Source of the DNA: Candidatus Eremiobacteria bacterium | Lineage (GTDB): Bacteria > Vulcanimicrobiota > Vulcanimicrobiia > Vulcanimicrobiales > Vulcanimicrobiaceae | Direction: 5' to 3' | Assembly (NCBI GenBank): GCA_963737065.1 | Contig: CAVTRC010000002.1 | Coordinates: 64,001-128,000, forward strand | DNA: 64,000 nucleotides | Notes under the pieces: generated by a model | The model's database searches: none | What the model saw: the letters and a program-made list of their open reading frames with translations, nothing else | What the model was told of the DNA's origin: nothing | Shown: positions 1 through 64,000 of the stretch, piece by piece | Layout of the letters: every line of letters starts with the position of its first letter | Numbering within the stretch: the stretch's first letter is position 1 | Position numbers and translations under genes: made by a program

Positions 1-461
1 ACAATCCGATGACGAATCAATACCTCGGCGACGGCGTTTGCGATGTGTCGGAACTTCAGGCGCTCGGCGTGCCGATGGGACTCGGAACCGACGCGGACGT
101 GAAACCTTCGCTCATTGATGAGATGCGCGCCGCGTCGCTGCTGCAGAAGCTCGCGCGCACCGACGGCAGCGCGCTGGGCGCGCGCACCGCATTCGACCTC
201 GCGACGGCGCAGGGCGCCCGCACGCTCGGGCTGGATGCAGGCGACCTCACCGTAGGAAACGCGGCGGATTTTCTCGTGCTGGACGCCTCTGCGATCGATC
301 CGTGGACGCCGGAGGTCAACGGAGTCGTCTATCGTGGGCAAGATAGCTGGGTACAGGCCGCGTTCGTCGGCGGCGCCCGCGTATATACGGGGGAACGATC
401 GCCGATCGCGCGCTTGGCGCAGCAGAAGCTGAAGGAGATAACGCAACGTGTCATTCCGTAA
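1..461 (+). CDS. Amidohydrolase family metal-dependent deaminase, C-terminal part (gene starts before the window)
   Basis: GLGTD metal-ligand motif, AT-x2-GA-x2-LG and G-x-L-x2-G-x2-AD motifs typical of the amidohydrolase C-terminus; frame is open to the window edge. Confidence 0.8.
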   Translation, partial: NPMTNQYLGDGVCDVSELQALGVPMGLGTDADVKPSLIDEMRAASLLQKLARTDGSALGARTAFDLATAQGARTLGLDAGDLTVGNAADFLVLDASAIDPWTPEVNGVVYRGQDSWVQAAFVGGARVYTGERSPIARLAQQKLKEITQRVIP

Positions 462-870
462 TCTGCTTGCAGTGACCGCCCTCGTTGCACTCGCAGCGTG
501 CGGCGGCGGAAATAACCAGTCCTCGTCGGGAAGTACCACCGAGTCGAGCAACGGCAGGATGACCGGTGGATCCACGCATCGCTCGTCGCATTCGGCTGCA
601 AACGAGCCGATGAGCGGAATGAACGCGTCCGGCGACGCGATGGCGCCCGGCACGCCGGCGACCGTTCCGCCCGGAGTATCGTGCGGCGCCGTACACCCTG
701 TATGGGTCAATACGAAGACGCACGTCTATCACGAGCCGAGCGACCCGTTTTACGGGCGCACCAAGCACGGCGAGTACATGTGTCCGTCGCAAGCAGCGAG
801 AGAAGGTTATCATAGAGCCGGCGGCGCCAAACATCGCTCAGCGTCGAGTAGCGACTCAACAGAGCAATAG
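448..870 (+). CDS. Small lipoprotein with low-complexity linker and C-terminal Cys/His domain
   Basis: Signal peptide with lipobox LAAC; Ser/Gly-rich linker; C-terminal VWVNTKTHVYH...YGRTKHGEYMC...EGYH domain. Confidence 0.7.
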   Translation: MSFRNLLAVTALVALAACGGGNNQSSSGSTTESSNGRMTGGSTHRSSHSAANEPMSGMNASGDAMAPGTPATVPPGVSCGAVHPVWVNTKTHVYHEPSDPFYGRTKHGEYMCPSQAAREGYHRAGGAKHRSASSSDSTEQ

Positions 871-883
871 TCGCGCCGAGTGG

Positions 884-1675
884 TTACGCGAGCAGTTCGC
901 GCAACGCGCGCATGAATGGTCCGAAACGCGCGTTGTGTTCGTCGGTGCTTGCCAATCCGGTGTACACGACGACGATATAGCTCTCGCCTTGTGGCGTCCA
1001 GAGGATGCCGCCATCGTGGGTGACGTCGCTCGTGTCGCCGGTCTTATGCGCGAAACGGTCGCCTTCGCGCAAGCCTTTCGACAATTTGTCGTTCCAATAC
1101 TGACGTGCGAGCGCGCCACGCAGCAGATCGCTGTGCGGAACGCGATCGAGCGCGATGTCCTCGAAGAGTTTTGCGGCATCGCTCGCGGGATGCGTGTTGC
1201 GGTGCACGCCGTCCCAGCCCGGATCGTCGATCAACGGTTCGCTTCCGGAAAGCTTGCGGTGAAAGGCCGTCTGTAGTAATCCGAAGCGTTGCGCGATAAT
1301 GCGCGTTGCGCGTTCGCGTCCCACCACGTCGAAGAGGACGTTCGTCGCGACATTATCCGAACGCGAAATCGCAAGCTCGCACAACTGATCGATGCGCGCC
1401 CAGTATCCCGGCACGAGCGGAGACGGCGCGTCGTTGTAGGTCATGTTCGCGCGCGAGATCTCGACGCGATCCGTGACGTTCATCCGGCCGTCCGCCGCGA
1501 GCGCCATCGCCGCTGCCGCGAGCGGCGTTTTGATCATGCTGGCGGGATAAAGGTCGCGATCCGGCTCGTACGACGCGGACCAGCCACGTGCCGGCGAGCT
1601 GACGAGGATGGAAAATGGCGCGAGGTCATGCTCTTGACCGAGCCGGCTAAGATCCGCGGCGGTTACGGGCCGCAT
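884..1675 (-). CDS. Class A beta-lactamase-like serine hydrolase
   Basis: SMIK (SxxK), SDN and KTG motifs in the correct order; no clear signal peptide. Confidence 0.8.
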   Translation of the reverse strand: MRPVTAADLSRLGQEHDLAPFSILVSSPARGWSASYEPDRDLYPASMIKTPLAAAAMALAADGRMNVTDRVEISRANMTYNDAPSPLVPGYWARIDQLCELAISRSDNVATNVLFDVVGRERATRIIAQRFGLLQTAFHRKLSGSEPLIDDPGWDGVHRNTHPASDAAKLFEDIALDRVPHSDLLRGALARQYWNDKLSKGLREGDRFAHKTGDTSDVTHDGGILWTPQGESYIVVVYTGLASTDEHNARFGPFMRALRELLA

Positions 1676-1712
1676 GTAAGCTTATGCTCCGCTTCTTAGT
1701 AGCTATCCGCGC

Positions 1713-1776
1713 TGCAAGTACGTACTTGCACGCGTGGTGCCGGTATGGTATCCTCTGCGTGCAAGTACGTACTTGC
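1713..1776 (+). promoter_or_regulatory. Sigma70-type promoter flanked by two palindromic operators (probable TetR sites)
   Basis: TGCAAGTACGTACTTGCA at 1713-1730 and GCAAGTACGTACTTGC at 1761-1776; -35 TTGCAC 1726-1731, 17-nt spacer, extended -10 TGgTATCCT ending 1754. Confidence 0.8.
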
Positions 1777-1800
1777 GTTCTCCCAAAATGAGTGATCTAC

Positions 1801-2076
1801 ATGCAGTCGATCGTCTTTGAGTACCGTCCTGCCGCGTTCGATGCCTTGCAGGCTGCCGTTACGACCGCGTTTGAGACCGGTGCGCGGCGCGTCGTGCTCG
1901 ATCTGGATGTCCTTCCCCGTTTGGACACCGATGCCGTCCGCGGGCTGATTACGCTTCTGCGCCGCGCGCGCGAGCTGGGAGGCGAAGTCGCCCTTCAGGT
2001 CACGCGCCCGGAACTGCTGCGCACGCTCAATGCCCTTGCCCTCGACCGGCTCTTTCCGATGGTGGCTGCTGCATGA
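1801..2076 (+). CDS. STAS domain protein (anti-sigma antagonist / MlaB-like)
   Basis: RVVLDLDVLPRLDTDAVRGL...GGEVAL...LDRLFP matches the STAS pattern; ATGA overlap with the next gene. Confidence 0.8.
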   Translation: MQSIVFEYRPAAFDALQAAVTTAFETGARRVVLDLDVLPRLDTDAVRGLITLLRRARELGGEVALQVTRPELLRTLNALALDRLFPMVAAA

Positions 2077-2756
2077 TCCGCCTCGCGCTTGCATTCGGCG
2101 GCGCGATGTTGTTCGCCGTCGTGGCTCAGGCTCGAGCGCAAGCGCCGTCAGCTTCGCCCAGCACGCTGCCGCCACCGGCATCGGCACATGCCGTCATCGA
2201 ACGGATGGTGGGTCGCAATCCCTCGCTGAACTCATACACGGCGCGCGTGCACGTCGATTTGCACATGCTGAACTTCCCTTGGCTCTCGCCGAAACTCGAC
2301 GGCACGTCGTACTTCAAGCGTCCGAGTCACAACGAGGTCGTTTTCGACCGCGTGCCTTCGTACGCGAAAGGGTTCCAAAAGCTCTTCAATGACATCGGCG
2401 ATCCCCTCTCGTGGGAAGCGCTTTGGAACGTCGAGGACAAGGGGCTCGTCAAAGTCGACGGCTACGCGCATCCGTTGATCGAGTTGTTTATGACGAAAAA
2501 GGTCTACAGCGATCAAACCGCGGACGCAGTCGCGTACGTCGATCCGGCGTCGTACGAATTGCTCCAGATGCAATGGGACTATCGGAGCGGCGGGAAGATC
2601 ATCATGCGCCAGTCGTATCGCGACCAGGGTCCCTACAGCGTCGTCGGAGCGCAGCACGTCGAGATCAACATTCCGCACGTTCATGCCGTCGGCGACTCGC
2701 AGTTCTCGACCTATCAAACCAACGTCGCCGTCGATGACTCGGTGTTCAAGAAATGA
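2073..2756 (+). CDS. Exported hypothetical protein, possibly LolA-like fold
   Basis: N-terminal signal peptide; beta-rich sequence; C-terminal NVAVDDSVF resembles the LolA-like family ending. Confidence 0.6.
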   Translation: MIRLALAFGGAMLFAVVAQARAQAPSASPSTLPPPASAHAVIERMVGRNPSLNSYTARVHVDLHMLNFPWLSPKLDGTSYFKRPSHNEVVFDRVPSYAKGFQKLFNDIGDPLSWEALWNVEDKGLVKVDGYAHPLIELFMTKKVYSDQTADAVAYVDPASYELLQMQWDYRSGGKIIMRQSYRDQGPYSVVGAQHVEINIPHVHAVGDSQFSTYQTNVAVDDSVFKK

Positions 2757-3370
2757 TCGACGCGGAACGCCAAACCGACGGTATAAGGACGCAAGCCGAT
2801 CAAACGCGCGAACGCATCGTCGCGGCCGCGCGAGACGTCATCGCGCGCAAAGGCAAACGCGGCGCGACGACACGAGAAATTGCCGACTTGGCCGGCGTGA
2901 ACGAGGCAACGCTTTTCCGGCACTTTGGAAACAAAGAATCGCTTATTATCGCGGTCGCCAAGGCCTCGTGCCCGGACACCAAACTACGCGATGTTGTTTC
3001 ACGGTTGCAGGGCCCGATCGAAAGCGACCTTTACGCCATCGGCGTTGCAATGGTCGAACATTTGGAGTCGATGATCGATATGGTGCGCTGGTCGCTCGTC
3101 GAAACCGATTACGAAAACAGCATTTTTTCGAAAGAAGCGTGGCGGCCTCAAACGGCCGTGCGGCAGGTTATCATCGAGTATCTTGCTTCCCAAGTTCAAG
3201 CCGGTGCGATCTGCGGAAACCCTGACGATCTTGCGGCGGTCTTCATGGGGATGATCTTCTCGCGTACGGTGGCGCGTGAGAAATTCCCGGAGTCGCGCCT
3301 GTTCGTCGATACCGACTATGCTATCCGTCTTTTCGTAGACGTTTTCCTCAACGGCGCAAGGAGCAAGTAA
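2753..3370 (+). CDS. TetR/AcrR family transcriptional regulator
   Basis: ATTREIADLAGVNEATLFRHFGNKESL helix-turn-helix. Confidence 0.93.
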   Translation: MIDAERQTDGIRTQADQTRERIVAAARDVIARKGKRGATTREIADLAGVNEATLFRHFGNKESLIIAVAKASCPDTKLRDVVSRLQGPIESDLYAIGVAMVEHLESMIDMVRWSLVETDYENSIFSKEAWRPQTAVRQVIIEYLASQVQAGAICGNPDDLAAVFMGMIFSRTVAREKFPESRLFVDTDYAIRLFVDVFLNGARSK

Positions 3371-4644
3371 TGAATACCCGCGAGGTAGAGCAACAGAAAA
3401 CCGCACCGCCGGACACTCCGCCGAACGGTCGCGCCACTGAACCGGTCGTCGAGGAAGCAGTAGAAGAACGAAGCGGTGTTCGCAAGCGCTATATTTTCGG
3501 CGCCATCGGCGTCATCGTGGCAGTCTTGCTCATTATCTGGGGCATCAAATGGTATGCCTATGCGCGCGTTCACGAGGGGACCGATGACGCCCGCGTCGAC
3601 GCCGACGTGGTCGCTGTGACGAGCAAGATCAACGAACGCATCGACAAGATTCTCGTCGACACCAACGACCCCGTCAAGAAAGGGCAACTCCTCGTCGTTC
3701 TCGACGATGCCGTCGAGCGCGATCAAGTGCGCAGCGCGCAAGCACAGTACGATTTGGCGATGGCGAACGTGCGCACGACGACGGCACAAGGCACGGGCGG
3801 CGTGACGCAAGCGCAAGCCGACGTTACGAATGCCGCCGCGCAGGTCCCGGTCGCGCAATCAGGGGTTGCGCAAGCCGAGGCGTCGCTCCGCGTCGCGCAG
3901 GCACAGGTTCCGTCTGCACAAGCCGCATACGATCGCTCACTGGCCGACTATAATCGCGCCGCCTCACTGGTAAAAACCGGCGACGTGGCGCGGTCGCAAC
4001 TCGACGCAGCGCGCGCGAACCTTGCGAGCGCCGCCGCGCAACTGCGTAGCGCGGAAGATCAAGTTTCGAGCGCGCAAGCGAACGTCGCCGCCGCACAAAG
4101 TAAAGTTGGTGCTGCGCGAGCGCAAGTGACTGCAGCGCAAGGCGGCGTGACGACCGCGCAAGGTAAGCTCGACCAGTATACCGATCCCAGCCAAGTACAA
4201 GCGGCGAAAGCACAGCTCGGGATTGCGAAGCAGAACCTGGCCTACACGCACATCCATTCGCCGATCGACGGATACGTCGGACAGAAGAGTGCGGAAGTTG
4301 GACAGACGGTTGGAGCCGGTTCGACGATTCTCACGCTCGTCCCGAACGGTCCGCATCAGATCTACATCACCGCGAACTACAAAGAAACGCAGATGAAGGA
4401 TATGCGCGTGGGGCAGCCCGTCGACATTCACGTCGATGCGTACAACGCCACGTTCCACGGGCACGTAGCGTCGATAAACCCGGCGTCGCAGAACACGTAC
4501 GCGCTGGTTCCCGCGCAAAATGCGACGGGGAACTTCGTCAAGGTCACGCAGCGTATTCCGGTTCGTATCAACGTTGACGAGTTGAATTCGAATCAACCAT
4601 TGCGCCCGGGTATGAGCGTAGAGACGTACGTGAAGGTTCGCTAA
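3370..4644 (+). CDS. emrA: EmrA/HlyD family periplasmic adaptor protein
   Basis: TM anchor, TDDA motif, long coiled coil, ANYKETQ and NATGNFVKVTQRIPVRI motifs. Confidence 0.92.
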   Translation: MNTREVEQQKTAPPDTPPNGRATEPVVEEAVEERSGVRKRYIFGAIGVIVAVLLIIWGIKWYAYARVHEGTDDARVDADVVAVTSKINERIDKILVDTNDPVKKGQLLVVLDDAVERDQVRSAQAQYDLAMANVRTTTAQGTGGVTQAQADVTNAAAQVPVAQSGVAQAEASLRVAQAQVPSAQAAYDRSLADYNRAASLVKTGDVARSQLDAARANLASAAAQLRSAEDQVSSAQANVAAAQSKVGAARAQVTAAQGGVTTAQGKLDQYTDPSQVQAAKAQLGIAKQNLAYTHIHSPIDGYVGQKSAEVGQTVGAGSTILTLVPNGPHQIYITANYKETQMKDMRVGQPVDIHVDAYNATFHGHVASINPASQNTYALVPAQNATGNFVKVTQRIPVRINVDELNSNQPLRPGMSVETYVKVR

Positions 4645-4714
4645 GGATTCACGTTTCCGTGAACCGGTTGCGGTCAGCCTCCGGCCGATCCGTCTGCCGC
4701 TAGCGAGGAACATC

Positions 4715-4887
4715 ATGCAAAGTCGTAGCGTGGCCGAATTCGGCTTACGCAAGGTCATCGTGAGCGTCGCGGTCATCGCCGCAACGCTGGTCGAGATCAT
4801 CGATACGCCATCGTCACCGCCGCTCTTGCACCATTGGTTCTGTTGTTGAAGAAAACGCGATTGGGCCGTCCGATCGCGGCGGAATAA
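4715..4887 (+). pseudogene. emrB: EmrB/DHA2 MFS transporter remnant: N-terminal 31 codons joined out of frame to the C-terminal 26 codons
   Basis: RBS GAGGA then MQSRSVAEFGLRKVIVSVAVIAATLVEIIDT (DHA2 TM1 motif); another frame continues AIVTAALAPLVLLLKKTRLGRPIAAE-stop; lies between emrA and tolC. Confidence 0.8.
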
Positions 4888-4900
4888 ATAGGAGTCGCTC

Positions 4901-6640
4901 GTGAAAACACGGAGTCTTGCCGCACTGTTCTTCTGTGCAGCGTTTGTCGCAGCGCCGCTCATTACGCCGGCGCAGCAATATCCGCCGCGTAAGGCGCCGG
5001 TGTTACCGTCGCCCGCAAGCGTTCCGACACCGGCGCCGTCCCCCGTTACACCGGCCGTGCCCGCGGTGGGCCCGGGATATAAGGCGCGCAACGTGCAGCC
5101 CGCCAGCGCCAATGTGGTCGGAGTGACGCAACAGCCGTTCGTCGGTATCGCGCTCAACGACGCGATCGCGATGGCGCTCGCGCGTAATCCGAACCTCGCT
5201 ATTTCTGCGGCCAACGCGCGTATCGCCGGTTACAACATTCAAGCGGCGAACGGCGCGTACGACGTGAGGTTCTTCATCAATCCGAGCGTGAGCCACACCG
5301 AAAGCGCGCCGGAAAACGCGTTCTTCTCGGGACCGGGCTTCGGACCGGTCGTCCAGAACACGCAGCAGATCCAAGCGGGCATTCAGGGACAGTTGGCGTC
5401 CGGGACGCAATACAACATCAATCTTACAAACCAAAAAATCGACAACAACACGATCATCAACGCGTTCAATCCCTGGTGGACGTCCTCGTTCAACGTTTCC
5501 GTCACGCAGCCGCTCCTGCGCAACGGCGGTCCGGGAAACGATACACGGCGCCAAATCCAACTCGCGATTTTGAACCAACAAGGAACGACCGCGCAAACAC
5601 TCGCGAGCGTGTCGTCGACGGTTGCGAGCGTTGAAGATGCGTACTGGGAACTCGTCGCGGCATGGCGCAACGTCGCGATTCAAGAAGACGCGCTTCGCTC
5701 AGCCGTGTCGCAGCAACAGAGCAACGTTCGTTTAGCGCGCCATGGCGAAGGAGCACCGATCGACGCGGTGGCTGCCGCTACACAAGTCGGCACATATCAA
5801 AACAGCGTTTTCTCCGCGCTGCAGAACGTATCCGCGCTGCAGAATCAATTGAAATCGCTCGTACTCGACGACCCCGGCGATCCGATTTGGCGCGCGAATC
5901 TGATGCCGACGAGCTCGCTCGAACAAGCGCCGGCAGAGCCGTCGCTCGACGAACTCCTGTCCTCCGCGATGCAACACCGCCCGGAACTCGCGCAGGCCGC
6001 CGCGCAGCGCGAGCAGGCTGCGCTCAACCTGCGGTATGCGAAAAACCAGCTGCTGCCGCAAGTCGATCTCCAGGTGCAATATCAGGGTAACGGCTTTGCC
6101 GGCAACGCGCTTCCGCCCCTCGGCGGAGCGTTCGGCAACGCAACGCCGCCGCCGTACTTGGACGGCACGCTCGGACAAGCATACGCGAACATCGGCAAAT
6201 TTCCGACCTACACTGCGGGCGTCAATATCTCTGCGCCGATCGGAAACGACGCCGCGAAAGCTGATTACGCCGCGGCCAAAGAGCGAGAACGCATCGCGAA
6301 CCTCACCACGCAGAACGTCGATCAGCGGATTCTCTTCGACGTTAGAAACGCATTACAAGATTTTGAATCCGCACAGGCACGTCTGTACGCGGCGCGGCAA
6401 GCGCGCGAAGCGCAGCAGCAAGTCTACGCAAGCGAAGTGCGCAAATTCCGTAACGGCGAGTCGACGACGTTCCTCGTGAACCAGCAACGCATTACGCTCG
6501 TGCAAACGGAGGGAACCGAACTCCAAGCACAAACGGATTTCGACAAAGCTGTGGTCGAGCTGAGCAGTGCCGATGGAACGATTCTAAGCGCGAACAACGT
6601 TAAAATACAGACGTTGGGTGAAGGAGCACTAAAACCATGA
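4901..6640 (+). CDS. TolC family outer membrane efflux protein
   Basis: Signal peptide, AIAMALARNP, QPLLRNGG, AYWELV, LLPQVDL and KFRNGESTTF motifs of OEP repeats. Confidence 0.9.
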   Translation: MKTRSLAALFFCAAFVAAPLITPAQQYPPRKAPVLPSPASVPTPAPSPVTPAVPAVGPGYKARNVQPASANVVGVTQQPFVGIALNDAIAMALARNPNLAISAANARIAGYNIQAANGAYDVRFFINPSVSHTESAPENAFFSGPGFGPVVQNTQQIQAGIQGQLASGTQYNINLTNQKIDNNTIINAFNPWWTSSFNVSVTQPLLRNGGPGNDTRRQIQLAILNQQGTTAQTLASVSSTVASVEDAYWELVAAWRNVAIQEDALRSAVSQQQSNVRLARHGEGAPIDAVAAATQVGTYQNSVFSALQNVSALQNQLKSLVLDDPGDPIWRANLMPTSSLEQAPAEPSLDELLSSAMQHRPELAQAAAQREQAALNLRYAKNQLLPQVDLQVQYQGNGFAGNALPPLGGAFGNATPPPYLDGTLGQAYANIGKFPTYTAGVNISAPIGNDAAKADYAAAKERERIANLTTQNVDQRILFDVRNALQDFESAQARLYAARQAREAQQQVYASEVRKFRNGESTTFLVNQQRITLVQTEGTELQAQTDFDKAVVELSSADGTILSANNVKIQTLGEGALKP

Positions 6641-6762
6641 CGTATCGGAAAGCACGGATACGCAGGCTGAGTCCGCTCGCGTACCGCAAGCTGCAAGAAC
6701 GCAGCGCGGTGCTGTACGGCCGTGAACTGGAACGCTGGAACAGCAGAGCGCCGTTGTGGTAG
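6637..6762 (+). CDS. Putative 41-aa basic small protein
   Basis: ATGA overlap with the tolC stop; AAGGAG at 6621-6626; MTYRKARIRRLSPLAYRKLQERSAVLYGRELERWNSRAPLW. Confidence 0.45.
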   Translation: MTYRKARIRRLSPLAYRKLQERSAVLYGRELERWNSRAPLW

Positions 6763-6796
6763 CCGCTTCGTTTGAGCTAAAGTCGCTCGCGTAGCT

Positions 6797-7522
6797 TCAG
6801 CCGGCCGCCGCTCGGTCAACGAGCCAAACGAGTCGTCCATCGTGCGGAGCGATGATCTGCGAGGGAAATTTCGTAGCGTCGTCCGCGCCGTCTCGAACTT
6901 CTTTGAGCACGCCGGCTTTGCCGGCACCCTCGGCGGCAAAGACGATCGTGCGCGCGTTGTTCAGTACGCGAGGCGTCAGCGTTATGCGCCACTGTTGGTG
7001 TGACGTCGAATAGACGGCGCGCGCGAGCATGTCGTCGGCCTCGAGCGGATCGTTTCCGGGAAACAACGATGCGGTGTGTCCGTCCGGTCCCATGCCGAGC
7101 ATCACAAGATCGAAGCGCGGTGCTTCGCCGAGCTCGTTCACGATTTCCGCGCGATACGCCGAGGCCGCGTCGACCGGATCTGCTTCGCCATCGATGCGGT
7201 GGACGTTTGGCGCCGGAATTCCGACCTTGGAAAGAAATGCGTCGTTCGCCATTTTATAGTTCGACTGTGCATCACCCGGCGGCACGCACCGCTCGTCGCC
7301 AAAGAAGATCTCGACTTTATTCCAGTCGAGCATCGACGCGTAGGGCGGCGTAGCAAGCAATTCGTATGCCGCCTTCGGCGTCGTTCCGCCTGAGAGTGAC
7401 ACCGCGAAGCGTCCGCGCGCATCGATTGCGCCTTCTCCGCAACGAATAAAAAGATCGGCGAGCGCCTTCGCGACGTCCGCCGGTGTGTCGAAAACGAAGA
7501 TGTCGCCCTTTTCTCGTGTCAT
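6797..7522 (-). CDS. pgl: 6-phosphogluconolactonase
   Basis: LSGGTTP, FGDERCVP, SNY and LGMGPDGHTASLFP motifs. Confidence 0.95.
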   Translation of the reverse strand: MTREKGDIFVFDTPADVAKALADLFIRCGEGAIDARGRFAVSLSGGTTPKAAYELLATPPYASMLDWNKVEIFFGDERCVPPGDAQSNYKMANDAFLSKVGIPAPNVHRIDGEADPVDAASAYRAEIVNELGEAPRFDLVMLGMGPDGHTASLFPGNDPLEADDMLARAVYSTSHQQWRITLTPRVLNNARTIVFAAEGAGKAGVLKEVRDGADDATKFPSQIIAPHDGRLVWLVDRAAAG

Positions 7523-8499
7523 GCGTGCTTCCGGTCGAGGATTAGCTTCGCCATGGCAAGGGATTCAAGGAAGATCTCGTCTTGAGCGTTCGTGAGAATC
7601 GCGCGCTCGATGAGGGAAGCGATATCGAGCGTATGCAGGGGCGCGCAACGCACGGCGCGCTCTTTGGCGCCCGCAACTTGCAAGCATACCGCTTCCGGAT
7701 CCGTTTCCGTTACCGATGCGGTGAACGTAACGTCCTTCGATGTGAGGACAACGCTCGACAAACGGCGCGCCGTGCCTTCTCGTTGCACGCAAAACCGGAC
7801 CGTCTCGCCGAGGGCGTTACACATCTCATCGGGCGCGCACGGCGTCCACTCGAGGCGGCTCGCAAGCCATCCGAGCAGATAGTACATTTCCGGGTCCGAC
7901 CCGCCGGTAATGCGGACCTCACACAACTGCGCGAGTTCGACGAGGAACTCGGGTTCGTCAAAGAACTCGGCGATCAACTCTTGCCACGCGGTCAGACGCA
8001 AATACGCAACGTCTTGGACGAGAATCGCCGGGTGACGTTCAACAAACGCGACGAGATCCCGCAAAGCCGTTGTATCCGGATCGATCACCGACGTGCTGAC
8101 GACCACGGTGTTGGCGACGTTCGCAAGAGCGACGAAACGCTCGTCGTGCTCGATTTCCATTCCGACCCATGCAAGAACGATCGGGGCTTCCGCAAGCGCG
8201 AGCAGCGAAAGCGCGCTAGCGAGTTGTGCAGCGCTGCTTCCCTTGACGCCCACGTCGACCCATTCGCCGCGCGTCATCGACGGCTCCGCATGCTGATCGC
8301 CTTCGCTTTTCGTTCCATCGAACATCAGCACGCGCGACGGATGCTTTTCCGCAATTGCGCGCGTACGCTGGACGACCCACGATGCTATCGCCGGAGTTTC
8401 GAAGAACACCGCGAGCGTCATCGTCGCAGCTTTCATCGCGCCCTCGCTCGTGCGCGCGGCGCTGAGCTCTTCGACGATGGGATGAACGTCGAGGCTCAC
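7519..8499 (-). CDS. opcA: Glucose-6-phosphate dehydrogenase assembly protein OpcA
   Basis: HPSRV, LTAWQELIAEFFD and LLGWLASRLEW motifs; lies between zwf and pgl; GTG start overlaps the zwf stop (start inferred). Confidence 0.85.
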   Translation of the reverse strand: MSLDVHPIVEELSAARTSEGAMKAATMTLAVFFETPAIASWVVQRTRAIAEKHPSRVLMFDGTKSEGDQHAEPSMTRGEWVDVGVKGSSAAQLASALSLLALAEAPIVLAWVGMEIEHDERFVALANVANTVVVSTSVIDPDTTALRDLVAFVERHPAILVQDVAYLRLTAWQELIAEFFDEPEFLVELAQLCEVRITGGSDPEMYYLLGWLASRLEWTPCAPDEMCNALGETVRFCVQREGTARRLSSVVLTSKDVTFTASVTETDPEAVCLQVAGAKERAVRCAPLHTLDIASLIERAILTNAQDEIFLESLAMAKLILDRKHA

Positions 8500-10055
8500 A
8501 GCGCGCGCCATCCCGGGAACAGCTTCATCGCTGATTCGGGGCCTTGCGAACCGGCCGCATAATTGGGGAACGTGAAATCCTTCGTGTTCTGCCACACGTC
8601 AAGAACCGGCATGACGATTTCCCACGCGTGTTCGACGGCATCCCATCGCGTGAACAGCGTTTGATCGCCGCGCATTGCATCGCCGATCAATCGCTCGTAC
8701 GCCGGCGGCGACTGGACGCCGAAACCGGTGCCATAGTTGAAATCCATGAAGACGCTGCGAATGTGACTCTTCGGGCCCGGAACCTTCGCAGAGAAGCGCA
8801 TCGTCACGCCCTCTTCCGGCTCGATCTTCATGACGAGCACGTTGGGTTCGATGGTATCGGTCGTCTCACCGTAAATGCGATGGGGAATCGGCTTGAACGT
8901 TACGGCGATGTCCGACGTTTTTTTCGCAAGGCGCTTACCGCTGCGCAAATAGAACGGCACGCCGGCCCACCGCCAATTCTCGATGACCAACTTCACCGCG
9001 GCGAACGTCTCGGTGTTCGATTGCGGGTTGACGTCGGGCTCTTCACGGTAGCCTTTTACCGGCTTGTCGTCGATTGTGCCGGGCCCGTATTGGCCGCGCG
9101 CGGACATCTGCGACACGTCGCCGATCAGCGGCGGCGCGATCGCCGAGAGCACCTTTGCCTTCTCCGCGCGGATCGCGTCGGCGTCGCGGCTTGCAGGCGG
9201 TTCCATCGCAACGAGCGCGAGCAAATTCATGACATGGTTCTGAATCATGTCGCGCAACGCGCCCGCGTTATCGTAATAGCCGCCGCGCAGTTCCACGCCG
9301 ATTTTTTCGGCCGCGGTGATTTGCACCGACTCGACGTAGTTACGATTCCACACCGGCTCGAAAATCGTGTTGGCAAAGCGCAGCGCCATGATGTCTTGCA
9401 CCGGTTCTTTGCCGAGATAGTGATCGATGCGGTAAATCGCGCTTTCTGGGAAAACGCGCTCGACGGTCGCTTGCAAGACGCGCGCGGATTCGAGATCGGT
9501 ACCGAACGGTTTCTCCACGATGATCCGGGACCAGCCGAGCTGACCTTCGTGCGGATTGAGATCCGCTTCTTTGAGCTGATCGATGATCACCGGAAACACG
9601 GATGGCGGCGTCGAGAGGTAGAAGAGGCGATTCCCCTTTGTCCCGAGTCGATCGTCATTGTCGTGAAGCCGCTGCGCTAACGTCGCGTAACAGTTCTGAT
9701 CGTTGAAATCGGCCGTGATATAGCTCAAGCGCTTTGCGAAATCTTCCCAAACGGCGGCCTGCGGTTTCGCGTCGTCGGGAGCAAAGATGTCGAGTTGTTC
9801 TTTGCAGTACTTGCGAAAGTCGTCGTCACTGAATTGCGTGCGCGAAAATCCGACGATCGCAAAATCGTTCGGGAGAATCCCACGCACGCGCAGGGAGTAC
9901 ATCGCCGGCAGCAGCATGCGCTTGAACAGGTCGCCGCTTGCACCGAAGAACACGACGTTGCACGGATCGGTGATGCGATCGGTCTGCAAACCCGCACGAA
10001 GCGGGTTTGTCATACCTTTGCCGTCGGTCGAAACCGTCGCTACCGCATCAGCCAT
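8496..10055 (-). CDS. zwf: Glucose-6-phosphate 1-dehydrogenase
   Basis: GASGDL, EKPFG, RIDHYLGKE, RWAGVPFYLRSGKRL. Confidence 0.97.
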   Translation of the reverse strand: MADAVATVSTDGKGMTNPLRAGLQTDRITDPCNVVFFGASGDLFKRMLLPAMYSLRVRGILPNDFAIVGFSRTQFSDDDFRKYCKEQLDIFAPDDAKPQAAVWEDFAKRLSYITADFNDQNCYATLAQRLHDNDDRLGTKGNRLFYLSTPPSVFPVIIDQLKEADLNPHEGQLGWSRIIVEKPFGTDLESARVLQATVERVFPESAIYRIDHYLGKEPVQDIMALRFANTIFEPVWNRNYVESVQITAAEKIGVELRGGYYDNAGALRDMIQNHVMNLLALVAMEPPASRDADAIRAEKAKVLSAIAPPLIGDVSQMSARGQYGPGTIDDKPVKGYREEPDVNPQSNTETFAAVKLVIENWRWAGVPFYLRSGKRLAKKTSDIAVTFKPIPHRIYGETTDTIEPNVLVMKIEPEEGVTMRFSAKVPGPKSHIRSVFMDFNYGTGFGVQSPPAYERLIGDAMRGDQTLFTRWDAVEHAWEIVMPVLDVWQNTKDFTFPNYAAGSQGPESAMKLFPGWRAL

Positions 10056-10065
10056 ATGCCGGGTC

Positions 10066-12906
10066 CTACGCGCGTGCCGAAAGGGCGTCGTCAACCGCGC
10101 CGATCAGCGCGCGCAAAGCGCTCTCCGTGTCGCCTTTGAGATGGATCCGAGCGCCGCGCCGGTTCCGTTTATCGAGCGACTGCAGATCGCCGAGTGCCTG
10201 CGCCGCAAGCAGCGTGCGGAATCCAACGTTCATTCCCGGTATTTGAGGATCGCTGGGTTCATCATCGGTCAACTGCAGCATGACCGCTGAATTCGGTCCG
10301 CCCTTGTGCAGTTGCCCGGTGGAGTGCAGGAAACGCGGGCCGAAGCCGACGGTCGTTGCGACATGCTCCGCTTTGCGGATCTTCAGTCGCAACTCGTCGA
10401 GGAGTTCGAGGTGCTTCGGGTTGCGCGCGATGTACGCGCAGATCGCAACGTAATCGCCGACGCACAATTGCCCAAAGACGTAGCTCAACGCGGAACCGAC
10501 GGTCGTAGAGTCGCCGTTTTTGCTGCCGGAAAGAAACGTGATATCGTAACGATCGCCGGACACGTCGGCCGCGGGTTCGGGGATCGATCCGTTCTGCGCA
10601 TACTGCTCCAGCAGCGCTTTCGTATTGTCTTTCGACTCTTGTACGTTCGGCTGGTCGAACGCGTTGATGCCCAGAATGCTGCCGGCCGCCGCCGTCGCGA
10701 TTTCCCACGTGTAGAACTGTTCGCCGAGATCGTATTCGTCATTCGTGGCGAGGCGAATGACCGGATGACCCGCGTTCTCTAAATCGCGGAGCTTCTCGTC
10801 GACGCCCGGGCTCGGATCCGGCATGTTCGATCCGACGTACACGAAGATCCGATCGGGCCCATAGACATCGATGGTTCCCAGTTCCTCGCCCTCGATCGGG
10901 ACGATGCCTTTGCCGAGTTTTCCGGTCGATTCGGCGATCAACTGTTCCGCCCACGCGCCAAATGCAGCGACGTCGGGGTGCGTGACGATCGTTAACTTAT
11001 TGCGGCCGCTTGCGGCGAGCCCGCCGATCGCTGCGCCAAAGCGCACGCCGGGCGCGAGCTTCGGATCGACGTTCTTGTCGTTTGCGTGCATTGCGCCCAG
11101 GCCGCGGTCGAGCAGCAGCGTTACGTCGTAGCCCGCGAGCGCGGCCGGAACGATACCGAAGAACGAGAGCGCGGAGTAGCGGCCGCCGATGTTCGGATCG
11201 TTTTCGAAAATCCGGCGGAACTTGTGCCCGCGCGCGACGTCGACCATCTTTGTGCCCGGATCGGTGATGGCGATGAAACGGTCTCCCGCTTTTTCTGCGC
11301 CGAACCGCTTCGCGATCTTTCCATAGTAGTAGGCGAAAAATGCGTTCGGCTCCGTAGTCGTTCCACTTTTGCTCGCAACGATGAAAAGCGTCTCGTCGAG
11401 ATTGATCTTTTCGTTCAGTTCTTCGATTTGCGAGGGCGCCGTCGAGTCCAGGACGTGCAGTTGCGGCCACCCGTCCATTTGGCCGAACGTATCCGACATA
11501 ACGTCAGGGGCGAGCGAACTACCGCCCATGCCGAGCACGACGACGTGGTCGAATTCCCGCTTCACATCCTGCGCGAACGCCAGCAGATCGGGAACGTGCT
11601 CCATTAAATGTTGCGGAATATCAAGCCATCCGAGTGCGTGCTTGATAATATCGGCTGCCTGCGCGTCGTTCGACCACAGCGACGGATCTTTCGCCCACAG
11701 TTTCTTGAGGAAGTCGGCTTTCGTCAGTTTGTCGAGCGCCTCGTCGTAGTGCGACGAGTTCTCGCCGAGCGCGAGCGCGACGCGCTCCGCTCCGCCCCGG
11801 AGCTGATTTTGCTTGTAAACGATTGCGCCCATCAGCGCGGCAAACGAATCCGAAAACGATGAGACGCCTTCGATCTGCAGCTGACACGTCACGTCGAAGA
11901 GCGAGATATTCGCCTCTTGCAATTGCTTCATGATCGAACGCGCTTCGTCGACGCCGTGCTCGACGGTATCCGGCACGACGTTGCCATGATCGAGCAGCGC
12001 ATCGAGCGTGTTGGGTGGCATCGTGTTCACCGTGTTCTTTCCGATCACCGGCTCGACGTACATCAGATCCGGATACGCGGGGTTCTTCGTCGACGTGCTG
12101 GCCCAGAGCGGCCGCTGTACTTGCGCGCCGGCATGGCGTACTTTCGAGAAATCGCCGCCTTCGAAGATCTCCTTGAAGCGCTGATAAGTGAGCTTCAAAT
12201 TCGCCGTTCCTGCTTTTCCGAGCAGCGATTGGAGTTTCGTCTCACCTTTGTCGATCTTCGCCTGCAGCAATTTGTCGACGGCCGTGTCGATTCGGCTTAC
12301 GAAGACCGAGTTGACCGAGCGGATCCGTTCGACCGGCTTCCCTTCGGCAACGCGGCGCTCGAGGCCCTTGATGTACGCGCGCGCTGTTTTTTCGTACATT
12401 TCGATCGCGAAGATCAACGTCACGTTGATGTTCAGTCCTTCGTAGATGCACTCTTCGATGGCGGCAACGCCCGCGTTCGTACCCGGAATCTTCACCATGA
12501 GGTTTGGACGGTCGACGCGCTGCCACAGAGACTTGGCGTTCGCAATGGTACCTTGCGTGTCGTTCGCGAGCAGCGGCGAGACTTCTAAACTGACGAAGCC
12601 GTCATTACCGCCCGAAGAATCATAGACGCCGCGGAACGCGTCGCACGCGCTCTGGATGTCTTGCACCGCAAGCTCCCAGAACAGCGTGTTTGCGTCGGTC
12701 TCTTCTTGAATCAGCGAGCGGAGTTGATCGTCGTAATCGTTTCCCGTGCCGATTGCTTTCTCGAAGATCGTTGGGTTGCTCGTCATTCCGCGCAGGCCTT
12801 GATCGATCAATCGCTTCAGCTCGCCGGAGGCGAACATCCCGCGGCGCAGATTGTCGAGCCACACGCTCTGACCGGCGGCCAGCAGTTGTTCCAATTGGTT
12901 GCTCAC
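10066..12906 (-). CDS. tal-pgi: Bifunctional transaldolase / glucose-6-phosphate isomerase
   Basis: N-half: WLD, TSNPTIF, VKIPGT, RPLWASTSTK; C-half: GMGGSSL, SKSGTTTE, GGRYSALS, EQLIAESTGK, HSTGQLHKGG. Confidence 0.95.
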   Translation of the reverse strand: MSNQLEQLLAAGQSVWLDNLRRGMFASGELKRLIDQGLRGMTSNPTIFEKAIGTGNDYDDQLRSLIQEETDANTLFWELAVQDIQSACDAFRGVYDSSGGNDGFVSLEVSPLLANDTQGTIANAKSLWQRVDRPNLMVKIPGTNAGVAAIEECIYEGLNINVTLIFAIEMYEKTARAYIKGLERRVAEGKPVERIRSVNSVFVSRIDTAVDKLLQAKIDKGETKLQSLLGKAGTANLKLTYQRFKEIFEGGDFSKVRHAGAQVQRPLWASTSTKNPAYPDLMYVEPVIGKNTVNTMPPNTLDALLDHGNVVPDTVEHGVDEARSIMKQLQEANISLFDVTCQLQIEGVSSFSDSFAALMGAIVYKQNQLRGGAERVALALGENSSHYDEALDKLTKADFLKKLWAKDPSLWSNDAQAADIIKHALGWLDIPQHLMEHVPDLLAFAQDVKREFDHVVVLGMGGSSLAPDVMSDTFGQMDGWPQLHVLDSTAPSQIEELNEKINLDETLFIVASKSGTTTEPNAFFAYYYGKIAKRFGAEKAGDRFIAITDPGTKMVDVARGHKFRRIFENDPNIGGRYSALSFFGIVPAALAGYDVTLLLDRGLGAMHANDKNVDPKLAPGVRFGAAIGGLAASGRNKLTIVTHPDVAAFGAWAEQLIAESTGKLGKGIVPIEGEELGTIDVYGPDRIFVYVGSNMPDPSPGVDEKLRDLENAGHPVIRLATNDEYDLGEQFYTWEIATAAAGSILGINAFDQPNVQESKDNTKALLEQYAQNGSIPEPAADVSGDRYDITFLSGSKNGDSTTVGSALSYVFGQLCVGDYVAICAYIARNPKHLELLDELRLKIRKAEHVATTVGFGPRFLHSTGQLHKGGPNSAVMLQLTDDEPSDPQIPGMNVGFRTLLAAQALGDLQSLDKRNRRGARIHLKGDTESALRALIGAVDDALSARA

Positions 12907-12935
12907 GATGATCTCCTAGTCGTCGGAATGCGATT

Positions 12936-14939
12936 TTAATGCGTAGCGAGTGCGAACTGTTCGAGTGCGACATGCGCGATATTGTCGGCGGTGAATCCGA
13001 ACGCTTTCGCAATGGCCGCTGCCGGAGCCGAACGCCCAAAATGATCGATTCCGAATGCAAAACCGCGGTCGCCGACCCATTGTTTCCATCCGAACGTCGC
13101 GCCCGCTTCGATCGACATACGAGCGGTGACGGCGGGCGGCAGGACGTCATCGCGGTACGATTCCGGCTGCTGCGCAAAGAGTTCCCAGCAGGGCATCGAG
13201 ACGACCCGCGTTGCAACGCCCCTGCCGTCGAGAATCTTCTTCGCGTCGATTGCGAGCGACACTTCCGATCCGGTGGCAATGAGGATCAGATCCGCCGTTC
13301 CTTGCGCATCAGCGATCACGTACGCGCCGCGCGCGACGTCGGCGTTGCGCTGACCGAGGAACGGCACTTTCTGACGCGTGAGGACGAGCGCCCACGGACA
13401 CCCGCTCTTCGGATCGATCGCGAGTTTCCACGCGGCTTCCGTTTCGAGCGCATCCGCCGGGCGCACGACCCGAATATTCGGCATCGCGCGCAGCATGGCG
13501 AGCTGCTCGACCGGTTCGTGCGTCGGACCGTCTTCGCCGAGAAAGACGGAGTCGTGCGTGAAGACGAAGATCGCGTGTAGTTCCGTAAGCGCGCACAGAC
13601 GCAACGCCGGTTTCAAATAATCGACGAAGTTGAAGAACGTCGCGCAGAACGGCATCAATCCGCCGTGTAATGCGATGCCGTTCGTCGCGGCCGCCATGCC
13701 GTGTTCGCGGACGCCGTAGTGAATATTGCGTCCGGCATAGTTGCCCGGCTCGAAGTCGCCCTCTCCTTTGAGGTAGGTCTTCGTGGACGGATCGAGGTCG
13801 GCAGAACCGCCGACGAGTTCGGGCAGCGTTGCGGCAATTGCGTTCATCACCGTGCCGCCTGCGTCGCGCGTCGCAATGTTGCCGTTCTCCGCGGTGAACG
13901 TCGGCCATGGAAGCGACGAAGGTAGGTCGCCGCGCAGCGTGCGTTCGAGTTGCGCCGCAAGTTCGCCGTTCTGCGCTTTCCATTGATCGAATGTCTTCTG
14001 CCACTGCGCTTCTGCTTGCGCACCCTTGTCCGAGAGCGACCGGTAGAACTGCAGCACGTCGTCGGGAACGTAGAAATCGGGCTCCAGCGGCCAGCCGAGA
14101 AATTCTTTCGTCTTCTTGACGTTCTCCGGGCCGAGCGGTTCACCGTGGCTCTTGTAGTTGTCTTGCAGCGGCGAACCGTAGCCAATATGCGTGCGAACCG
14201 CGATAAGCGACGGGCGATCGATCACGTTCTTCGCGACCGTAATCGCCTGATCGATTGAATCTACATCGTTTGCATGATCGGCATCGATCAGTTGCGTGTG
14301 CCAGCCGCTTGCGTCGAATCGCGCGACCGCATCGTCGGTAAACGTCACGTCGGTTGGTCCCGCGAGGGAAACGCGATTGTCGTCGTAGAGTACGATGAGC
14401 TTTCCCAGTTGTAAGTGTCCGGCGAGCGAGAGCGCCTCTTGACTGATACCTTCCATGAGGTCGCCGTCGCCGACCAGCGCATACGTATAATGATCGACGA
14501 TGTTCGCGTCGCTGCGATTGTACACGGCCGCGAGATGCGCTTCGGCAATCGCCATGCCGACCGCATTGCCGATGCCTTGACCGAGCGGTCCGGTCGTTGC
14601 CTCGACGCCGGGAGTGTGTCCCGCTTCCGGGTGCCCGGGCGTCTTGCTATTGAGTTGGCGGAAGGCCTTGATGTCGTCGAGCGTCAAGCCGTACCCGGTA
14701 AGGTAGAGCAACGCGTAGAGCAGCATCGACCCGTGGCCCGCTGAGAGAACGAAGCGGTCGCGGTCGAACCAGTGCGGGTCCTTTGCGTTGAACTTGAGAT
14801 GGCGCGACCACAGTGCGTACGCCATCGCCGCCGCACCGAGCGGCAGCCCCGGATGTCCGGAGTTTGCTTTCTGGACCGCATCGACCGCTAAAAATCGGAT
14901 AGCGTTGATTCGCTGTTCATCGACCGGCGAGTTGGCCAC
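12936..14939 (-). CDS. tkt: Transketolase
   Basis: [45 protein letters not shown] before the GTG at 14939. Confidence 0.97.
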
Positions 14940-15060
14940 GAGTACTCCTTCGCAAACGACAAACGGGACCGGATAATTCGCTCCCACACTCGGTTCTTAC
15001 CCCTGCTTGAAACATGCGAGAATGAAAGCCAACGCGGCGAGGCGTATCGGTAGGGCCGGT

Positions 15061-15888
15061 ATGCAGATCGATTCGGCATGCGAGCGCATCGAAGCGCTTG
15101 CCGCGGGCAACGGTGACGTTCGTGGCGCCGGCGGACGCGTTGTCGACGACGTGATCGACGCGCTCGACGTCGGCGCGTTACGCGTTGCGCAACCGGATGG
15201 TGACGCTTGGCGGGTCAATGCGTGGGTGAAGCAGGCGATACTGCTCTATTTTGCGCGCCGCCACGTCGCCTGGATGGGACATCGCGATCGCGATGCGCTC
15301 GTCTTTTACGACAAGCTTCCGGTAAAGCGCAACTATAAGAAGCTCGGCGTGCGGTGCGTCCCGCCGGGGGTCGCACGGTACGGCAGCTTCCTGGGTCGCG
15401 GAGTAATTCTGATGCCCGGGTACGTGAACATCGGCGCGTACGTCGATGAAGGTTCAATGGTCGACACTTGGGCGACCGTCGGCTCGTGTGCGCAGATCGG
15501 CAGAGGCGTTCACCTTTCGGGCGGTGTCGGCATAGGCGGCGTGCTGGAACCGCCGCAAGCGGCGCCGGTCATCGTTGAAGACGGTGCATTCATCGGCTCG
15601 CGCTGTATCGTCGTTGAAGGCGTGCGTGTGGGCCGTGAAGCCGTCCTCGGCGCCGGCGTCGTGCTCACGGCAAGCACGCCGATCGTCGACGTCCGCGGAT
15701 CCGTCCCGGAGACGACGAAGGGCAGCGTCCCTTCGCGCGCCGTCGTGATTCCCGGAACAATTCCAAAGCACTTTCCCGCGGGCGAGTTCGGCGTACCGTG
15801 CGCGTTAATCATCGGCACGCGAAGCGAAGCAACCGATCGCAAAACGTCGCTCAACGCGGCGTTGCGCGACTATGAGGTTGCAGTCTAA
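15061..15888 (+). CDS. dapD: Tetrahydrodipicolinate N-succinyltransferase
   Basis: WVKQAILLYF, YVNIGAYVDEGSMVDTWATVGSCAQIG, GGVLEP. Confidence 0.95.
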   Translation: MQIDSACERIEALAAGNGDVRGAGGRVVDDVIDALDVGALRVAQPDGDAWRVNAWVKQAILLYFARRHVAWMGHRDRDALVFYDKLPVKRNYKKLGVRCVPPGVARYGSFLGRGVILMPGYVNIGAYVDEGSMVDTWATVGSCAQIGRGVHLSGGVGIGGVLEPPQAAPVIVEDGAFIGSRCIVVEGVRVGREAVLGAGVVLTASTPIVDVRGSVPETTKGSVPSRAVVIPGTIPKHFPAGEFGVPCALIIGTRSEATDRKTSLNAALRDYEVAV

Positions 15889-17019
15889 TTGAATCCGCGC
15901 GTCCTCGATATTCCCGGATCGTTGATCCGCGAAGTGGCAAGCAAGAAGCGCGCAACTTCGATCGATCTCGGCCTCGGCGAGCCGTCCCTCAAACCGAACC
16001 CGGCGCACTTTACCGCCGCGATGAACTATATCGCAGAACACGGCATCAAATACACGCACAATGCCGGCGACGGCGCGCTACGCGAAGCGATTGCCCGCCA
16101 TTACGACTACCCGGGCATGCACAATAGCTCGAACGTCTGCATTACGACGGGGTCGCAAGAAGCGATGTACGTGGCGCTCAAAACGCTCCTCGATCCCTCG
16201 CACGATGAGTTACTCGTCATCGATCCGTCGTTTCCCTCATACGTGAAGATGGCGAGCCTGGAAGGCGTTGCCGTGCGTAGCGTTGCGATGTCCGAGGACG
16301 ATGACTTCGCTTTCGATGCCGAACGCATTGCCGCCGCGATCTCGGATCGCACGCGCGCGATCGTCATCTGTTCGCCGAATAATCCGACGGGACGCGTCAT
16401 CGATCGCGCGCAAGCCGGAATGCTCGTCGCCGCACTGGAGCAACGCGGCGGAGAGCCGGTGTGGCTCATTCACGACGAAATCTATCGCGAGCAAACCTTC
16501 GTCGACAACGAAGCCTACCTCGCGGAACGCTATCCGTATACGATCGTTACGAATTCCGTCAGTAAGAGCAATGCGTTGACCGGGTTACGGCTCGGATGGA
16601 TCATCGCGCCGCATGAATTTATTCAGCAGGCGATCAAAGCGCATGCCTGGGTGACGTCATGCGCCGATACGTTCGCGCAGCAGGTCGCGCTGAACGTCTT
16701 TACGACGCTCGGCGGAGTCAGCGAGCAGGCGTCGTGGTATCGCGCGCAATTGCGCGGCGTCGTTGAAGCGCTCGAATCAAGCGGTCTGCGCTACATCAAA
16801 CCGGAGGGTAGCTTCTACGCGTGCGTGCGGCTTCCGCGCGGCATTGCATCGCTCGACGGCGCATTGCAGTTATTAGAAGATCATGACGTGCTTGCGATTC
16901 CGGGTTCAGCCTTCGGTGAGTGCTTCGAAGGATGGCTGCGGTTAAGTTGGGTCGCGCCGCTCGATAGCGTGCACGAAGGCATCCGGCGCATCGCAAAGTT
17001 CGTCGGAGAGTTTGTATGA
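15889..17019 (+). CDS. PLP-dependent class I/II aminotransferase (DapC-like by context)
   Basis: SPNNPTG, DEIY, SVSKSNALTGLRLGW (PLP lysine); abuts dapD. Confidence 0.88.
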   Translation: MNPRVLDIPGSLIREVASKKRATSIDLGLGEPSLKPNPAHFTAAMNYIAEHGIKYTHNAGDGALREAIARHYDYPGMHNSSNVCITTGSQEAMYVALKTLLDPSHDELLVIDPSFPSYVKMASLEGVAVRSVAMSEDDDFAFDAERIAAAISDRTRAIVICSPNNPTGRVIDRAQAGMLVAALEQRGGEPVWLIHDEIYREQTFVDNEAYLAERYPYTIVTNSVSKSNALTGLRLGWIIAPHEFIQQAIKAHAWVTSCADTFAQQVALNVFTTLGGVSEQASWYRAQLRGVVEALESSGLRYIKPEGSFYACVRLPRGIASLDGALQLLEDHDVLAIPGSAFGECFEGWLRLSWVAPLDSVHEGIRRIAKFVGEFV

Positions 17020-17036
17020 ACGATGCTGCGGCGACG

Positions 17037-18417
17037 TTAGGAGCTGACTGATACGGTTTGGATATTTGTGAACTCGTGAATGCCAAAGTGGGAGAGCTCG
17101 CGGCCGTGCCCGCTGCGTTTGATACCACCAAACGGTAAACGCGAATCGCTCGCGACGATGTTGTTGACGAACACCATACCGGCTTCGATATCGCGCGCAA
17201 GCGTCTGCGCTTTGTCGATGTCGCTCGTGTGAATCGAGCAGCCGAGACCGTAGCTCGAACGATTCGCGAGATCTACTGCCTCACGCGCGTCGTGTGCGCG
17301 CACCACGGCCGCCGCCGGGCCGAACGTTTCTTCATCGAACATCCGCATGCCGGGGCGCACGTCCGAGACGATCGTCGGAAGATAGAAGTTGCCGGCTTCG
17401 TTGATGGGCGCTCCGCCGAGTACGAGCCGGCCACCCGTGTCAACCGTTGCCTCAACTTGCTCGTGCAGCGTTTTCCTGAGATCGGAGCGCGCAACGGGGC
17501 CAAGATCGGTCGACTCCTCCATTGGATTTCCGATGGTTTGCTCACCCGCAAGTTCGACGAAGCGCTCCACGAAACGGTCGTAGACCGCATCTTCCACAAT
17601 GAAACGCTTTGCCGCGATGCAGCTTTGACCGTTGTTCTGAAAGCGCCCCTGCACGGCACGCTTGGCGGTTGCATCCAGGTCGGCATCGGCGAGCACGATA
17701 AAGGCGTCGCTGCCGCCGAGTTCGAGCACGGCGGTCTTCAGTTGCGATCCCGCTGCGGTCGCAATCGCGACGCCCGCGCGTTCGCTTCCGGTTAGTGTCG
17801 CGCCGACGACGCGGTCGTCGGCAATGAGCGCGTTTGCATCCTCGTGACCGATGACGAGCGTCGCCAGCAGTCCATCCGGTGCGCCGGATTCTTTGAAGAG
17901 ACGCTCGATTTCCAGTGCGCAGCGCGTCGTGTTTTCCGCGTGTTTGAGCAACATCGTGTTGCCTGCCATGAGGGCTGGAACCGCGGCGCGGAAGACCTGC
18001 CAGAACGGGAAGTTCCACGGCATGATCGCAAGAATGACGCCGAGCGGACGGAACGCCGCGTAGCTTTTCTGCGCGCTGCTATCCATCGGCAGGTCGGCGA
18101 GCATCGCGCCGGCATGCTGTGCGAAGTACTCACAGCAGATCGCGCATTTTTCAATCTCCGCGCGCGCCTGCAGCAGCGGCTTTCCCATCTCGCGAACCGC
18201 AGTTCGCGCGAGTTGTTCTTTTTCCGATCTCAGCGCGCTCGCGATCCGAACGAATACGCCGGCGCGAGTATCGACCGTCGCGCTCCGCCACTGGGCGAAT
18301 CGGTCGTGCGCCGCATTGAGCGGCAGCATCGATCTGATTGCGGTCCGCGCGCGGAATCCGTTCGATCTGTTCGCCCGTCGAAGGATCGATCGTCGTGACG
18401 GCCTGCAACGTGTTCAT
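17037..18417 (-). pseudogene. NAD(P)-dependent succinate-semialdehyde dehydrogenase-like ALDH with a +1 frameshift near codon 32
   Basis: MPWNFP, TGSE, LELGGSD, NNGQSCIA, EETFGP in the main frame; the N-terminus MNTLQAVTTIDPSTGEQIE lies in a different frame starting at 18417 (ATGA overlap with the upstream gene). Confidence 0.8.
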
Positions 18418-21107
18418 ATGCCGGTTTGTGCCCACGGTCCGGGCGGTCCGGCATAGATCTCGACGAGTTTGTCGGGGACGAGGTACGTCTGCGCCACACG
18501 CCGGACGTCCGCCGCGGTGATTCCCGCGAAACGATCGTTGAGCGTGCGATAGTAGTCGAGCGGAAGTGAGTTCGTTCCGATATCCAACAATTGCGCGACT
18601 TGACCGTCCGCGCTCGCCTCGTCGAGCAGCGCGTTGCTCACGAGACGCAGTTTGGCTTCTTGAAGTTCGGTCTGCGAAACCGGCTGCTCTTGCAGCGTGC
18701 GCAGCTCCGATCGAACGAAGCGTACAGCTTCCGGCACCCGTGCGGGCGATGCATCGAGCTCTACGCGGAAGTCGCCGCGATCGCGGTTGGCATAGACGCT
18801 GCTGTTGACGCTGTAGACAAGTCCGCGTTTTTGACGCAGCTCTTGCCAAAGACGTGATTCGAACGCTCCCGGGGCGCCGAGAATTTGATTGAGGACGAGC
18901 AACGCGGGATAGTCCGCGCTGTCGCGCGGAATCGCGGGCTGACCTAATCGCACGTACACTTGCGTTGCTTGCGTTCCGATGTAATCATGTCCGCTCCGCG
19001 GCGCGGGATATGCGAGCTGACGCGCGTCGGGCGTCGGACCTTGTGCCTTCCACGCTCCGAATGCCTGTTCGAACACCGAGCGCACTTGCTGCGGGGTTAC
19101 GTTCCCGACGACGGCGATCGTTGTGAGATCCGGACGCCAATACCGTGCGGTGTAGTTCAAAACGTCTTGTTGCGTGATGCCGCTCACGCTGCCCGAACTC
19201 GGAACGCGCAGCGACGGATCGCGCGGCGATGCGAGAAGGCGCGCATACGCGCGATCGACCATCACGCCGGAGATCGTCGACTCGGACTGCAAGCTATTCG
19301 AGAGTTGAGCGCGTTCGAGATCGAACCAGGGTGGCCCGAACGTCGGATGCTCTTCGCCGTCGGCGAGAATCGATACGATTGCGGGAAAATCGCGCACGAG
19401 TCCGCGCGCGTTGAAATCTGCGCCGGTGTGCACGACCGCCCCCATTAGATCGATCTGACGGCGGCGCTCCGCAAAGGGATAGTTCGCGCTTCCATAATCT
19501 GCCGCAGCGGAGGCAAGACGTCCGATGCCTTCCTTACCGGACGGCGTGAACGCCGCCGATGATTCGATCTCGCCTTCGAGAACGAACGTCGAGCGGCCGC
19601 GCTTTTGCTGCACGAGCACTTTGAGGCCGTTGCTCAACGTAAACTCGGTCGGATTGAGCGGGCTGCGCGCGGTCGTCGGCGTCCGCAGCTCGGCAGAGAT
19701 TGCCGGTGGAATCGTGATCGGGCCGTTCGGCACGCGCTTGGAGAAATCGTCGCTTGCCGTCGTGTCGCTCTTTTGCGACGTTCCCTTCACCGGTTCGGTC
19801 TTCGTGCGCAAAATTCCGATGACCGTCGGGGTTTTGAGATATTTCGCCGTTACGTCGAGCAGCGATTGCGACGTAATCGCCGCTAACCGGTTGTCTTCAT
19901 CAGAAACCCGCTCGTTGACGATGCCGTACGTGTATCCCGCGAGATCGCCCATCCCGGTAATGGAGTCGCCGGAGTAGAGACGCTCCGCGATCGTCAGCCG
20001 CTTCGATGCCTGTACCAGATCCGCGGAAAATCCGTTTTTGAGCGCGGCATCCATCGTAGCTTGGAAAATCTGTTGTGCTTCGGCGCTCGTGTGTCCCGGG
20101 TTGAGGACGATGAACACGTTGAAGAGACCACCGTGCAACTGCGTGTCCTGATCGGCTTCGATCGCGAGCGCGACGTTCGACTGTACCAACGCTTGATAGA
20201 ACGGCGAGAGCTGATTACCGATCAGTTGTACGAGGGTGCTGATTTCCGGCTCACCCTTTTCCGCATCACCGGGAACAGCGTACGCCATGTCGAGAATCTC
20301 GAACGGGAACGGCAGATTGGATTCGACCGTCACGGTGTGCGAGATCGGAACTGGATGCGTCGCTTCGTGCTCGGGCAGTTTCTTCGACGCAATCGACGAG
20401 AAGAACCGGCGCGCGTGTTCGAAGACCGTCGCGTGATCGACGTCGCCTGCCACGACGAGCGTCGCGTTGTTCGGCGCGTACCATTTGTGATAATACGTCC
20501 CGATGTCGGCCGCCGTCGCGCGTTCGATGTCGCTCCGCGCGCCGATCGGCGTGCGTCCTTCGGGTTGTCCGGGGTACGCCGTCGCGCGAACCCGTGAAAG
20601 CAACGAAAAGAAGGGCGAGCTGTCATCGCCTTCGAGTTCGTTGAGCACCGCGCCGCGTTCGATATTCCAGTCGGCTTGGCGTAACGCGAGGTTGCGCATA
20701 CGATCGGCTTCGATTTGCAGTCCGACGTCCATCTTGTCCGCCGGCATCACGAAATAGAAATGCGTTTGATCGTAGGATGTTTCCGCATTCATTTGCGCGC
20801 CCAAGCGCGCGACGATGTCGTCCAGTCCGCCGGCGCTCATGTCGGTCGTACCGCGGAACATCATGTGCTCGAGCGCGTGCGCGAGTCCCGTCTTTCCCGG
20901 CGTTTCGTCCAGCGAACCGAAGTGGTACCAGACGGCGGTTTGCACGACGGGCGCGGCGCGATCCTCAACGACGACAACCCGCAAACCGTTTTGCAGGGTG
21001 GTCGTATAGATGCCCGCATCGCCGGGGCCGCCGGAGTCTTGCGGCGCTCCCGACGCAGGCGCGAGCACGGCGAAGAGGCAGACGATCAGCAACAAGGCGC
21101 GTTTCAC
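18414..21107 (-). CDS. Exported M16 family zinc protease (two-lobe, pitrilysin/PqqL-like)
   Basis: Signal peptide; GLAHALEHMMFRG (HxxEH); second lobe lacks the motif but has the SRLWQELRQKRGLVY motif. Confidence 0.92.
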   Translation of the reverse strand: MKRALLLIVCLFAVLAPASGAPQDSGGPGDAGIYTTTLQNGLRVVVVEDRAAPVVQTAVWYHFGSLDETPGKTGLAHALEHMMFRGTTDMSAGGLDDIVARLGAQMNAETSYDQTHFYFVMPADKMDVGLQIEADRMRNLALRQADWNIERGAVLNELEGDDSSPFFSLLSRVRATAYPGQPEGRTPIGARSDIERATAADIGTYYHKWYAPNNATLVVAGDVDHATVFEHARRFFSSIASKKLPEHEATHPVPISHTVTVESNLPFPFEILDMAYAVPGDAEKGEPEISTLVQLIGNQLSPFYQALVQSNVALAIEADQDTQLHGGLFNVFIVLNPGHTSAEAQQIFQATMDAALKNGFSADLVQASKRLTIAERLYSGDSITGMGDLAGYTYGIVNERVSDEDNRLAAITSQSLLDVTAKYLKTPTVIGILRTKTEPVKGTSQKSDTTASDDFSKRVPNGPITIPPAISAELRTPTTARSPLNPTEFTLSNGLKVLVQQKRGRSTFVLEGEIESSAAFTPSGKEGIGRLASAAADYGSANYPFAERRRQIDLMGAVVHTGADFNARGLVRDFPAIVSILADGEEHPTFGPPWFDLERAQLSNSLQSESTISGVMVDRAYARLLASPRDPSLRVPSSGSVSGITQQDVLNYTARYWRPDLTTIAVVGNVTPQQVRSVFEQAFGAWKAQGPTPDARQLAYPAPRSGHDYIGTQATQVYVRLGQPAIPRDSADYPALLVLNQILGAPGAFESRLWQELRQKRGLVYSVNSSVYANRDRGDFRVELDASPARVPEAVRFVRSELRTLQEQPVSQTELQEAKLRLVSNALLDEASADGQVAQLLDIGTNSLPLDYYRTLNDRFAGITAADVRRVAQTYLVPDKLVEIYAGPPGPWAQTGI

Positions 21108-21137
21108 GGGACGGTTGCGACTCCTTGAAGCGCGCGC

Positions 21138-21983
21138 TTACCGCACGCCGAGATAGTAACGTGCCGACGACTCTACAGCGGCGCGCGGAATGCAGCCGAT
21201 CAACTCGCTCGTTGCAACGGTCACTCCGTGCGCGGCCGCAAGCCGCCGCACGAGCTCTACGATTCGATAGAGCGGCGTCGACTCATACCGCGTGACATTA
21301 AAGGAAACTTGAACGACGTTCTCTCCGAGGCGCAAGCCAAGCGCGCGAAGCGTCACGAGTCCTCCCGTTCGTTCGCGCATCCGCGCCGCGAGCTGCCGCG
21401 CCACGCCGATCTCGGATGTCGCCAAGTTCACGTTGAACGCGATCAGCAGCAGTCGCGCGCCGATCGCGACCGCGCCCGCTCGCTCGTGGCGCGCGATATC
21501 GCCGACGTCCGGCCGCCACCGCGGATCGGCGAACCGTGCCGGTAACCCTTCGAATTCGCCTGCCCGCACGTCGGCAAGAAGTTGCCGGTGCGGCACCCGT
21601 GCCGCGGCGCCGTAGTAAAACGACGGAATACGATAGCGATCCCAAATACGCTCGCCTGCTTCGTGCGCGAGCGTTACGGCGTCATCGAGCGGCGCGCCGT
21701 CCAGTGGGACGAACGGAAGCACGTCGAGCGCGCCGATACGCGGATGAACGCCGCGGTGCGAACGAAGATCGATCGACTCCACCGCGATTCCGGCGAGCGC
21801 GACCGACGCATCGAGCACGCTCGCCGCATCGCCGACAATTGTGAGCACGCTGCGGTGATGAACGGCATCGCTCGTACGGTGCAGCACGTGCGCTCCGGTG
21901 GCGTGGACCGCCGCAGCTGCCGCGTCGATCGTTTCGCTTCGCCGCCCTTCGGAGATATTCGGGACGATTTCGAAGAGACGCAC
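21138..21983 (-). CDS. ftcD: Glutamate formimidoyltransferase
   Basis: VPNISEGR, HHRSVLT, HRGVHPRIGALDVLPFVP, LIAFNVNL, SELIG. Confidence 0.92.
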   Translation of the reverse strand: MRLFEIVPNISEGRRSETIDAAAAAVHATGAHVLHRTSDAVHHRSVLTIVGDAASVLDASVALAGIAVESIDLRSHRGVHPRIGALDVLPFVPLDGAPLDDAVTLAHEAGERIWDRYRIPSFYYGAAARVPHRQLLADVRAGEFEGLPARFADPRWRPDVGDIARHERAGAVAIGARLLLIAFNVNLATSEIGVARQLAARMRERTGGLVTLRALGLRLGENVVQVSFNVTRYESTPLYRIVELVRRLAAAHGVTVATSELIGCIPRAAVESSARYYLGVR

Positions 21984-21985
21984 GA

Positions 21986-23311
21986 TTACCGTAACGCGGC
22001 AGCGATCGCGCTCGCGATATCGGTGAAGCGTCCCGGCGTGAGCATCGTGCTGTATCCCAGCTTCTGCGCTTCCGCTTCCCGCCGCGCCGACGCGCCGACG
22101 GCACGCAATTCACCGGAGAGGCCGAGTTCGCCATATGCGATCGCGTCAGCGGGCAGTGGCATGTTGCGAAACGACGACGCAATCGCAAGCGCGATCCCGA
22201 GATCGGCGGCGGGTTCGTTGATGCGAAGGCCGCCCGCGACCGACGCGTAAACGTCATGCGTGCCGAGATGCATGCCGACGCGCCGTTCGAGCACGGCAAG
22301 GATCATAGCAAGACGGGCTTGATCGAGGTTGTTAGCAAGACGCCGCGGCGTGCCGTAACTGGTTTCGCCGACGAGCGCTTGCACTTCGATCAGGACCGGG
22401 CGCGACCCGACGATCGAGGCGACAACGCACGATCCGCTGGGACGAGCATCGCGCCCCGCGAGAAACAATTCCGATGGATTCTCAACTTCGTCGAGACCGC
22501 TTTCATGCATCGCGAACACGCAGATCTCGTCGATCGAACCGAAGCGATTTTTATACGCGCGTAAGATGCGGTATTCGCCGCTCGTCTCGCCCTCGAAATA
22601 CAACACCGTATCGACCAGATGCTCCAGCAAGCGCGGCCCCGCGATCGCGCCGTCTTTCGTGACGTGTCCGACGATGAACGTTGCGCATCCGGTACGCTTG
22701 GCATACTCCATCAACGCTTGCGTGCAGTCGCGCACCTGCGTCACGGAGCCGGCATACGCTTCAGCCTCCGGTAACCACACCGTTTGAATCGAGTCGATGA
22801 TGAGCGCGATCGGCGAGAGCCGTTCGAGCTGCTCGAGCACGCTGCGAAGATTTGTCTCGGCGTAGACGAGGATCGGTGCGTTGAGATTCAAGCGTTGAGC
22901 GCGCAGCTTGACCTGCGCCGCGGATTCCTCGCCGCACACGTATACCGTTGGTCCGAGATCGGCGAGACGCGCGGCGATTTGCAAGAGCAGCGTCGATTTT
23001 CCCGCACCCGGCGGTCCGCCGACGAGCGTCACGCTGCCCGGAACGATTCCGCCGCCGAGCACTCCGTCGAACTCGCGCAAGCCCGTTCGAACGCGCGCGA
23101 TTTTGGCGCCGTCGATCTCGTGCAGCGGAACCGGTGCAGGCGCCGCATTGCGCGGCGGCGTCGCGGCTTTCGCGCCGCGCGACGGAACCGTAAATGCCCG
23201 TTCGTCGAACGAGTTCCATGCTTCGCACTGCGGACAACGCCCAAGCCATCGGGGCGACTCGAATCCGCAGGCGTTGCAGAAATAGACGGAGCGTGCCTTT
23301 GCCACGCGCAC
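21986..23311 (-). CDS. radA: DNA repair protein RadA/Sms
   Basis: CxxC...CxxC zinc finger, GPPGAGKST, DSIQT, KNRFG. Confidence 0.97.
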   Translation of the reverse strand: MRVAKARSVYFCNACGFESPRWLGRCPQCEAWNSFDERAFTVPSRGAKAATPPRNAAPAPVPLHEIDGAKIARVRTGLREFDGVLGGGIVPGSVTLVGGPPGAGKSTLLLQIAARLADLGPTVYVCGEESAAQVKLRAQRLNLNAPILVYAETNLRSVLEQLERLSPIALIIDSIQTVWLPEAEAYAGSVTQVRDCTQALMEYAKRTGCATFIVGHVTKDGAIAGPRLLEHLVDTVLYFEGETSGEYRILRAYKNRFGSIDEICVFAMHESGLDEVENPSELFLAGRDARPSGSCVVASIVGSRPVLIEVQALVGETSYGTPRRLANNLDQARLAMILAVLERRVGMHLGTHDVYASVAGGLRINEPAADLGIALAIASSFRNMPLPADAIAYGELGLSGELRAVGASARREAEAQKLGYSTMLTPGRFTDIASAIAAALR

Positions 23312-23364
23312 GCTTTTGCCGCACGGGGTGGAGTTGCCTGGAACGGCGAAACGGCCGCTCGATC

Positions 23365-24078
23365 ATGAGCCTTCCTCCGCACCTGCAGATTGCGATCGAC
23401 GGTCCCGCCGCATCGGGGAAAACCACGGTCGCGCATCGGCTCGCGGAACGGCTGCAGATTCTGTATCTCGATACGGGTGCGATGTACCGGACGCTCGCGC
23501 ATCTCGCGTTGCAGACACGCACCGATGCGGATAATGAAGGCGCGCTCGTCCGTTTGTGGGACGGCGCGCACGTTCACATCGAGCTCGACGCGTCGTCGCC
23601 GCTCGGGTTTCGCATTGATGCGGGCGGGCGCGACATCGACGAACGTATTTTGCAATCGAACGAAGTGACCGCAATCGTTTCGACCGTCGCGGCGCATCCG
23701 CGCGTCCGCGACGCGATGATATGCAGCCAACGCGACGTCGCGGCGCGTGGCGCGGTCGTCATGGCCGGACGTGACATCGGAACCGTCGTGTTGCCGCTCG
23801 CCCAGGTGAAAATCTTTCTGACCGCATCGGTTGAAACTCGCGTGGCGCGCCGTCGCGCACAATTATTCGAAGCGGGCGTCGACGTGAACATCCATCAGCT
23901 CGCACAGGAGATTGAAGAGCGCGACCGCCTCGATCGCGAGCGCGCCGCGTCGCCGCTCGTGCCTGCGCCCGATGCGCACGCGATCGATTCCAGTACGATC
24001 GACGCCGACGCGGTTGTTGCGGAAATCATCCAGATCGTGCGCAACGTGCAGGCCAACGGCGGTCAGGTCATCGCGTGA
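23365..24078 (+). CDS. cmk: Cytidylate kinase
   Basis: IAIDGPAASGKTT, LDTGAMYR, GRDIGTVVLP. Confidence 0.95.
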   Translation: MSLPPHLQIAIDGPAASGKTTVAHRLAERLQILYLDTGAMYRTLAHLALQTRTDADNEGALVRLWDGAHVHIELDASSPLGFRIDAGGRDIDERILQSNEVTAIVSTVAAHPRVRDAMICSQRDVAARGAVVMAGRDIGTVVLPLAQVKIFLTASVETRVARRRAQLFEAGVDVNIHQLAQEIEERDRLDRERAASPLVPAPDAHAIDSSTIDADAVVAEIIQIVRNVQANGGQVIA

Positions 24079-24680
24079 ACCTCCTCTACGCCTTTGCGCG
24101 TTCTTCGATCCGGCTGTACAGCGAATTGGTTTGGAATGCGAAAGGGCTCGGCACCGAAAGCGTCCCCCGGACCGGTCCGTTGATCATCGCCTGCAATCAC
24201 ATCTCGCTGCTCGATCCGCCGGTCATGGGCAGCTTCGTTCCGCGCCCCGTCTGGTACATGGCGAAAAAGGAACTCTTCGAGATTCCCGGACTCGGTCAAC
24301 TGATCCGCGCCGTCGGCGCGTATCCGATCGACCGTGAGGGAAGCGCCGCATCAGCGATTAAGCGCTCCGTCGAGATGTTGCGTGATGGCAAGTGCATTGG
24401 CATTTTCCCGGAAGGCGGACGCAACGCTGAGGGCGACAAGGCGGCCCGCGCGGGCGTTGCGCTCTTGGCCTCGCTCGGCAAGGCGCCCGTCGTCCCGGCG
24501 GCCGTCGTGGGCACGAATTTGAAGAAAAAGCGGAATAACGTCAAGGTCGCATTCGCGAAGCCGCTCGCACTGCCGTCCGACCGGAAAGCAACCCGCGAAG
24601 AATTGGCGAAGTTTACCGACACGGTTATGAGCGCAATTTACGCGCTCGCGAGGGATATTGGTGGAAATTCGCAAGGCTAA
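24075..24680 (+). CDS. plsC: 1-acyl-sn-glycerol-3-phosphate acyltransferase
   Basis: NHISLLDP (HxxxxD), MAKKELF, FPEG. Confidence 0.9.
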   Translation: MNLLYAFARSSIRLYSELVWNAKGLGTESVPRTGPLIIACNHISLLDPPVMGSFVPRPVWYMAKKELFEIPGLGQLIRAVGAYPIDREGSAASAIKRSVEMLRDGKCIGIFPEGGRNAEGDKAARAGVALLASLGKAPVVPAAVVGTNLKKKRNNVKVAFAKPLALPSDRKATREELAKFTDTVMSAIYALARDIGGNSQG

Positions 24681-25503
24681 AGTTCAAGGTTTCTGCTTCG
24701 GCGTCGCGATCACGGTGAAGAAAGCCGAAGAGGCGATCGAATCGCGTAGCGACGTGACGACACTCGGCCATGTCGTGCACAACCCGCAAATGGTGCAATC
24801 GCTCGAACAGCGCGGCCTCCGCAATGCGCACTCGGTTGACGAAGTGGACGGCGGTGCGCTCTTCGTTCGCGCGCACGGGTTGCCGGTGGATGTCTTTGAG
24901 AAAGCCTCGCAAAAGGGCCTCGAAGTCATCGATGCGACCTGCCCGATGGTCACGAAGATTCACGTGCAGGCCGAACGCCTAAAAGCCGACGGCTATAAAA
25001 TCATCGTGGTCGGCGACCCGAAACATCCGGAAGTCAAAGGAACGCTGAGCCATGTTCCGGGCGCGTGGTGCATTGAAACGGTGGAAGATATCGAAAAACT
25101 TCCGCGCAGCAGCAGAGTCGGTGTCGTCGTCCAGTCGACGTATTCGCGCGAACGCTTCAGCGAGATCGTGAAAGCGCTTTCGGAAAAGTATTATGAAGTG
25201 CGCGCGGTCAACACGATCTGCACCGACACGAACAATCGCCAAACCGAAGCGCTGAGACTCGCCGGTGAAGTTGAGGTCATGGTCGTGGTCGGCGGCAAAA
25301 CTTCCGCAAACACCAAGCATCTCGCCGAACTTGCCGAGACGCACGGTGCGCATTCGTATCACATCGAAGGGCCGGACGAGCTGCGTGCAGAGTGGTTCGA
25401 CGGCATAACCGTCGCCGGACTGATGTCCGGCGCCTCGACACCGGGTTGGCTCGTCGATCGAGTTGAGCAGCGAATGGAGGAGCTCACCCGTCAGCCGGTT
25501 TAG
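24658..25503 (+). CDS. ispH: 4-hydroxy-3-methylbut-2-enyl diphosphate reductase
   Basis: GFCFGV, VHN, RAHG, DATCP, HPEV, NTIC, SANT, GASTP. Confidence 0.95.
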   Translation: MVEIRKAKVQGFCFGVAITVKKAEEAIESRSDVTTLGHVVHNPQMVQSLEQRGLRNAHSVDEVDGGALFVRAHGLPVDVFEKASQKGLEVIDATCPMVTKIHVQAERLKADGYKIIVVGDPKHPEVKGTLSHVPGAWCIETVEDIEKLPRSSRVGVVVQSTYSRERFSEIVKALSEKYYEVRAVNTICTDTNNRQTEALRLAGEVEVMVVVGGKTSANTKHLAELAETHGAHSYHIEGPDELRAEWFDGITVAGLMSGASTPGWLVDRVEQRMEELTRQPV

Positions 25504-26491
25504 TTTCGAGGCCCTTGACGGGCCGTGTGAGCCTTTTGAAGCTCATCTGGAACGGCGAGTAACCGAGTATCGGGGATCCTCTTTGATCTCCGATATGCTT
25601 TTCTACCACTTCGCATACGGTGACTATGGTCCGGCGCGTCCCGGCAAACGGCTGCGCCCGCAACTCGTGATGCGGGCGGCGCTCAGCGAAGGCGCGGATC
25701 TCGACGATGCGCTCGATGCGGCGGTTGCCGTCGAACTGCTGCATAACTATTCACTCGTCCACGATGACATCGAAGACGGCGACGAACTGCGCCGCGGGCG
25801 GCGCACGCTGTGGAGCGTCTACGGCGTTGCCCAGGCGATCAACACCGGCGACGCGCTTTGCGCGCTGACTTTTTTGACGATGCTCAAGTCGCGGGAACGC
25901 CACCCGTTCGAACGCGTCGTTTCGATGATGGGCATGCTGCATGAAGCGCACGCCGTCATGTGCGATGGACAGTCGCTCGATCTCCACTTCGAGACCGTCT
26001 CGCAAGTCGACGTCGCGCGTTACTACGACATGATCGGTGCGAAGACGGCGGCGCTCTTCGAAGTCTCTTGCATGCTCGGTGCGCAGTGCGCACATGCCGA
26101 CGGCGAGACGATTCGCGCATACGGCAAGATCGGTCGCGCGTACGGTACGGCATTTCAGATCCGAGACGACATGCTGGGCGTGTGGGCGACGGCCGATGCG
26201 ACCGGGAAAATCGCGCTGAACGACTTGGCGCGGCGCAAGTGGACGTTTCCGATCGTCTGGGCTCTGGCGCAGCCACCGTCGGCGGCGCGCGATGCGGTCG
26301 CGCAGGCCTATGGAAGCGGCGGCGCGCTAAGCCCCGATTCGGTATCCCGCGTTATGGACGCGCTGCAAGCGCTGCGAGCACGAGAGGCGGCGGCGCGTGC
26401 GGTCGAAGAACAAGTGGCCGTCGTGGAGCGAGCGCATGCGATTGCGCTCCGCGAATACATGCTCAATACGCTAGCCGCAAGCGTCGGCTAA
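25463..26491 (+). CDS. Trans-polyprenyl diphosphate synthase (GGPP synthase-like); start uncertain
   Basis: GKRLRP, LVHDDIED, RRG, GQ, KT, FQIRDD. Confidence 0.9.
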   Translation: MSSEWRSSPVSRFSFEALDGPCEPFEAHLERRVTEYRGSSLISDMLFYHFAYGDYGPARPGKRLRPQLVMRAALSEGADLDDALDAAVAVELLHNYSLVHDDIEDGDELRRGRRTLWSVYGVAQAINTGDALCALTFLTMLKSRERHPFERVVSMMGMLHEAHAVMCDGQSLDLHFETVSQVDVARYYDMIGAKTAALFEVSCMLGAQCAHADGETIRAYGKIGRAYGTAFQIRDDMLGVWATADATGKIALNDLARRKWTFPIVWALAQPPSAARDAVAQAYGSGGALSPDSVSRVMDALQALRAREAAARAVEEQVAVVERAHAIALREYMLNTLAASVG

Positions 26492-26510
26492 CCGGAGGAT
26501 ACACCACTTC

Positions 26511-29500
26511 GTGAAGGTCATGACGAACGACCAGCCGTCCGTCTGGGAACGCACGTACCCTTGGGCGCTTCCGGCGTTGCTGTTGCTCGGCTTCGTCGTG
26601 CGCATGCTCTTCGTGCGTTCGTCGGGTTTTCAAACCGATGTCAGCACGTTTGAAGCGTGGGCGATATCGGTTCATGAAAACGGCCTCGCGAACTTCTATG
26701 CAAAGACGAGTTTTGCCGATTACCCGCCGGGCTATTTATATATTCTAGGGTTGATCGGCGCACTGTGGGCGCCGTTCCGTGCGCACGATCCGGGGTACGC
26801 GATGCTCGGCGTGCTCGTGAAGATGCCGTCGATCCTGGCCGATCTCGGCGTCGGCGCGCTGCTCTTCGCGCTCGGACGGCGCTTCGCGGCGCCGGCAATT
26901 GCCTTTGGCGCCGCAGCGTTGTACGTCTTCAATCCCGCAACGATCTTCAATTCGGCTGATTGGGGACAGATCGACTCGGTGTCGGCTGGTCTCGCGCTGC
27001 TTGCCGCGTTCTTTCTGTTGAAAAGCGACGATTCGCCGGCGGAGCGCCTGTCCTGGCAAATCCCCGTAGCTTGGGTTACGTTTGCATATTCGCTGCTGAT
27101 CAAGCCACAGGCTGCCGTGCTGATTCCGATCTTTATTGCCTTTGCATTTACGGATCGCGAGCGTATGCGTTCGCGCGTCGCCGGAACCGCCATCGGGATC
27201 GTCGCGGCGTGTATCTTTGCGATCCTCTTGGTCGAGCCGTTCCATCCGTCGAATCCGATTGCTGCTCTCGGTTGGCTATTGCAGCGATACTCCGTCGGAT
27301 CGGCGGTTTACGACTACAATACCGTCAACGCGTTCAATTTGTGGGCGCTTCGCGGCGATCTTTGGGAGAAAGATTCGCAGCCGATCGTCGGTTTGGCGCA
27401 ATACGTTTGGGGCATCGGACTCGTCATTGCCGCGCTTGCCTTGATCGTGTGGCGCTACGTGCAAGAGCGCACGCCGGCGTCACTCTTGGAGTCCTCGGCC
27501 CTTGCGCTGCTGGCGTTCTTCGTGCTCGCGACGCGCATGCACGAGCGGTATATCTTCGACGGCATGCTGTTTTCCGTTGCATGCATTCCGATTGCGCGTC
27601 GCTATGTTTGGGGCTCGATCGTGCTCTCGATCGTGCTCTTTGCGAACCTACTCTATTCGCTGCAATATCTCTTGGCGGTAACGGGCGGTATGCCGGGCGC
27701 AAATCCGCACAATCTGTGGGGAGTCGGGACGCAATTCTTTGCGGTGCTCGCCGTTGGAACGTTCTTTTTGCTTGGCTGGGCGTATCTCGGCGGCAGCACG
27801 GAACGCGACGAGTCGCTCGGAGTGCGCCCTCCGCACGATGCGGCTGCAACGCAGCCGCGGTCGTGGTGGCGCGCGCTCGATTATTTCGATCCGCGCGAAG
27901 GCTTGGCGGTGATGCGCAAACCGCTGGACTACGTGGTGATGGGCTCGCTCGGCGCCGCGAGTTTCATCGTCTCCTACATCAACTATTGGTATCCGCCGAC
28001 CAAGGTTTTCGACGAGATCTACTTCGCGCGCGCTGCGGAAGAGTACCTCAAAAACATGCGCATTTACGAAAATACGCATCCGCCGCTCTCGAAGCTGCTC
28101 GTCACGCTCTCCGTCTTACTGTTCGGCGGCCTCGGTCATGGCGACAATTCGTACGGATGGCGTTTTCTCGACGTTGTTTTCGGTGCGCTGGTTGTAATGC
28201 TGCTGTACGTTTTCGCCAAGCGCGTGACGAAATCGACGATCTTCGCGACGATTGCGGCCGCATTTCTGTTTTTTGACGGCATGCATTTCGTGCAATCGCG
28301 CATTGCCACGCCGGAAGGCTTCGTCGTATTTTTCTCGCTCGCGGCGGTTTATGCTTTCTACCGGTTCCTGATCGCGTCGCAAGTGGAGGAACGCGAGCAT
28401 GTCGCCGTACCCGGCTTCGCGTTCGGCGCCGGCGTCGCGGTTTCGCTCGTCATCGGATTAATTGCGGTCCTCGTCTGGGATTTGGTTTGGACCCACATGC
28501 CGAATCCGTCGAAGCTCGATTTGCCGACGTCGATCGTTATTGCCCTTTACGTTGCGCTCGGCGTGTACTTACTCGTGCGCTACGTTGCATTTCCGAAGAT
28601 CTACGCGGATGGAACGACGGAACAAACCTATGCCGACGGCTCATATGCGCTCGTCGATGCGCAGCGCCACGCCGTCTTCGCGGTCGACGGCGGCGCAATC
28701 GAGAGCGCACCCGGCGGTAAAGCGAAGATCCGTAACGGGCCGTATTCGCAAAATCGTGCGGGTGCGCTCGAGTATGTCGACGGCGACGTCACGTTGACGT
28801 ACCGGACGGAACCGAGCGTCACGTACGGCTCGCCCGCGGGCCGCGTCGTGTACGCGAATAATGAAGTGCATGCGGACGCTGAGGTGGAGCAAGGTAAGTC
28901 GGCAAAACTGTGGCTCCTCGCATTCACGATCGCACTCGGTCTGCTCGTGAGCTCGAAGTGGTACGGCGTGATGGGTTTCGGCGTGAGCTTCATCGCGTTG
29001 ATTTTTGTGTCGTTACAGCGCTTCTTCCGGCGCGGCCGTATTGCGCTGTGGGGCAACCCGCGCGGATTCCGCTTGGACGGCGCGCTCGTCACTATTCTTT
29101 TCGTCGCAGCGACGGTTTACGGGCTCGTTTGGATTCCCGATCTCGTCCGGCAATCACCCGATCCCAATGAGATTCACAACATCAACGACGTCGTTGCGCG
29201 TCAGTACTCGATGTTCGAATATCACGACACGCTCAAAGCCACGCATCCGTATTCGTCAAAGTGGTGGGAGTGGCCGCTCGACTACGTCCCCATCGCCTAC
29301 TATTATCAGGACAATCGAGCGAACAAGAGCGACGACCACGGCTGTTGCGTCGAAGAGATCACCTCGATGCCCAATCCGTTCAATATGTGGTTAGGACTCG
29401 TGTGCGTCCCCATCGTCGCGTTTCTTGCTTGGCGAGAACGCAACAAAGCCTATGCGCTGATCGTGCTGACGTATCTGCTGCAGTGGCTACCGTGGATGAG

Positions 29501-29771
29501 ATCGCCGCGCATTACGTTTGCGTACCACTTTTACGTCGACATCCCGCTCATCTGTCTGTGCAATGCAGTGGTGCTGCAGCGCCTGTGGGAATGGTCGAGG
29601 ACGCGCGGATCGAGTACGAAGTGGGCCGGTGCCGCAGCGATCGGCGCGGCCGTGCTCATTATTGCGTTCGGCTTCGGGTTCTTCTATCCGATTCTTTCGG
29701 CGGAGAAGATTCCATGGGACGCGTGGCATGCGCGCATGTGGATCGGCAAGTGGATCGTCGGACCGGGATAG
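26511..29771 (+). CDS. Membrane protein with two GT-C glycosyltransferase modules (C-terminal protein O-mannosyltransferase-like)
   Basis: N-module: DYPP, WGQIDS, IKPQ, MHERY; C-module: FDEIYF, HPPL, GWRF, HPYSSKWWEWP, FYP. Confidence 0.85.
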   Translation: MKVMTNDQPSVWERTYPWALPALLLLGFVVRMLFVRSSGFQTDVSTFEAWAISVHENGLANFYAKTSFADYPPGYLYILGLIGALWAPFRAHDPGYAMLGVLVKMPSILADLGVGALLFALGRRFAAPAIAFGAAALYVFNPATIFNSADWGQIDSVSAGLALLAAFFLLKSDDSPAERLSWQIPVAWVTFAYSLLIKPQAAVLIPIFIAFAFTDRERMRSRVAGTAIGIVAACIFAILLVEPFHPSNPIAALGWLLQRYSVGSAVYDYNTVNAFNLWALRGDLWEKDSQPIVGLAQYVWGIGLVIAALALIVWRYVQERTPASLLESSALALLAFFVLATRMHERYIFDGMLFSVACIPIARRYVWGSIVLSIVLFANLLYSLQYLLAVTGGMPGANPHNLWGVGTQFFAVLAVGTFFLLGWAYLGGSTERDESLGVRPPHDAAATQPRSWWRALDYFDPREGLAVMRKPLDYVVMGSLGAASFIVSYINYWYPPTKVFDEIYFARAAEEYLKNMRIYENTHPPLSKLLVTLSVLLFGGLGHGDNSYGWRFLDVVFGALVVMLLYVFAKRVTKSTIFATIAAAFLFFDGMHFVQSRIATPEGFVVFFSLAAVYAFYRFLIASQVEEREHVAVPGFAFGAGVAVSLVIGLIAVLVWDLVWTHMPNPSKLDLPTSIVIALYVALGVYLLVRYVAFPKIYADGTTEQTYADGSYALVDAQRHAVFAVDGGAIESAPGGKAKIRNGPYSQNRAGALEYVDGDVTLTYRTEPSVTYGSPAGRVVYANNEVHADAEVEQGKSAKLWLLAFTIALGLLVSSKWYGVMGFGVSFIALIFVSLQRFFRRGRIALWGNPRGFRLDGALVTILFVAATVYGLVWIPDLVRQSPDPNEIHNINDVVARQYSMFEYHDTLKATHPYSSKWWEWPLDYVPIAYYYQDNRANKSDDHGCCVEEITSMPNPFNMWLGLVCVPIVAFLAWRERNKAYALIVLTYLLQWLPWMRSPRITFAYHFYVDIPLICLCNAVVLQRLWEWSRTRGSSTKWAGAAAIGAAVLIIAFGFGFFYPILSAEKIPWDAWHARMWIGKWIVGPG

Positions 29772-29801
29772 CGAAGGATCGTCGGGCAGAGGAAGTGTTG
29801 T

Positions 29802-30542
29802 ATGGGTCGCAAGTGGCAGAATATCAAACTCGGCAAAGGTAAACTCGATCAAGAACGTGGAGCGCTCTTCACGCGGTTGAGCAGAGAAATCACGCTCGCC
29901 GCGAAGAACGGCTCGACCGATCCCGATGCGAATCACCGGCTGAAGATCGCGATCGATAAAGCGCGCGAAAACAACATGCCGCAAGATAACATCAAGCGGG
30001 CAGTCGCGCGCGGCGCCGGCGGCACGGGTGAAAAAGAGATCGAAGAAGTTCGCTATGAGGGATACGGACCGCACGGCGTGGCCGTCGTCGTCGATGCCGC
30101 GACGGACAACCGCAACCGCACCGCCGGCGAGATGCGTTTCGTATTTAGCAAGCACGGCGGCTCGCTCGGCGAGTCGGGTTCGGTCGCGTGGATGTTCGAT
30201 CAGGTTGGAATCGTGGAAGTCGACACGGCGGCAAAATCCGAAGACTCGTTGACCGAAACCGCGCTCGTTGACGGAGTTGTCGATCTGGATTACGGAGATG
30301 AGCAGAGTTCAATTTATACCGAACCGACGCAACTAGCACGTGCGCGCGAATTGCTCTCGATCGCCGGATTGAAAATCACCGGCGCATATCTCGGCGTACG
30401 TGCGAAGCAGACCGTTGCGCCCGAAGGACCCGGCCTCACCGACGCGCTCGTGTTCCTCGACGCAATCGAGTCTAACGAAGATGTGCAGCGCGTCTTCAGC
30501 AACCTCGAGCTCTCCGACGCTGCCCTGGAGGCTCTCGCCTGA
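29802..30542 (+). CDS. yebC: YebC/PmpR family protein
   Basis: KWQNIK, MPQDNIKRA, YEGYGPHGVA, TDNRNRT, GSVAWMF. Confidence 0.93.
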   Translation: MGRKWQNIKLGKGKLDQERGALFTRLSREITLAAKNGSTDPDANHRLKIAIDKARENNMPQDNIKRAVARGAGGTGEKEIEEVRYEGYGPHGVAVVVDAATDNRNRTAGEMRFVFSKHGGSLGESGSVAWMFDQVGIVEVDTAAKSEDSLTETALVDGVVDLDYGDEQSSIYTEPTQLARARELLSIAGLKITGAYLGVRAKQTVAPEGPGLTDALVFLDAIESNEDVQRVFSNLELSDAALEALA

Positions 30543-30577
30543 ACGGACGTATAGAGCGCGAAGACCGGCGCGAGGCC

Positions 30578-31621
30578 GTGCACCGGTACATCCCGCGAGA
30601 CTGGGTCTTTCCGCTCGTGCTCGCTGCGTTCGTCGGCGTCGTCGTGTGGTTCGGTCATCAAATTCACGACTTCTTGCTTCCACCGGTCGATGAGGTGACG
30701 ATCCCCTCCTTCATCGGTCAAACGCTCGGTGATGCAAACAACGCGGCCGAACGCATGCACTTGACGAGCGAAGTCATCGACCACGCGACGAGCGACCGGT
30801 ATCCGAAAGGTGTGGTGATGAACCAACGTCCCGATTCCGGTACGAAGGTGCGCGCGGGACGGCAAGTCGGATTTGTCGTAAGCGACGGTATCGTCACGCG
30901 GTTGATGCCGGATATGCGCTACCAATCGATGCGCGAAGTCGGACTCGATCTCTCGCGCACGCGCTTGCAGTTGGGCAAGGTAACCTATGTAAAGAGTGAC
31001 GTTGTTCCGGAAGGCCACGTCATCGCGCAAGATCCTCAGCCGCTGACCAATGTGCTCGAAGGCGACAAGGTCGATCTCGTCATCAGCAAAGGCGGCGCAG
31101 CAAACGTACGCGTCCCCGACTTCGTCAACATGAAGATCGACGCCGCGCGGGCGCTCGCCGACAAAATGGGCGTGAAACTCGGGCAATTGGTATGGACGCC
31201 GCTGGGCAGCAGCGGACCCGCCCACGGCATCGTCGCCCGGCAATCCGTCTCGCCGGGAACCCGCATCGGTTCGTACGACCCCGTCTCGCTTCAAGTCAGT
31301 GCGGGACCGAACGAATCGGGTTATTTGTTGCGGCAAGTACGCGTGCTCGCGTCCGTGCCGACGCCGCAGGACGTGAAGCCGGGCGAATCGGTGAAGCTCA
31401 CCCTGCGCGTGCGCGATGCGACCGGAACCTATGACGCGTTTCGCGGGTACGCGCAGCCGGGACAAAAACTCGACTTCACCGTGAGCGCGCTCGGCACGTC
31501 GGTCGTTGATATGTACGTCAACGACTCGCTTGTCGGCGAGACGCGATTGGGCAACGAACCGCCGAAGGTCTACAACGAAGGCAAGAAGTCGCCGCCGCCC
31601 GGACCGTCCCCTACACCATGA
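30578..31621 (+). CDS. Membrane-anchored PASTA-repeat protein with no kinase domain
   Basis: One N-terminal TM helix, three repeats beginning IPSFIG / MPDMRY / VPDFVN with G-x-V-x2-Q-x-P motifs. Confidence 0.85.
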   Translation: MHRYIPRDWVFPLVLAAFVGVVVWFGHQIHDFLLPPVDEVTIPSFIGQTLGDANNAAERMHLTSEVIDHATSDRYPKGVVMNQRPDSGTKVRAGRQVGFVVSDGIVTRLMPDMRYQSMREVGLDLSRTRLQLGKVTYVKSDVVPEGHVIAQDPQPLTNVLEGDKVDLVISKGGAANVRVPDFVNMKIDAARALADKMGVKLGQLVWTPLGSSGPAHGIVARQSVSPGTRIGSYDPVSLQVSAGPNESGYLLRQVRVLASVPTPQDVKPGESVKLTLRVRDATGTYDAFRGYAQPGQKLDFTVSALGTSVVDMYVNDSLVGETRLGNEPPKVYNEGKKSPPPGPSPTP

Positions 31622-32286
31622 GCGACATCTACATCGCGCCGTCACTGCTCTCAGCGGATTTTGCCCGCATTGCCGAAGAGATCGCGGCGGTTGATGATGC
31701 GGGTGCCGACTTTCTGCATCTCGACGTGATGGACGGGCGATTCGTGCCGAACTTGACGTGGGGCCCGAAGATCATTGGTGACCTGCGCAAGCTAAGCCGC
31801 CGCGTCTTCGACTGCCACCTGATGATCGTCGAGCCCGAGAAGTATGTCGACGAATTCCGAAAGGCCGGCGCAGACATCATTACGTTTCATTACGAAGCGA
31901 CGTCGCACGCGCAACGTCTGCTCATGCACATTCGCGCGCTCGGCGCAAAGGCAGGAATTTCACTCTGCCCGCAAACGCCGGTGGCGATGCTGCAGGACAT
32001 CATCGACGATTGCGACCTCGTGCTCATCATGAGTGTGAACCCGGGCTTCGGCGGCCAAAAATTCATTCCGCGCTCGCTCGCAAAACTGCGAGAAGCGCGA
32101 GACCTCGTCGACGTGCGCAATCCGGCGTGTATTCTCGAAGTCGACGGGGGTATCGGCAGCAACAACATCCGCGAAGTCGTCGATGCCGGCGCGCGCGCGA
32201 TCGTGATGGGGTCGAGTATTTTCGGAACGCCGGACCCCGGCGAAACGACACGAAAAATGCGTGCGCTGTTGCACGCATCTCCCTAG
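31618..32286 (+). CDS. rpe: Ribulose-phosphate 3-epimerase
   Basis: IAPSLLSADF, HLDVMDG, MSVNPGFGGQ, EVDGG. Confidence 0.97.
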   Translation: MSDIYIAPSLLSADFARIAEEIAAVDDAGADFLHLDVMDGRFVPNLTWGPKIIGDLRKLSRRVFDCHLMIVEPEKYVDEFRKAGADIITFHYEATSHAQRLLMHIRALGAKAGISLCPQTPVAMLQDIIDDCDLVLIMSVNPGFGGQKFIPRSLAKLREARDLVDVRNPACILEVDGGIGSNNIREVVDAGARAIVMGSSIFGTPDPGETTRKMRALLHASP

Positions 32287-33263
32287 TGACCGAAGACGAA
32301 TTGGTATGCGCGATTGCGGAACTGACGCGTCGCGAACACTCGCGAGTAACGATCGGCATAGGCGATGACGCCGCCGTGTGGCAGCCGTCTCGCTCGCACC
32401 GCAGCGTCGTCACGACCGACGCGCTGATCGAAAACGTGCACTTTTCGCTCGCGTGGATGACCCGGGAAGACGCCGGATGGCGGGCGATGGCCGCAAGCGC
32501 GAGCGACGTCGCCGCGATGGGCGCGCGGCCGCGCCTCGCGACCGTCGCGCTCGGCGTGCCGGCTGAAGCGCGCGCCGACGCGATTCTCGAATGGTATTGC
32601 GGAATGGAGGCCTGTGCGCGCGCGACCGGGATCGAAATCGCGGGCGGTGATCTTACGCGCGCGCCGGTGTGGATGATTTCGATTACGGCGATCGGTGAAG
32701 TGCGCGCGTCGAGTCTGAAGTTGCGATCGGGTGCGCGCGCCGGCGACGTGCTCGCGCTTACCGGCGAAATTGGAGCAAGCCGTGCGGGACTGCTACATCT
32801 GCGGGGCGACATCGCGCTCGATGAAAGCGACGCCGTTCCCGCGCTACGCGCACATCGGCGTCCCGTGCCGCGTGTTGCCGAAGGCCGGTGGCTCGGCGCG
32901 AGCGGAAACGTCCATGCGATGATGGATTGCTCCGACGGGCTTTCGACCGATCTGTTTCGCCTACTCGGTGCGTCGCGCGCCGGAGCCGTCGTCGACGCTG
33001 TACCGGTTGCATCGTCAGCGCGCGCCGCCGCCGCGCAGACCGGTATCGACGCGTATCAGTTTGCGCTCGCGGGGGGCGAGGATTTCGAGTTGATCGTCGC
33101 CGTCGCGCCGCGCGCGTTTCCGTATCTCGCGGCACGCTTCAATGCGCGTTTCGGGCGGATGCTCCACCGGGTAGGGACGGTTGAAGCGGACGAGCGTGTC
33201 TTCCTCGTGAATGACGGTCGCGAAGACCGCTTAGAGCGCACCGGCTGGGAACATTTCGGATGA
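32286..33263 (+). CDS. thiL: Thiamine-monophosphate kinase
   Basis: GIGDDAA, SDVAAMGA, GGD, DCSDGL, GGEDFEL, GWEHF; GTG start inferred at the rpe stop. Confidence 0.92.
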   Translation: MTEDELVCAIAELTRREHSRVTIGIGDDAAVWQPSRSHRSVVTTDALIENVHFSLAWMTREDAGWRAMAASASDVAAMGARPRLATVALGVPAEARADAILEWYCGMEACARATGIEIAGGDLTRAPVWMISITAIGEVRASSLKLRSGARAGDVLALTGEIGASRAGLLHLRGDIALDESDAVPALRAHRRPVPRVAEGRWLGASGNVHAMMDCSDGLSTDLFRLLGASRAGAVVDAVPVASSARAAAAQTGIDAYQFALAGGEDFELIVAVAPRAFPYLAARFNARFGRMLHRVGTVEADERVFLVNDGREDRLERTGWEHFG

Positions 33264-33346
33264 AAACGATCGAAGCAATGTGCTTGTGCGAGCTGAAGTT
33301 CGAGCCGCCGAAGCATACAATCGTTTACGGGTAAGCTGAACGTCAC

Positions 33347-33784
33347 ATGCTTTCTCAGACGCTCTATTTGGGCGAAAACGACGGCAAGCCGCACGTCCGT
33401 ATCGAAGTGACGGGATTCGAACATCCCGACACGGTGGAACCGCACGGCATGGACCTCCTGCGCTGTGTGGTGCACGCGGTCGCGCCGCCGGTGAATGCGC
33501 CGTTCGACGTGTCGATGCGCGTCGAAGAGTTTACCGACTTGCGCGGCTATCTCGCGCAAATCAATTCCGGCAATGGACCGGCGGGGACGTTTTCCCTCGC
33601 GGGCGGACTCTTCGAGCTGTCCTTCGCGCCCAGCCGCCGCGGCCCGGTACTGTGCGGTGTTCGTTTGAAAAGCATCGAAAGCTCGCACGTGCGCGTCGAG
33701 TACATGGTGACGCTCGAGCCGGAGAACATATCACGTGCGCTGATGGATCTCTCCGCGCTGCATAGCGCGGCGGCCGCAGAATAA
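33347..33784 (+). CDS. Hypothetical protein
   Basis: 145-aa ORF with protein-like composition filling the gap before a terminator. Confidence 0.7.
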   Translation: MLSQTLYLGENDGKPHVRIEVTGFEHPDTVEPHGMDLLRCVVHAVAPPVNAPFDVSMRVEEFTDLRGYLAQINSGNGPAGTFSLAGGLFELSFAPSRRGPVLCGVRLKSIESSHVRVEYMVTLEPENISRALMDLSALHSAAAAE

Positions 33785-33812
33785 AAGAACCGCTCGAATC
33801 GAGCGGTTCAAG
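33783..33812. terminator. Hairpin between convergent genes (terminator for rpmB, possibly bidirectional)
   Basis: GAACCGCTCGA/TCGAGCGGTTC inverted repeat at 33787-33809; preceding AAAA gives a U-tract on the minus strand. Confidence 0.7.
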
Positions 33813-33832
33813 TGATCGTGTCGCGGAGAACC

Positions 33833-34024
33833 TCAGACGGCGCGCGTAACGCGCTTCGAGCGCATGCATTGCGTGCACACTTTCGCGGTGCGGTGCGTTC
33901 CCCGATCGTTGACTTTCACCGACTGCAGATTCGGCAGCCACCGGCGTTTCGTCTTGTTCATCGCGTGGCTGACGTTGTTGCCGGCTTTCGGCCCTTTGCC
34001 ACAAATTTCGCAGCGCTTCGCCAT
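33833..34024 (-). CDS. rpmB: 50S ribosomal protein L28 (Zn-binding type)
   Basis: [10 protein letters not shown]...[18 protein letters not shown]...VCTQC. Confidence 0.97.
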
Positions 34025-34134
34025 CGCAAACGTTCCTTATGTTTTTGAGAGCTGATATAGACGTCATCGCGGTTCGGCCCGAAGCGCCAAACGAAACGGA
34101 TCCGGCGTAGCCGAACCCTCGGGACAACCCGCAG

Positions 34135-34164
34135 ATGATATCACGGCGCTGCCGGCATTGACAA
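34135..34164 (-). promoter_or_regulatory. Probable rpmB promoter
   Basis: Minus strand: TTGTCA, 18-nt spacer, extended -10 TGaTATCAT. Confidence 0.5.
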
Positions 34165-34200
34165 GGATTCCGTTAGCCAAGGCTAGCAGACCGCACCCCC

Positions 34201-35790
34201 GTGGACGTCATCGCACTCGACGGCCGCGCCTACGCGAAATTTCTGGCGGCCGGGACCTATTTCTTGCGGAAGTACCGCCAGGTCCTCAACGACCTCAACG
34301 TCTTTCCGGTTCCCGACGGCGATACGGGAACGAATATGTACCTGACCGCGCGCTCGGCGATGACGGAAGCGGGCAAGGTGCAGAGTGCTCGCCTAGCCGA
34401 CGTCGCCGCCGCTGCGGCCGCCGGCAGCCTCATGGGTGCGAGGGGCAACTCGGGCGTCATCATTTCGCAGATGCTGCGCGGTTTCGCGCACCACGTTCGC
34501 CACCGCGGTGACATCGATACGTTCGTGTTCGCCACCGCGATGCGTGAAGCGGTCGGCGCTGCGAAGCAGGCACTGCTCAAGCCGGTCGACGGGACCATTA
34601 TCTCAGTTGCGGAAGCTGCTGCCGAGGCGGCGTACCGGCTGGCGCTCCACGAACGCGATTTCTACCGCTTGGCCAACGGCGTGCTGCGTGCCGCCAATGA
34701 CGCGCTGGACAGGACGCCCCAGCAATTGCCGGTACTCAAAGAAGCCGGCGTGGTGGATTCGGGCGGCGCGGGATTCGTCTATTTCCTCGAAGGCATCTTA
34801 CGGTTTTTGCCCGATGTGAAAGTGCGTGCGACCGCGTTTCCGCGCCGGCCGGTACGGCAAAGCGTCTTCACTGCCGCACAAGTCGTCGGTGAGAACAAAT
34901 ATTGTACCGAGTTCGTTCTCGAAAACGCGCGCTGCAGCGTCAACGAATTGCGCGAGCAGCTTACGCCGCGCGGCGAGTCGCTTCTCGTTGCGGGTGACGC
35001 GCCGACGATTAAAGTGCACGTTCATACCGACAATCCGGAACGCGTGCAAGAGATCGCGGGACGCCACGGATCGCTTACGCGCGTCAAGGTTGACAATATG
35101 GAGCAACAACACCAGCTGCTGGTCGTCGATACGCCGCGAATCGAACGTTCTATCGTTGCCGTCGTTCCGGGTCCCGGTTTCGACCGCATCGCGCGCGAAC
35201 TTGGGGCCGAAGTCACCGTCGCGGGCGAGAAGAATCCGAGTGTGCGTGACCTCTTGCTCGCGGTGAACAAAACGCTCGGAGAAGATGTCTATCTTTTCGT
35301 CAACGACAAGAACGTCGCGCTCGCAGCCAGTGAAGCCGCAAAGCTGACGAATAAGCGGCTGCACGTCATTCCGACCGAGGACATCGTCGGGGGCATAGCG
35401 GGGCTCTTCGCGATGCGAGGCGCCCGCAATGGAGCGATGACGGTCGACGCATTGACATCGGCCGCGGCTCGCGTTGCAGGTGCGCAGTTGTTTTTTGCCG
35501 GCAAAGACGCGAGCGTTCGCGGCACTTCGGTCGCGAAAGGAAAACCGGCGGCGCGAGCCGCCGGCGAGCTCTATTCAGCAGAGACGCTCAGCGAGACGGC
35601 GGCGCTCGCGCTGCGCGCGATGGGCGCGGCGGACGGCAGTCTCGTCACGCTCTACTATGGAGGGACGCAGAAAGAGCGCGACGCGCAGCGCTTAGCTCAG
35701 GAGCTATGTGCGGTATTTCCGGGCGCCGACGTCGAATACTACTACGGCGGTATGAAGAACGCGGAGTACTGGATGTCACTCGATGAGTAA
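34201..35790 (+). CDS. fakA: DAK2 domain fatty acid kinase catalytic subunit (FakA/YloV-like)
   Basis: LNVFPVPDGDTGTNM, GARGNSGVI, AGVVDSGG, YCTEF, KVHVHT. Confidence 0.92.
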   Translation: MDVIALDGRAYAKFLAAGTYFLRKYRQVLNDLNVFPVPDGDTGTNMYLTARSAMTEAGKVQSARLADVAAAAAAGSLMGARGNSGVIISQMLRGFAHHVRHRGDIDTFVFATAMREAVGAAKQALLKPVDGTIISVAEAAAEAAYRLALHERDFYRLANGVLRAANDALDRTPQQLPVLKEAGVVDSGGAGFVYFLEGILRFLPDVKVRATAFPRRPVRQSVFTAAQVVGENKYCTEFVLENARCSVNELREQLTPRGESLLVAGDAPTIKVHVHTDNPERVQEIAGRHGSLTRVKVDNMEQQHQLLVVDTPRIERSIVAVVPGPGFDRIARELGAEVTVAGEKNPSVRDLLLAVNKTLGEDVYLFVNDKNVALAASEAAKLTNKRLHVIPTEDIVGGIAGLFAMRGARNGAMTVDALTSAAARVAGAQLFFAGKDASVRGTSVAKGKPAARAAGELYSAETLSETAALALRAMGAADGSLVTLYYGGTQKERDAQRLAQELCAVFPGADVEYYYGGMKNAEYWMSLDE

Positions 35791-36793
35791 GGCACGCATC
35801 GCCATCGACGCAATGGGTGGAGATCATGCGCCCGACGAGATCGTCGCCGGTACCGTTCTTGCGGCGAACGAATGCGACGCGGAGCTGACGCTCGTCGGAG
35901 ATGAGTCTCGCGTGCGCGCATTACTGCGCGGCCCCGGTTCAGAAAAGATCGCCGTCGCGCACGCTCCTGAAGCCGTGCCGATGGATCAGCATGCATCCGC
36001 TTCGCTGCGTTCGTCCGATCGCACCTCGCTCGGCGTTGCGGTCAATCGGGTGAAAAACGGCGAGGCGGACGCCGTCGTCTCGGCCGGGAATAGCGGCGCG
36101 TTTCTCGCGATTGCGCTCATCAAATTGCGCACGATCGAAGGGATTGCGCGGCCCGCGATCGCGACGGTGTGGCCGGCGCTTCACGGTCCGACCGTGCTTC
36201 TCGATTCCGGTGCGAACGTCGATTGCCGTCCGGAGTGGCTCGAACAATTCGGCATGATGGGTTCCGCGTATGCGAAGGCGGTGCTGGGCATTGAGAATCC
36301 GCGAGTCGCGATTCTCTCCGTCGGCGAAGAACGCACGAAGGGCAATACGCAAGTACTCGAAGCGGCGCAGTTGCTCGATAAAGCGCCGGTCCACTTCATC
36401 GGCAACATCGAGGGCAAAGACATGTTTCACAATGCAGCCGACGTCATCGTCGCCGACGGATTCGTCGGCAACATCGTCTTGAAGACCGGCGAAGGCATGG
36501 TCTCGGCGATGGGCACGGTAATCAAAGACACGCTGCTTGGAAGCGGACTGCTGACAAAGCTCGGCACGGCGATGCTCGCGCCCGCGCTGCGCGGTTTGAG
36601 GCGGAAGTTCGACTACGAGACGTATGGCGGCGCGCCGCTGCTCGGGTTACGCGGAAACTGTATCGTAACGCACGGGCGCGCATCGCGGCGAGCGATCAAA
36701 CACGCGATCGGCGCCGCGATCGCGGAAGTCGATCATGACGTCGTCGGCAAGATCACCGAACTCGTAAAGCCGCACCTCGCGAAAGAGGCGTAG
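35783..36793 (+). CDS. plsX: Phosphate acyltransferase PlsX
   Basis: IAIDAMGGDHAP, SAGNSGA, LDSGAN, DGFVGNIVLK, GGAPLLG. Confidence 0.96.
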   Translation: MSKARIAIDAMGGDHAPDEIVAGTVLAANECDAELTLVGDESRVRALLRGPGSEKIAVAHAPEAVPMDQHASASLRSSDRTSLGVAVNRVKNGEADAVVSAGNSGAFLAIALIKLRTIEGIARPAIATVWPALHGPTVLLDSGANVDCRPEWLEQFGMMGSAYAKAVLGIENPRVAILSVGEERTKGNTQVLEAAQLLDKAPVHFIGNIEGKDMFHNAADVIVADGFVGNIVLKTGEGMVSAMGTVIKDTLLGSGLLTKLGTAMLAPALRGLRRKFDYETYGGAPLLGLRGNCIVTHGRASRRAIKHAIGAAIAEVDHDVVGKITELVKPHLAKEA

Positions 36794-36795
36794 CA

Positions 36796-37650
36796 CTGTC
36801 GCTGCAGATCGTGACCGACAGCACGTCGGATATTTCGCCCGAACGCGCGCGTTCGCTCGGGATCACGGTCGTGCCGCTTTTCGTCGTTTTCGGCGATCGC
36901 AGCTATCGCGATTACGTGGACTTGAGCCGTTGGCAGTTCTACGAGATGCTCGCGAACGAAAAAACGCTTCCGACCACCTCGCAGCCGTCTTCGCAGATGT
37001 TCGAAGAAGCGTTCCGGCCACTCGTCGATGCGGGTGACGAGATTCTTTGCATCACGATCTCTTCGTTTCTCTCGGGAACGATCAATGCGGCTCGCGCTGC
37101 CGCGCAAACGTTTCCCGACGCTTCGATCGAGATATACGACTCGCAGAGCGTTGCCGGCGGTCTCGGTATGATGACGATGCGCGCAAGAGACCTTGCCACG
37201 CGCGGCGCGAGCCGCGCGGAGGTCGTGCACGCGCTTGACTCCGAGCGCGTAACCCAACGTCTCTACGCGTCCATTCCGGATCTCTCGCATCTTCAGCGAA
37301 CCGGACGCATCGGTAAAGCGCAGCAAGTCCTCGGAACGTTGATGAAGATCGTTCCGGTGCTCGCGCTCAAAGACGGGCAAGTGGCCGCGGAAGCGCAGGT
37401 TCGTACGTTCAATCGCGCGCAGGACGCGATGCTCGACCTTGCGATGAACGCGGTAAGCGACGTAACGAAGGCGCGTTTTCTCGTCATGCACACCAACGCG
37501 CCGCAGCTTGCGGAGAACGCGCTCATCAAAGTCAAAGATCGCATCGACGGCACACCGCGGCTCCTCGAGATTCTAGAAGCCGGCCCGGTAATCGCGACGC
37601 ACGCAGGCGCCGGCGCGGTCGGAATCTTCGTCGCGCAAGATGCGCTTTGA
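36796..37650 (+). CDS. DegV family fatty-acid-binding protein (FakB-like); CTG start proposed
   Basis: IVTDST, PTTSQP, ISSFLSGT, L-x2-L-x2-GRI, HAGAG. Confidence 0.9.
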   Translation: MSLQIVTDSTSDISPERARSLGITVVPLFVVFGDRSYRDYVDLSRWQFYEMLANEKTLPTTSQPSSQMFEEAFRPLVDAGDEILCITISSFLSGTINAARAAAQTFPDASIEIYDSQSVAGGLGMMTMRARDLATRGASRAEVVHALDSERVTQRLYASIPDLSHLQRTGRIGKAQQVLGTLMKIVPVLALKDGQVAAEAQVRTFNRAQDAMLDLAMNAVSDVTKARFLVMHTNAPQLAENALIKVKDRIDGTPRLLEILEAGPVIATHAGAGAVGIFVAQDAL

Positions 37651-38792
37651 TCACCGTGAATGCCGAGTTGGGTGTCTACGTGCACCTTCCGTTTTGTCCG
37701 TATATTTGTCCGTACTGTGACTTTGCGAAGTGGCCGATGCGCCGAAGCATCGCATCGCAGTATCTCGAAGCGCTGTACAGCGAAATCGAGGAGCAGCCGA
37801 TCGAAGCGGCAGCGACGCTCTTTCTCGGCGGCGGCACGCCGAACGCGTATCGTGCCGATGAGATCGCGGCATTGCTTGCACGCCTTCGTGCGATCTACGA
37901 CGTCCAAAGCAGCGTGTCGGAAACGACGATCGAAGTGAATCCGGAGCTCATTGCACCCGGCGATTTCGAGCACTACGCCGCAGCCGGAGTCTCGCGCCTG
38001 TCGATCGGCGTCCAATCGTTCGACGCTGCGGAGATCGAGACGCTCGGAAGAAAGCATACGTCCGGACAGATTCGTGCAGCCGTCGAAGGCGCGCGTTCTG
38101 CGGCTATTGCGTCGGTTTCACTCGATCTCATCTTCGCCGTTCCCGGCCAAACGGTCACATCGTGGGATCGCTCGTTGCGCGCGGCGATCGACCTCGGCGT
38201 CGATCACGTCTCGACATACGGACTCACGATTGAGGAAGGGACGCCCTACGAACGGTGGTACGAGCGCCAGCCATCCGCATTTTTCGATGATGCACGCGAA
38301 GCGGATCTCTACGACCGCGCGATCGATGTGCTCGAGCGCGCCGGATACGAACACTACGAGATCAGCAGCTTTGCGAAACCCGGGCATCGCAGTGCGCACA
38401 ACGGCAACTATTGGCGTAACGGCGAATACGCCGGGCTCGGCGTCGGCGCCGCGTCATATCGCAACGGCGAACGATGGGTAAACACGCGCGATCTCAAGGT
38501 CTATCTCGATGCGGCGCTGGCGCGAACGCCGATTCCCGCGCAAAGCGAGCGTCTTCCGGCACATAAAGCGTGCGGAGAAGGACTGATGCTTGCTCTGCGA
38601 ACGGCGCAAGGGGTGGGACTGTGCGAGTTCAAGAAGCGGTACGGCGTTGACGTCGAGGAGCATTACGCTCCGGTAATCGCCCGCTATGGCGACGCGGGAT
38701 TGCTGGAAATCGAAGAAGGCCGAATGCGGTTGACGCGACGCGGAAAATTTCTTGCTAACGACGTGTGCGGAGCCTTTGTAACATTCGAGTAG
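37647..38792 (+). CDS. hemW: Radical SAM heme chaperone HemW
   Basis: YVHLPFCPYICPYCDF, GGGTP, SIGVQSF, HYEISSF, HNGNYW. Confidence 0.92.
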   Translation: MITVNAELGVYVHLPFCPYICPYCDFAKWPMRRSIASQYLEALYSEIEEQPIEAAATLFLGGGTPNAYRADEIAALLARLRAIYDVQSSVSETTIEVNPELIAPGDFEHYAAAGVSRLSIGVQSFDAAEIETLGRKHTSGQIRAAVEGARSAAIASVSLDLIFAVPGQTVTSWDRSLRAAIDLGVDHVSTYGLTIEEGTPYERWYERQPSAFFDDAREADLYDRAIDVLERAGYEHYEISSFAKPGHRSAHNGNYWRNGEYAGLGVGAASYRNGERWVNTRDLKVYLDAALARTPIPAQSERLPAHKACGEGLMLALRTAQGVGLCEFKKRYGVDVEEHYAPVIARYGDAGLLEIEEGRMRLTRRGKFLANDVCGAFVTFE

Positions 38793-39889
38793 CGGGCAAC
38801 AACCTTTCCGGCGCGATTTTGCGAACGATGTTTATCGTCGTGTTCGCAGTGACGGGCTTTTTGCTCGGCCGCGAAGCGTACTTAGGCATCCTCTCGCTTC
38901 ACGTCGCGAATGAAGCGCTTCAGATCGCGCTCTCGATTGGTTCGTCGGTGGCCGGTGCGCTTGTCGGCGTGCTGGTGGCGCCATTCGCGCAGAGCTTCTT
39001 CGAAGACGAGCTCATCGTCGCCGAAGGCGCAATCGAACGCCTGTCCCCAGCCGAAGTCGCCGGGGGCGCGATCGGCCTCATCGCGGGGCTCGGCATTTCA
39101 CTGCTCGTGAAGAACATTGCATTCGAGTTCGTAAACTTCGCAGGACGCTCGGGCCATTATCTTGCGATCGTGTTGTACTTGATCGTTGCGGCTTTTTGCG
39201 CCTATCTCGGCGCGCGTGTCGGCGCGAAAATCGGAATGCGGCCGCTCGGCGATCGCGCCGATACGGCGCCCGCTAAAATCGTAGATACGTCCGTGATCAT
39301 CGATGGCCGCATCCTGGAGATCGTCGAGAGCGGATTTTTGGAAGGGACCCTCGTCGTACCGCGTTTCGTGTTGCGCGAACTGCAGACGATTGCCGATTCC
39401 GTCGATCCGCTCAAGCGCACGCGCGGGCGGCGCGGTCTCGAAGTGTTGAGCCGTTTGCAAGAACTGCGCGCGTTAGACATCAGCGAGCGCGATTACAGCG
39501 ATCTGCCGCCCGGAAACGTCGACGCGAAGCTCGTTCGCCTCGCACGCGAGACGAGCGGTAAATTATTGACCAACGATTACAATCTCAATCGTGTCGCAAG
39601 CGTCGAGCGGGTCGACGTGTTGAATATCAACGAACTTTCGAATGCGGTGAAGCCGGTCGTTCTTCCGGGCGAAGAGATGAACGTTCACGTGATTCGCGAG
39701 GGAAAAGAACCGAATCAAGGCGTTGCATATCTCGACGACGGGACGATGATCGTCGTCGAACAAGGGCGCCGACTCATCGGCGAAGAGACCGACGTCGTCG
39801 TCACGAGCGTGTTGCAAACCGTCGCCGGCCGCATGATTTTTGCGCGACCAAAGCCAGGGCCCGTCCACTCAGCGCCGCATGGTACGTAG
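38765..39889 (+). CDS. PIN/TRAM domain membrane protein (YacL-like); start uncertain
   Basis: Four TM segments, DTSVIIDGRI, RGRRGL, TNDYNLN, GVAYLDDGTMIVVE, GRMIFA. Confidence 0.92.
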   Translation: MRSLCNIRVAGNNLSGAILRTMFIVVFAVTGFLLGREAYLGILSLHVANEALQIALSIGSSVAGALVGVLVAPFAQSFFEDELIVAEGAIERLSPAEVAGGAIGLIAGLGISLLVKNIAFEFVNFAGRSGHYLAIVLYLIVAAFCAYLGARVGAKIGMRPLGDRADTAPAKIVDTSVIIDGRILEIVESGFLEGTLVVPRFVLRELQTIADSVDPLKRTRGRRGLEVLSRLQELRALDISERDYSDLPPGNVDAKLVRLARETSGKLLTNDYNLNRVASVERVDVLNINELSNAVKPVVLPGEEMNVHVIREGKEPNQGVAYLDDGTMIVVEQGRRLIGEETDVVVTSVLQTVAGRMIFARPKPGPVHSAPHGT

Positions 39890-40032
39890 ATGGATTCCTT
39901 GCTCGCCTGCACCGCGCTGCTCACCGGGCACGCATCTGAGGCTTCGCGCACTCTTCCCGCCTTGCGAGGGCGAGGAATGAACGGAATCCGGTGCCATGCA
40001 ACGACCGGCGAACGCCCACATCGGACGGTTCG

Positions 40033-40986
40033 ATGAATTGGGGAGCGATTGTCGTCGCCGCTGGACGCGGTACTCGCTTCGGTGGCCCGAAGCAGTTCGT
40101 CGAGATCGGCGGGCTGCCGATGATCGGCTGGTCGATCCGAACGTTCGCCGCGATGCCCGAGATCGGCGAACTGGTCCTCGTCACCGAGGACGAATGGCTT
40201 GAGCCGATGCGCTCGCTCGCATCGCAACTCGCGCCGGCGCATACACCGGCGATGGTTGAAGGCGGTCCGTCGCGTCACGCGAGCGTACGCAACGGTTTGC
40301 ATGCGTTGTCCGATCGTTGCGGCGGAGTGCTCGTGCATGATGGTGCGCGTCCGCTGGTTCGTGCCGAAGACGTCCGCAAGGGGATGCGCGAAGTACGTGC
40401 CGGGCGTGCAGCGGTGCTCGCCGCGCCGGTCGTCGACACGATCAAGATTGTCGATCCGGCGACAATGCTCGTTCGAAAGACGCTCGATCGCGGTGAGCTG
40501 TGGGCGGCGCAAACGCCCCAATTCTCTATGCGACGTGAGCTTCAGCGCGCGCACATCGAGGCGCAGCGTGCCGGGACCGAAGCGACGGACGACGTGACGC
40601 TGCTCGAAGCAATCGGCATTGAGGTAATGGCCGTTGCGTCGTCGGCCGAGAATTTCAAAGTGACGCATCCGCCGGACGTTGCGCGTGCCGAGACGCTCTT
40701 GCGCGAGCGGCTCGACCACGCGCCCGAAGAAGACGAGGTGTTACTCATCGAAGTCTTTGCAGACGACGCGCTCGTCGAGGCGATCGAGCGTGAGTTGGAA
40801 TCGCGCGGCGCAACGATCGACGCTATCGATCGCGACCTCCCGCGCGGTGCGATCGTCCGCGCCTACGTGTCGTCGAACGCCTTGCGCGGATTCGGTTCGC
40901 GATTCGAAGCGTTTGGCGACGGTACGGCGACGTTCACGACGCGCTTTTCGCATTACGGGGGCCGCGGCGAAGGAGTCCGTGCGTGA
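40033..40986 (+). CDS. ispD: 2-C-methyl-D-erythritol 4-phosphate cytidylyltransferase with an extra C-terminal EF-G domain V-like module
   Basis: AAGRGTRFG..KQF, HDGARP, QTPQ, TDD, NFKVT; about 80 extra residues ending GTATFTTRFSHY. Confidence 0.93.
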   Translation: MNWGAIVVAAGRGTRFGGPKQFVEIGGLPMIGWSIRTFAAMPEIGELVLVTEDEWLEPMRSLASQLAPAHTPAMVEGGPSRHASVRNGLHALSDRCGGVLVHDGARPLVRAEDVRKGMREVRAGRAAVLAAPVVDTIKIVDPATMLVRKTLDRGELWAAQTPQFSMRRELQRAHIEAQRAGTEATDDVTLLEAIGIEVMAVASSAENFKVTHPPDVARAETLLRERLDHAPEEDEVLLIEVFADDALVEAIERELESRGATIDAIDRDLPRGAIVRAYVSSNALRGFGSRFEAFGDGTATFTTRFSHYGGRGEGVRA

Positions 40987-41468
40987 CGAGGGTCGGACAC
41001 GGTTTTGACGCGCACCGCTTCAGCCCCCGACGGCGCCTCGTGCTCGGCGGAGTTGAAGTTCCCCACGATAGCGGACTGCTTGGCCATTCGGATGCCGACG
41101 TCGTCGCCCATGCGGTCTCCGACGCACTTCTCGGCGCTGCCGCTCTCGGCGATCTCGGCGGCCATTTTCCCGACACCGACCCGAAATGGAAGGACGCCGA
41201 CTCGATGGTGCTGCTCGAGGCGTGCATGCAATCCGTCCGCGATGCCGGATACGCCGTTTCGAACGTCGATGCGACGATCGTCGTCGATCGTCCGAAGCTC
41301 GCGCCCTATATCGGAGCGATGCGCGAAAACCTCGCGACGCGTCTCCAATTGCCGCTCGAACGCATTAGCATCAAAGCGAAGACGAGCGAAGGAATGGGGT
41401 ATACGGGAGACGGCACCGGGGTCGCGGCGTATGCGGTCGCCGCTATAGAGAAGAGGGAGCGCGCCTAA
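40983..41468 (+). CDS. ispF: 2-C-methyl-D-erythritol 2,4-cyclodiphosphate synthase
   Basis: GFDAH, GHSDADV..HA..DA, GDLG.HFPD, KAKTSEG. Confidence 0.96.
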   Translation: MTRVGHGFDAHRFSPRRRLVLGGVEVPHDSGLLGHSDADVVAHAVSDALLGAAALGDLGGHFPDTDPKWKDADSMVLLEACMQSVRDAGYAVSNVDATIVVDRPKLAPYIGAMRENLATRLQLPLERISIKAKTSEGMGYTGDGTGVAAYAVAAIEKRERA

Positions 41469-42019
41469 TGGACGTTTCTCGGGCGCAGTTGATGACGGCG
41501 ATGCAGCGATGGCGTTTTCTCGGAGATTCGCCACCGGATGCAGCGATTCGCTGGATCGACTCGTTCTTAGAGGCGTACGGTGAACGGCTGGCCGGCGTCG
41601 ACGACGCCTATCCGTTCGTCGCTGCGCTGCGAGCGGAGGCGTGTGTGATCCCGGCCCTCGAACTGGAACGGCTCCGTACGCGCAACGTACTGTTCTTTCT
41701 CGATTCCGTAGGCCAGTATATCGACGATCAGCCGGAACTGCGCGCTTTGCCGCTTTCTCAAGACATTCCGGCGATTGCGGCAGAATTCGGCATATCGAAA
41801 GAGGACGCGTTTTATGCCGTACGCATGGCGCTTACGGGAGCCAAAGATGGACCGCCGCTCGAACTGCTTTTTCCGCTGCTGGGCCACGACCGCATGCTCA
41901 TGCGTATCGGGGCGGTGAATTCGCGCTTGCTGCACGGACGTGGCCTCGAACCGATCAAATATGGCCCGGATGGGAAGCCGTTCGAACCGATTCGCTCGAA
42001 GGCGCCCGATGACGTCTGA
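41468..42019 (+). CDS. Stand-alone GluRS anticodon-binding-domain-like protein
   Basis: AVRMALTGAKDGPPLELLFPLLGHDRMLMRI matches the GluRS/class I LysRS C-terminus; no HIGH or KMSKS; RBS GAGGGAG. Confidence 0.7.
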   Translation: MDVSRAQLMTAMQRWRFLGDSPPDAAIRWIDSFLEAYGERLAGVDDAYPFVAALRAEACVIPALELERLRTRNVLFFLDSVGQYIDDQPELRALPLSQDIPAIAAEFGISKEDAFYAVRMALTGAKDGPPLELLFPLLGHDRMLMRIGAVNSRLLHGRGLEPIKYGPDGKPFEPIRSKAPDDV

Positions 42020-42695
42020 TCTGCTCGACACGCTTCGTCGCGATCTGAATGCGCCGCTCGAGCGCGATCCCGCAGTCCGTGGTTCACTGGACGTTATTTT
42101 GTCGTATCCCGGGTTTCATGCGATCGTTGCGTATCGACTGTTTCACACGCTGCATCGCGCCGGCATTCCGCTGTTGCCGCGCTGGCTTTCGCACGTCACG
42201 CGCTTTTTCACCGGGATCGAAATTCATCCAGGAGCGACGATCGGCGAAAACGTCTTCATCGATCACGGCATGGGTGTCGTCATCGGTGAGACCGCCGAAG
42301 TGGGCGAGGGGTGCACGATTTACCAAGGCGTGACGCTCGGCGGCACGAGCTTGAAGCGCACGAAGCGCCACCCGACGCTTGGCCAAAATGTCACGGTCGG
42401 GGCAAACGCATGCGTTATCGGCGCGATTTTTATCGGTGACAATGCGCGCGTCGGCAGCGGCTCCGTCGTCGTGCGCGACGTTCCGGCCAATGCGACGGTT
42501 GTCGGTATTCCCGCACACGTGGTCGCGATGGACGGAAAACCGGTGCGCGCCGTGCCTGACCGTCCGCAAGTCGAAATGCCCGATCCGAATGAAACGGCGA
42601 TCAAGGAACTGAACCGCCGTATCGTACAGCTGGAAGATCGCATCGACACCATCGAAGGTAAGGAAGGCGAAGAGCACTGGTCGTGGGTGATTTAA
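42009..42695 (+). CDS. cysE: Serine O-acetyltransferase
   Basis: RDPA, YPGFHA, TGIEIHPGA, FIDHGMGVVIGET, KRHPT. Confidence 0.96.
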   Translation: MTSDLLDTLRRDLNAPLERDPAVRGSLDVILSYPGFHAIVAYRLFHTLHRAGIPLLPRWLSHVTRFFTGIEIHPGATIGENVFIDHGMGVVIGETAEVGEGCTIYQGVTLGGTSLKRTKRHPTLGQNVTVGANACVIGAIFIGDNARVGSGSVVVRDVPANATVVGIPAHVVAMDGKPVRAVPDRPQVEMPDPNETAIKELNRRIVQLEDRIDTIEGKEGEEHWSWVI

Positions 42696-44125
42696 AGCTT
42701 TACAACACACGAACGCGCACGCTCGAAAAGTTTCACCCGCTCTCGGCGGGTGACGTTCGTATCTATGTCTGTGGACTAACTCCCTCGGCTCAAGCACACC
42801 TCGGCCATGCCCGCTCATTCCTGTTTTTCGATCTGCTCCGCCGCTACTTGACGTATCGCGGCTATCGCGTGATGTACGTGCAAAACGTTACGGATATCGA
42901 CGATCGCAGTATCAACCGCGCGCGCGAAACAGGCGAAGACTGGTACAAAATCGTCTCCGATTACTATACGGAGTTCAAAACTTCGATGCGCGCGCTCGGC
43001 GTCATTGAGCCGGACGAGGAACCATACGCGACAAAATTTATTCCACAAATCGAAGCGATGATTCGCCAGTTGATCGAACGGGGCTACGCCTACGTCGTTG
43101 AAGACGGCATCTACTATCGCGTCAACCGCTTTCCAAATTATGGAAAGCTCAGCAACCGCAACATCGAAGAACTCGAAGCGGGCGCACGCATCGAAATCGG
43201 CGAGCACAAAGACGATCCACTGGACTTCGCGTTGTGGAAGTTCGCAAAGCCGGGCGAACCGAAGTGGCCCTTCGACCCTTACGGTGACGGGCGTCCCGGT
43301 TGGCACATCGAATGTTCGGCGATGTCGCACACGTTGCTCGATCCGCAAGGAAACGGGTTCGATATTCACGGGGGTGGTGCGGACTTGATCTTTCCGCATC
43401 ACGAGAATGAGATCGCGCAGAGCGAACCGCTGATGCTCCATCCACCGATGGCGAGTTTTTGGGTGCACGGCGGATTGCTGAATTTCGAGGGGCGGAAGAT
43501 GTCGAAATCGCTCGGCAATTTCGAGCCGCTCGTGGACCTTCTCGCGCGTCACGATCCGCAAGCGATTCGCTTGGCGTTTTTGACCACGGGCTACAGCAAG
43601 GTGATGAACTTTACGGAAGATTCGCTGCGCGCCTCGTATGCCACGCTTGATAAGTTGAAGCGCGCGTATCGCGGAATGCATCCCGGCGGCGTCGTCATGC
43701 CCGTTCACAACATCGCGAACGGATTGCCGGCACGCGTTGCGGATTTTCTCGACGAAGACATGAATACGGCTGCGGCGCTTGCCGAAGTGCTCGCGTTCAT
43801 CAAAGATGCGCGGCCCAGTGGGCTCGCGGAGTTCGAAACAGCGCTGTGGCTGCTCGGCATCGAACCGGACGGTGCGTGGCTGGTGGAAGAAGTGACGCCT
43901 ATTCCGGTCGATCTGCTCGAACGTTTGCGTGCGGAGCTCGGCGGCGAACTCTCATTCAACGGCGCGACGCCGGAGGACGCCGTCGCGCTCGTCATTGCGC
44001 GGCGCGCATCTGCGCGCGCCGCAAAAGACTGGGGCGCATCCGATCGTCTACGCGACGCACTCGCCCGCTGCGGCATCTCGATCAAGGATTCGAGGGAAGG
44101 CACGACTTGGACCGTCGCGCAGTAA
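42683..44125 (+). CDS. cysS: Cysteine--tRNA ligase
   Basis: YVCG, HLGH, NVTDIDD, DFALWK, GRPGWHIECSAM, DIHGGG, FPHHENE, KMSKS. Confidence 0.97.
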   Translation: MGDLKLYNTRTRTLEKFHPLSAGDVRIYVCGLTPSAQAHLGHARSFLFFDLLRRYLTYRGYRVMYVQNVTDIDDRSINRARETGEDWYKIVSDYYTEFKTSMRALGVIEPDEEPYATKFIPQIEAMIRQLIERGYAYVVEDGIYYRVNRFPNYGKLSNRNIEELEAGARIEIGEHKDDPLDFALWKFAKPGEPKWPFDPYGDGRPGWHIECSAMSHTLLDPQGNGFDIHGGGADLIFPHHENEIAQSEPLMLHPPMASFWVHGGLLNFEGRKMSKSLGNFEPLVDLLARHDPQAIRLAFLTTGYSKVMNFTEDSLRASYATLDKLKRAYRGMHPGGVVMPVHNIANGLPARVADFLDEDMNTAAALAEVLAFIKDARPSGLAEFETALWLLGIEPDGAWLVEEVTPIPVDLLERLRAELGGELSFNGATPEDAVALVIARRASARAAKDWGASDRLRDALARCGISIKDSREGTTWTVAQ

Positions 44126-44127
44126 AC

Positions 44128-44520
44128 GGACCCGCGCGCGCTTTACGTATGGGGAGGCGCAGCGCAGAGTGCTGTTAGCCGAGTGCTGTTAAACGAAAGG
44201 GGTCTCCAAAGTGCGCAGCACGTTCGGTGAAGGGGACCCACGCGCTTTGCGTGTGGGGGCGCGCAGCGCGCAGCGCGGAGTGCTGTTAAACGAAAGGGGT
44301 CTCCAAAGTGCGCAGCACGTTCGGTGAAGGGGACCCACGCGCTTTGCGTGTGGGGGCGCGCAGCGCGCAGCGCGGAGTGCTGTTAAACGAAAGGGGTCCC
44401 CAAAGTGCGCAGCACGTTCGGTGAAGGGGATCCACGCGCTTTGCGTGTGGGGGCGCGCAGCGCGCAGCGCGGAGTGCTGTTAAACGAAAGGGATCCCCAA
44501 AGTGCGCAGCACTTTGGGGC
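44128..44520. repeat. 97-bp tandem repeat array (three full units, flanking partial units) rich in hairpins
   Basis: GAGTGCTGTTAAACGAAAGGG recurs at 44181, 44278, 44375 and 44472 (period 97); units differ by only 1-2 substitutions. Confidence 0.95.
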
Positions 44521-44528
44521 AAGGCGAC

Positions 44529-45326
44529 ATGGACCGTAGCAAGGTGAAACCGCGCCGTCAGCCGCGTCTCGATTTCGACGACGTGATGTACGGCGTGCAC
44601 GTTGTCGAAGAAGCATTGTCGGCCGGTGAGACGCTGCGTGCGATTCACATCTCCGACGAGCGCAAGCGCGATCCTTTGCTGCGCAAAATCATCGGTGAAG
44701 CAAAGCAGCGCGATATTCGCGTGCGATTCGAAGACCGCGCGTTCTTTACGCAGCTGCCGTTCAAGGCGCATCAAGGGATCATCGCGATTGCGCCGCCGTT
44801 CCAGTACGCGTCGTTGGACGACGTGATGAGTAAGCGAAAACCGACGAGCGCACTGTTCGTGTTGCTCGATCACCTTACCGATCCGCACAACGTGGGCGCG
44901 ATCGTTCGCAGCGCGGAGTGTTTCGGTGCCGATGCGGTAATTTTGCCCGAACGGCGCTCGGCGGGGATCAACGCAACCGTTCGCAAAGCCGCCGCCGGCG
45001 CAGCCCAACATATTGCAATCGTGCGCGTTTCGAATATCAACGACGCGATTCGTCAAATCAAGAAGGCGGGCGTTTGGGTTGCCGGCGCCCATGCCGGCGA
45101 AAGTTCCGTCGACGTGAGCGAGGCGGATTTCAATCGCGACATCGCGCTCGTTATTGGTGCAGAGGGCGAGGGACTCGCGCAGCTCGTGCGGCGTGAGTGC
45201 GACTACTTGGTACGCATTCCGATGCGTGGGGTCATTGAATCGTTGAATGCCTCGGTTGCTGCCGGCGTGTTAATGTACGAAGTCGTCCGACAAAGATTGC
45301 AGCAAGCCGCATCAGTCCACAGCTAA
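44529..45326 (+). CDS. rlmB: 23S rRNA G2251 2'-O-methyltransferase (TrmH family)
   Basis: HQGI, DPHNVGAIVRSA, IGAEGEG, SLNASVA. Confidence 0.93.
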   Translation: MDRSKVKPRRQPRLDFDDVMYGVHVVEEALSAGETLRAIHISDERKRDPLLRKIIGEAKQRDIRVRFEDRAFFTQLPFKAHQGIIAIAPPFQYASLDDVMSKRKPTSALFVLLDHLTDPHNVGAIVRSAECFGADAVILPERRSAGINATVRKAAAGAAQHIAIVRVSNINDAIRQIKKAGVWVAGAHAGESSVDVSEADFNRDIALVIGAEGEGLAQLVRRECDYLVRIPMRGVIESLNASVAAGVLMYEVVRQRLQQAASVHS

Positions 45327-45352
45327 TCCCCAACATTATGCTTGCGTTATCC

Positions 45353-45381
45353 TTGACGCGAGAAGGACCCCCTCCTATAAT
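45353..45381 (+). promoter_or_regulatory. Near-consensus sigma70 promoter of sigH
   Basis: TTGACG (45353-45358), 17 nt, TATAAT (45376-45381). Confidence 0.8.
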
Positions 45382-45456
45382 CACGTGGATGTGTCGCGTT
45401 CGACGGACTGCGGCCCGCGTGTTTCGGCACAGCGACTACCACGAGGCGTTAATTAC

Positions 45457-46104
45457 ATGGCTATGACCCATCCTGTTCCGGATGGATTGGAGTACAACGA
45501 GAGAGCCGACGAAGATCTCGTTGCCATCGCGAAATCGGGCGACAACCTGGCGATGGAGTACCTGCTCAACAAGTACAAAAACTTCGTTCGAATCAAGGCC
45601 AAGAGCTACTTCTTGATCGGCGCGGACCGTGAGGACATCATTCAAGAAGGAATGATTGGCCTCTATAAAGCCGTGCGTGACTTCAAAGCGGATAAGCTTT
45701 CAAGCTTCCGTGCGTTTGCTGAGCTATGCATCACCCGCCAGATCATTACGGCGATTAAGACGGCGACGCGCCAGAAGCACATTCCGCTTAACCAATACAT
45801 CTCACTGAACAAGCCGATCTACGACGAGGACAGCGAGCGCACGCTTCTCGACGTGATGGCCTCGCAAAAAACCTCGGATCCCGAGGAACTGGTCGTCACG
45901 CAAGAAGTCTCCGACGATATCCGCCAGCGCATCCGCCAAAATCTCTCCGAGCTGGAATCGCAGGTCTTGGAATCATACCTGGAAGGCAAAAGCTACCAAG
46001 AGATGGCGCGCGATCTCGGCCGCCACGTGAAATCGATCGACAACGCGCTGCAGCGCGTGAAACGCAAGATCGAAAAGAACCTCGCGGAGTTCGAGTTCCA
46101 GTAA
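45457..46104 (+). CDS. sigH: RNA polymerase sigma factor SigH (Spo0H family)
   Basis: YFLIGADREDIIQEGMIGLYKA, FAELCITRQIITAIKTATRQKHIPLN, KSIDNALQRVKRK. Confidence 0.95.
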   Translation: MAMTHPVPDGLEYNERADEDLVAIAKSGDNLAMEYLLNKYKNFVRIKAKSYFLIGADREDIIQEGMIGLYKAVRDFKADKLSSFRAFAELCITRQIITAIKTATRQKHIPLNQYISLNKPIYDEDSERTLLDVMASQKTSDPEELVVTQEVSDDIRQRIRQNLSELESQVLESYLEGKSYQEMARDLGRHVKSIDNALQRVKRKIEKNLAEFEFQ

Positions 46105-46137
46105 GCAAAGATCGCAATTCCGGTAAGCATCCAAAAG

Positions 46138-46172
46138 AAGAAGCCGCATCGAGACGACGATGCGGCTTTCTT
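46138..46172 (+). terminator. Rho-independent terminator after sigH
   Basis: AAGCCGCATCG/CGATGCGGCTT stem followed by TCTT; A-rich upstream flank allows bidirectional use. Confidence 0.8.
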
Positions 46173-46174
46173 GC

Positions 46175-46615
46175 TTAGAGCCTTGTTACATAGGCGTCGA
46201 GCCAACCCAGCACAACCGTCCAGCCCGCTTCGTGGTCATCGTACATCTCTTGATTGGGGAAGCCGGAATGCGTCAGACGAACGCGCGTCTTCCCGTTGGT
46301 CTCCGTGAGATCGAACCGGACGACGGTTTCGGTCGGTTCCCCGAACCGATTGTGAATCCAGGTGAATTCCAGCACGTTCGGCGGTTCGATCAGCCGGTAC
46401 ACGCCGTGGACGCAATGATCCTCCGGAATACTGCTGACCATTTGCCATCTTCCGCCGACGTGAACGTCCGCCTCAAAAGACTCGAGCCGGTGCATATCGT
46501 TGTTCCACCACTCGGAAAGTTCGGACGGGTCTGTGAGCGCTGCGAAAACCTTTGCAGCGGGCGCATCGATGTCGATCTCTTTGACGATCGCGGGAAGGAC
46601 TTGAGTCGTACTCAT
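46175..46615 (-). CDS. SRPBCC/AHSA1 domain protein
   Basis: IDAPAAKVFAALTDP..L..WW, GVYRLIEPP..LEFTW, HEAGW. Confidence 0.88.
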   Translation of the reverse strand: MSTTQVLPAIVKEIDIDAPAAKVFAALTDPSELSEWWNNDMHRLESFEADVHVGGRWQMVSSIPEDHCVHGVYRLIEPPNVLEFTWIHNRFGEPTETVVRFDLTETNGKTRVRLTHSGFPNQEMYDDHEAGWTVVLGWLDAYVTRL

Positions 46616-46926
46616 CGTTTATTCTCCACGTGGGCTTTGAGACGCGCAAGACTGCGATCCCAGAAGTGCTTGTAGTCGTCGAGCCAGGCGTCCACGCATT
46701 TGAGCGGTTCCGGATTGAGTTCGCACATGCGCGCGGCTCCCTGCGGCGTGTCTTTTACGAGCTTCGCTTCACGCAAGATGCGTAAGTGTTTAGAGATTGC
46801 AGGACGGCTCGTGTGAAAATTCGCGGCCAAATCGCCGACGGTACAGGCGCCGTTTCGCAAGATGCCGAGGATCTCGCGGCGGGTCGGATCGGCGAGGGCC
46901 TTGAAGACAAGATGTGAGGTAACCAT
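46612..46926 (-). CDS. ArsR/SmtB family transcriptional regulator
   Basis: VFKALADPTRREIL, SRPAISKHLRILREA; start set at ATG 46926 from the promoter position. Confidence 0.9.
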   Translation of the reverse strand: MVTSHLVFKALADPTRREILGILRNGACTVGDLAANFHTSRPAISKHLRILREAKLVKDTPQGAARMCELNPEPLKCVDAWLDDYKHFWDRSLARLKAHVENKR

Positions 46927-46967
46927 TCGGTTACGCATATGGTAGCCGAATGGTTACGAATCGTCAA
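46919..46967 (-). promoter_or_regulatory. ArsR operon promoter with overlapping double operator
   Basis: TTGACG, 17 nt, TACCAT on the minus strand; GTAACCATTCGGTTAC (46919-46934) and GTAGCCGAATGGTTAC (46942-46957) form an inverted pair. Confidence 0.75.
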
Positions 46968-47113
46968 CCGGCTTGACCGGCAATTCTGTCTGTTTGCATA
47001 AGCGACGGACCGTCGTCTCGTCGTCGGTCGGGCAAGCTACGTTCGCGCTGCGCGTACAGACGCGCCAGGCCGACGCAGAACTCTCCGCACACGGGCGGAA
47101 CCCGCTTCAGGTC

Positions 47114-47488
47114 TTACTTTCGTTGATGGAGTCCGAAGTAATTTCCGTCAGGGTCTTGGCACCACTCGGAAAAACACGGGTCGCCCGTCCCGAACCGCTT
47201 GACGTAGGTTCCACCAAGTTCCACGACGCGTTTGCGCAGTGTTTCCGCATCCTCCACGCCGAACACGACCCCGCCCGTAGGAGTGAATTCTGTTGCTTCC
47301 GGGTCGCGTCCAATTGCAAGCGTATTCCCGTCGGGCAAATCGTACTCCACGTAAAAATCCTGGTACTCCACCGACGCTTTGAGGTTGAGAAGCGCCTCGT
47401 AGAACGTGCGCAATTTGTGCATATCGCGCGTTTGAACGATGACGAAATCGAAACCGCGCGTCAACGGTTCAGTGCTGGTTGTACTCAT
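47114..47488 (-). CDS. VOC/glyoxalase family protein
   Basis: FYEALL, V.F.VED, DPDGNYFGLHQ. Confidence 0.88.
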   Translation of the reverse strand: MSTTSTEPLTRGFDFVIVQTRDMHKLRTFYEALLNLKASVEYQDFYVEYDLPDGNTLAIGRDPEATEFTPTGGVVFGVEDAETLRKRVVELGGTYVKRFGTGDPCFSEWCQDPDGNYFGLHQRK

Positions 47489-47524
47489 ACCGTTATACTA
47501 ACCGACCAATCCTGACATTTACCG

Positions 47525-47869
47525 TCAGGATTGTCCCTTGCCTCCCATTCGCTCGACGATGACGTCGTAGACCGCCCGTTTTTCATCGAGCGGATCGACG
47601 ACCATTACCTGCGCACGATCGCCGTTCTTCGGATCGAGGCAGACGGTCACTTTGCCTTTCGCGCACACGTCCATGCAACTCGTCGAAATCACGCGAACCG
47701 GTCCCCATTCGCCATGCTCTTTTAGCGCTGCTTTGAGCCAGTTGCGTAGATTAAAATCGCCGATGCGTTCGGCGATGTCCGGATCTTCTTCAGGGATACG
47801 TTCTTTGAAACACCGCTCGCACACGAGCACGAGGCCGCTGCTGAGCCATTTCGGTTTGACGGGCTGCAT
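47525..47869 (-). CDS. Thioredoxin-like (2Fe-2S) ferredoxin domain protein
   Basis: VLVCERC...TSCMDVC Cys pattern. Confidence 0.6.
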   Translation of the reverse strand: MQPVKPKWLSSGLVLVCERCFKERIPEEDPDIAERIGDFNLRNWLKAALKEHGEWGPVRVISTSCMDVCAKGKVTVCLDPKNGDRAQVMVVDPLDEKRAVYDVIVERMGGKGQS

Positions 47870-47946
47870 GGGGCGCTCACACTTGCGGACTCGTTTCGCA
47901 TTCCCCTTTATCACCGCGCACGAACGGCGCATCGTAATGAAAGCGG

Positions 47947-48029
47947 AGCCGACGGCCGGATTCGAACCGGCGTGCTCTTTCGAGGCGCAATTACAAATCG
48001 CGTGCTTTCAACCGCTCAGCCACGTCGGC
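47947..48029 (-). tRNA. tRNA-Thr(UGU) with long variable arm
   Basis: GCCGACG/CGTCGGC acceptor, D-loop GG, anticodon arm CGCGA-TTTGTAA-TTGCG, 14-nt variable region with CTC-GAAA-GAG, GCCGG-TTCGAAT-CCGGC T arm, U73. Confidence 0.85.
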
Positions 48030-48329
48030 GTATGTACCCGTCTTGTGTCGGGACGTTCGGTTCAACGAGGTCGTCGAGGGTCCTTGGAACCGGCGACCGC
48101 GCTACGGCGCGCTGCGGCTTTTCGTCGGACATTCACCTTGTATGGGATTGTGTTTCCCGCCGAGCCGGTTGCCTCGACCTTGCCCTTGATTCAGCGCTCG
48201 GTATGTCGGAGTGAGCGAGTGGCGCAATCGCCATCGACGTGTTCCACTTCGAGGGGAATTCGCGCCGTCTTCGGGTGACGTTCACACCACCCGCAGCGAC
48301 GCAACGATGGGTTCTGCTACGGCTCACAT

Positions 48330-49109
48330 CTAAACCGAAGCCAAAAAACGATGCATCACATCTGCGAACGCGTCGAAATTGGTGCGGTGCAAGTTGTGCC
48401 CTTCGCCTTCGAAGGCTTTTATGTGGACGCTCGGGGAGTGATGTTGTTCAACGTATTCGATGACCGGCTCAGGGACGATCGAGCCTTCTCGTCCCGCCAT
48501 CGCGAGAAGAAGCGGCTTGCTATAGTGTGCGATATCGCCCCGCAGATCCCAAGCCGAAGCATCATTCTCATCGCGTAAGCGTTCGATCGGCCCCGTTGTC
48601 ATCGTGTGCACGGCATGGACCTTTCCCTCAACGTCGTCGGGATGCCAATCGGCGTACTCTGCGCGCGTCGCGCTATCGCGCGCGTCGCCCGTGTCCGCGA
48701 AGCTTTCGGCGAGTTCCGAGACGTACTCGTCGTACCACGCGCGATCGACTTGAACGATCATCGGATCGACCGCAACGACGCCGCGCACATCGAGCACCTC
48801 GCCGGCGCGGATAACGACCGCGCCGCCCCACGAATGACCCACGAGAACATCTACGCCGCCGACCGCAGATGCGACATTCAAGCAGTCTTGCACGCCACGC
48901 TGCAGCGTCATCGGGCCGGCAATATCCGCGCTGTCGCCGTGACCGCGCTGATCGTAGGCAACAACTCGATAGCGATCGCTGAAGCGTTGCGCGAGACGAA
49001 GCCAGGAGAGGCGGGAGCTCGTCATGCCGTGCACGCACAACATGACGGGTCCCGACGATCCCCATCGTTCGACGGTTGTAGTCGCGCAGTCGTCGAGCGT
49101 GACGATCAT
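48330..49109 (-). CDS. Alpha/beta hydrolase
   Basis: HG oxyanion motif, DQRGHGDS, GHSWGG nucleophile elbow, C-terminal GH. Confidence 0.9.
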   Translation of the reverse strand: MIVTLDDCATTTVERWGSSGPVMLCVHGMTSSRLSWLRLAQRFSDRYRVVAYDQRGHGDSADIAGPMTLQRGVQDCLNVASAVGGVDVLVGHSWGGAVVIRAGEVLDVRGVVAVDPMIVQVDRAWYDEYVSELAESFADTGDARDSATRAEYADWHPDDVEGKVHAVHTMTTGPIERLRDENDASAWDLRGDIAHYSKPLLLAMAGREGSIVPEPVIEYVEQHHSPSVHIKAFEGEGHNLHRTNFDAFADVMHRFLASV

Positions 49110-49112
49110 GTG

Positions 49113-50696
49113 TCAGGTTTTGAGCATTTCACGTGCGGCATTCCATCCGGGAGCGCCCATCACGCCGCCGCCCGGATGCGCGGCCGAACCACACATGTAG
49201 AGATTTTTGATCGGGGTCTTGTAGTTCGCGTAACCGGGAACCGGACGGAACATATAGAGATTATGAAACGGCATCGTTCCCTGGAAAATATTCCCACCGG
49301 TGAGGCCGAACTTTTCCTCGATGTCGACCGGCGTTAGAATCTGCCGGTCGATCACCGAGTCCTTGAATCCGGGCGCGTGTTGTTCGATGATGTCGAAGCA
49401 GCGGTCGGCGAAACGGTCTCGCATCTCTTGCGTCCACGCTCCGCTCTTTGGTCTATACGGCGCGTACTGCACGAACATCGACATCAAATGTTTGCCCGCC
49501 GGCGCAACCGTCGAATCGAGCGACGACGGCATGCAACATTCGACGACCGGATCGCGCGACGGTTCGCCGTACTTGGCATCGTCGTACGCGCGTTCGATGA
49601 AGTCCTGATCCGGAACAAAATGCACCGTGCCGTGATGTTGCGGCCCCGGTTCGTGTCCCGGCATCGCGGTGAAGCTCGGCAAACGTTCGATTGCGACGTT
49701 TATTTTTACCGACGCACTGTCGTATGTAATGCGTGATACGGCGGCGCGGAATTCCGGGGGAAGTATGTTCGGATCGAGGAACCTCTCAAATGTCAGGTGC
49801 ATGTCGACGCCGCTCGCGATTTTCTTCGCATGAAACTCATCGCCGCTTGTCAGCGCGACGCCGCTCACGGTGCCGTTCTTCGTGAGAATCTTCGCAACTT
49901 CGGCTTGGGTACGTATCTCGACGCCGAGATCTTTGGCGGCGCGCGCAAGCGCTTGCGTCAAGCCGCCCATGCCGCCGCGCATGTAGGCCCACACGCCTTT
50001 CTTCCCGTTCGTTTCGCCCATAACGTGATGAAAGAGCACGTACGCGGTTCCGGGCATCGACGGCGCCATGAACGCGCCGATGATCGCGTCCGTCGCAATC
50101 GTTCCTTTCAATTCTTCGCTTTCGAACCACCGGTCGAGAATCGGGCGCGCCGCGCCGGTCAGCATCTCAACGGCTTCTTGCATATCCGGGCCGAGTTTTT
50201 GCATACCGCGTCCGAGCTTACCCATCGAGAAGACGTCCCCAAGGCCCGGATGCAATACGTTCGGCGGAATCTGCGTCAACGTCGGTTCGATGATCGAAGC
50301 GACCCGTTCGAGCATCGCTTCGTACTTCGGATACGACTCCGCATCCCGTTTGCTAAACTTCGCGATTTCGGCGAGATCGCTCTGCCGGTCGCGCCCAAGC
50401 ATCAGGTACCGGCCATCGAGAAACGGCGTAAACGAGGCGGGATTCCGTTCGATCGCTTCAAATCCGTACGCCTTGAGATTCAGGTCGCGGACGATCTCCG
50501 GACGGAACAAGCTGTTCACGTATGCGGCGGTCGAGACGTTGTACCCGGGAAACGTTTCTTCGGTCACACACGCGCCGCCGACGACGTACCGGCGTTCGAG
50601 GACGAGCACTTTCCACTTCGCGCGCGCGAGATAACACGCCGTGACGAGTCCGTTGTGTCCTCCGCCGATGATGATGGCGTCATAGGTCGTGGGCAT
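49113..50696 (-). CDS. Phytoene desaturase-family FAD-dependent oxidoreductase
   Basis: GGGHNGL dinucleotide motif, GGMG, GGNIF, GSAAHPGGGVMGAPG. Confidence 0.88.
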   Translation of the reverse strand: MPTTYDAIIIGGGHNGLVTACYLARAKWKVLVLERRYVVGGACVTEETFPGYNVSTAAYVNSLFRPEIVRDLNLKAYGFEAIERNPASFTPFLDGRYLMLGRDRQSDLAEIAKFSKRDAESYPKYEAMLERVASIIEPTLTQIPPNVLHPGLGDVFSMGKLGRGMQKLGPDMQEAVEMLTGAARPILDRWFESEELKGTIATDAIIGAFMAPSMPGTAYVLFHHVMGETNGKKGVWAYMRGGMGGLTQALARAAKDLGVEIRTQAEVAKILTKNGTVSGVALTSGDEFHAKKIASGVDMHLTFERFLDPNILPPEFRAAVSRITYDSASVKINVAIERLPSFTAMPGHEPGPQHHGTVHFVPDQDFIERAYDDAKYGEPSRDPVVECCMPSSLDSTVAPAGKHLMSMFVQYAPYRPKSGAWTQEMRDRFADRCFDIIEQHAPGFKDSVIDRQILTPVDIEEKFGLTGGNIFQGTMPFHNLYMFRPVPGYANYKTPIKNLYMCGSAAHPGGGVMGAPGWNAAREMLKT

Positions 50697-50730
50697 CTTA
50701 CGATGGGCCTTTCTATCGGTGTGCGTTCGG

Positions 50731-51897
50731 TTAAACCATGTATGTCTTCGGCGGTTCCGTCAACGACAAGATCGGACGCGAAAGCGCGAATGCGCTGATA
50801 TCACTCGGCGTCCCGCCGTCGAGCGCAAGTTCGGTCAGAATGCGTCCGATGACCGAAGCGAACTTGAACGCGTGACCCGCGCCGATCGCCACATGAACGC
50901 TCGGCGTGCCGGGGATGGTGTCGATCACGAAGTCACGGTCCGGCGTCAACGTGTAGAGACATGTTTTTATCAGGTGCAGCGGCGCATCGAGCTCCGGTAA
51001 ATGCGCGTGCAAAAACCGCCGTACGCGCGCCGTAATTTCGCCGTCTTCGTCGAAGCCGCGCGTATCGGGGTCGACCGCTTTGCCACCCGCATCTTGCGTC
51101 ACCTTCACCGCACCCGATTCACCGAAGACCGGGAATCCATAAAACGAGGGATCATCCATCCAAATCCAAACGGGAAAATGCCCGAAGGCAAACCGCGCCG
51201 CATCGGGCGGACGAAAATACATCGCTTGTTCTTTCGTGATCTCGAGCGGAAGTCGAACGCCCGCATCGCTCAAGATCGCGTTCGTCCACGGGCCAGCACA
51301 CACAATAAGCTGCGACGTCCGATAGACCGCGTCGGGTGTGCGGACTCGAATATCACGGCCGCCAAGATCGACGCGCTGCACGTGCGTGTTGGCTCGCAGC
51401 GTTGCACCATGCGACTTCGCCATTCGCTGATGCGCTGCGGTGGCACGTTCCGCCGCGACGATTCCGCCGTCCGCTTGGAAGAGGCCACAGACGTCGTCGT
51501 CAATATGAAACGGCGGAAAGCGCCGGCGGATCTCCGACGCCTCCAGCGTCTCGAACTCGACGCCGCTTGCGCGCATCGCGTTCGCATAACCGTCGAGCGG
51601 AATCGCACCGCCGCGCGGCCCGAGATCGAGGCCACCCGTCTTATACACGACACGCTCGGCGCAATCGAGCTGCAGCATCGCCCATGATTCGTACGCGCGC
51701 TTCGCGAGTTCGACGTAGTTCGGCGCATGATATGAAAGACGGATGATGCGCGAATGATCGTGCGACTCACCGCGCGGGTGGCCGAGCTCAAATTGTTCCA
51801 GTCCGAGGACGTGTGCTCCACGCCGCGCCAGCCAATATGCCGCGCCGCTGCCGATCCCGCCGAGTCCGAGCACGATCGCATCGTAGCGTTCGCTCAC
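50731..51897 (-). CDS. solA: Monomeric sarcosine oxidase / N-methyltryptophan oxidase family flavoprotein
   Basis: GLGGIG, SHDHSRIIR, CLYTLTPDRDFVID (covalent FAD Cys), GHAFKFA. Confidence 0.85.
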   Translation of the reverse strand: MSERYDAIVLGLGGIGSGAAYWLARRGAHVLGLEQFELGHPRGESHDHSRIIRLSYHAPNYVELAKRAYESWAMLQLDCAERVVYKTGGLDLGPRGGAIPLDGYANAMRASGVEFETLEASEIRRRFPPFHIDDDVCGLFQADGGIVAAERATAAHQRMAKSHGATLRANTHVQRVDLGGRDIRVRTPDAVYRTSQLIVCAGPWTNAILSDAGVRLPLEITKEQAMYFRPPDAARFAFGHFPVWIWMDDPSFYGFPVFGESGAVKVTQDAGGKAVDPDTRGFDEDGEITARVRRFLHAHLPELDAPLHLIKTCLYTLTPDRDFVIDTIPGTPSVHVAIGAGHAFKFASVIGRILTELALDGGTPSDISAFALSRPILSLTEPPKTYMV

Positions 51898-53009
51898 GAT
51901 GGATCCTCGAGCAATGCGTCCTCACCGAGATGCGTCGCGATATAACGCCGGATGTCGAGGCTGGCATCTTCCATCGGCGCGTAGAAGCCGTGACGAAAAT
52001 AGCGCGACCGCATACCGGCTTGCACCGATTCGCAGATACGCCAATCTTGTCTGTTAACCACGTCCCAGAATTCGACCGCATCGCTGGGGTCGAACGACGG
52101 CGACGCCGTTGCGTCAGGATGAAAGAGAAACGTACAGATGACCCGGGTGCGATCGACATCGAGCGGTTGCAGGTCGAAGGCGGCAACGTGATCGGCGCTG
52201 AGACTCAACAGCAAGTTCGGATAGATCAGTTCGCCCTTGTGACGCGTGCGCTCGTCTTCATCGAGTCCCGCAAACGGTGCGCGCGTCGTGGTGCCCGAGA
52301 ACGTGAAGGTCGTAGCGCCGCTGCGGTGCGGAATGCCGCGATCCCAGTCGAGGTTTGCGCCGCCGTGGTCTTTGAACGCCGGTACGACACGGCACAGCTC
52401 GGGATGGACGCCCGCGCAATGATAGCACTCGTTGTAATTTTCGAGCAGCACTTTCCAGTTCGCGCGCACCTCGTACTCGCGCGTAGCGGCCGTGCGCAGT
52501 TGGGCAAGCGGATAGCGCGAGAGGCGTTTCGGGATTGGCCCGAGCGCTTCGGCAAGCGTTTCACCGTGGGGCGGCAAGTGAACGAACACGAAGCCGCCCC
52601 ATTCGTCGACGCCGGTGCTCACGAGATGGCGCGACTCTTGCGCGAGGGATTCCATGTCGACGAACGGCGCACTGATCAGCCGTCCGTCGAGCGCATACGC
52701 CCATGCATGATACGGACATCGAATCGCACCTCGGGTCGATCCGTTGCCGCACAACAGCCGGCTGCCGCGATGTTTGCAGAGATTGATGTGAGCGTGCAAG
52801 CGTCCGTCATCACCGCGTACGAGAATGACGCTCTCGCCGCCGACGTCCACGACGCGGAAATCTCCCGCAGCGGCAAGTGTTTCAGAGCGCCCGGTGTACA
52901 CCCATTGTGTGCCGAAAACCGAGCGTTGCTCGCGCGCGAAGTACGCCGTATCCCAATATGCACGGCGGGGAAGTGAAGGCTCGAGGCTGCTAAAGGTCCC
53001 GCCGCCCAT
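51894..53009 (-). CDS. Rieske non-heme iron oxygenase alpha subunit (GbcA/betaine demethylase-like)
   Basis: CKH...CPYH Rieske ligands, NWK..ENYNECYHC..VH, QD; GGAGG RBS before ATG 53009. Confidence 0.9.
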   Translation of the reverse strand: MGGGTFSSLEPSLPRRAYWDTAYFAREQRSVFGTQWVYTGRSETLAAAGDFRVVDVGGESVILVRGDDGRLHAHINLCKHRGSRLLCGNGSTRGAIRCPYHAWAYALDGRLISAPFVDMESLAQESRHLVSTGVDEWGGFVFVHLPPHGETLAEALGPIPKRLSRYPLAQLRTAATREYEVRANWKVLLENYNECYHCAGVHPELCRVVPAFKDHGGANLDWDRGIPHRSGATTFTFSGTTTRAPFAGLDEDERTRHKGELIYPNLLLSLSADHVAAFDLQPLDVDRTRVICTFLFHPDATASPSFDPSDAVEFWDVVNRQDWRICESVQAGMRSRYFRHGFYAPMEDASLDIRRYIATHLGEDALLEDPS

Positions 53010-53143
53010 AGATACCTCCCTCGGAACGTTCGACAAGCACGGTTTGCTGCCGAATGCTGTTCGGTGAAATTGGATTACGAGCCGAAGGATAGGGCTCCTG
53101 CTACGCCAAATTCCGAACGTTATTCGGCCAGAAGAGGTGGCGC

Positions 53144-54250
53144 ATGACCACGTTCGCAAGACCCAATGCCGCGGGTCAGAAAACGCTCGAACCGCACTCG
53201 TACCGGTCGCCAGACGTGTTCGATCTCGAACGCGAGCGCATCTTCGCGCGCGAGTGGATCTGCGTCGGTCGAACCGAGCAACTGCAACGCGCCGGCGATT
53301 TCTTTCTCGCCGAGGTCGCGCGCGAAAGTTTGATCGTCGTGAGAGATGCCGACGAGCAGGTGCGCGCGTTCTTCAACGTGTGCCGTCATCGCGGTACGCG
53401 GATGTGCGAGACGCAGAGCGGGCATTTCACCGGTTCGATTCAGTGTCCGTATCATGCCTGGACGTATGCGCTCAACGGCCGCTTGAAAGTGGCCCGTAAT
53501 ATGGCAGATGTGGACGGGTTCTCCATCGATGACTATCCGCTCCACGAAGCGCGCTCGGCGACGTGGGAAGGGTTCATCTTCGTTTGCCTTTCGCCTGACG
53601 CGCCGCAGTTCGAGAGCGTATTTGCGCCAATTCTCCATCGCTTCCGCGACTGGCATATCAGCAATCTGCGCACGGCGCGCACGATTCACTACGACTTACG
53701 ATGCAATTGGAAGCTGATTTTTCAAAACTATTCCGAGTGCTATCACTGTCCGCTCGTGCATCCGCAGCTCGATAAGCTCTCGCCGTCGGACTCCGGCCGT
53801 AACGATTTAGCGGAAGGACCGTTTCTCGGCGGATATTCCGAGCTGCGCAATCACGGTGCGAGTCTTACGACGACCGGCGCAACAACGCGTCCGCCGGTCG
53901 GTGAAGTGCACGGCGCGGATATCGATCGCGTGTATTACTACGCGATCTTTCCGTCGATGTTGCTCAGCTTGCATAAGGACTACGTCATGGTGCATTACGC
54001 GAATCCCGTGGCCGCGGATCGCACGGTCGTCGACTGCGCGTGGCTGTTCGATCCCCAGACGATGTCGCGACCGGACTTCGATCCGAGCGATGCGGTCGAT
54101 TTCTGGGACGTTACCAACCGGCAAGACTGGCACGTGAACGAGCTCACGCAGAAGGGCATTGAATCTCGTGCGTGTACGCCCGGAATGTACGCAAATGCGG
54201 AGGGGCTGCTGGCGGCGTTCGACCGTCACTACGTGAGTACGATGTCTTGA
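53144..54250 (+). CDS. Rieske non-heme iron oxygenase alpha subunit (paralog)
   Basis: CRH...CPYH, NWK..NYSECYHC..VHP, FWDVTNRQD. Confidence 0.9.
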   Translation: MTTFARPNAAGQKTLEPHSYRSPDVFDLERERIFAREWICVGRTEQLQRAGDFFLAEVARESLIVVRDADEQVRAFFNVCRHRGTRMCETQSGHFTGSIQCPYHAWTYALNGRLKVARNMADVDGFSIDDYPLHEARSATWEGFIFVCLSPDAPQFESVFAPILHRFRDWHISNLRTARTIHYDLRCNWKLIFQNYSECYHCPLVHPQLDKLSPSDSGRNDLAEGPFLGGYSELRNHGASLTTTGATTRPPVGEVHGADIDRVYYYAIFPSMLLSLHKDYVMVHYANPVAADRTVVDCAWLFDPQTMSRPDFDPSDAVDFWDVTNRQDWHVNELTQKGIESRACTPGMYANAEGLLAAFDRHYVSTMS

Positions 54251-57207
54251 TGCTCGGCGCGTTGGCGTTTGCGGCGCTGCTCGCATCACCGGATTTTGCA
54301 TGGCGCAACGTCGGACCCGCGGGCGGCGGGGGACGCGTTGCCGCCGTCGCGGGGAGTGACCGCGATCCACTGCTCTACTACTTCGGCGCCGCGGGCGGCG
54401 GCGTGTTCAAAACGACAAACGGCGGCCTCACGTGGAATGACGTGTGGCCGTCGTCGTCTGTCGGCGCGCTTGGCGCGCTCGCAGTTGCGCCGTCGAATTC
54501 GAACGTCGTGTATGCGGGGACCGGCGAAGCTGCGCCGCGCAACGATGCGTCGTACGGCGACGGTGTGTGGGTGACGACCGACGGAGCAAAACGCTGGACG
54601 CACCGTGGACTCGAAGAAACCTACGCGATCGCCCGCATTGTCGTCGATCCGCACGATCCGGAGCACGCGCTCGTCGGTGCGCTCGGCGATCCGTTCCGCG
54701 ATTCGACGGCTCGCGGCGTGTATGTCACGACGGACGGCGGCCGAACGTGGCATCATACGTTGTATCCGGGGCCGCAAAGTGGAATCAGCGATCTCGCGCT
54801 CGATTCCTCGCATCCGAACGTCGTATATGCGGGCGTGTGGCAATTCCGCCGCGTACCCTGGACGTTTACGAGCGGCGGACCGATCGACGGCATCTATAAA
54901 TCGACCGATTTCGGCCGCACGTGGCGCAAGCTGCACGGCGCCGGACTGCCCGGCGGAATCATCGGACGCATCGGCATCGCGGTTGCGCCGAGCGATTCCC
55001 GACGCGTCTATGCATTGATACAATCGCGTGCGGGCTTGTTGTGGCGATCGGATGACGCCGGTGCGCACTGGCGTGTGATGTCGTCGAACACGCTCGTCGA
55101 CCAACGTCCGTTCTACATGAGCCGTTTGGAAGTCGATCCAACCAATCGCAATCACGTGTTCTTTGCATCCGAGAACCTCATCGAAACGCGCGACGGCGGC
55201 CGAACGCTCATCGACGACCACGACGCGATTCATCAAGACCACCACGGGTTTTGGATCTCGCGCGACGGCAAGCGGGTCATCGAAGCGGACGACGGCGGCG
55301 CGCCGATTTCCGTCGACGGCGGACGAACGTGGGATTGGCGGTACAATGTCGTGCTCGCTCAAGTCTATCACCTTGGCTACGACGAAGGGGACCCGTACAC
55401 GATCTGCGGCGCATTGCAAGACAACGACTCGTTCTGCGGTCCAAACTTGTCGCTGAGTCCCATTGGGCTGCTCAACGGCGATTGGCGCGATGTCGCGAAC
55501 AACTCGGACGGCGTGTGGGCGTGGCCGCAGCCCGGCCATCCGGATCTCATTTGGAACGACGGCGTGAACGAGTTGAACGGCCAACTCGGCATCTACGACA
55601 TGAAGTCGCGTCAGAACTACGACATTACACCCGACGTCACCGACACGAACGGCCGCGCGCTGGCCGGCTTGCGATACCGGTTCAATTGGGAAGCGCCGAT
55701 CGCGTTTTCAGCACTCGAGCCGGACGCGGCCTTCTTCGGCGCGAACGTCGTCTTCAAGACGCTTGACAGCGGAAGAAGTTGGACTGCGATCAGCCCGGAC
55801 CTCACGCGCAACGATGCCGCGAAACAGCGCCTTGCAGGCGGCCCGATCAACACCGACATCTCGGGCGCCGAATTCTACGACACCTTGCTCGATATCGCGC
55901 CGTCACCGGTCGATGCGAAGGTGATCTGGACGGGAAGCGACGACGGCGTTATTTCGGTGACCCGTGACGGCGGCACGTCATGGAGCAACGTCTCACCGGG
56001 CGCAATCGAACCGTGGGGTCGCGTTGCGTGCGTAGAACCGTCACGCGTTTCGGCGCAGCGAGCGTACGCAGTCATCGATCGTCATCTGCTCGGCGACCGC
56101 CGGCCATACGTTCTCGCGACCGAAGACGGCGGACGCACGTGGCGGCTGATTTCAACGACGCTGCCACGCAACCAGATGGCGCGAGTCGTTCGCGAGGACC
56201 CAGTGAACCCGGATGTTCTCTACGCCGGACTGGAGCAGGGCGTATGGTTTACGCTCGATCGTGGAGCGCATTGGGAATCATTGCGCCTTCACATGCCGCC
56301 GGTTTCGGTTCACGACCTGCGCGTTCAACCGCGAACGCACGATTTGCTTGCCGCATCGCATGGACGCGGGCTATTTATTCTGGACGACGTTGCGCCGATC
56401 GAACAACTCCGGCAGGCGCGCGAGTCGTCGCGACCGGCGCTCTTCCCCGTCCGCGACGCTACATCGTGGTACTACTGGTGGACCTCGGCGTATCCCGTGG
56501 GCGACAACGCGTGTTGCGCGCCTCCCGGAACGTTCTCCGCGCCGGATCCGCCGTACGGCGCCTCGATAACGTATTATCTTCCGCAGGAGCTCCCGCGACC
56601 GCCGTTGATAACGATTGAAGATGAATCCGATCGCAGCGTTCGAACGCTGAGCGGCACAAACGAGCGCGGAATCAATCGCGTTGCGTGGACTCTGAGCGAC
56701 GCGCCGCCGGTGCCATGGCGCAATACGGGAGATTGGAACAAGGGGCCCGATGACGGACCGCCCGTCGTTCCGGGTCGCTATCGCGCCGTCTTGACCGCAG
56801 ACGGCGTAACGCTACAACGAGATTTTTCCGTCGCACCGGATCCGCGTGCGAGGTGGTCGCAAGCAGACTATGTCGCGCGTTATACTTTCCTGAAGAACCT
56901 CGACTATGAACTATCGGAGATCGACACGGCGCTCAATCGTCTCGACGCAATGCGCGCAGGGGCGACGGTCACGAAGCGGCGTGCGATCGAATCGGTCTAC
57001 GGGCAATTGACCTCCGGAGTTCGAAATGCAGAAGATGATCAGTGGATGCCTGATCGTCTTCGCGAGCGTTTGACCATTTTGCAGGGGACGCTCGCGCTTT
57101 CGCAAGGACCGCCGCTTCCGCCGCACCAGCGTGAAGCGGCCGCCATTCGCGCAGAGTTTGATCGAGCGATGCGCGCATACCATGCACTAATGGAGGACCG
57201 CTCATGA
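54250..57207 (+). CDS. Exported VPS10/BNR-repeat beta-propeller protein (glycosyl hydrolase-like)
   Basis: WRNVGP..GGR, many T/S-x-D-G-G-x-T-W Asp-box repeats, ISPDLT, SHGRG. Confidence 0.88.
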   Translation: MLGALAFAALLASPDFAWRNVGPAGGGGRVAAVAGSDRDPLLYYFGAAGGGVFKTTNGGLTWNDVWPSSSVGALGALAVAPSNSNVVYAGTGEAAPRNDASYGDGVWVTTDGAKRWTHRGLEETYAIARIVVDPHDPEHALVGALGDPFRDSTARGVYVTTDGGRTWHHTLYPGPQSGISDLALDSSHPNVVYAGVWQFRRVPWTFTSGGPIDGIYKSTDFGRTWRKLHGAGLPGGIIGRIGIAVAPSDSRRVYALIQSRAGLLWRSDDAGAHWRVMSSNTLVDQRPFYMSRLEVDPTNRNHVFFASENLIETRDGGRTLIDDHDAIHQDHHGFWISRDGKRVIEADDGGAPISVDGGRTWDWRYNVVLAQVYHLGYDEGDPYTICGALQDNDSFCGPNLSLSPIGLLNGDWRDVANNSDGVWAWPQPGHPDLIWNDGVNELNGQLGIYDMKSRQNYDITPDVTDTNGRALAGLRYRFNWEAPIAFSALEPDAAFFGANVVFKTLDSGRSWTAISPDLTRNDAAKQRLAGGPINTDISGAEFYDTLLDIAPSPVDAKVIWTGSDDGVISVTRDGGTSWSNVSPGAIEPWGRVACVEPSRVSAQRAYAVIDRHLLGDRRPYVLATEDGGRTWRLISTTLPRNQMARVVREDPVNPDVLYAGLEQGVWFTLDRGAHWESLRLHMPPVSVHDLRVQPRTHDLLAASHGRGLFILDDVAPIEQLRQARESSRPALFPVRDATSWYYWWTSAYPVGDNACCAPPGTFSAPDPPYGASITYYLPQELPRPPLITIEDESDRSVRTLSGTNERGINRVAWTLSDAPPVPWRNTGDWNKGPDDGPPVVPGRYRAVLTADGVTLQRDFSVAPDPRARWSQADYVARYTFLKNLDYELSEIDTALNRLDAMRAGATVTKRRAIESVYGQLTSGVRNAEDDQWMPDRLRERLTILQGTLALSQGPPLPPHQREAAAIRAEFDRAMRAYHALMEDRS

Positions 57208-60200
57208 CCCAAGGTAGTTGGTTCCGCCGCGTATTCGGCTCTCTGGGCGTCGTCGTACTTGCTATCACGGTTGCGCCGGTCACAGCGTATGCAGGAACGA
57301 CGGGCGCGATCACCGGCACGGTCACCGATGAATCGGGCGCACCGATTGCTGCCGCCAAAGTAACGGCGTCCAGCCCGTCGCAAACGGTAAGCGTCAATTC
57401 CGACGCAGCGGGACACTTCGCGTTTGTTTCACTGGCTCCCGACGAGTACACGATGTCGTCGGACAAGAACGGATACGATCCCCTTTCCGTTGCGGGCGTC
57501 GGCGTCTTCGCGGACCAGACGCAAGTCGTGAACTTGCGGATGCGCAAGACGCTCAAGACGATTGCGCGCGTTACGTCACAAACGGCAGGCACCCTCGTGC
57601 GCGCCGGCACGACGTCCGACGTCTATTCGATTAATTCCGCAGCGCAGGACCGCGCAAGCGTGTTGGGCGGCGGCGGAAATTTGAACAGTGCGTATTCCGC
57701 GATCGCAACCGTGCCGGGTGCGTACGTTCCGACGAATCAAGCGGGATACAATCAAGCCGTTCACGTGCGCGGCGGTGATTCAAGCGAAGTCGGTTATGAA
57801 TTCGACGGCATTCCGGTCAATCGTGGTTTCGACAACTATCCCGCCGGCTCGGCATCGTCGCTCGGTCAAACGGAATTACAAGTGTATACCGGCGCAACGC
57901 CTGCCAACGCGGAAGCGCAGGGCCTTGCCGGCTTCATCAACCAAGTGATCAAAACCGGCACGTATCCGGGATACGGCTCGCTCGACGGGACGATCGGCTC
58001 GCCGACCTTCTATCACAGCCTCAATGTGGAGGCCGGTGGTTCGACACCTGACCGCCGCTTCAGTTATTACGTGGGAGTCGGCGGATTCAATCAAGATCAT
58101 CGCTACATCGATCAATGGAACGGCGAAGCGTACGCGAATGAGTTCGGGAACGTCGCCGATCAATGTCCCGCGCCAGGCACAGGGTACGTGTTGCCGCCAT
58201 CGTGTTTCACGAACGGTGCGCCGAACCTAAGTGCAGGCGGCGCGCCGGGATACATCCTAGGCCCGATGCCGTTCGCCGATCTCGCCGCCGGCGTTCAAGA
58301 TCGCACAACCGTCATGAATTTCCACCTGCGAATCCCGCACGGAACGCAAGGGATCAGCGACGACATCCAATTGCTTTACGACAACGACTCGATTCAGACG
58401 CCGTTGTATATTTCGCCGCTAGATGAGGGCCTGCAGAACTTCCAGGGCAGCACCTATCCACCGGGAACGCTCCCGTATTACGTTGATGCTTTCACGTACA
58501 AAGGTCAGACCGGCTCGCTTTTCAGCGACGCGAATGTCGCTCAGATTCGGCCATACTATTTCCCGTCGTCGCCCACGAACCGGCCGTTTAATAATCCGTA
58601 TAATATTTACACGCTCGGCGAGGCGCCAGCAGCGTTTATCCCGCTCACAACCCGTGACGTCCAGTACAACAATCAGGCAATCGTGAAGCTGCAGTATCAA
58701 CGCAACTTCTCGTCGGACACCTTCCTGAGAGTGTACGGCTATACGTACTATTCCGATTACGTTGGAACGGGCGATGTTTCGTCATGGCAACCATACTCGG
58801 GTTTCGACTCCAATGATTATGCGGTGAACTCACACACGCGCGGCGCGAGCTTGAACTTCACAACGCAGTTGAACGGCAATCATCTCCTGCAATTCGAGGG
58901 TCAGTACGTCACATCGTCGTCACTGCGCGCGAACAATACGTCGATGTACGGTGGAACCGACGGATTCGCCGTGCTCGTGAACCCAAGCGACCTCAAGAGC
59001 GGAACGTGTTATACGCTTCCGACTTCGGGCACTGCAGCAACGACGGCCCCGTGCCGCGCAACGAGCAGCCCGATTGCAGCCAACGTCTATCCGACGTATG
59101 CCTCGCTCTCGGCGTCGGCGACGTTAGGGTATCCGACCGACGGAACGAGCGATCTCAGTACGGCCGGTCTGGCGGGGTTCACCTGCGGCAGCGGACCGTG
59201 CGCCTTGTACACCGTGGAAAGCGGCTTGAACGGCAAATACAATGCTGTGACGCCGAACTTCAGCGGCCTTTCCCTCACCGACGAATGGCGGCCCACCGAC
59301 AAGTGGCTCATCAATCTTGGATTGCGATGGGATCAATACCAGTACGTGGGCGATAACACGACGGCAACTCCGGCGCGCACGTTTTGGTTCAACGCGTTCA
59401 ATCAAGACACGTGTTATGACACGGCCACGCTGACGTTGCTCGATAAATCGACGTTAGAGCCGGGAACGTTCGATGCAAGTACGCCGTGCTCGTCACTCGG
59501 TCCAAATTTAGCAGCCGCGAATTTGCAAAACATCCCAAGCCAGGTGTTCACGTACGACATCGTGCAGCCCCGGCTTGGCGCCACCTACACATTCAATCCC
59601 GACACGGTTGTGCGGGCAAGTTACGGCAAGTACATCGAGCAGCCGTCGGCAGCGTACGAACAATATGACTCGCTGAGTCAAAACTTGCCGGACCAGCTGG
59701 TGCCGTTTTACTCACTCGGGTTCACTACACCGGGTCACGATGTGCGGCCATCGGTTTCGTACAACTACGACTTCTCGTACGAGCGTCATTTCAAGGGTAC
59801 CGACATGTCGCTCAAAATCACCCCCTTCTTGCGCCAGACGCACGATCAAATCGAAAACTTCTATCTCAGCATCAAACAGGGATTCATCTCCGGTTTGAAT
59901 GCCGGAAATCAGACGTCGCAGGGCTTCGAATTGGCCTTTACCAAAGGCGACTTCAACCGGGACGGCTTGGCGGCACAACTCGGTTTCGCGTATACGTATG
60001 CATACTTGAAGTTCAGTCCCCTGGACAACGGCACGACGGTGCTCTCGCCAATCAATGCCGATATTCAAACGTACAACGGCTTCACGTCATACTGCTTCGG
60101 ACATCGCAGCGATGCTCGATGCGGAGTGAACAGCGCAAATGCAGCACCCTGCTACGCGGACGGCGTCGCCGACCCTGCATGCGCTGCGGCCGGTACGATT

Positions 60201-60917
60201 GCAAATCCGTATTGGAATGCGTCGCCGCAAGCGTTGCTCGACCCGAACGGAAAGTATCTGCCCTATTCGACGATTCCCGGCGGCATCGGAACGGGTGTCA
60301 ACGCATACACCTATCCGTACGTCGCGACACTGATATTGCAGTGGAAGCACAAGAAGTTCTCGATTTCGCCGTCCTTCCAGTATGTCGCCGGCAATCGCTA
60401 CGGTGCCCCGGAGACGACCCCCGGCGTTGATCCGACGACGTGTGCGGCGGCGCTGGGATCTGCAGCCGGCGATCCGCGGTATCCCTACGGTGCGTCGGGC
60501 GGTGCATCATACGATGCGACGCAATGCACCGGCACGATCGTGATCCCGGATCCGTACACGCGGCAGTTCGACAACCTTGGCGCGTTCCGTGAACCGGCGC
60601 AGTTGATCGGGCATTTGCGCGTCAGCTACGACTTCACGCCGCGCATCAACGCGACGGTCACGTTCGCAAATCTCCTAAGCACGTGTTTCGGCGGACAGCA
60701 GACCGCGTTCACATATTACGGGAGGAACAACGTCTGCTCGTATGGACCTGTGGATCAAGGTATCGTCGGCCCCGTCGGAAACGATTACAATCCGGGCGAT
60801 AACATACAAACGAACCTGCGGTATCCGTACGAGCCGTCATTCGGAACGTATAACGATGCCACGAGTTCGATCATCAATCCGTTCTCGGTATACTTCGAAT
60901 TGAAACTGCGAGTCTAG
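57204..60917 (+). CDS. TonB-dependent receptor with N-terminal carboxypeptidase-regulatory-like domain
   Basis: Signal peptide, GAITGTVTD..GAP, plug motifs VRGG...DGIP and GFINQVIKTG, LGLRWD, PRLG, aromatic beta strands. Confidence 0.88.
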   Translation: MTQGSWFRRVFGSLGVVVLAITVAPVTAYAGTTGAITGTVTDESGAPIAAAKVTASSPSQTVSVNSDAAGHFAFVSLAPDEYTMSSDKNGYDPLSVAGVGVFADQTQVVNLRMRKTLKTIARVTSQTAGTLVRAGTTSDVYSINSAAQDRASVLGGGGNLNSAYSAIATVPGAYVPTNQAGYNQAVHVRGGDSSEVGYEFDGIPVNRGFDNYPAGSASSLGQTELQVYTGATPANAEAQGLAGFINQVIKTGTYPGYGSLDGTIGSPTFYHSLNVEAGGSTPDRRFSYYVGVGGFNQDHRYIDQWNGEAYANEFGNVADQCPAPGTGYVLPPSCFTNGAPNLSAGGAPGYILGPMPFADLAAGVQDRTTVMNFHLRIPHGTQGISDDIQLLYDNDSIQTPLYISPLDEGLQNFQGSTYPPGTLPYYVDAFTYKGQTGSLFSDANVAQIRPYYFPSSPTNRPFNNPYNIYTLGEAPAAFIPLTTRDVQYNNQAIVKLQYQRNFSSDTFLRVYGYTYYSDYVGTGDVSSWQPYSGFDSNDYAVNSHTRGASLNFTTQLNGNHLLQFEGQYVTSSSLRANNTSMYGGTDGFAVLVNPSDLKSGTCYTLPTSGTAATTAPCRATSSPIAANVYPTYASLSASATLGYPTDGTSDLSTAGLAGFTCGSGPCALYTVESGLNGKYNAVTPNFSGLSLTDEWRPTDKWLINLGLRWDQYQYVGDNTTATPARTFWFNAFNQDTCYDTATLTLLDKSTLEPGTFDASTPCSSLGPNLAAANLQNIPSQVFTYDIVQPRLGATYTFNPDTVVRASYGKYIEQPSAAYEQYDSLSQNLPDQLVPFYSLGFTTPGHDVRPSVSYNYDFSYERHFKGTDMSLKITPFLRQTHDQIENFYLSIKQGFISGLNAGNQTSQGFELAFTKGDFNRDGLAAQLGFAYTYAYLKFSPLDNGTTVLSPINADIQTYNGFTSYCFGHRSDARCGVNSANAAPCYADGVADPACAAAGTIANPYWNASPQALLDPNGKYLPYSTIPGGIGTGVNAYTYPYVATLILQWKHKKFSISPSFQYVAGNRYGAPETTPGVDPTTCAAALGSAAGDPRYPYGASGGASYDATQCTGTIVIPDPYTRQFDNLGAFREPAQLIGHLRVSYDFTPRINATVTFANLLSTCFGGQQTAFTYYGRNNVCSYGPVDQGIVGPVGNDYNPGDNIQTNLRYPYEPSFGTYNDATSSIINPFSVYFELKLRV

Positions 60918-60976
60918 TGAGGAGCGTGGCGGCAGCCGGTCGCGCTGCCGCCCACACTCAGTCTCACGTTGTCTAC

Positions 60977-61005
60977 TTGCGAGGACTCACGGCCTTTGGT
61001 ATCGT
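60977..61005 (+). promoter_or_regulatory. Probable promoter of the tRNA cluster
   Basis: TTGCGA, 17 nt, extended -10 TGgTATCGT. Confidence 0.55.
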
Positions 61006-61059
61006 ACCGTGGTGAGCCGTCCGGGAACGCTTCGGTTCCCGCGTTCAGCGGAACCTCAT

Positions 61060-61144
61060 GGGTAGGTGGTCGAGTGGTTAAAGGCACCGGACTGTAAATT
61101 CGGCGCGCGAAAGCGCTACGCTGGTTCGAATCCAGCCCTGCCCA
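61060..61144 (+). tRNA. tRNA-Tyr(GUA)
   Basis: GGGTAGG/CCTGCCC acceptor, CCGGA-CTGTAAA-TTCGG anticodon arm, long variable arm, TTCGAAT loop, A73. Confidence 0.96.
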
Positions 61145-61157
61145 GAGTTCCCCGCAT

Positions 61158-61231
61158 GCGGGCGTTGCATAGTGGTAGTGCCTCTGCCTTCCAAGCAGAT
61201 AGCGCGAGTTCGATTCTCGCCGCCCGCTCCA
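61158..61231 (+). tRNA. tRNA-Gly(UCC)
   Basis: GCGGGCG/CGCCCGC acceptor, TCTGC-CTTCCAA-GCAGA anticodon arm, U73, encoded CCA. Confidence 0.96.
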
Positions 61232-61264
61232 TCGCGATTTCGAAGTTCAACGCGGAGGCCTGCC

Positions 61265-61498
61265 ATGTGGCAGCCCATCATTCGATCGTATCTCTATGTA
61301 CGGTCGTATTTCATTAGTGCGAAACACGAAGCGCGTCGTCAATTTTCCAAAATTAAAGTGGCCGCAGCGCTCGTTGAAGCAGGTATCGTGTATTTTTTCT
61401 GTTTCGAGAGAACCACAGGTACGATCGTTCTCGCTGAAGATCCGTCGCGAACATTTCATCGCGTCAAAGTAAAGAAGGGCCGATTCGATCCGGCGTAA
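61265..61498 (+). CDS. Putative 77-aa basic protein inside the tRNA cluster
   Basis: GGAGG RBS before ATG 61265; AT-richer than flanks. Confidence 0.45.
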   Translation: MWQPIIRSYLYVRSYFISAKHEARRQFSKIKVAAALVEAGIVYFFCFERTTGTIVLAEDPSRTFHRVKVKKGRFDPA

Positions 61499-61600
61499 TT
61501 ATTTTTAGGCGCTACAGTGCGCATGAGACCGCCGAAGATTTAGCAATGCACCGCTGTGCGGGACGGATGGACCACTTTGGCGTGTATTGTCCGCACAATC

Positions 61601-61745
61601 GCGACTGCTACCTGGTCGCTGTGTAAAAGTCGGGTCAGTGCGATCTCCGTATTGCATCGTGCCAACACGCTCAAGGTACGAAGATCAGAGGGCTGAGCAG
61701 TACTTGACCCGGGAACCTCGGAACGGAAGACAGTAGGTTCGGAGA
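61601..61745 (+). ncRNA. Candidate structured RNA with possible pseudoknot upstream of tRNA-Thr
   Basis: Nested stems 61631-61641/61700-61711 and 61642-61653/61675-61686, GCTCA/TGAGC cross-pairing, GAACCT/AGGTTC hairpin; folded by hand. Confidence 0.4.
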
Positions 61746-61775
61746 CCACCAGCGGAGTATCGTTGGGTGTCCTTT

Positions 61776-61847
61776 GCCGTTGTAGCTCAGTGGTAGAGCA
61801 TTTCCTTGGTAAGGAAAAGGCCACGGGTTCAATCCCCGTCAACGGCT
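61776..61847 (+). tRNA. tRNA-Thr(GGU)
   Basis: GCCGTTG/CAACGGC acceptor, TTTCC-TTGGTAA-GGAAA anticodon arm, short variable loop, U73. Confidence 0.96.
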
Positions 61848-61852
61848 CATGT

Positions 61853-61888
61853 AAAAGAACCCGGCGTCTTTGCGCCGGGTTCTTCGTT
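61853..61888. terminator. Bidirectional terminator after tRNA-Thr
   Basis: AAGAACCCGGCG/CGCCGGGTTCTT inverted repeat. Confidence 0.8.
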
Positions 61889-61927
61889 CGTTGCCGATCA
61901 TTGCGGATCGTCAATTATCGCGGCACG

Positions 61928-62353
61928 CTATTCCATCGTTGCGTTAGTGGCTGCGAACTTGTACACGCCGTTTCGCGCCGTCACTGCTGTGCCGACGATC
62001 GTGCCGTTTTCTACCGTGCCGGTTACGCGCGTCGGATGCGCTGCGCCGATCAGCAAGAACACGTTCGAGCCGCTGATCCCGCCGCTTACAGGGACGAATT
62101 GCGCGATGTTGTCGTCGGTGCGATAGAATCCGCTGACGATGCCGTCTCGCGACGTGCGAATATGAAGCGTGCCGGTCACCGGATAGGCGATATCTTGATT
62201 GATCGGCTGTAGGTTCGTCGAATAGACGACCGTGCGATCCGTATACGTTGAGGCAGCGTAAGCAGTCGCCGGCACGACAACCATTGCGCCTACTGCGAGA
62301 GCGAGCGTTAGAGGCGCCGCCATACGTTGGAAGAATTGGAACAGTGTATTCAC
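61928..62353 (-). CDS. Exported hypothetical protein; start uncertain
   Basis: Signal-peptide-like segment ending AYA followed by a beta-rich mature region. Confidence 0.65.
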   Translation of the reverse strand: MNTLFQFFQRMAAPLTLALAVGAMVVVPATAYAASTYTDRTVVYSTNLQPINQDIAYPVTGTLHIRTSRDGIVSGFYRTDDNIAQFVPVSGGISGSNVFLLIGAAHPTRVTGTVENGTIVGTAVTARNGVYKFAATNATME

Positions 62354-62544
62354 AATTTGTATAACGCGTGCGGCCGCTCGTGCGTTGCGGGAGAACGGAT
62401 CGGCGCACATTCCCACACCGAATTCTCATTAGAAGTTCATGAACGCACTTTAGCGTGCGCGCGGTGCGCGCTCCATATGGCTTAACGCGCTTCGTCCAAA
62501 TCGCCCTTTCCTTACTACATGCAATGACTAGCATCCAAGAAGTA

Positions 62545-63333
62545 ATGGTGACAAAGGTTGCTCGTGGCGTCGGTGTTGCGGCCTTCGCGCTCGCGGCACT
62601 CGCGCTTAGCGCGTGTGGTGGCGGGAGCGGCGGAAGCGGAACGGTCCCGACCTCCGCGCCGACGGCTACACCACCGCCGTTGACGCCCACTCCACCGCCG
62701 ACTCCTACTCCGGGCCCCCCGGGTCCATCATCGGAAAACGTCCTCGCGAGCGAAGGTTCCGTAAACGGAAAACCCGACGCGTATACTCCGACGTTCGGAA
62801 ACATGCCCTCCGGTGGCCAAGGCGCCCCTGTCGACGGCGTCCCATGCATGCCCGTAATGCCGAATGCCTATCACATTCATGTGTTCCTCGGTGTGTATGA
62901 CAACGGCACGTACGTTGCATTGCCGTATGGAACCGGAATGGTGAACCCGCAACCGCCGGTAAACGGCTTCGTGGGCTCGGCGCAGTGTTTCTACTACAAT
63001 CACACGCACGACTCGAGCGGTATCATACACATCGAAGATCCGGATCTCACGGGCGCGCCGATCTCGCAGTCGCTCTACACGCTAAAAACGTATCTCGATA
63101 TTTGGGGCGTTACGGCGGACGCGACGCATTTCGGTCCGTTCCGCGGGCCCGTCCGTGTTTTCACTTCCGGTCAGGTGTTTCTGCCGCCGGGCAGCGCAGT
63201 CGTCCACGCGAGCACGTACGCGTTTTACGGTCCGAACCCGACGAACATCCCGCTCTATTCGCACGAAGTCATCTGGGTCGAAGTGGGTCCAAACTTCCCG
63301 GCGTCGCTGCCGAATATACGCTTCTATTACTAA
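62545..63333 (+). CDS. Lipoprotein with Pro/Thr linker and His-rich domain
   Basis: Lipobox LSAC; YHIHVFL and HTHDSSGIIHIE motifs. Confidence 0.75.
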   Translation: MVTKVARGVGVAAFALAALALSACGGGSGGSGTVPTSAPTATPPPLTPTPPPTPTPGPPGPSSENVLASEGSVNGKPDAYTPTFGNMPSGGQGAPVDGVPCMPVMPNAYHIHVFLGVYDNGTYVALPYGTGMVNPQPPVNGFVGSAQCFYYNHTHDSSGIIHIEDPDLTGAPISQSLYTLKTYLDIWGVTADATHFGPFRGPVRVFTSGQVFLPPGSAVVHASTYAFYGPNPTNIPLYSHEVIWVEVGPNFPASLPNIRFYY

Positions 63334-63403
63334 GCTTGAAGCGCTCGAAAGCAGCGGCCTCAACTTTACGTGAGGCCGCTCTTCGGTTTGCTGCGATGCC
63401 GCA

Positions 63404-63727
63404 TTATCGAATGGTGGTGGTCCGGCTTCCGCCGCGAAGGCCGAACAAGCCGATCAATCCCAGTAACCCGAGCCATCCCCAGTTACCCGAATTGCCGGCG
63501 GCATTCGTGGTCGTCGACGTCATCGTGCCGGTCGTCCCGTTCGCAGCAGCGGCGGCGGGCGAGCCGGTTACGGCTGCAGCCGGCGATCCCGTGACCGCCG
63601 TGCCGGGCGCGGATGTGTCCGTAGCCGGCGACGAGGTATTCATCGCTTGCGCGGCCGCTTCCATTGGAACGGCGATCGCGAGTAACGCGAATGCCAGCGA
63701 TGCCGCAAGTTTACGTGAGCCTCTCAT
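63404..63727 (-). CDS. WGxxGxxG C-terminal domain protein
   Basis: Signal peptide, Thr/Ala-rich body, NWGWLGLLGLIGLFGLR tail; GAGGAGG RBS. Confidence 0.85.
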   Translation of the reverse strand: MRGSRKLAASLAFALLAIAVPMEAAAQAMNTSSPATDTSAPGTAVTGSPAAAVTGSPAAAAANGTTGTMTSTTTNAAGNSGNWGWLGLLGLIGLFGLRGGSRTTTIR

Positions 63728-63846
63728 CGTGCCTCCTCATGTAATGTCTACACGAACATGTATCCCGAAACGGTCCGGCTAAACGTACGGGATATCGCTT
63801 CCTCGCTATGCGAATCCGGTGCGTTATTACCGGCGTTACTAGACAT

Positions 63847-64000
63847 ATGGACGAACCGACGACGATAAAGAAGAACGAACGAGAGTGGCTTGACGAGCTC
63901 GGCCCCGAACGCTATGCCATCCTGCGCCAGGCCGGGACAGAACGGCCCTTCAGCGGTTCGCTGCTGAACGTTCGGGATGACGGAGCGTTCGTGTGCGGCG
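63847..64000 (+). CDS. msrB: Peptide-methionine (R)-S-oxide reductase, N-terminal part (truncated by the window)
   Basis: EW..EL..ERYAILRQAGTERPFSG......DG.FVC read directly from the sequence. Confidence 0.9.
   Translation, partial: MDEPTTIKKNEREWLDELGPERYAILRQAGTERPFSGSLLNVRDDGAFVCG

Follow-up and report, generated by a model that had tools for sequence, protein, structure and literature searches.

The window, which is the whole stretch of 64,000 nucleotides analysed here from a Candidatus Eremiobacteria bacterium (GCA_963737065.1, CAVTRC010000002.1:64001-128000), carries on its plus strand a gene at 40033..40986 in which ispD is extended by a segment resembling domain V of elongation factor G (ispD-EFG_C). 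It encodes 317 amino acids from the ATG at 40033 to the TGA stop codon at 40984-40986. The longest reading of this frame (39991..40986, plus strand) begins with an in-frame upstream GTG at 39991 and yields 331 residues; because the orthologs, with the N-terminus M(I/N)WGA, are mostly 317 residues long, the start was placed at the ATG at 40033, which is probably the true one. The catalytic (cytidylyltransferase) domain of IspD lies at 40045..40704 (plus strand; ORF residues 19-238; PF01128, E 1.7e-56) and is followed by an acidic flexible linker at 40714..40731 (plus strand; residues 228-233 of the 317-residue protein), for which the full-length AF2 model gives a pLDDT below 50. The EF-G domain V-like (EFG_C) module itself, at 40732..40968 (plus strand), has the order β-α-β-β-α-β, ends with ...ATFTTRFSHY and was recognized by Pfam, hhalign and fold matches. 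At 40969..40983 (plus strand) comes a short C-terminal end that is probably disordered (pLDDT below 50 for residues 308-317), the last five residues of which are ...EGVRA and which varies in length and sequence among orthologs. The ORF thus contains EVLLIEV...TRFSHY, then GGRGEGVRA and the stop codon.

The module is positioned exactly at the ispD-ispF junction: the stop codon of ispD and the GTG start codon of ispF overlap by 4 nt, and ispF (MEcPP synthase) is a separate gene at 40983..41468 (plus strand; Pfam YgbB, E 1.7e-65). Upstream of ispD is a gene for a protein with PIN and TRAM domains (38765..39889, plus strand; Pfam PIN, E 1.1e-8, and TRAM, E 1.2e-4), and downstream of ispF are a 183-residue ORF for a stand-alone GluRS-type anticodon-binding domain (41468..42019, plus strand; Pfam Anticodon_2, E 2.5e-8), cysE and cysS, in this order. 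The anticodon-binding-domain ORF is present at 21 of 24 loci of the bacterial family f1, with the tail or without it, and does not track with the tail.

The enzyme part was assigned to IspD by TIGR00453, the ispD equivalog-domain model (203.4 bits; cut-off 181.3), and by PF01128 (191.9 bits; cut-off 27). Its AF2 model superposes on solved IspD structures (1vpa_B, Z 28.9 and rmsd 1.9 over 216 residues; 5ddt_A, Z 28.2), and a fold search with the whole model returned IspD-type matches only, so that the tail was modelled alone. A genome profile scan gave no second strong PF01128 match, and IspE, IspF, IspG, IspH and Dxr were all found in the genome. Judged from these sequence data, the gene is the genome's sole bona fide IspD (CTP:MEP cytidylyltransferase) and, since IspE, IspG, IspH and Dxr accompany this only strong match, the fused protein is probably the organism's working IspD.

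This architecture, which is directly observed, differs from the two known forms of the enzyme. Monofunctional IspD (1vpa, 5ddt) shares the catalytic domain (Z 27-29) and the location of its gene directly upstream of ispF, but the solved structures that were matched lack the C-terminal domain of about 85 residues seen here. Bifunctional IspDF (NF006899; 1w55/1w57 from Campylobacter jejuni) also has an extra C-terminal domain at the ispD-ispF junction; there, however, the attached domain is IspF, whereas here it is an EFG_C homolog and ispF is an ORF of its own (as also in the genome inspected from genus g29), just as an earlier note on this DNA had set the protein apart from the IspDF fusion. 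NF006899 reached 143.9 bits on the ORF against its cut-off of 417, and covered the IspD half only. Frames of about 650-700 residues in genus g29 were considered as a candidate IspD-tail-IspF triple fusion, which was rejected for G051, the locus inspected: its 676-residue frame overlaps the PIN-TRAM gene upstream, in high-GC sequence free of stops, and ispF is separate. The architecture was not found in literature on IspD with Eremiobacterota, EFG_C, elongation factor G fusion or C-terminal extension, subscription journals lying outside the scope of the search, and the combination of IspD with EFG_C is apparently undescribed in the literature searched. IspDF is the only IspD fusion mentioned in the excerpted text of a survey of the bacterial MEP pathway (PMC10663253).

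Relationship of the tail to EF-G domain V

The earlier note, written from the sequence alone, had read the C-terminal part of this IspD as an EF-G domain V-like module, and profile comparisons agree with this reading. For the whole ORF, Pfam placed EFG_C at residues 252-322, where 28.1 bits stand against a gathering score of 27.9; when only the tail was used (window 40714-40983), EFG_C matched with 32.0 bits (E 1.3e-7, profile positions 8-78 of 89), and a PF00679 scan of the whole genome recovered it at 30.8 bits. The margin over the gathering score is narrow, but appears sound in the light of hhalign, which aligned 44 tails with 59 EF-G domain V sequences at a probability of 99.3% (E 4.9e-20) over 79 columns (tail columns 7-85 of 90), the 59 sequences being bona fide EFG_IV + EFG_C proteins taken from the hits of the tail profile and from the genome's four copies, and thus biased towards tail-like sequences. 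When a profile of nine tails was compared with all PDB sequences, the best matches were to EF-G domain V (6not_A, E 8.1e-7; 4fn5_A, E 3.7e-6) and fell at chain residues ~619-695, and BipA, mitochondrial RRF2 and TetQ were reached only at E>0.2. NCBIfam models of EF-G matched the tail weakly, through their C-terminal ~70 positions only. The tail is 24-30% identical to EF-G domain V of its own genome and of relatives, and HMMER alignments pair 77 tail columns with 76 EF-G residues, which fits the one extra residue counted by eye in the earlier note. That note had named DUF1949 beside EFG_C (PF00679) as a profile to which the tail might belong; the EFG_C half of this expectation held, and neither DUF1949 nor ACT gave a profile match to the tail at E≤1 in Pfam.

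Structure prediction points in the same direction. The full-length AF2 model, built from a 31-sequence alignment, has a pLDDT of 82.5 and a pTM of 0.67, and its tail is folded as β-α-β-β-α-β with block pLDDT values of 88-92 over residues 241-280; the tail-only model has a pLDDT of 73. The ferredoxin-type fold that had been anticipated from the sequence is therefore the one predicted by AF2. In a Foldseek search with the tail-only model, 49 of the 50 PDB matches listed are chains of the EF-G/eEF2/Snu114 type or complexes that contain such a chain, and the other is BipA (E 5.5e-5 to 7.5e-4 and TMq 0.60-0.74 among the matches listed), in line with the kinship proposed earlier. A second fold search of the same model, independent of Foldseek, matched EF-G2 2dy1_A (Z 11.6, rmsd 5.0, 86 aligned), BipA 4zck_A (Z 11.5, rmsd 3.2, 83 aligned), EF-G 4wpo_BZ (Z 11.2, rmsd 4.3, 85 aligned) and LepA 3cb4_D (Z 10.7, rmsd 2.5, 80 aligned); domain V of B. 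thetaiotaomicron EF-G2 was also among the top five (Z 10.7-11.6), and TetM 3j9y_w followed with Z 9.2 (rmsd 2.6, 82 aligned). PII-like, CutA, ACT-type and S6 folds scored below EF-G domain V, at Z 7-9, a range in which, the tool warns, a match may mean no more than a shared arrangement, and the matches in this range include the C-terminal domain of HisG (4yb5, 2vd3) and DAHP synthase 1vr6. Domains of the ACT, PII-like or ferredoxin-like type (HisG C-terminal domain, FL domain of DAH7PS) resemble the tail in general topology and in being appended to a biosynthetic enzyme, but gave no sequence-profile match to it, and the likeness is an analogy of role, homology not being demonstrated. DUF1949 of the YigZ/IMPACT family is likewise an EF-G domain V-like ferredoxin fold outside a translational GTPase, but its fold score lies below that of true domain V (1vi7_A residues 132-206, Z 8.4, rmsd 2.5, 73 aligned; 1vi7 is presumably YigZ), and its N-terminal partner domain is different. 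Because three independent lines (sequence profiles, predicted structure and fold search) agree, and the profile-profile similarity far exceeds chance, the tail is considered to be a diverged but genuine EF-G domain V homolog.

With EF-G, EF-G2, LepA, BipA, TetM, eEF2 and Snu114, the tail has in common the fold, the core, the turn and the F-S-H-Y end. Numbered from window position 40714 as residue 1, the residues common to the tail and EF-G are E13, V14, L28, R31, A50, G59, G70, A72, T73, T75, F78 and H80, all of them apparently in the core or in turns. In the comparison of 44 tails with 59 EF-G sequences, the residues that stand in place of EF-G-conserved ones include E at P8, D at both P17 and G22, G/A at R32/G33, R at F58, F at L64, E at R65, A at S66 and T at R71. 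The surface motif LRS..QGR of EF-G is hence FEA..dGT in the tail, and both conserved prolines are replaced. The tail family has near-invariant residues of its own (F15, D36, R40, D41, L42, P43, R63 and R77), among them a new hairpin/surface motif, D..xRDLP. EF-G-family GTPases possess a G domain and domains II-IV, but the ORF gave no Pfam match to GTP_EFTU, EFG_II, EFG_III or EFG_IV, and the tail sits on a metabolic enzyme. The genome's four true EF-G-family members were found separately by the PF00679 scan, and the present protein, to go by its domain content, is not a translational GTPase of the EF-G family.

These residues bear on the question of whether the module still recognizes the L11/helix 43-44 region or other RNA and thereby tethers IspD or senses ribosomes, which is very unlikely in our estimation. 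The module is a true homolog of a domain that, according to the portions available of one review, touches 23S rRNA at H89 and at the L11-binding region and packs on the G domain (PMC5207388), and in the PDB profile search it is nearer to canonical EF-G than to BipA, LepA or TetQ. Leu641 and Gln644 of E. coli EF-G are described, in the excerpt at hand of a cryo-EM paper, as contacts to A1067/A1096 in helices 43/44 (PMC4517844); in the alignment with E. coli fusA their counterparts in the tail are position 35 (Ile/Val) and position 38 (Val/Ile), which remain hydrophobic. These conservative positions are not diagnostic, nor do they prove a loss of rRNA contact. On the other hand, EF-G domain V works with four other domains, none of which is in the ORF, LRS..QGR is replaced (R65 to E, R71 to T), both conserved prolines are gone, and the module is limited to part of one family, in which it has been lost more than once. 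It is also acidic (net charge -8, pI 4.6), although the LepA-like domain V of the same genome is nearly as acidic (-7), and net charge was dropped as a test of RNA binding for this reason. The replaced EF-G surface positions appear to lean against ribosome contact without excluding it. The more specific notion that the tail may recognize the ribosomal GTPase-associated centre, tethering IspD or gating its activity, is held to be more improbable still.

Distribution and constraint of the module

Forty-one relatives were searched, in all of which PF01128 was over the cut-off, and the full ispD locus was obtained from 40 (G014 gave partial or weak matches only). Ten of these 40 have an extension of 82-100 residues past the catalytic domain (G000-G005, G018, G021, G022 and G024); in 29 the extension is 10 residues or shorter, and in G034 it is 30 residues. 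The module is therefore missing from 30 of the 40 relatives, among them G036, whose genome is flagged as unpublished. An expectation drawn from the earlier note, that close orthologs should have the tail, is borne out in five of six same-genus genomes; the sixth, G006, cleanly lacks the module, its ispD having 7 residues after the catalytic domain. In all 40, ispF adjoins ispD, with arrangements from overlapping start and stop codons to intergenic gaps no longer than 98 nt. In a quick ML tree of the IspD catalytic domain and IspF (40 rows, tail columns excluded), a gene tree standing in for the species tree, all carriers fall within one 18-row clade (SH-aLRT 97), and the distribution of the module takes three state changes, e.g., one gain and two losses.

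The same narrow distribution was observed on a larger scale. In a sample of 301 genomes from the phylum, strong matches to the tail profile (77-171 bits) occurred in 62, all of them in family f1 (62 of 207), and none was found in the 94 genomes from 20 other families of Eremiobacterota (Vulcanimicrobiota); EF-G proper scored 36.5-40 bits in this sample, leaving a clear gap. These counts include genomes flagged as unpublished (carriers G223, G255, G247, G271, G253 and G192; non-carrier G243), and the tally without them is 56 of 294. A species-level collection was scanned with two peptide patterns, which divergent forms can escape; its 20 confirmed loci all bear the title Vulcanimicrobiota, Eremiobacter*, Baltobacteraceae or Aquilonibacter, or no more than 'bacterium' or 'uncultured bacterium'. 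The carrier family is labelled Baltobacteraceae by the sources, and the carriers are uncultured soil bacteria. HMMER against 1.84e9 protein representatives gave 81 hits at E≤1e-3, 30 of which were scanned with Pfam and seven read as sequences. All 10 hits at E≤1e-10 are either fusions with IspD or fragments cut off by a contig end, two of them beginning inside the module, and the strong hits that keep residues ahead of the module all open with the C-terminal motif of IspD. The weaker hits scanned are mostly ordinary pieces of EF-G, apart from an IspD fragment (P0050) and low-complexity false hits (P0049, P0057). Neither a stand-alone module nor a fusion partner other than IspD was found among the 30 Pfam-scanned hits of these 81, and a search of the ESM Atlas with the translational-GTPase families excluded gave clusters of EF-G fragments only (score 0.91-0.92) and no other enzyme family.

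With regard to where the module came from, the EF-G representative most like the tail is P0048, which has P0119 as its cluster-mate. It shares 34% identity with the tail in the window, and the P0048/P0119 EF-G is 33-39% identical to most other tails by tblastn; P0119 is only 46% identical to the genome's own EF-G. Eremiobacterota EF-Gs reach 36.5-40 bits against the tail profile, compared with 17-32 bits for those of other phyla in the PDB. This would be suggestive of a donor within the lineage, with the bit-score contrast confounded by composition.

The module is also constrained. The ispD-tail ORF is uninterrupted in all 10 carrier relatives. Within the genus, dN (Nei-Gojobori) is 0.02-0.11 for the tail and 0.06-0.17 for the catalytic domain; between genera, it is 0.29-0.49 and 0.25-0.44, respectively. 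Since dS is about 1 or more, near saturation, dN/dS ratios are rough. As far as these substitution data tell, the module is kept under purifying selection. A divergent subgroup of carriers (...LLVECFVD...R(D/E)LP...) has the identical architecture, and in carriers G024 and P0034-P0037 the tail ends early, without the terminal FSHY. These observations can be weighed against the idea that the tail is a captured, self-folding fragment kept as a harmless passenger or as an aid to solubility or folding, with no specific partner. The flexible, low-confidence linker, at least two clean losses that left no compensating change to be seen in IspD or IspF and the truncation of the last strand in some lineages would fit a passenger. 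Its dN, as low as or below that of the catalytic domain, would not, and folding alone would hardly account for the invariant D36, R40, D41, P43, R63 and R77; moreover, the module persists in both the typical and the divergent carriers. A mere passenger or stabilizing domain is thus considered unlikely.

Possible role of the module on IspD

The following course of events is proposed. In the ancestor of part of one Eremiobacterota family, a copy of EF-G domain V would have been inserted at the ispD-ispF junction and retained by purifying selection without the other EF-G domains. It would have kept those domain V residues that make up the core and the turns, exchanged the EF-G surface stretch and evolved an invariant surface motif of its own. 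Since the surface is replaced, the partner domains are absent and the distribution is narrow with repeated losses, we infer that the module has left translation and lost its ribosomal function. It may then have been co-opted as a ferredoxin-fold accessory that acts in cis on IspD through oligomerization or ACT-like allosteric regulation, and would in this way modulate the third step of the MEP pathway.

A different partner is conceivable, namely IspF or IspE, for which the module would serve as a docking adaptor that holds the next enzymes at IspD as a non-covalent equivalent of IspDF. The module occupies exactly the point at which the two enzymes are linked in IspDF, a recognized fusion according to the excerpted survey (PMC10663253), the model aligns with C. 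jejuni IspDF through the IspD half (1w57_A, Z 23.1), and the 4-nt overlap of ispD and ispF is consistent with coupled translation; the junction is, however, equally tight in non-carriers without the module. Co-variation was sought in 240 IspD and 161 IspF columns as positions invariant in the 10 carriers and changed in at least five of the eight non-carriers of the clade. None of the 161 IspF columns shows this pattern, which speaks against docking, although the co-variation test was set aside as uninformative. Two IspD columns were obtained, ORF residues 18 and 182, of which only 182 (Arg) is changed in all eight; residue 182 was considered as a docking surface and dropped, being less than 90% conserved in the 31-sequence alignment of carriers. 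A complex prediction of the tail with the IspF trimer scored 0.00 and 0.00 and speaks for neither side, three copies plus a partner being outside the calibration of the tool. No complex of IspD, IspE and IspF was detectable with the monofunctional enzymes of B. subtilis and E. coli, as far as the available part of that report goes (PMC5821942). Docking is accordingly regarded as quite unlikely.

A cis-acting regulatory or oligomerizing accessory module on IspD is the most likely reading in our analysis, and it is preferred tentatively, at somewhat less than an even chance. Ferredoxin-fold regulatory domains of metabolic enzymes among the weaker fold matches (Z 7-9) provide a precedent. Against it stands the dispensability of the module, evident from its absence in 30 of the 40 relatives; the tail gave no profile match to ACT or any other regulatory domain at E≤1 in Pfam, and no surface of the IspD catalytic domain co-varies convincingly with the tail within the 18-genome clade (240 IspD columns). 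The regulatory or assembly role of the accessory module is in this sense putative, as is the function suggested in the earlier note, that of an ACT-like regulator or of a contact to RNA or the ribosome.

To our knowledge, EF-G domain V is found almost only in translational GTPases and a spliceosomal relative, and we know of no regulatory domain on IspD from any other bacterium and of no cultured model for the phylum Eremiobacterota. The source databases name the carrier proteins plain IspD, and such automated naming hides the extra domain at present, although the precomputed Pfam strings already list IspD together with EFG_C. The protein represents a third architecture of IspD, in addition to the monofunctional and IspDF forms, and it offers a clean case from nature of a domain of a ribosomal factor that appears to have been repurposed, being recruited to a core metabolic enzyme, kept under selection and remodelled on its surface. 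If the tail were to sense the ribosome, the state of translation in the cell would bear directly on the synthesis of isoprenoid precursors; if, as preferred here, the module regulates or organizes the early MEP pathway, it would constitute a new control point for isoprenoid synthesis in these bacteria.

Other MEP-pathway genes of the genome

IspH is encoded within the window as well, on the forward strand and about 15 kb upstream of ispD (24667-25479, corresponding to G000:C2:88667-89479 on the contig; Pfam LYTB, E 7.4e-87). Outside the window, a weak match to the IspD family (PF01128, 33.5 bits, profile positions 12-118) was found at G000:C1:930347-930658 on contig 1, within a 324-aa open frame directly downstream of ispE (G000:C1:929448-930209). 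This frame beside ispE probably encodes another nucleotidyltransferase, not a second IspD.

Shortened tails

The EF-G-like tail of IspD stops early in genome G024 (locus L008, 1495-1737, reverse strand) and in the protein representatives P0034-P0037, ending in ...TARASAR or ...TVRPT/A, and the otherwise near-invariant FSHY end is absent from these tails. In the genome scan, one TGA was located within the matched tail stretch in each of G024, G274 and G289. The early-ending tails may reflect decay or may represent a shorter functional form.

Genes flanking ispD and ispF

On the 5′ side of ispD lies a gene for a protein with PIN and TRAM domains by Pfam (38765-39889, forward strand), the translation of which has a long hydrophobic N-terminal region. 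The gene occupies the same position in the tail-carrying genome G051, the sole other genome inspected. This lineage is GC-rich, and its reading frames can extend for 630-700 aa across gene boundaries without meeting a stop; "open frame" lengths from genome scans therefore exaggerate gene size. Inspection of the G051 locus (L073, 864-2768, forward strand) revealed such a frame, in which an open stretch that overlaps the PIN-TRAM gene out of frame runs on into ispD.

Immediately 3′ of ispF is a 183-aa ORF (41468-42019, forward strand), and its only Pfam match is a GluRS-type anticodon-binding domain (Anticodon_2, E 2.5e-8). Because the longest cysE ORF (41940-42695, forward strand), called from the GTG at 41940, overlaps this ORF by 80 nt, the real cysE start probably lies further downstream. 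The 183-aa ORF adjoins ispF in 21 of the 24 loci of family f1, both with and without the IspD tail; it was found beside ispF in none of the 16 loci of families f2 and f3. A full gltX is carried by the other contig (G000:C1:1840443-1841855). In the Bacillus-type operon order, ispF is followed by gltX, and the 183-aa ORF may be a domesticated remnant of that gltX.

Follow-up and report, generated by a model that had tools for sequence, protein, structure and literature searches.

Organization of the locus

The window, which refers here to the whole 64,000-nucleotide stretch of DNA analysed, comes from a soil bacterium and includes a local gene order of PIN/TRAM gene, ispD, ispF, a small open reading frame (ORF), cysE, cysS, SpoU methylase and sigma factor. 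The small ORF encodes a stand-alone anticodon-binding domain (ABD) of glutamyl-tRNA synthetase (GluRS). The features concerned are:

39991..40986, + strand: ispD with a C-terminal extension (Pfam); EFG_C-like residues 252-322, nt 40744-40956
40983..41468, + strand: ispF (YgbB; Pfam PF02542, 220.6 bits; residues 3-155 of 161)
41454..41459, + strand: Shine-Dalgarno-like AGGGAG, inside the end of ispF and 8 nt before the ABD ATG
41468..42019, + strand: stand-alone GluRS ABD protein, 183 aa; intact ORF with an ATG start
41510..41911, + strand: core ABD, residues 15-148 (Pfam Anticodon_2), including invariant R119, G128 and L131
41933..41992, + strand: C-terminal tail motif HGRGLEPIxYGPDGxPFEPI, residues 156-175 (from the alignment), beyond the Pfam domain
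42009..42695, + strand: cysE (serine acetyltransferase; Pfam Hexapep and SATase_N); start probable
42683..44125, + strand: cysS (cysteinyl-tRNA synthetase; Pfam tRNA-synt_1e, 365 bits)

The ispF stop codon overlaps the ABD start codon (TAATG) and, at its other end, the ABD ORF overlaps cysE by 11 nt if the latter begins at the probable ATG at 42009. The preliminary description of an intact 183-aa ORF with its own ribosome binding site, coupled to ispF and overlapping cysE, is thus correct. There is no room for a catalytic part upstream of the ABD since ispF ends at 41468. Codon-position GC is 0.70/0.44/0.67 in the ABD and alike in the neighbouring genes. The AGGGAG sequence varies across genera, and 4-nt overlaps of the ATGA type are common there.

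The stand-alone arrangement was found at 76 loci. In all 74 of those with the upstream side present, ispF immediately precedes the ABD. Downstream, cysE follows in 72 of the 76; it is missing in L051, L061 and L089, and L106 ends at a contig end. The ABD stays beside ispF in loci where cysE is gone and is retained in L089 as the last gene of the operon, with nothing coupled downstream.

The EFG_C match of the IspD extension is borderline (28.1 bits for a Pfam cut-off of 27.9). This EF-G-like tail had been noted earlier and a functional link with the ABD proposed. The tail itself can be retained as a borderline match, but it does not share the distribution of the ABD, being present in 13 and absent from 59 of the 72 stand-alone-type loci with a scorable IspD, and the proposed link is not upheld. 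A search of positions 36000-48000 against Rfam gave no match at E up to 1, and thus no T-box or other known RNA element, and a promoter and terminator scan inside the operon yielded nothing notable. An 81-nt 'tRNA-Glu' called by ARAGORN is poorly paired and was judged to be a false positive.

Domain identity and predicted structure

The ORF matches Pfam Anticodon_2 (PF19269), the family of GluRS and class I LysRS anticodon-binding domains, with 34.9 bits (gathering score 23.6, E 2.5e-8) over profile positions 9-138 of 141. Scores of these ABDs are low in general (35-38 bits) and those of their fused ancestors are similar. No Pfam match to tRNA-synt_1c was found in the ORF, which begins at the domain boundary right after ispF and includes none of the Rossmann catalytic domain, HIGH and KMSKS motifs of a working GluRS. 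The NCBIfam model gltX_bact covers it by positions 351-464 of 470 only (22.9 bits versus a cut-off of 289.95), which identifies it as the C-terminal part of GluRS alone. The AF2 model has a pLDDT of 90.4 and 9 helices, with lower confidence in the tail region (pLDDT 55-78). Foldseek matches ranked 1-40 are all GluRS chains, with probabilities of 0.97-1.00, TMq values of 0.47-0.70 and modest E-values (best 1.5e-3); the best match is 2cfo_B (TMq 0.70). It is therefore confirmed that 41468-42019(+) encodes a GluRS ABD and nothing else. A free-standing GluRS ABD in the gltX slot, without Rossmann fold, HIGH or KMSKS, is what had been proposed at the outset, and the structural match whose absence would have spoken against it was found.

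R119 aligns with T. thermophilus Arg435, which stacks on anticodon base 35 according to the available part of PMC12088422, and L131 aligns with Leu447. R119, G128 and L131 are invariant in 25/25 sequences. Two of the five T. thermophilus anticodon-pocket positions named in that part of PMC12088422 are conserved in the ABD (Arg435 and Leu447); the others, Leu427, Ala431 and Phe448, align with K111, F115 and E132. The equivalent of Arg358 (base 36) is unmapped because the profile-to-PDB search left domain 4 unaligned. A literature search for H. pylori GluRS2 Gly417 versus T. thermophilus Thr444 identified no paper, and the invariant G128 is therefore not used here to discriminate between tRNA(Gln) and tRNA(Glu). 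With a pI of 4.4-4.9 and a net charge of -6 to -12, the core of the ABD is acidic; the fused forms are slightly less so (pI 4.9-5.8). Any tRNA binding would therefore depend on a local surface.

The tail motif is matched by a loose regular expression in all 76 stand-alone-type loci and also occurs in the full-length forms of G018, G027, G029, G041 and G042, while the alignment shows G016 to be without the tail. G025 and G026, which belong to one genus with G027 and G029, are tail-less as well. A six-frame search of the genome returned the motif in this ORF only. Conservation in the ABD is strong in residues 54-96 and in the tail, both of which vary in other syntenic GluRS ABDs.

GluRS complement of the genome

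The genome (95.3% complete) has exactly one match to PF00749 (tRNA-synt_1c), a full-length 500-aa GluRS with its own ABD, located at G000:C1:1840440-1841942 (G000 being the studied genome). No GluQ-like gene was found in it. A single tRNA-synt_1c match is likewise present in 21 of 24 relatives of the same family; the exceptions are G018 and G019, with two full-length genes each, and G023, whose one gene lies in two parts at two contig ends. Genes of the short GluQRS-like kind are confined to the sister family, which retains an intact gltX. These observations weigh heavily against the suggestion in the preliminary description that the ABD is half of a split GluRS whose catalytic-only (GluQRS-like) partner is encoded elsewhere. 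Engineered halves of E. coli GluRS can reportedly cooperate in trans (work of Dubois et al., 2009), but the only candidate partner in this genome is full length, most members of the family have no other, and the GluQRS-like genes occur in the wrong family, making this arrangement exceedingly improbable unless a catalytic-only gene is hidden in the unassembled part of the genome (roughly 5%). The genome also encodes GatB and GluTR and lacks GlnRS, implying that Glu-tRNA is used in three ways.

The genome's GluRS scores 647.8 bits to the P. aeruginosa enzyme (5tgt) versus 447.6 to that of T. thermophilus, and 647.8, 590.8 and 462.7 bits to the non-canonical dimeric structures from P. aeruginosa, M. 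catarrhalis and Chlamydia. Signatures of this subfamily, as given in section 8 of PMC12088422, are an Asp before HIGH, Phe/Tyr at Pa439 and a C-terminal LGGΦSKKxxKxΦEK. Here we find an Asp before HIGH (PTGDPHVG), a Tyr at the Phe439 site (FYVAITG) and a C-terminal sequence, LGAPSKKEQDEWKK, that agrees in part with the last signature; D14 and Y440 are invariant in 19/19 sequences. From these signatures the sole GluRS can be assigned to the non-canonical subfamily, and it is referred to below as the foreign GluRS. The likeness concerns this enzyme and not the ABD ORF. Neither Baltobacteraceae nor Eremiobacterota are among the taxa in section 8 of PMC12088422, and this newly defined subfamily would thereby reach Eremiobacterota.

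Of 41 genomes, all of MAG grade, 23 encode the foreign GluRS (58-88% identity); the remaining 18 have no match above 47% identity. Its flanking genes are those of the second canonical GluRS of relatives, which has the gene for a methylmalonyl-CoA mutase B12 subunit on one side and a glmU-like gene on the other. Compared with G018, these flanking genes are 62-88% identical and the GluRS itself 34-37%. Within the 23 genomes, 22 have an ABD match, always away from any catalytic domain; G014 (75% complete) gave no match. Foreign GluRS and stand-alone ABD occur together in these 22/23 genomes and in 5/5 further genomes.

Origin from the operon gltX

A full-length gltX occupies the slot in G018, G019, G025-G027 and G039; by locus, 4 of 80 are of this type and 76 of the stand-alone type. 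Sister lineages have a full-length gltX in the slot together with the second canonical GluRS. In ABD trees, obtained by quick searches with support by SH-aLRT only, the 11 sampled stand-alone ABDs are monophyletic (SH-aLRT 100). They branch from within the fused ABDs found in synteny, at a long distance from those belonging to the second paralogue and to the foreign GluRS. The N-termini of the stand-alone ABDs align to a single point. Comparison of these sequences shows the ORF to be the ABD of the ancestral gltX of an operon ispD-ispF-gltX-cysE-cysS, whose catalytic domain was lost once. The ABD lies beside isoprenoid and cysteine genes because the synteny was inherited.

G043 is an intermediate which combines a foreign enzyme, dead catalytic motifs and a conserved ABD. 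It carries the foreign GluRS at 64% identity together with a 507-aa syntenic gltX without HIGH and KMSKS, whose tRNA-synt_1c score is 159.9 bits versus 320.4 in G018. Relative to enzymes of the G018 type, the catalytic part of this gltX is 45-48% identical and its ABD 71-73%.

The comparison yields the following course of events. The ancestor had two canonical GluRS genes, the operon gltX and the second copy. On the way to most Baltobacteraceae, a non-canonical GluRS of the Pseudomonas/Moraxella/Chlamydia type, gained by horizontal transfer, took over the site of the second copy and became the sole GluRS. The catalytic motifs of the operon gltX decayed first, before one deletion took about 335 codons, leaving the ABD and its conserved tail as a separately translated protein of 183 aa. 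Living genomes provide the stages (two canonical enzymes; foreign enzyme and motif-dead full-length gltX; foreign enzyme and orphan domain), and from these survivors the succession of steps in a xenologous aaRS displacement can be read off directly.

Selection and maintenance

The orphan ABD is under purifying selection. Its dN/dS has a median of 0.108 (range 0.06-0.15, 15 within-genus pairs), similar to the values of its essential neighbours ispF (0.080) and cysE (0.069). As dS is saturated beyond the genus and saturated or not computable among the fused forms, dN alone was used there. The ORF is uninterrupted in all 76 stand-alone-type species loci, representing many genera. The orphan is also more conserved than the ABD of the working enzyme in four genome pairs: between G000 and G012, G015, G010 and G021, orphan identities are 73, 70, 63 and 64-66%, and those of the working enzyme's ABD are 60, 64, 50 and 53%.

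The presence of full-length gltX in this slot in relatives raises the question of whether the ORF is what a deletion left behind and is slowly decaying, or whether it persists as a spacer solely for the sake of operon architecture, through translational coupling of downstream genes. Its overlap with both neighbours is also consistent with this, as are the broken frames of G001 (TAG) and G021, two among the 22 relatives in which both the foreign GluRS and an ABD match occur. In G021, though, the sigma factor gene is also frame-broken, which hints at an assembly error. However, the low dN/dS, the intact loci and the degree of conservation are not those of a remnant, L089 has nothing downstream to couple and, in G043, the catalytic half decays and the ABD half does not. 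We regard decay or a spacer role as very improbable. Relaxed selection, frame disruption and patchy retention, the marks of a pseudogene, do not characterize this family. Of the two observations which, in the preliminary description, would together have indicated a remnant, full-length gltX in relatives is found and relaxed selection is not; the view expressed there that the ORF is maintained rather than decayed holds.

Possible functions

The association of the orphan ABD with the foreign GluRS could mean that it is an accessory subunit that attaches to the Pseudomonas-type enzyme and reads the anticodon for it in trans, in the canonical manner. Besides their co-occurrence, the foreign enzyme has a Tyr at the site of the base-35-stacking Arg, which the orphan retains, and the free distal domain of E. 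coli GluRS provides a precedent: according to Dubois et al. (Biochemistry, 2009), it reportedly stimulates the C-truncated enzyme. However, the foreign GluRS already has a complete ABD (97.8 bits), functional replacement already accounts for the co-occurrence, and an unusual degree of ABD conservation predates the arrival of the foreign enzyme (77-80% identity, versus 75-76% for the catalytic part, in G018, G041 and G042). Moreover, in the solved relatives treated in the available part of PMC12088422, the canonical position is occupied by the ABD of the partner protomer. An accessory role of this kind appears quite unlikely; a co-folding run of ABD and GluRS, done without controls, scored 0.00 and is taken as evidence neither for nor against it.

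Alternatively, the helical domain and tail might bind IspF, CysE or another protein, acting as a regulator without any RNA role and with a GluRS ancestry of historical interest only. The tight translational coupling to ispF at all 74 loci, the acidic nature of the protein and the conservation specific to residues 54-96 and the tail could be accommodated in this way. Adjacency to ispF is, however, ancestral because gltX sat there, and cysE can relocate while the ABD stays. In addition, full-length enzymes with intact catalysis, for which tRNA binding is a necessity, have the same conserved ABD and tail, and the canonical Arg is invariant. We think a purely protein-binding regulator unlikely.

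The reading that we favour, with roughly even confidence, combines an origin from gltX through replacement by the foreign GluRS with a role, which we infer, as a trans-acting binder or adaptor of the tRNA(Glu/Gln) anticodon arm that uses the conserved tail. The protein keeps the canonical GluRS ABD fold and the base-35-stacking arginine. It would most likely still bind tRNA(Glu), tRNA(Gln) or both by the anticodon arm, in trans, as an adaptor or chaperone, and its tail would probably dock a protein partner. This second job probably predates the separation, going back to the full-length enzyme. Counting against this reading are the acidic core, the conservation of only two of the five anticodon-pocket positions and the tail-less G016; moreover, Chlamydiia, Pseudomonas and other bearers of the same non-canonical GluRS are not known to require a protein of this kind.

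A more specific version, which we put forward tentatively and by analogy, would make the protein the bacterial equivalent of DALRD3. The latter, with an anticodon-binding domain of the ArgRS type, is described in the available part of PMC7237682 as targeting METTL2 to tRNA(Arg). The orphan ABD would correspondingly be the tRNA(Glu/Gln)-selecting subunit of GatCAB, GluTR or an anticodon-loop modification enzyme, docked via the tail, with a role that already constrained the domain in the full-length synthetase. Such moonlighting within the synthetase would explain why the ABD outlived its catalytic half. We see this specific version as possible rather than probable.

Relation to known systems

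GluQRS/YadB is a GluRS paralogue consisting of the catalytic domain only, without an ABD. It is also a natural one-domain derivative of GluRS, but forms the mirror image of the orphan ABD, and none occurs in this genome. More generally, free-standing aaRS pieces such as AlaX, YbaK, GluQRS and DALRD3 have repeatedly proved to have functions of their own. With the canonical bacterial GluRS ABD (domains 4-5; T. thermophilus residues 323-468), the orphan shares its fold, a passing Pfam score and the Arg435 and Leu447 equivalents, as would be expected of a direct descendant of the syntenic gltX. It differs in being unattached to a catalytic domain and in having a conserved extension of about 35 aa. 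The E. coli free distal domain of Dubois et al. is also a GluRS ABD as a separate polypeptide with possible action in trans; however, it was engineered together with a catalytic-only partner, whereas the present case is natural, long-lived and without such a partner. The best functional analogy is DALRD3, likewise a synthetase-type anticodon-binding domain without synthetase and a tRNA-selecting subunit, as far as the available part of PMC7237682 describes it. DALRD3, in contrast, is eukaryotic, has a DALR-type rather than a GluRS-type domain and has a known partner; the orphan ABD is likened to it as an analogy only.

We found no description of a stand-alone GluRS ABD in the literature searched. 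Databases name the protein 'hypothetical', 'Anticodon binding domain-containing protein' or 'glutamyl/glutaminyl-tRNA synthetase'. A profile search for stand-alone ABDs among 1.84 billion representatives returned 268 matches at E up to 1e-3. Most of the short matches from outside Eremiobacterota begin within GluRS domain 3 or lie on contigs <4 kb, and one clusters with a 491-aa protein; these were treated as fragments and not as stand-alone ABDs.

A GluRS ABD kept alone for so long represents a natural dissection, in which the domain does something selectable without aminoacylation, and suggests that this end of the enzyme has a second task beyond aminoacylation. A separately existing GluRS C-domain has been invoked by Dasgupta and Basu (PMC3927822) for the origins of chimeric GluRS2, and the orphan ABD provides a living example of such a domain.

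An anticodon-binding domain in the gltX slot

41468-42019, + strand: stand-alone GluRS anticodon-binding domain (ABD), 183 aa, open frame with an ATG start

The preliminary description of an intact frame with its own ribosome binding site, coupled to ispF and overlapping cysE, agrees with the sequence of the ORF and its junctions. The ispF stop overlaps the ABD start (TAATG), AGGGAG lies 8 nt upstream of this start, and the end of the ORF is overlapped by 11 nt by the likely cysE start (ATG at 42009). GC content by codon position is the same as in neighbouring genes. Residues 15–148 match positions 9–138 of the 141 of the Pfam Anticodon_2 model (E 2.5e-8; 34.9 bits, the gathering score being 23.6), and no catalytic domain was found in the ORF with Pfam. 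The NCBIfam gltX model is matched over its last 114 positions only, far below its cut-off. AlphaFold2, supplied with a 25-sequence alignment, predicts nine helices (pLDDT 90.4, pTM 0.86), with lower confidence at residues 156–183. When this model was compared to the PDB with Foldseek, ranks 1–40 were all GluRS chains, at modest E-values (from 1.5e-3), the best being T. elongatus 2cfo_B (TMq 0.70, rmsd 2.7 Å over 153 columns). Profiles and predicted fold thus uphold the assignment to a GluRS C-terminal domain devoid of its catalytic part.

Source labels for the protein are "hypothetical", "Anticodon binding domain" and "glutamyl/glutaminyl-tRNA synthetase", and no description of a stand-alone GluRS ABD, or of Eremiobacterota synthetases, was found in the literature searched. 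Free-standing synthetase-derived domains are a known kind. One of the closest cases is the distal domain of E. coli GluRS, engineered as a free polypeptide, reportedly by Dubois et al. in 2009. GluQRS, which is catalytic-only, is the mirror image of the orphan. DALRD3 (PMC7237682) is another close case, and Dasgupta and Basu argue for evolution of the C-domain of GluRS as a mobile unit (PMC3927822).

The genome encodes a single GluRS of foreign type

C1:1840440-1841942, outside the window: sole GluRS of the genome, 500 aa, with HVGT and KLSKR and its own Anticodon_2 domain (97.8–101 bits)

It had been proposed that the ORF is half of a split GluRS with a GluQ-like catalytic partner. The only tRNA-synt_1c match in the whole genome (G000; 3.08 Mb, two contigs, 95.3% complete) is this full-length gene, and no GluQRS-like catalytic-only copy was found there. 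We therefore give such a split practically no credence. No GlnRS was found in the genome, while GatB and glutamyl-tRNA reductase are both encoded, so that the single GluRS would be expected to supply translation, the formation of Gln-tRNA and the synthesis of tetrapyrroles. The tRNAs include tRNA(Glu) UUC and CUC and tRNA(Gln) UUG and CUG. A further ARAGORN prediction, an 81-nt tRNA-Glu(UUC) at G000:C2:226563-226643 (outside the window), has poor stems and is probably a false positive.

Two tRNA-synt_1c matches are present in all 11 genomes from other families of the class and in all five of the sister family, which also has a short GluQRS-like gene; 21 of the 24 genomes of the window's own family have one (unpublished G014 and G036 are included in these counts and in those of the foreign enzyme below). 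In this family, G018 and G019 each carry two full-length GluRS genes, and G023 has one divided over two contig ends. The GluQRS-like genes, which encode about 306 aa and no more than a catalytic domain (L044/G027, L045/G025), are clear in four of the five sister-family genomes, with a partial match in G026; none was found in the window's family or in the class's other families. Quick tree searches, with SH-aLRT support only and without bootstraps, were used here and for the ABDs. Catalytic domains fall into four groups: (1) the syntenic paralogue, that is full-length gltX between ispF and cysE, of the window's and sister families; (2) the syntenic paralogue of the other families; (3) a second, canonical paralogue encoded outside this slot; and (4) the single enzyme of the window's family, on a long stem (0.99, support 100).

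This single enzyme occupies the second paralogue's place in G000, after methylmalonyl-CoA mutase and B12-binding subunit genes and before a GlmU-like gene. At this locus, flanking genes of G018 and G000 are 62–88% identical and GluRS only 34–37%. The G000 enzyme scores 647.8 bits with P. aeruginosa 5tgt, 590.8 with M. catarrhalis 9ymm, 462.7 with C. pneumoniae 9y81, 447.6 with T. thermophilus and 296.7 with E. coli; the best match of the G018 syntenic enzyme is T. maritima GluRS1. According to the available part of PMC12088422, non-canonical dimeric GluRSs are marked by an Asp before HIGH, by the Phe439 site (Tyr in Chlamydiia) and by a C-terminal LGGΦSKKxxKxΦEK. The G000 enzyme has this Asp (PTGDPHVG), a Tyr at the Phe439 site (FYVAITG) and a C-terminal LGAPSKKEQDEWKK resembling the third signature. 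In sequence, this looks like an in-place xenologous displacement of the second canonical GluRS by a Pseudomonas/Moraxella/Chlamydia-type enzyme, and the Baltobacteraceae/Eremiobacterota GluRS would widen the taxa listed for the subfamily in that part of PMC12088422.

The foreign type occurs at 58–88% identity in 23 of the 41 genomes; in the remaining 18, no match exceeds 47%. An ABD is present in 22 of the 23, beside a catalytic domain in none; the sole exception, without an ABD match, is G014 (75% complete, unpublished). In five more stand-alone-ABD genomes (one of them, G049, unpublished) the foreign enzyme is the only GluRS. The ABD might, given this co-occurrence, be an accessory subunit of the foreign GluRS; that enzyme has an ABD of its own, and we consider this reading unlikely.

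Origin of the orphan from the operon gltX

The ORF has matches in 35 of 41 related genomes and in 23 of 24 of the same family. By tblastn of the loci, the ABD lies alone between ispF and cysE in G002–G006, G011–G013, G015–G017, G021 and G024, and full-length gltX occupies the slot in G018 and G019 (same family), G025–G027 (sister family) and G039 (same class). The window's protein is 67% identical to the fused ABD of G018. In 14 genomes the N-termini of the stand-alone forms align at a common position, just past the "...LRKLP" segment closing domain 3 of the fused forms. A tree built from 39 ABDs brings all 11 stand-alone sequences together (SH-aLRT 100), nested among the syntenic fused ABDs and nearest to those of G018, G041, G042 and G043; a branch of 2.78 (support 99) sets them apart from ABDs belonging to the two remaining types of GluRS. 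The common N-terminal point and the single nested clade indicate that about 335 codons were lost in one deletion, in an ancestor shared by most of the family; the ORF itself, to judge from these comparisons, derives almost certainly from the operon gltX.

The syntenic ABDs of the window's and sister families stand apart from those of the class's other families on a very long branch (2.6, support 100); the catalytic parts of these genes show no comparable split. Remodelling of the ABD apparently dates to the base of the order and precedes its orphaning. The syntenic GluRS of G019 (L019:4012-5328) keeps HIGH and KLSKR, but some 41 residues in the region of the zinc-binding CxC...C insertion are missing and its ABD is very divergent (34–40% identity, end branch 1.15); decay or specialisation seems to have taken another path here.

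An intermediate stage

Of 156 species-level loci in the GTDB genome collection, the best 80 comprise 74 with the ABD alone and ispF directly upstream, two cut by contig ends and four fused. The foreign enzyme is absent from three fused genomes, G041, G042 and G044. G043 has it (64% identity) alongside a 507-aa syntenic gltX, whose HIGH region reads PRVSRATDTAAA (PSPTGQTHVGG in relatives) and whose KMSKS region reads RSDYR with a 3-residue gap (SKLSKR in relatives). The zinc-binding insertion is partly deleted and the tRNA-synt_1c score is 159.9 bits, versus 320.4 for G018. The catalytic half is 45–48% identical to those of G018, G041 and G042, which share 75–76% with one another; the ABD is 71–73% identical to theirs. 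Non-synonymous divergence with G043 is 0.45–0.50 for the catalytic half (0.18–0.19 among the other three) and 0.22–0.23 for the ABD (0.15–0.17). The state of G043 shows that the foreign enzyme arrived first, and that the catalytic half then decayed and was finally deleted, with the ABD kept at every stage. G043 is the basis for the intermediate, and G041 and G042 in part for the fused cases without foreign enzyme; all three are unpublished.

Maintenance of the orphan

Within-genus dN/dS (Nei-Gojobori; dS 0.5–1.6, saturated beyond)
ABD: 15 pairs, 0.060–0.153, median 0.108
ispF: 15 pairs, 0.046–0.148, median 0.080
cysE: 10 pairs, 0.056–0.135, median 0.069

Amino acid identity between G000 and genomes of other genera
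G012: orphan ABD 73%, working GluRS ABD 60%
G015: orphan ABD 70%, working GluRS ABD 64%
G010: orphan ABD 63%, working GluRS ABD 50%
G021: orphan ABD 64–66%, working GluRS ABD 53%

The ABD match is one unbroken segment, in an ORF of 170–202 aa, in all 76 stand-alone-type loci among the best 80 of 156, and a loose tail-motif pattern is found in all of these. Comparison thus bears out purifying selection on the orphan sequence, as the preliminary description expected. That description had also allowed for a deletion remnant: relatives do hold full-length gltX in the slot, but selection is not relaxed. Three cases count against maintenance in these MAG-grade genomes: frame breaks in the tail in G001 (with TAG; G001:C2:559323-559869) and G021 (L025), and an ABD stopping before the tail in G016. 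A frame break also in the sigma-factor gene of G021 suggests that the G021 and G001 breaks are indel errors of few-contig assemblies and not real pseudogenes. A decaying relic or operon spacer appears highly improbable. Neither cysE nor cysS was found downstream of the ABD in L089, L051 and L061 (in L089 it is the final gene ahead of opposite-strand genes), so coupling to cysE cannot be the reason for its retention.

Possible function

In a profile-to-PDB alignment with T. thermophilus GluRS, R119, G128 and L131 correspond to Arg435, Thr444 and Leu447, and are invariant in all 25 aligned sequences. In the available part of PMC12088422, Arg435 is highly conserved, stacks on U35 and hydrogen-bonds base 34, and Leu447 lies in the floor of the pocket for base 34; the ABD does not conserve the remaining pocket residues given there (Leu427, Ala431, Phe448). 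R119, G128 and L131 also occur in catalytically intact fused enzymes, for which tRNA reading is indispensable. A short stem (0.28) leads to the stand-alone clade, indicating no burst of change at separation.

Residues 54–96, highly conserved in orphans and in G018- and G027-type enzymes and variable in other syntenic enzymes, together with the tail HGRGLEPIxYGPDGxPFEPI, exceed an ordinary ABD at the sequence level. The tail is older than the deletion and was found nowhere else in the G000 genome. In G018, G041 and G042 the ABD (77–80% identical) is as conserved as the catalytic half, which is unusual: corresponding values are 47–51% against 63–67% for the second paralogue and 47–64% against 67–83% for the foreign enzyme. 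The core is acidic (pI 4.4–4.9), so any tRNA binding would go through a local surface.

We tentatively propose, as the leading possibility though one that falls short of an even chance, that the ABD has retained binding to the anticodon arm of tRNA(Glu), tRNA(Gln) or both and would work in trans as an adaptor or chaperone, that the tail would hold a partner, and that this second role may predate the loss of the catalytic half. A regulator that binds only protein (IspF, CysE or another) would accommodate the tail and the acidic core; the canonical arginine (R119) is invariant, and we find this reading rather doubtful.

Neighbouring features

40744-40956: IspD C-terminal extension, residues 252–322
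44126-44501: gap of about 375 nt between cysS and a SpoU-type methylase gene

No + strand ORF of at least 60 aa lies in the gap, and it has no match in Rfam; mrnC is found at the corresponding place in Bacillus subtilis. The IspD extension is a borderline match to Pfam EFG_C (28.1 versus 27.9 bits). A link between this EF-G-like tail and the ABD, suggested earlier, does not hold: the tail is absent in same-genus G006 and present in only 13 of the 72 scorable stand-alone-type loci among the best 80 of 156 (absent in 59), and is thus unrelated to the ABD.

Follow-up and report, generated by a model that had tools for sequence, protein, structure and literature searches.

The gene at positions 47947–48029 on the minus strand of the window, the 64,000-nt stretch of DNA analyzed here, encodes a class II tRNA-Thr(UGU). 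Very probably, it is an ordinary thrU-type tRNA-Thr(UGU) whose D arm and variable region were remodelled to the class II form and which, charged by ThrRS, acts as the sole decoder of ACA. By a textbook rule, tRNAs fall into classes I and II, and bacterial class II is limited to Ser, Leu, and Tyr, with Sec in addition. The available sections of two reviews name only Ser, Leu, and Tyr (and Sec) as class II (PMC7609411, PMC9976931).

Gene and overall fold

Both ARAGORN and Rfam identify 47947–48029 as a real tRNA of 83 nt with anticodon UGU, and the 83-nt sequence given in a preliminary description of this DNA is the exact reverse complement of the window at these positions. ARAGORN calls a tRNA-Thr with anticodon tgt at 47945–48029 on the minus strand. 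The match to Rfam RF00005 covers model positions 1–71 and scores 57.6 bits, where the gathering score is 29 (E 8e-10), and its alignment places the surplus bases as an insertion in the variable region. ARAGORN draws the acceptor stem with 7 bp, the D stem with 3 bp and with G13 and A22 left unpaired, the anticodon stem with 5 bp that include G30-U40, and the T stem with 5 bp; the discriminator is U73, and the anticodon loop is UUUGUAA. The discriminator is followed by CC at 47946–47945 and then by G, leaving CCA incompletely encoded.

The variable region, CCUCGAAAGAGCAC, is 14 nt long and is drawn as 3 bp closed by GAAA. It is therefore of the class II kind, being longer than 10 nt and forming a stem-loop, and so is the 3-bp D stem with its unpaired 13:22, which recurs when this genome's tRNA-Leu, tRNA-Ser, and tRNA-Tyr are drawn. 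The final C of the variable arm lies in register with G15 (Levitt pair). The earlier statement that all stems pair holds, with an intact fold in the drawing and stems that covary in 51 sequences. The features discussed here are as follows.

47947..48029, minus strand: class II tRNA-Thr(UGU) gene, 83 nt to the discriminator U73 (47947); from ARAGORN, Rfam, and orthologs
48023..48029, minus strand: 5′ strand of the acceptor stem, GCCGACG (G1, C2, C3); partner CGUCGGC at 47948–47954
48004..48020, minus strand: D arm of class II type, stem GCU/AGC of 3 bp, G13 and A22 unpaired, 11-nt loop region GAGCGGUUGAA
47986..48002, minus strand: anticodon arm CGCGA-UUUGUAA-UUGCG with A37 and A38 (ARAGORN)
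47993–47995, minus strand: anticodon UGU, which reads ACA on the plus strand
47972..47985, minus strand: variable arm of 14 nt, consisting of C, stem CUC/GAG, tetraloop GAAA, and CAC (ARAGORN drawing)
47955..47971, minus strand: T arm GCCGG-UUCGAAU-CCGGC, identical to the T arm of the class I Thr(UGU) of genome G010
47525..47932, minus strand: ORF of 135 aa that belongs to no Pfam family and begins 15 nt downstream of the tRNA; synteny marker
48330..49109, minus strand: alpha/beta-hydrolase gene upstream of the tRNA; second synteny marker
61060..61848, plus strand: cluster of tRNA-Tyr(GUA), tRNA-Gly(UCC), and tRNA-Thr(GGU) (ARAGORN, Rfam)

Threonine identity and the synthetase

The top half of the tRNA (acceptor stem and T arm) is 97% identical to that of the tRNA-Thr(CGU) of the same genome: the acceptor stems are identical and the T arms nearly so, with loops UUCGAAU and UUCGAGU, respectively. 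G010 has a class I Thr(UGU) whose acceptor stem, like its T arm, is likewise the same. The preliminary description had likened the acceptor stem to that of tRNA-Thr(GGU) at 61776; it is indeed of threonine type, but its best match is Thr(CGU), on the other contig. The tRNA carries G1-C72, C2-G71, G35, U36, and U73. The two base pairs, which we take to be the acceptor identity pairs of E. coli tRNA-Thr, are the acceptor elements expected for ThrRS, and G35 and U36 are the anticodon elements.

In the available text of PMC9976931, threonine identity resides in acceptor-stem pairs and anticodon nucleotides, with N73 as a minor element; the same text gives G73 as the strong SerRS determinant, C2-G71 as a SerRS antideterminant, and A73 as crucial for LeuRS. 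The rule for bacterial tRNA-Tyr is A73 together with anticodon GUA (G34, U35), according to the accessible parts of PMC13433404 and PMC9976931. The class II Thr(UGU) differs from tRNA-Tyr by U73 and its UGU anticodon, from tRNA-Leu by U73, and from tRNA-Ser by U73, by C2-G71, and by its 3-bp arm, compared with 6–7 bp in the same genome's Ser tRNAs. Among the matches listed, A73 occurs in 9 of 152 other long-arm UGU tRNAs.

The genome has a single ThrRS, with the usual editing, core, and anticodon-binding domains, which is 83% identical to and collinear with the ThrRS of G006, a carrier of the class I form. A dedicated second ThrRS was not found, one match lying over the cut-off and three others under it. 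We infer that the class II Thr(UGU) is expressed and that this single ThrRS charges it with threonine.

Decoding of ACA

Under standard wobble, G34 and C34 cannot read ACA. The 3.08-Mb assembly, in 2 contigs, contains 51 tRNAs according to ARAGORN, of which the gene at 47947–48029 is the single tRNA-Thr(UGU); the check for another copy that accompanied the preliminary description thus came back empty. The genome's Thr(CGU) and Thr(GGU) are both class I in the ARAGORN output. The class II Thr(UGU) is then, in all likelihood, the cell's one decoder of this threonine codon. The assembly is 95% complete, and tRNA-Leu(UAA) and tmRNA were not found in it by ARAGORN either, so an unassembled piece could in principle carry a class I Thr(UGU). 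An entry labelled 'tRNA-???' at C1:443525 was rejected as a hidden tRNA; its stems are poor and it is a false positive.

The reading of ACA was followed in 408 ORF pairs between this genome and two distant relatives with class I tRNAs, a comparison that reads evolutionary conservation and is blind to low-level mischarging. ACA aligns with Thr at 38.3% (n = 415), and ACC, ACG, and ACU do so at 37.2% (n = 1770), 42.7% (n = 4135), and 36.4% (n = 214), respectively. Opposite ACA, Ala and Ser come next, just as they do with the remaining Thr codons, Tyr and Leu fall outside the top seven, and there is no excess of Tyr, Leu, or Ser. Judged by this conservation, ACA behaves as a threonine codon in the proteins of the organism. 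The earlier suggestion that this is the working copy agrees with its being the sole Thr(UGU) of the assembly, at a locus that in a congener holds the class I Thr(UGU), and with ACA reading as Thr.

Native locus and exchange of long and short forms

The two genes that flank the tRNA serve as synteny markers. Homologues of the 135-aa ORF adjoin the tRNA in L005, L007, L008, and L294, which represent several genera, with 66–75% amino acid identity. The alpha/beta hydrolase has 62% amino acid identity and is collinear with the class I locus of G006, a genome of the same genus in which a class I Thr(UGU) stands in the same orientation, flanked by the same genes. Since the locus of this congener holds an ordinary short Thr(UGU), the long and short forms are, as synteny indicates, interchangeable alleles of one gene. 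They almost never share one genome, an exclusivity that in other genomes is based on sequence patterns, by which an unusual T loop or acceptor end would be missed, and seven or more genera are polymorphic in this respect.

The preliminary description had also pointed to a Tyr-Gly-Thr(GGU) cluster devoid of its Thr(UGU). The cluster is composed of tRNA-Tyr at 61060, tRNA-Gly at 61158, and tRNA-Thr(GGU) at 61776, and neither ARAGORN nor Rfam finds a Thr(UGU) upstream of Tyr. Directly upstream of the same cluster, G010 has a class I Thr(UGU), and G216 has a class II Thr(UGU) in this canonical slot; in G216, a class I Thr(UGU) co-occurs within a 16-tRNA array. The neighbourhood of the gene in the window is composed of the alpha/beta hydrolase, an FAD oxidoreductase, an ArsR regulator, an ECF sigma factor, and two ORFs with no Pfam family. 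None of these neighbours has a tie to tRNA biology. A sigma-70 consensus promoter was not found in 47400–48600, this consensus being uninformative for the phylum.

Covariation and conservation of the class II architecture

We aligned 51 distinct long-arm sequences of one shared geometry, found by sequence pattern. In this alignment, 99.5% of the stem cells are paired versus 70.1% in shuffles (0/500), with double changes in 19 of the 23 pairs. The variable arm changes on both sides in 3/3 pairs and is paired in 99.3% of cells; all three pairs of the D stem covary, with 100% pairing over the 51 sequences, and covariation extends to 5/5 pairs of the anticodon stem. Because compensatory changes keep it paired, the variable arm is under selection once present. 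U8, A14, G15, the GG of the D loop, and the last C of the variable arm are invariant. So are the T-loop columns UUCGAAU and the pairs G1-C72, C2-G71, and C3-G70, in both cases partly fixed by the search pattern. At 13:22, inspection by eye gives the combinations G:A, A:A, A:C, U:U, and C:C. In blastn searches, the gene is conserved at 75–98% identity in 8 of 40 related genomes. Given this conservation and the covariation of its stems, the class II Thr(UGU) gene is, on comparative grounds, far beyond chance occurrence.

The body of the tRNA (positions 8–48) is 76% identical to the same genome's tRNA-Tyr, 71–75% to three of the four tRNA-Ser, and 69% to Ser(UGA), and its D loop is that of tRNA-Ser(GGA). 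The scaffold had been called Tyr-like. This applies to the short, GAAA-capped arm, but the body is only marginally Tyr-specific. Gene conversion from the neighbouring tRNA-Tyr was considered as an origin and gains no support from the body identity, which is no better to Tyr than to three of the four tRNA-Ser.

Distribution in bacteria and viruses

The survey of the phylum proposed earlier was carried out: a Thr(UGU)-like match is present in 359 of 401 genomes, nearly all of which have exactly one. Matches to the long-gap pattern, a few of them due to chance, occur in 143 of the 296 sampled genomes of the family (f1). The sister family (f2) has 1/5, f3 has 1/30, which is not tRNA-like, and the other families have 0/69; a tRNA-like long form was not found in the 99 genomes of the phylum beyond the family and its sister family. 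Within the family, the variable region of Thr(UGU) is very plastic, with arms of 2–5 bp, unstructured loops of 11–12 nt, and regions of intermediate length. In the Spirosoma and Kiritimatiellia genomes searched, the long form is the only tRNA-like Thr(UGU) among the matches listed. The architecture spans three bacterial phyla, and its carriers include cultured Spirosoma.

The pattern scans reach over 24 of 64 parts for genomes and 40 of 64 for viral contigs. Viral contigs have the long form in 113 of 120 cases among the matches listed. Across viral stretches, again among the matches listed, the UGU pattern occurs an estimated ~190 times, versus 8 for long-arm CGU and 0 for long-arm GGU; the long arm thus appears nearly restricted to the UGU isoacceptor. 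Among cultured phages, the blastn queries used here against 50,697 phage records returned no long-arm tRNA-Thr, only partial matches to tRNA-Tyr or tRNA-Ser, and a candidate from Synechococcus phage S-WAM2 proved to be a genuine tRNA-Ser(UGA). Among the viral matches listed, the nearest are only 80–88% identical to bacterial long-arm Thr(UGU), and 83-nt tRNAs carry too little signal to speak for or against a recent transfer from phage to host.

In the open full-text literature that we searched, we met with no account of a class II tRNA-Thr from a bacterium or phage. The earlier caveat that such tRNAs may already be catalogued for the lineage applies to the gene, which is present in many public genomes including those of cultured Spirosoma, but no paper describing it was found.

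Comparison with known tRNAs

Class I tRNA-Thr(UGU) in its canonical form, encoded by thrU in the thrU-tyrU-glyT-thrT cluster, shares with the window gene the UGU anticodon, A37 and A38, the pairs G1-C72, C2-G71, and C3-G70, the genomic slot (at the G006 locus and in the G216 cluster), and the role of sole ACA decoder. It differs by a 4-bp D stem, a smaller D loop, a 5-nt variable region, and a length of 72–74 nt to N73, as against 83. Class II tRNAs have in common with the window gene the long variable arm, the 3-bp D stem, a non-Watson-Crick 13:22, U8, A14, the D-loop GG, and G15 with the last C of the variable arm; the tRNA-Tyr of the same genome adds a short arm, a GAAA cap, and three unpaired 3′ bases. 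They have A73 or G73 rather than U73 and lack the Thr anticodon and Thr acceptor stem present here.

Eukaryotic 'noncanonical V-arm tRNAs' that combine a variable arm with a class I-family anticodon were reportedly described by Hamashima et al. in 2016. The allo-tRNAs of Mukai et al. (2017) are said to have an 8/4 or 9/3 acceptor/T geometry. The latter are likewise non-standard, come from bacteria or phages, and combine a long variable arm with an unexpected anticodon, but the class II Thr(UGU) has acceptor and T stems of the standard 7 and 5 bp, respectively, and its cognate identity set. As far as the available text of PMC4300185 goes, the nematode nev-tRNA-Gly(CCC) as well as nev-tRNA-Ile(UAU) resemble our tRNA in having a variable arm and a class I-family anticodon, and differ in their tRNA-Leu-like arms, charging with Leu in vitro, weak expression, and presence beside normal cognates. 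Neither a coexisting cognate nor donor identity elements, the marks of the nev type, are found for the class II Thr(UGU), which keeps the identity marks of its own family as the sole Thr(UGU), with ACA aligned as Thr.

A further comparison concerns phage tRNA-Thr(UGU) variants that beat the nucleases PARIS AriB (T5) or P2 OLD (phage 21 and library tRNAs). The isoacceptor and phage carriage are shared, but in the accessible parts of PMC12409363 and PMC12445682 these variants have cleavage-site substitutions or a shorter anticodon stem. The window gene further differs from them in being chromosomal and at its native locus rather than phage-borne. The word 'variable' is absent from the main text of both papers.

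Proposed explanation and alternatives

In the explanation we favor, with high confidence, the D arm and variable region of a thrU-type tRNA-Thr(UGU) were rebuilt into a 3-bp D stem and a 14-nt hairpin arm. The parts that serve threonine identity and decoding are retained: G1-C72 and C2-G71 with the rest of the acceptor stem, the T arm, the UGU anticodon, A37, and U73. ThrRS would charge this tRNA with threonine, and EF-Tu and the ribosome would use it like any class II tRNA. Charging by SerRS, LeuRS, or TyrRS instead, with an ambiguous reading of ACA and perhaps ACG of the kind put forward for the V-arm tRNAs of nematodes, is very improbable. The long arm and 3-bp D stem are an architecture used by SerRS and partly by LeuRS and TyrRS, the body resembles tRNA-Tyr and three of the tRNA-Ser, and nev-tRNAs with Gly or Ile anticodons take Leu in vitro in the available text of PMC4300185. 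Against these resemblances stand U73 in place of G73 or A73, the SerRS antideterminant C2-G71, an anticodon other than GUA, the 3-bp arm, and the alignment of ACA with Thr as for the other Thr codons. The sole ACA decoder moreover swaps with a normal tRNA-Thr at one locus, and a mistranslator could do this only at the price of rewriting ~6% of the aligned Thr codons. The ambiguous ACA/ACG decoding put forward in the preliminary description is on these grounds unsupported. Slighter still is the chance that the gene is an unexpressed relic or an assembly artefact, with a normal tRNA-Thr(UGU) in the unassembled 5%. The gaps in the tRNA and tmRNA set and the lack of a promoter consensus would fit this idea, but the stems are intact and covary over 51 distinct sequences, orthologs are present in 8 related genomes by blastn, with long-gap matches in 143/296 family genomes, and genomes hold, with few exceptions, either the long or the short form. 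That a congener has its class I gene at the same locus further implies that the locus belongs to a working copy.

What the class II body means is a separate matter, on which two views compete within the favored explanation. The view that it is tolerated and neutral, with no adaptive meaning and otherwise the same function, comes close to an even chance; it rivals only the arms-race part considered below. The body would have arisen by insertion or by partial gene conversion from a class II tRNA, would spread by drift and recombination, and would be tolerated by a ThrRS that reads nothing beyond acceptor stem and anticodon. The location of the ThrRS identity elements outside the remodelled region, a ThrRS unchanged between carriers of the long and short alleles, the plasticity of the variable region within the family, and the ancestral cluster, in which thrU adjoins tRNA-Tyr in relatives, all point this way. 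Neutrality accords less well with compensatory changes that keep the arm paired, with the same architecture in three bacterial phyla and in most of the listed viral matches, with its near-restriction to UGU, with the polymorphism of at least seven genera, and with an identity to the adjacent Tyr gene no higher than to Ser. The available text of PMC12409363 and PMC12445682 presents tRNA-Thr(UGU) as a prime target of the PARIS and P2-OLD nucleases and ranks UGU well above CGU as a target, with GGU spared. The viral order UGU > CGU > GGU mirrors this preference, which also tells against neutrality. A more tentative possibility, which we regard as rather unlikely, is that by its class II body the tRNA escapes defence nucleases that cut tRNA-Thr(UGU). 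As one tRNA reads ACA, Toprim nucleases (PARIS AriB, P2 OLD, and relatives) could kill by cutting it, and the new D and variable arms would alter the shape on which the nuclease docks, leaving the contacts with ThrRS and the ribosome intact. Phages would bring the long form in tRNA arrays and so survive host defences. In this family of Eremiobacterota, roughly half of the genomes sampled, and also Spirosoma and Kiritimatiellia, would have fixed it at the native thrU locus, the two alleles persisting as a polymorphism maintained by conflict. Many long-arm copies retain both the published AriB site motif UAAUCA and, within the anticodon stem, a paired CNG; resistance, if any, would then have to reside in the distal architecture.

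Significance

The rule that limits class II to a few amino acids underlies ideas on synthetase recognition and tRNA evolution. Here, an essential class I tRNA appears to have switched class in place, repeatedly or persistently, with a synthetase that shows no visible change. This makes it testable to what extent a long arm is tolerated by ThrRS, itself a class II synthetase, and how frozen tRNA class is, and also whether tRNA architecture, beyond the sequence of the anticodon loop, is a battlefield between phages and tRNA-cutting defences. Recent work that identified tRNA-Thr(UGU) as a prime target of PARIS and P2 OLD makes this last question timely, and the cultured Spirosoma carriers make experiments feasible. 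For annotation, isotype models may flag or misname long-arm tRNA-Thr genes; for tRNA engineering, a natural tRNA-Thr with a long variable arm is at hand. If the escape reading were true, the long-arm Thr(UGU) would be a new bacterial class II tRNA family born of an arms race, beside Ser, Leu, Tyr, and Sec.

A class II tRNA-Thr(UGU) and the tRNA set of its genome

The preliminary description reported a threonine tRNA with a UGU anticodon and a long variable arm, and its observation was borne out in every detail by sequence match, ARAGORN, Rfam and the drawn structure: the 83-nt sequence is the exact reverse complement of window positions 47947-48029, and the Tyr-Gly-Thr(GGU) cluster of the window has, as claimed, no Thr(UGU) in front (ARAGORN, Rfam). 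The gene matches the Rfam tRNA model with 57.6 bits (E 8e-10; gathering score 29), its extra bases falling into an insertion at the variable region; the same placement is seen for the tRNA-Tyr at 61060. Beginning 15 nt downstream, an ORF of 135 residues without a Pfam family follows the tRNA; it also adjoins the Thr(UGU) gene in four other genomes, G006, G012, G013 and G021 (66-75% identity); as this position is kept, tRNA and ORF may be co-transcribed.

Features of the window, with the elements of the tRNA taken from the ARAGORN drawing
47945-48029, minus strand: tRNA-Thr(tgt) (ARAGORN)
Acceptor stem: GCCGACG/CGUCGGC, 7 bp, plus U73
D stem: 3 bp; G13 and A22 unpaired
Anticodon arm: stem including G30-U40; loop UUUGUAA
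Variable region: 14 nt; 3-bp stem with GAAA cap
T stem: 5 bp
47525-47932, minus strand: 135-residue ORF
61060-61848: Tyr(GUA), Gly(UCC) and Thr(GGU) tRNAs (ARAGORN, Rfam)

The whole assembly, G000, comprises 3,078,187 bases in two contigs (G+C 60.5%, completeness rating 95.3%) and contains 51 tRNA genes according to ARAGORN. Its threonine tRNAs are CGU (class I, with a 4-bp D stem), GGU (class I) and the UGU of the window, no other tRNA-Thr(UGU) being found by ARAGORN in this 95.3%-complete assembly. Under standard wobble rules ACA is not read by G34 or C34, so the window gene is the only candidate decoder of ACA in G000. Neither tRNA-Leu(UAA) nor tmRNA was detected by ARAGORN in the whole assembly, relaxed settings included, which suggests that some RNA genes may sit in unassembled DNA: either a piece with RNA genes is unassembled, or the tRNA-Leu(UAA) and tmRNA genes are unusual. 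TTA is in use despite the undetected tRNA-Leu(UAA), with 56.6% of 318 aligned positions opposite Leu.

Amino acid identity and the meaning of ACA

What marks a tRNA for threonine is a set of pairs in the acceptor stem together with nucleotides of the anticodon, N73 counting for little; LeuRS depends crucially on A73 and SerRS on G73, G73 blocks LeuRS and TyrRS, C2-G71 is an antideterminant against SerRS (PMC9976931), and TyrRS requires A73 and U35 (PMC13433404, PMC9976931). With G1-C72, C2-G71, G35, U36 and U73, the window tRNA carries all the marks for ThrRS and none for SerRS, LeuRS or TyrRS.

The preliminary description had also envisaged charging with another amino acid and ambiguous decoding of ACA/ACG. 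The ORFs of G000 were compared with 760 kb of G037 and G075, distant relatives with class I Thr(UGU), which gave 408 ORF pairs at a median identity of 46.7%. Opposite the 415 ACA codons of G000 stand Thr (38.3%), Ala (10.8%) and Ser (8.9%), and the Thr value falls to 36.2% once positions with ACA in the relative are dropped; it is 37.2% for ACC, 42.7% for ACG and 36.4% for ACU, ACA making up about 6% of the aligned Thr codons. No excess of Tyr, Leu or Ser at ACA is seen in these 408 pairs. As U73 and C2-G71 lack the marks for SerRS, LeuRS and TyrRS and ACA aligns like the other Thr codons, a mischarged tRNA with ambiguous ACA is very improbable. A single ThrRS of G000 scores above the family cut-off. 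It contains the editing, catalytic and anticodon-binding domains and can be aligned over its full length with the ThrRS of carriers of either tRNA form (83% to the class I carrier G006, 84-90% to four class II congeners), and no synthetase adaptation is visible in these alignments.

Long and short forms as alleles

Full or near-full matches were found by blastn in 8 of 40 related genomes. Five of these share the window's genus (identity 98, 98, 94, 89 and 75%), and three belong to the family but not the genus (90, 87 and 82%); 5 genomes of the sister family gave none, nor did 11 from a further family of the class. All eight are Thr(tgt) of 83-86 nt, any encoded CCA bases included (ARAGORN). 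G010 belongs to a different genus of the family. Its Thr(UGU), an ordinary one of 76 nt, shares the exact sequence of acceptor stem and T arm with the window gene and lies directly upstream of Tyr-Gly-Thr(GGU); in G216 this canonical slot is taken by a long-arm Thr(UGU), and in G012, G021 and G129 the long form and tRNA-Tyr are neighbours on opposite strands. The most telling case is the congener G006: its Thr(UGU) is of class I, 74 nt long, and has the same orientation and flanking genes as the long form of the window (amino acid identity 75% for the small downstream ORF, 82% for the next gene and 62% for the upstream hydrolase). The shared slots and this synteny thus make the long and short forms alleles of one gene. 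A further class I Thr(UGU) beside tRNA-Tyr, L011 in the unpublished genome G014, is not needed for any of these claims. The view of the V-arm tRNA-Thr as the working copy gains support from its being the sole Thr(UGU) of G000, from allelism and from ACA aligning as Thr.

We searched 401 genomes of the phylum, G000 included, with two sequence patterns: one runs from the UGU anticodon loop across a gap to the T loop and acceptor end and takes both forms, and the other admits long gaps only (20-30). The former matched 359 of the 401 genomes, nearly all once, class I matches being 40 nt long, and the latter 146; unpublished genomes are counted in both (13 and 5, respectively), and, kin being non-independent, the counts describe the sample only. 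About a dozen of the long-gap matches listed do not look like tRNAs and are the sole such match in some 5-7 genomes, so the long form is truly present in about 136-138 of 296 genomes of the window's family: it is widespread there and not a single-genome oddity.

Genomes with long-gap matches, by family
Window's family (f1), without G000: 143/296
Sister family (f2): 1/5 (G029, confirmed 84-nt Thr(tgt))
Another family (f3): 1/30 (G037, not tRNA-like)
Other 18 families: 0/69

Long-gap matches are mixed within genera g1 (4/5), g29 (22/33), g31 (51/80), g34 (4/9), g41 (2/5), g42 (12/18) and g44 (4/11), and uniform in g40 (12/12), g38 (0/9) and g14 (0/5). The only verified co-occurrence of both forms is in G216, where the chromosomal copy is class II and the class I copy lies within a 16-tRNA array (L293, G216:C52). 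This array and L297 (G129:C103) hold 16 and 21 tRNA genes within 3 kb, many of atypical sequence, and look like mobile-element or prophage tRNA islands. Seven family genomes, G058, G078, G249 (g30), G154, G369, G386 and G392, have a Thr(UGU) variable region that is A/C-rich, 11-12 nt long and without obvious stem, or of intermediate length; this region appears unusually plastic in the family.

Occurrence in other bacteria and in phages

One genome per prokaryote species was searched with a stricter pattern that combines a long gap, GGTTCGAATCC and GGC at 70-72. It gave at least 117 loci, drawn from 24 of 64 parts, with an estimated 340 or so matching stretches, and a Thr(UGU) of at least 80 nt at 73 of the 117 among the matches listed.

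Labels of prokaryotic long Thr(UGU) loci among the matches listed
Eremiobacterota / Vulcanimicrobiota / WPS-2: 39
Kiritimatiellia: 12, plus 2 of the same sequence type under other labels
Spirosoma / Spirosomataceae / Cytophagales: 10, cultured strains included
Acidobacteriota: 3, a label given little weight because these tRNAs closely resemble the Eremiobacterota ones
Remainder: 2 unlabelled, 4 oddities, 1 archaeal intron-bearing tRNA

Five genomes (two of Spirosoma, two Kiritimatiellia MAGs and another MAG) have long-arm genes as their only tRNA-like Thr(UGU) matches. The other 44 of the 117 listed loci were rejected: 9 held no tRNA, and the remainder were tRNA-Tyr with U32, intron-bearing tRNAs of archaea or, in a few cases, other tRNAs. 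The tRNA-Tyr(GUA) of Dietzia and Corynebacterium (L052, L062, L066, L077, L083-L088 and others) matched because of U32 (loop UUGUAAA) and an acceptor stem beginning GCCAGAU. L076:150-233, from a Blackburnbacteria MAG (CPR), is a Thr(UGU) with an ordinary class I D arm and a 17-nt variable arm with a 5-bp stem, and would represent a different route to a long arm.

On viral contigs the stricter pattern gave at least 120 loci in 40 of 64 parts, out of an estimated total near 190, with a long Thr(UGU) at 113 of the 120 among the matches listed, often near other tRNAs. Complete control scans in which the anticodon alone was altered gave 20 loci for CGU, 8 of them with a long Thr(CGU), and 45 for GGU, none with a long Thr(GGU); by these counts the long arm is close to specific to the UGU isoacceptor. 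The eight phage Thr(CGU) genes, within L298-L317, are presumably anticodon variants of the UGU form. At three viral loci (L212, L214 and L279) the phage tRNA cluster holds adjacent copies of class I and class II Thr(UGU). Among 50,697 phage records, most from cultured phages, four blastn queries found no long-arm tRNA-Thr. Identity between the bacterial sequences and their nearest viral counterparts is 80-88%, a level that speaks neither for nor against exchange.

Covariation of the long form

We pooled 152 distinct long Thr(UGU) sequences, for which the pattern had fixed 70-72 and the T loop and left N73 free: U73 occurs in 141, A73 in 9 and C73 in 2. The A73 tRNAs are L013:150-234, L040:150-234, L092:118-200 and six viral loci; L013, from a Woeseiaceae MAG, has a D loop of tRNA-Leu type. 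Given A73 and a LeuRS that does not read the anticodon, such tRNAs could be charged with Leu and read ACA as Leu, as candidate natural mistranslators or suppressors. With one archaeal sequence left out, the variable region measures 14-16 nt in 115 of 151 and, folded alone, forms a stem of 3 bp in 83, of 4-5 bp in 27, of 2 bp in 11 and none in 30.

In an alignment of 51 sequences picked for identical geometry only (34 bacterial, 17 viral; 83 nt), 99.5% of the cloverleaf and arm cells are paired, versus 70.1% in shuffles (0/500 reach 99.5%) and 28-46% when the partners are slid. Both sides change in 19 of 23 pairs, including all three of the variable arm, which are 99.3% paired; the first of these is U-A in 21, C-G in 18, G-C in 10 and A-U in 2. 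In 45 of 51 the arm is capped by GAAA, GCAA or GUAA, and U8, A14, G15, the D-loop GG and the last arm base C, partner of G15, are invariant. Pairing and covariation look like the picture of a folded, used class II tRNA whose structure is under selection.

Origin and possible role of the long arm

The window tRNA looks like a chimera. Its top half (acceptor stem and T arm) shares 97% identity with the tRNA-Thr(CGU) of G000, and its body (positions 8-48) is 57% identical to that tRNA, 76% to tRNA-Tyr and 75, 73, 71 and 69% to the four tRNA-Ser genes, the D-loop sequence being that of tRNA-Ser(GGA). The tRNA-Tyr likeness put forward earlier thus holds for the arm, which is short, has a GAAA cap and precedes three unpaired bases, and not as a demonstrated derivation, since the body is about equally near to tRNA-Ser.

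Toprim nucleases that act against phages, among them PARIS AriB and P2 OLD, have tRNA-Thr(UGU) among their favoured targets (PMC12409363, PMC12445682), and phage T5 answers with tRNA-Thr(UGU) variants of its own (PMC12409363). The killing by P2 OLD comes from cleavage in the anticodon arm of this sole ACA decoder; GGU isoacceptors are spared and CGU is affected only mildly, and phage tRNA-Thr(UGU) genes rescue the cell (PMC12445682); the word "variable" is absent from the main text of both papers. The long arm may conceivably be an escape form shaped by conflict with tRNA-cutting nucleases, a tentative reading which fits the viral isoacceptor ranking (UGU far above CGU, GGU none), the abundance of the long form in phage tRNA arrays, the paired class I and II copies of some phages and the coexistence of both alleles at a fixed locus in at least seven genera; the published cleavage-site motifs retained by many long-arm copies count against it. 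A class II body without adaptive meaning has a nearly even chance of being the explanation, as a ThrRS indifferent to the remodelled region would let a neutral variant spread too.

Comparison with known tRNAs and significance

Reviews confine bacterial class II tRNAs to Ser, Leu and Tyr, plus Sec (PMC7609411, PMC9976931). The nearest published analogues, the nematode V-arm tRNAs, are charged with Leu, weakly expressed and redundant with normal cognates (PMC4300185), and the window tRNA appears to differ in charging, expression and redundancy. It has the standard 7/5 geometry. Allo-tRNAs have another geometry. Long-arm genes sit in public genomes, surely auto-annotated as tRNA-Thr, and in the full-text literature, subscription journals, supplements and tRNA database notes aside, we found no description of a class II tRNA-Thr. 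We rate the window gene as a probable tRNA-Thr that changed class. The finding reaches further than the preliminary description saw: a widespread family, which phages share, that stands in for an essential tRNA.
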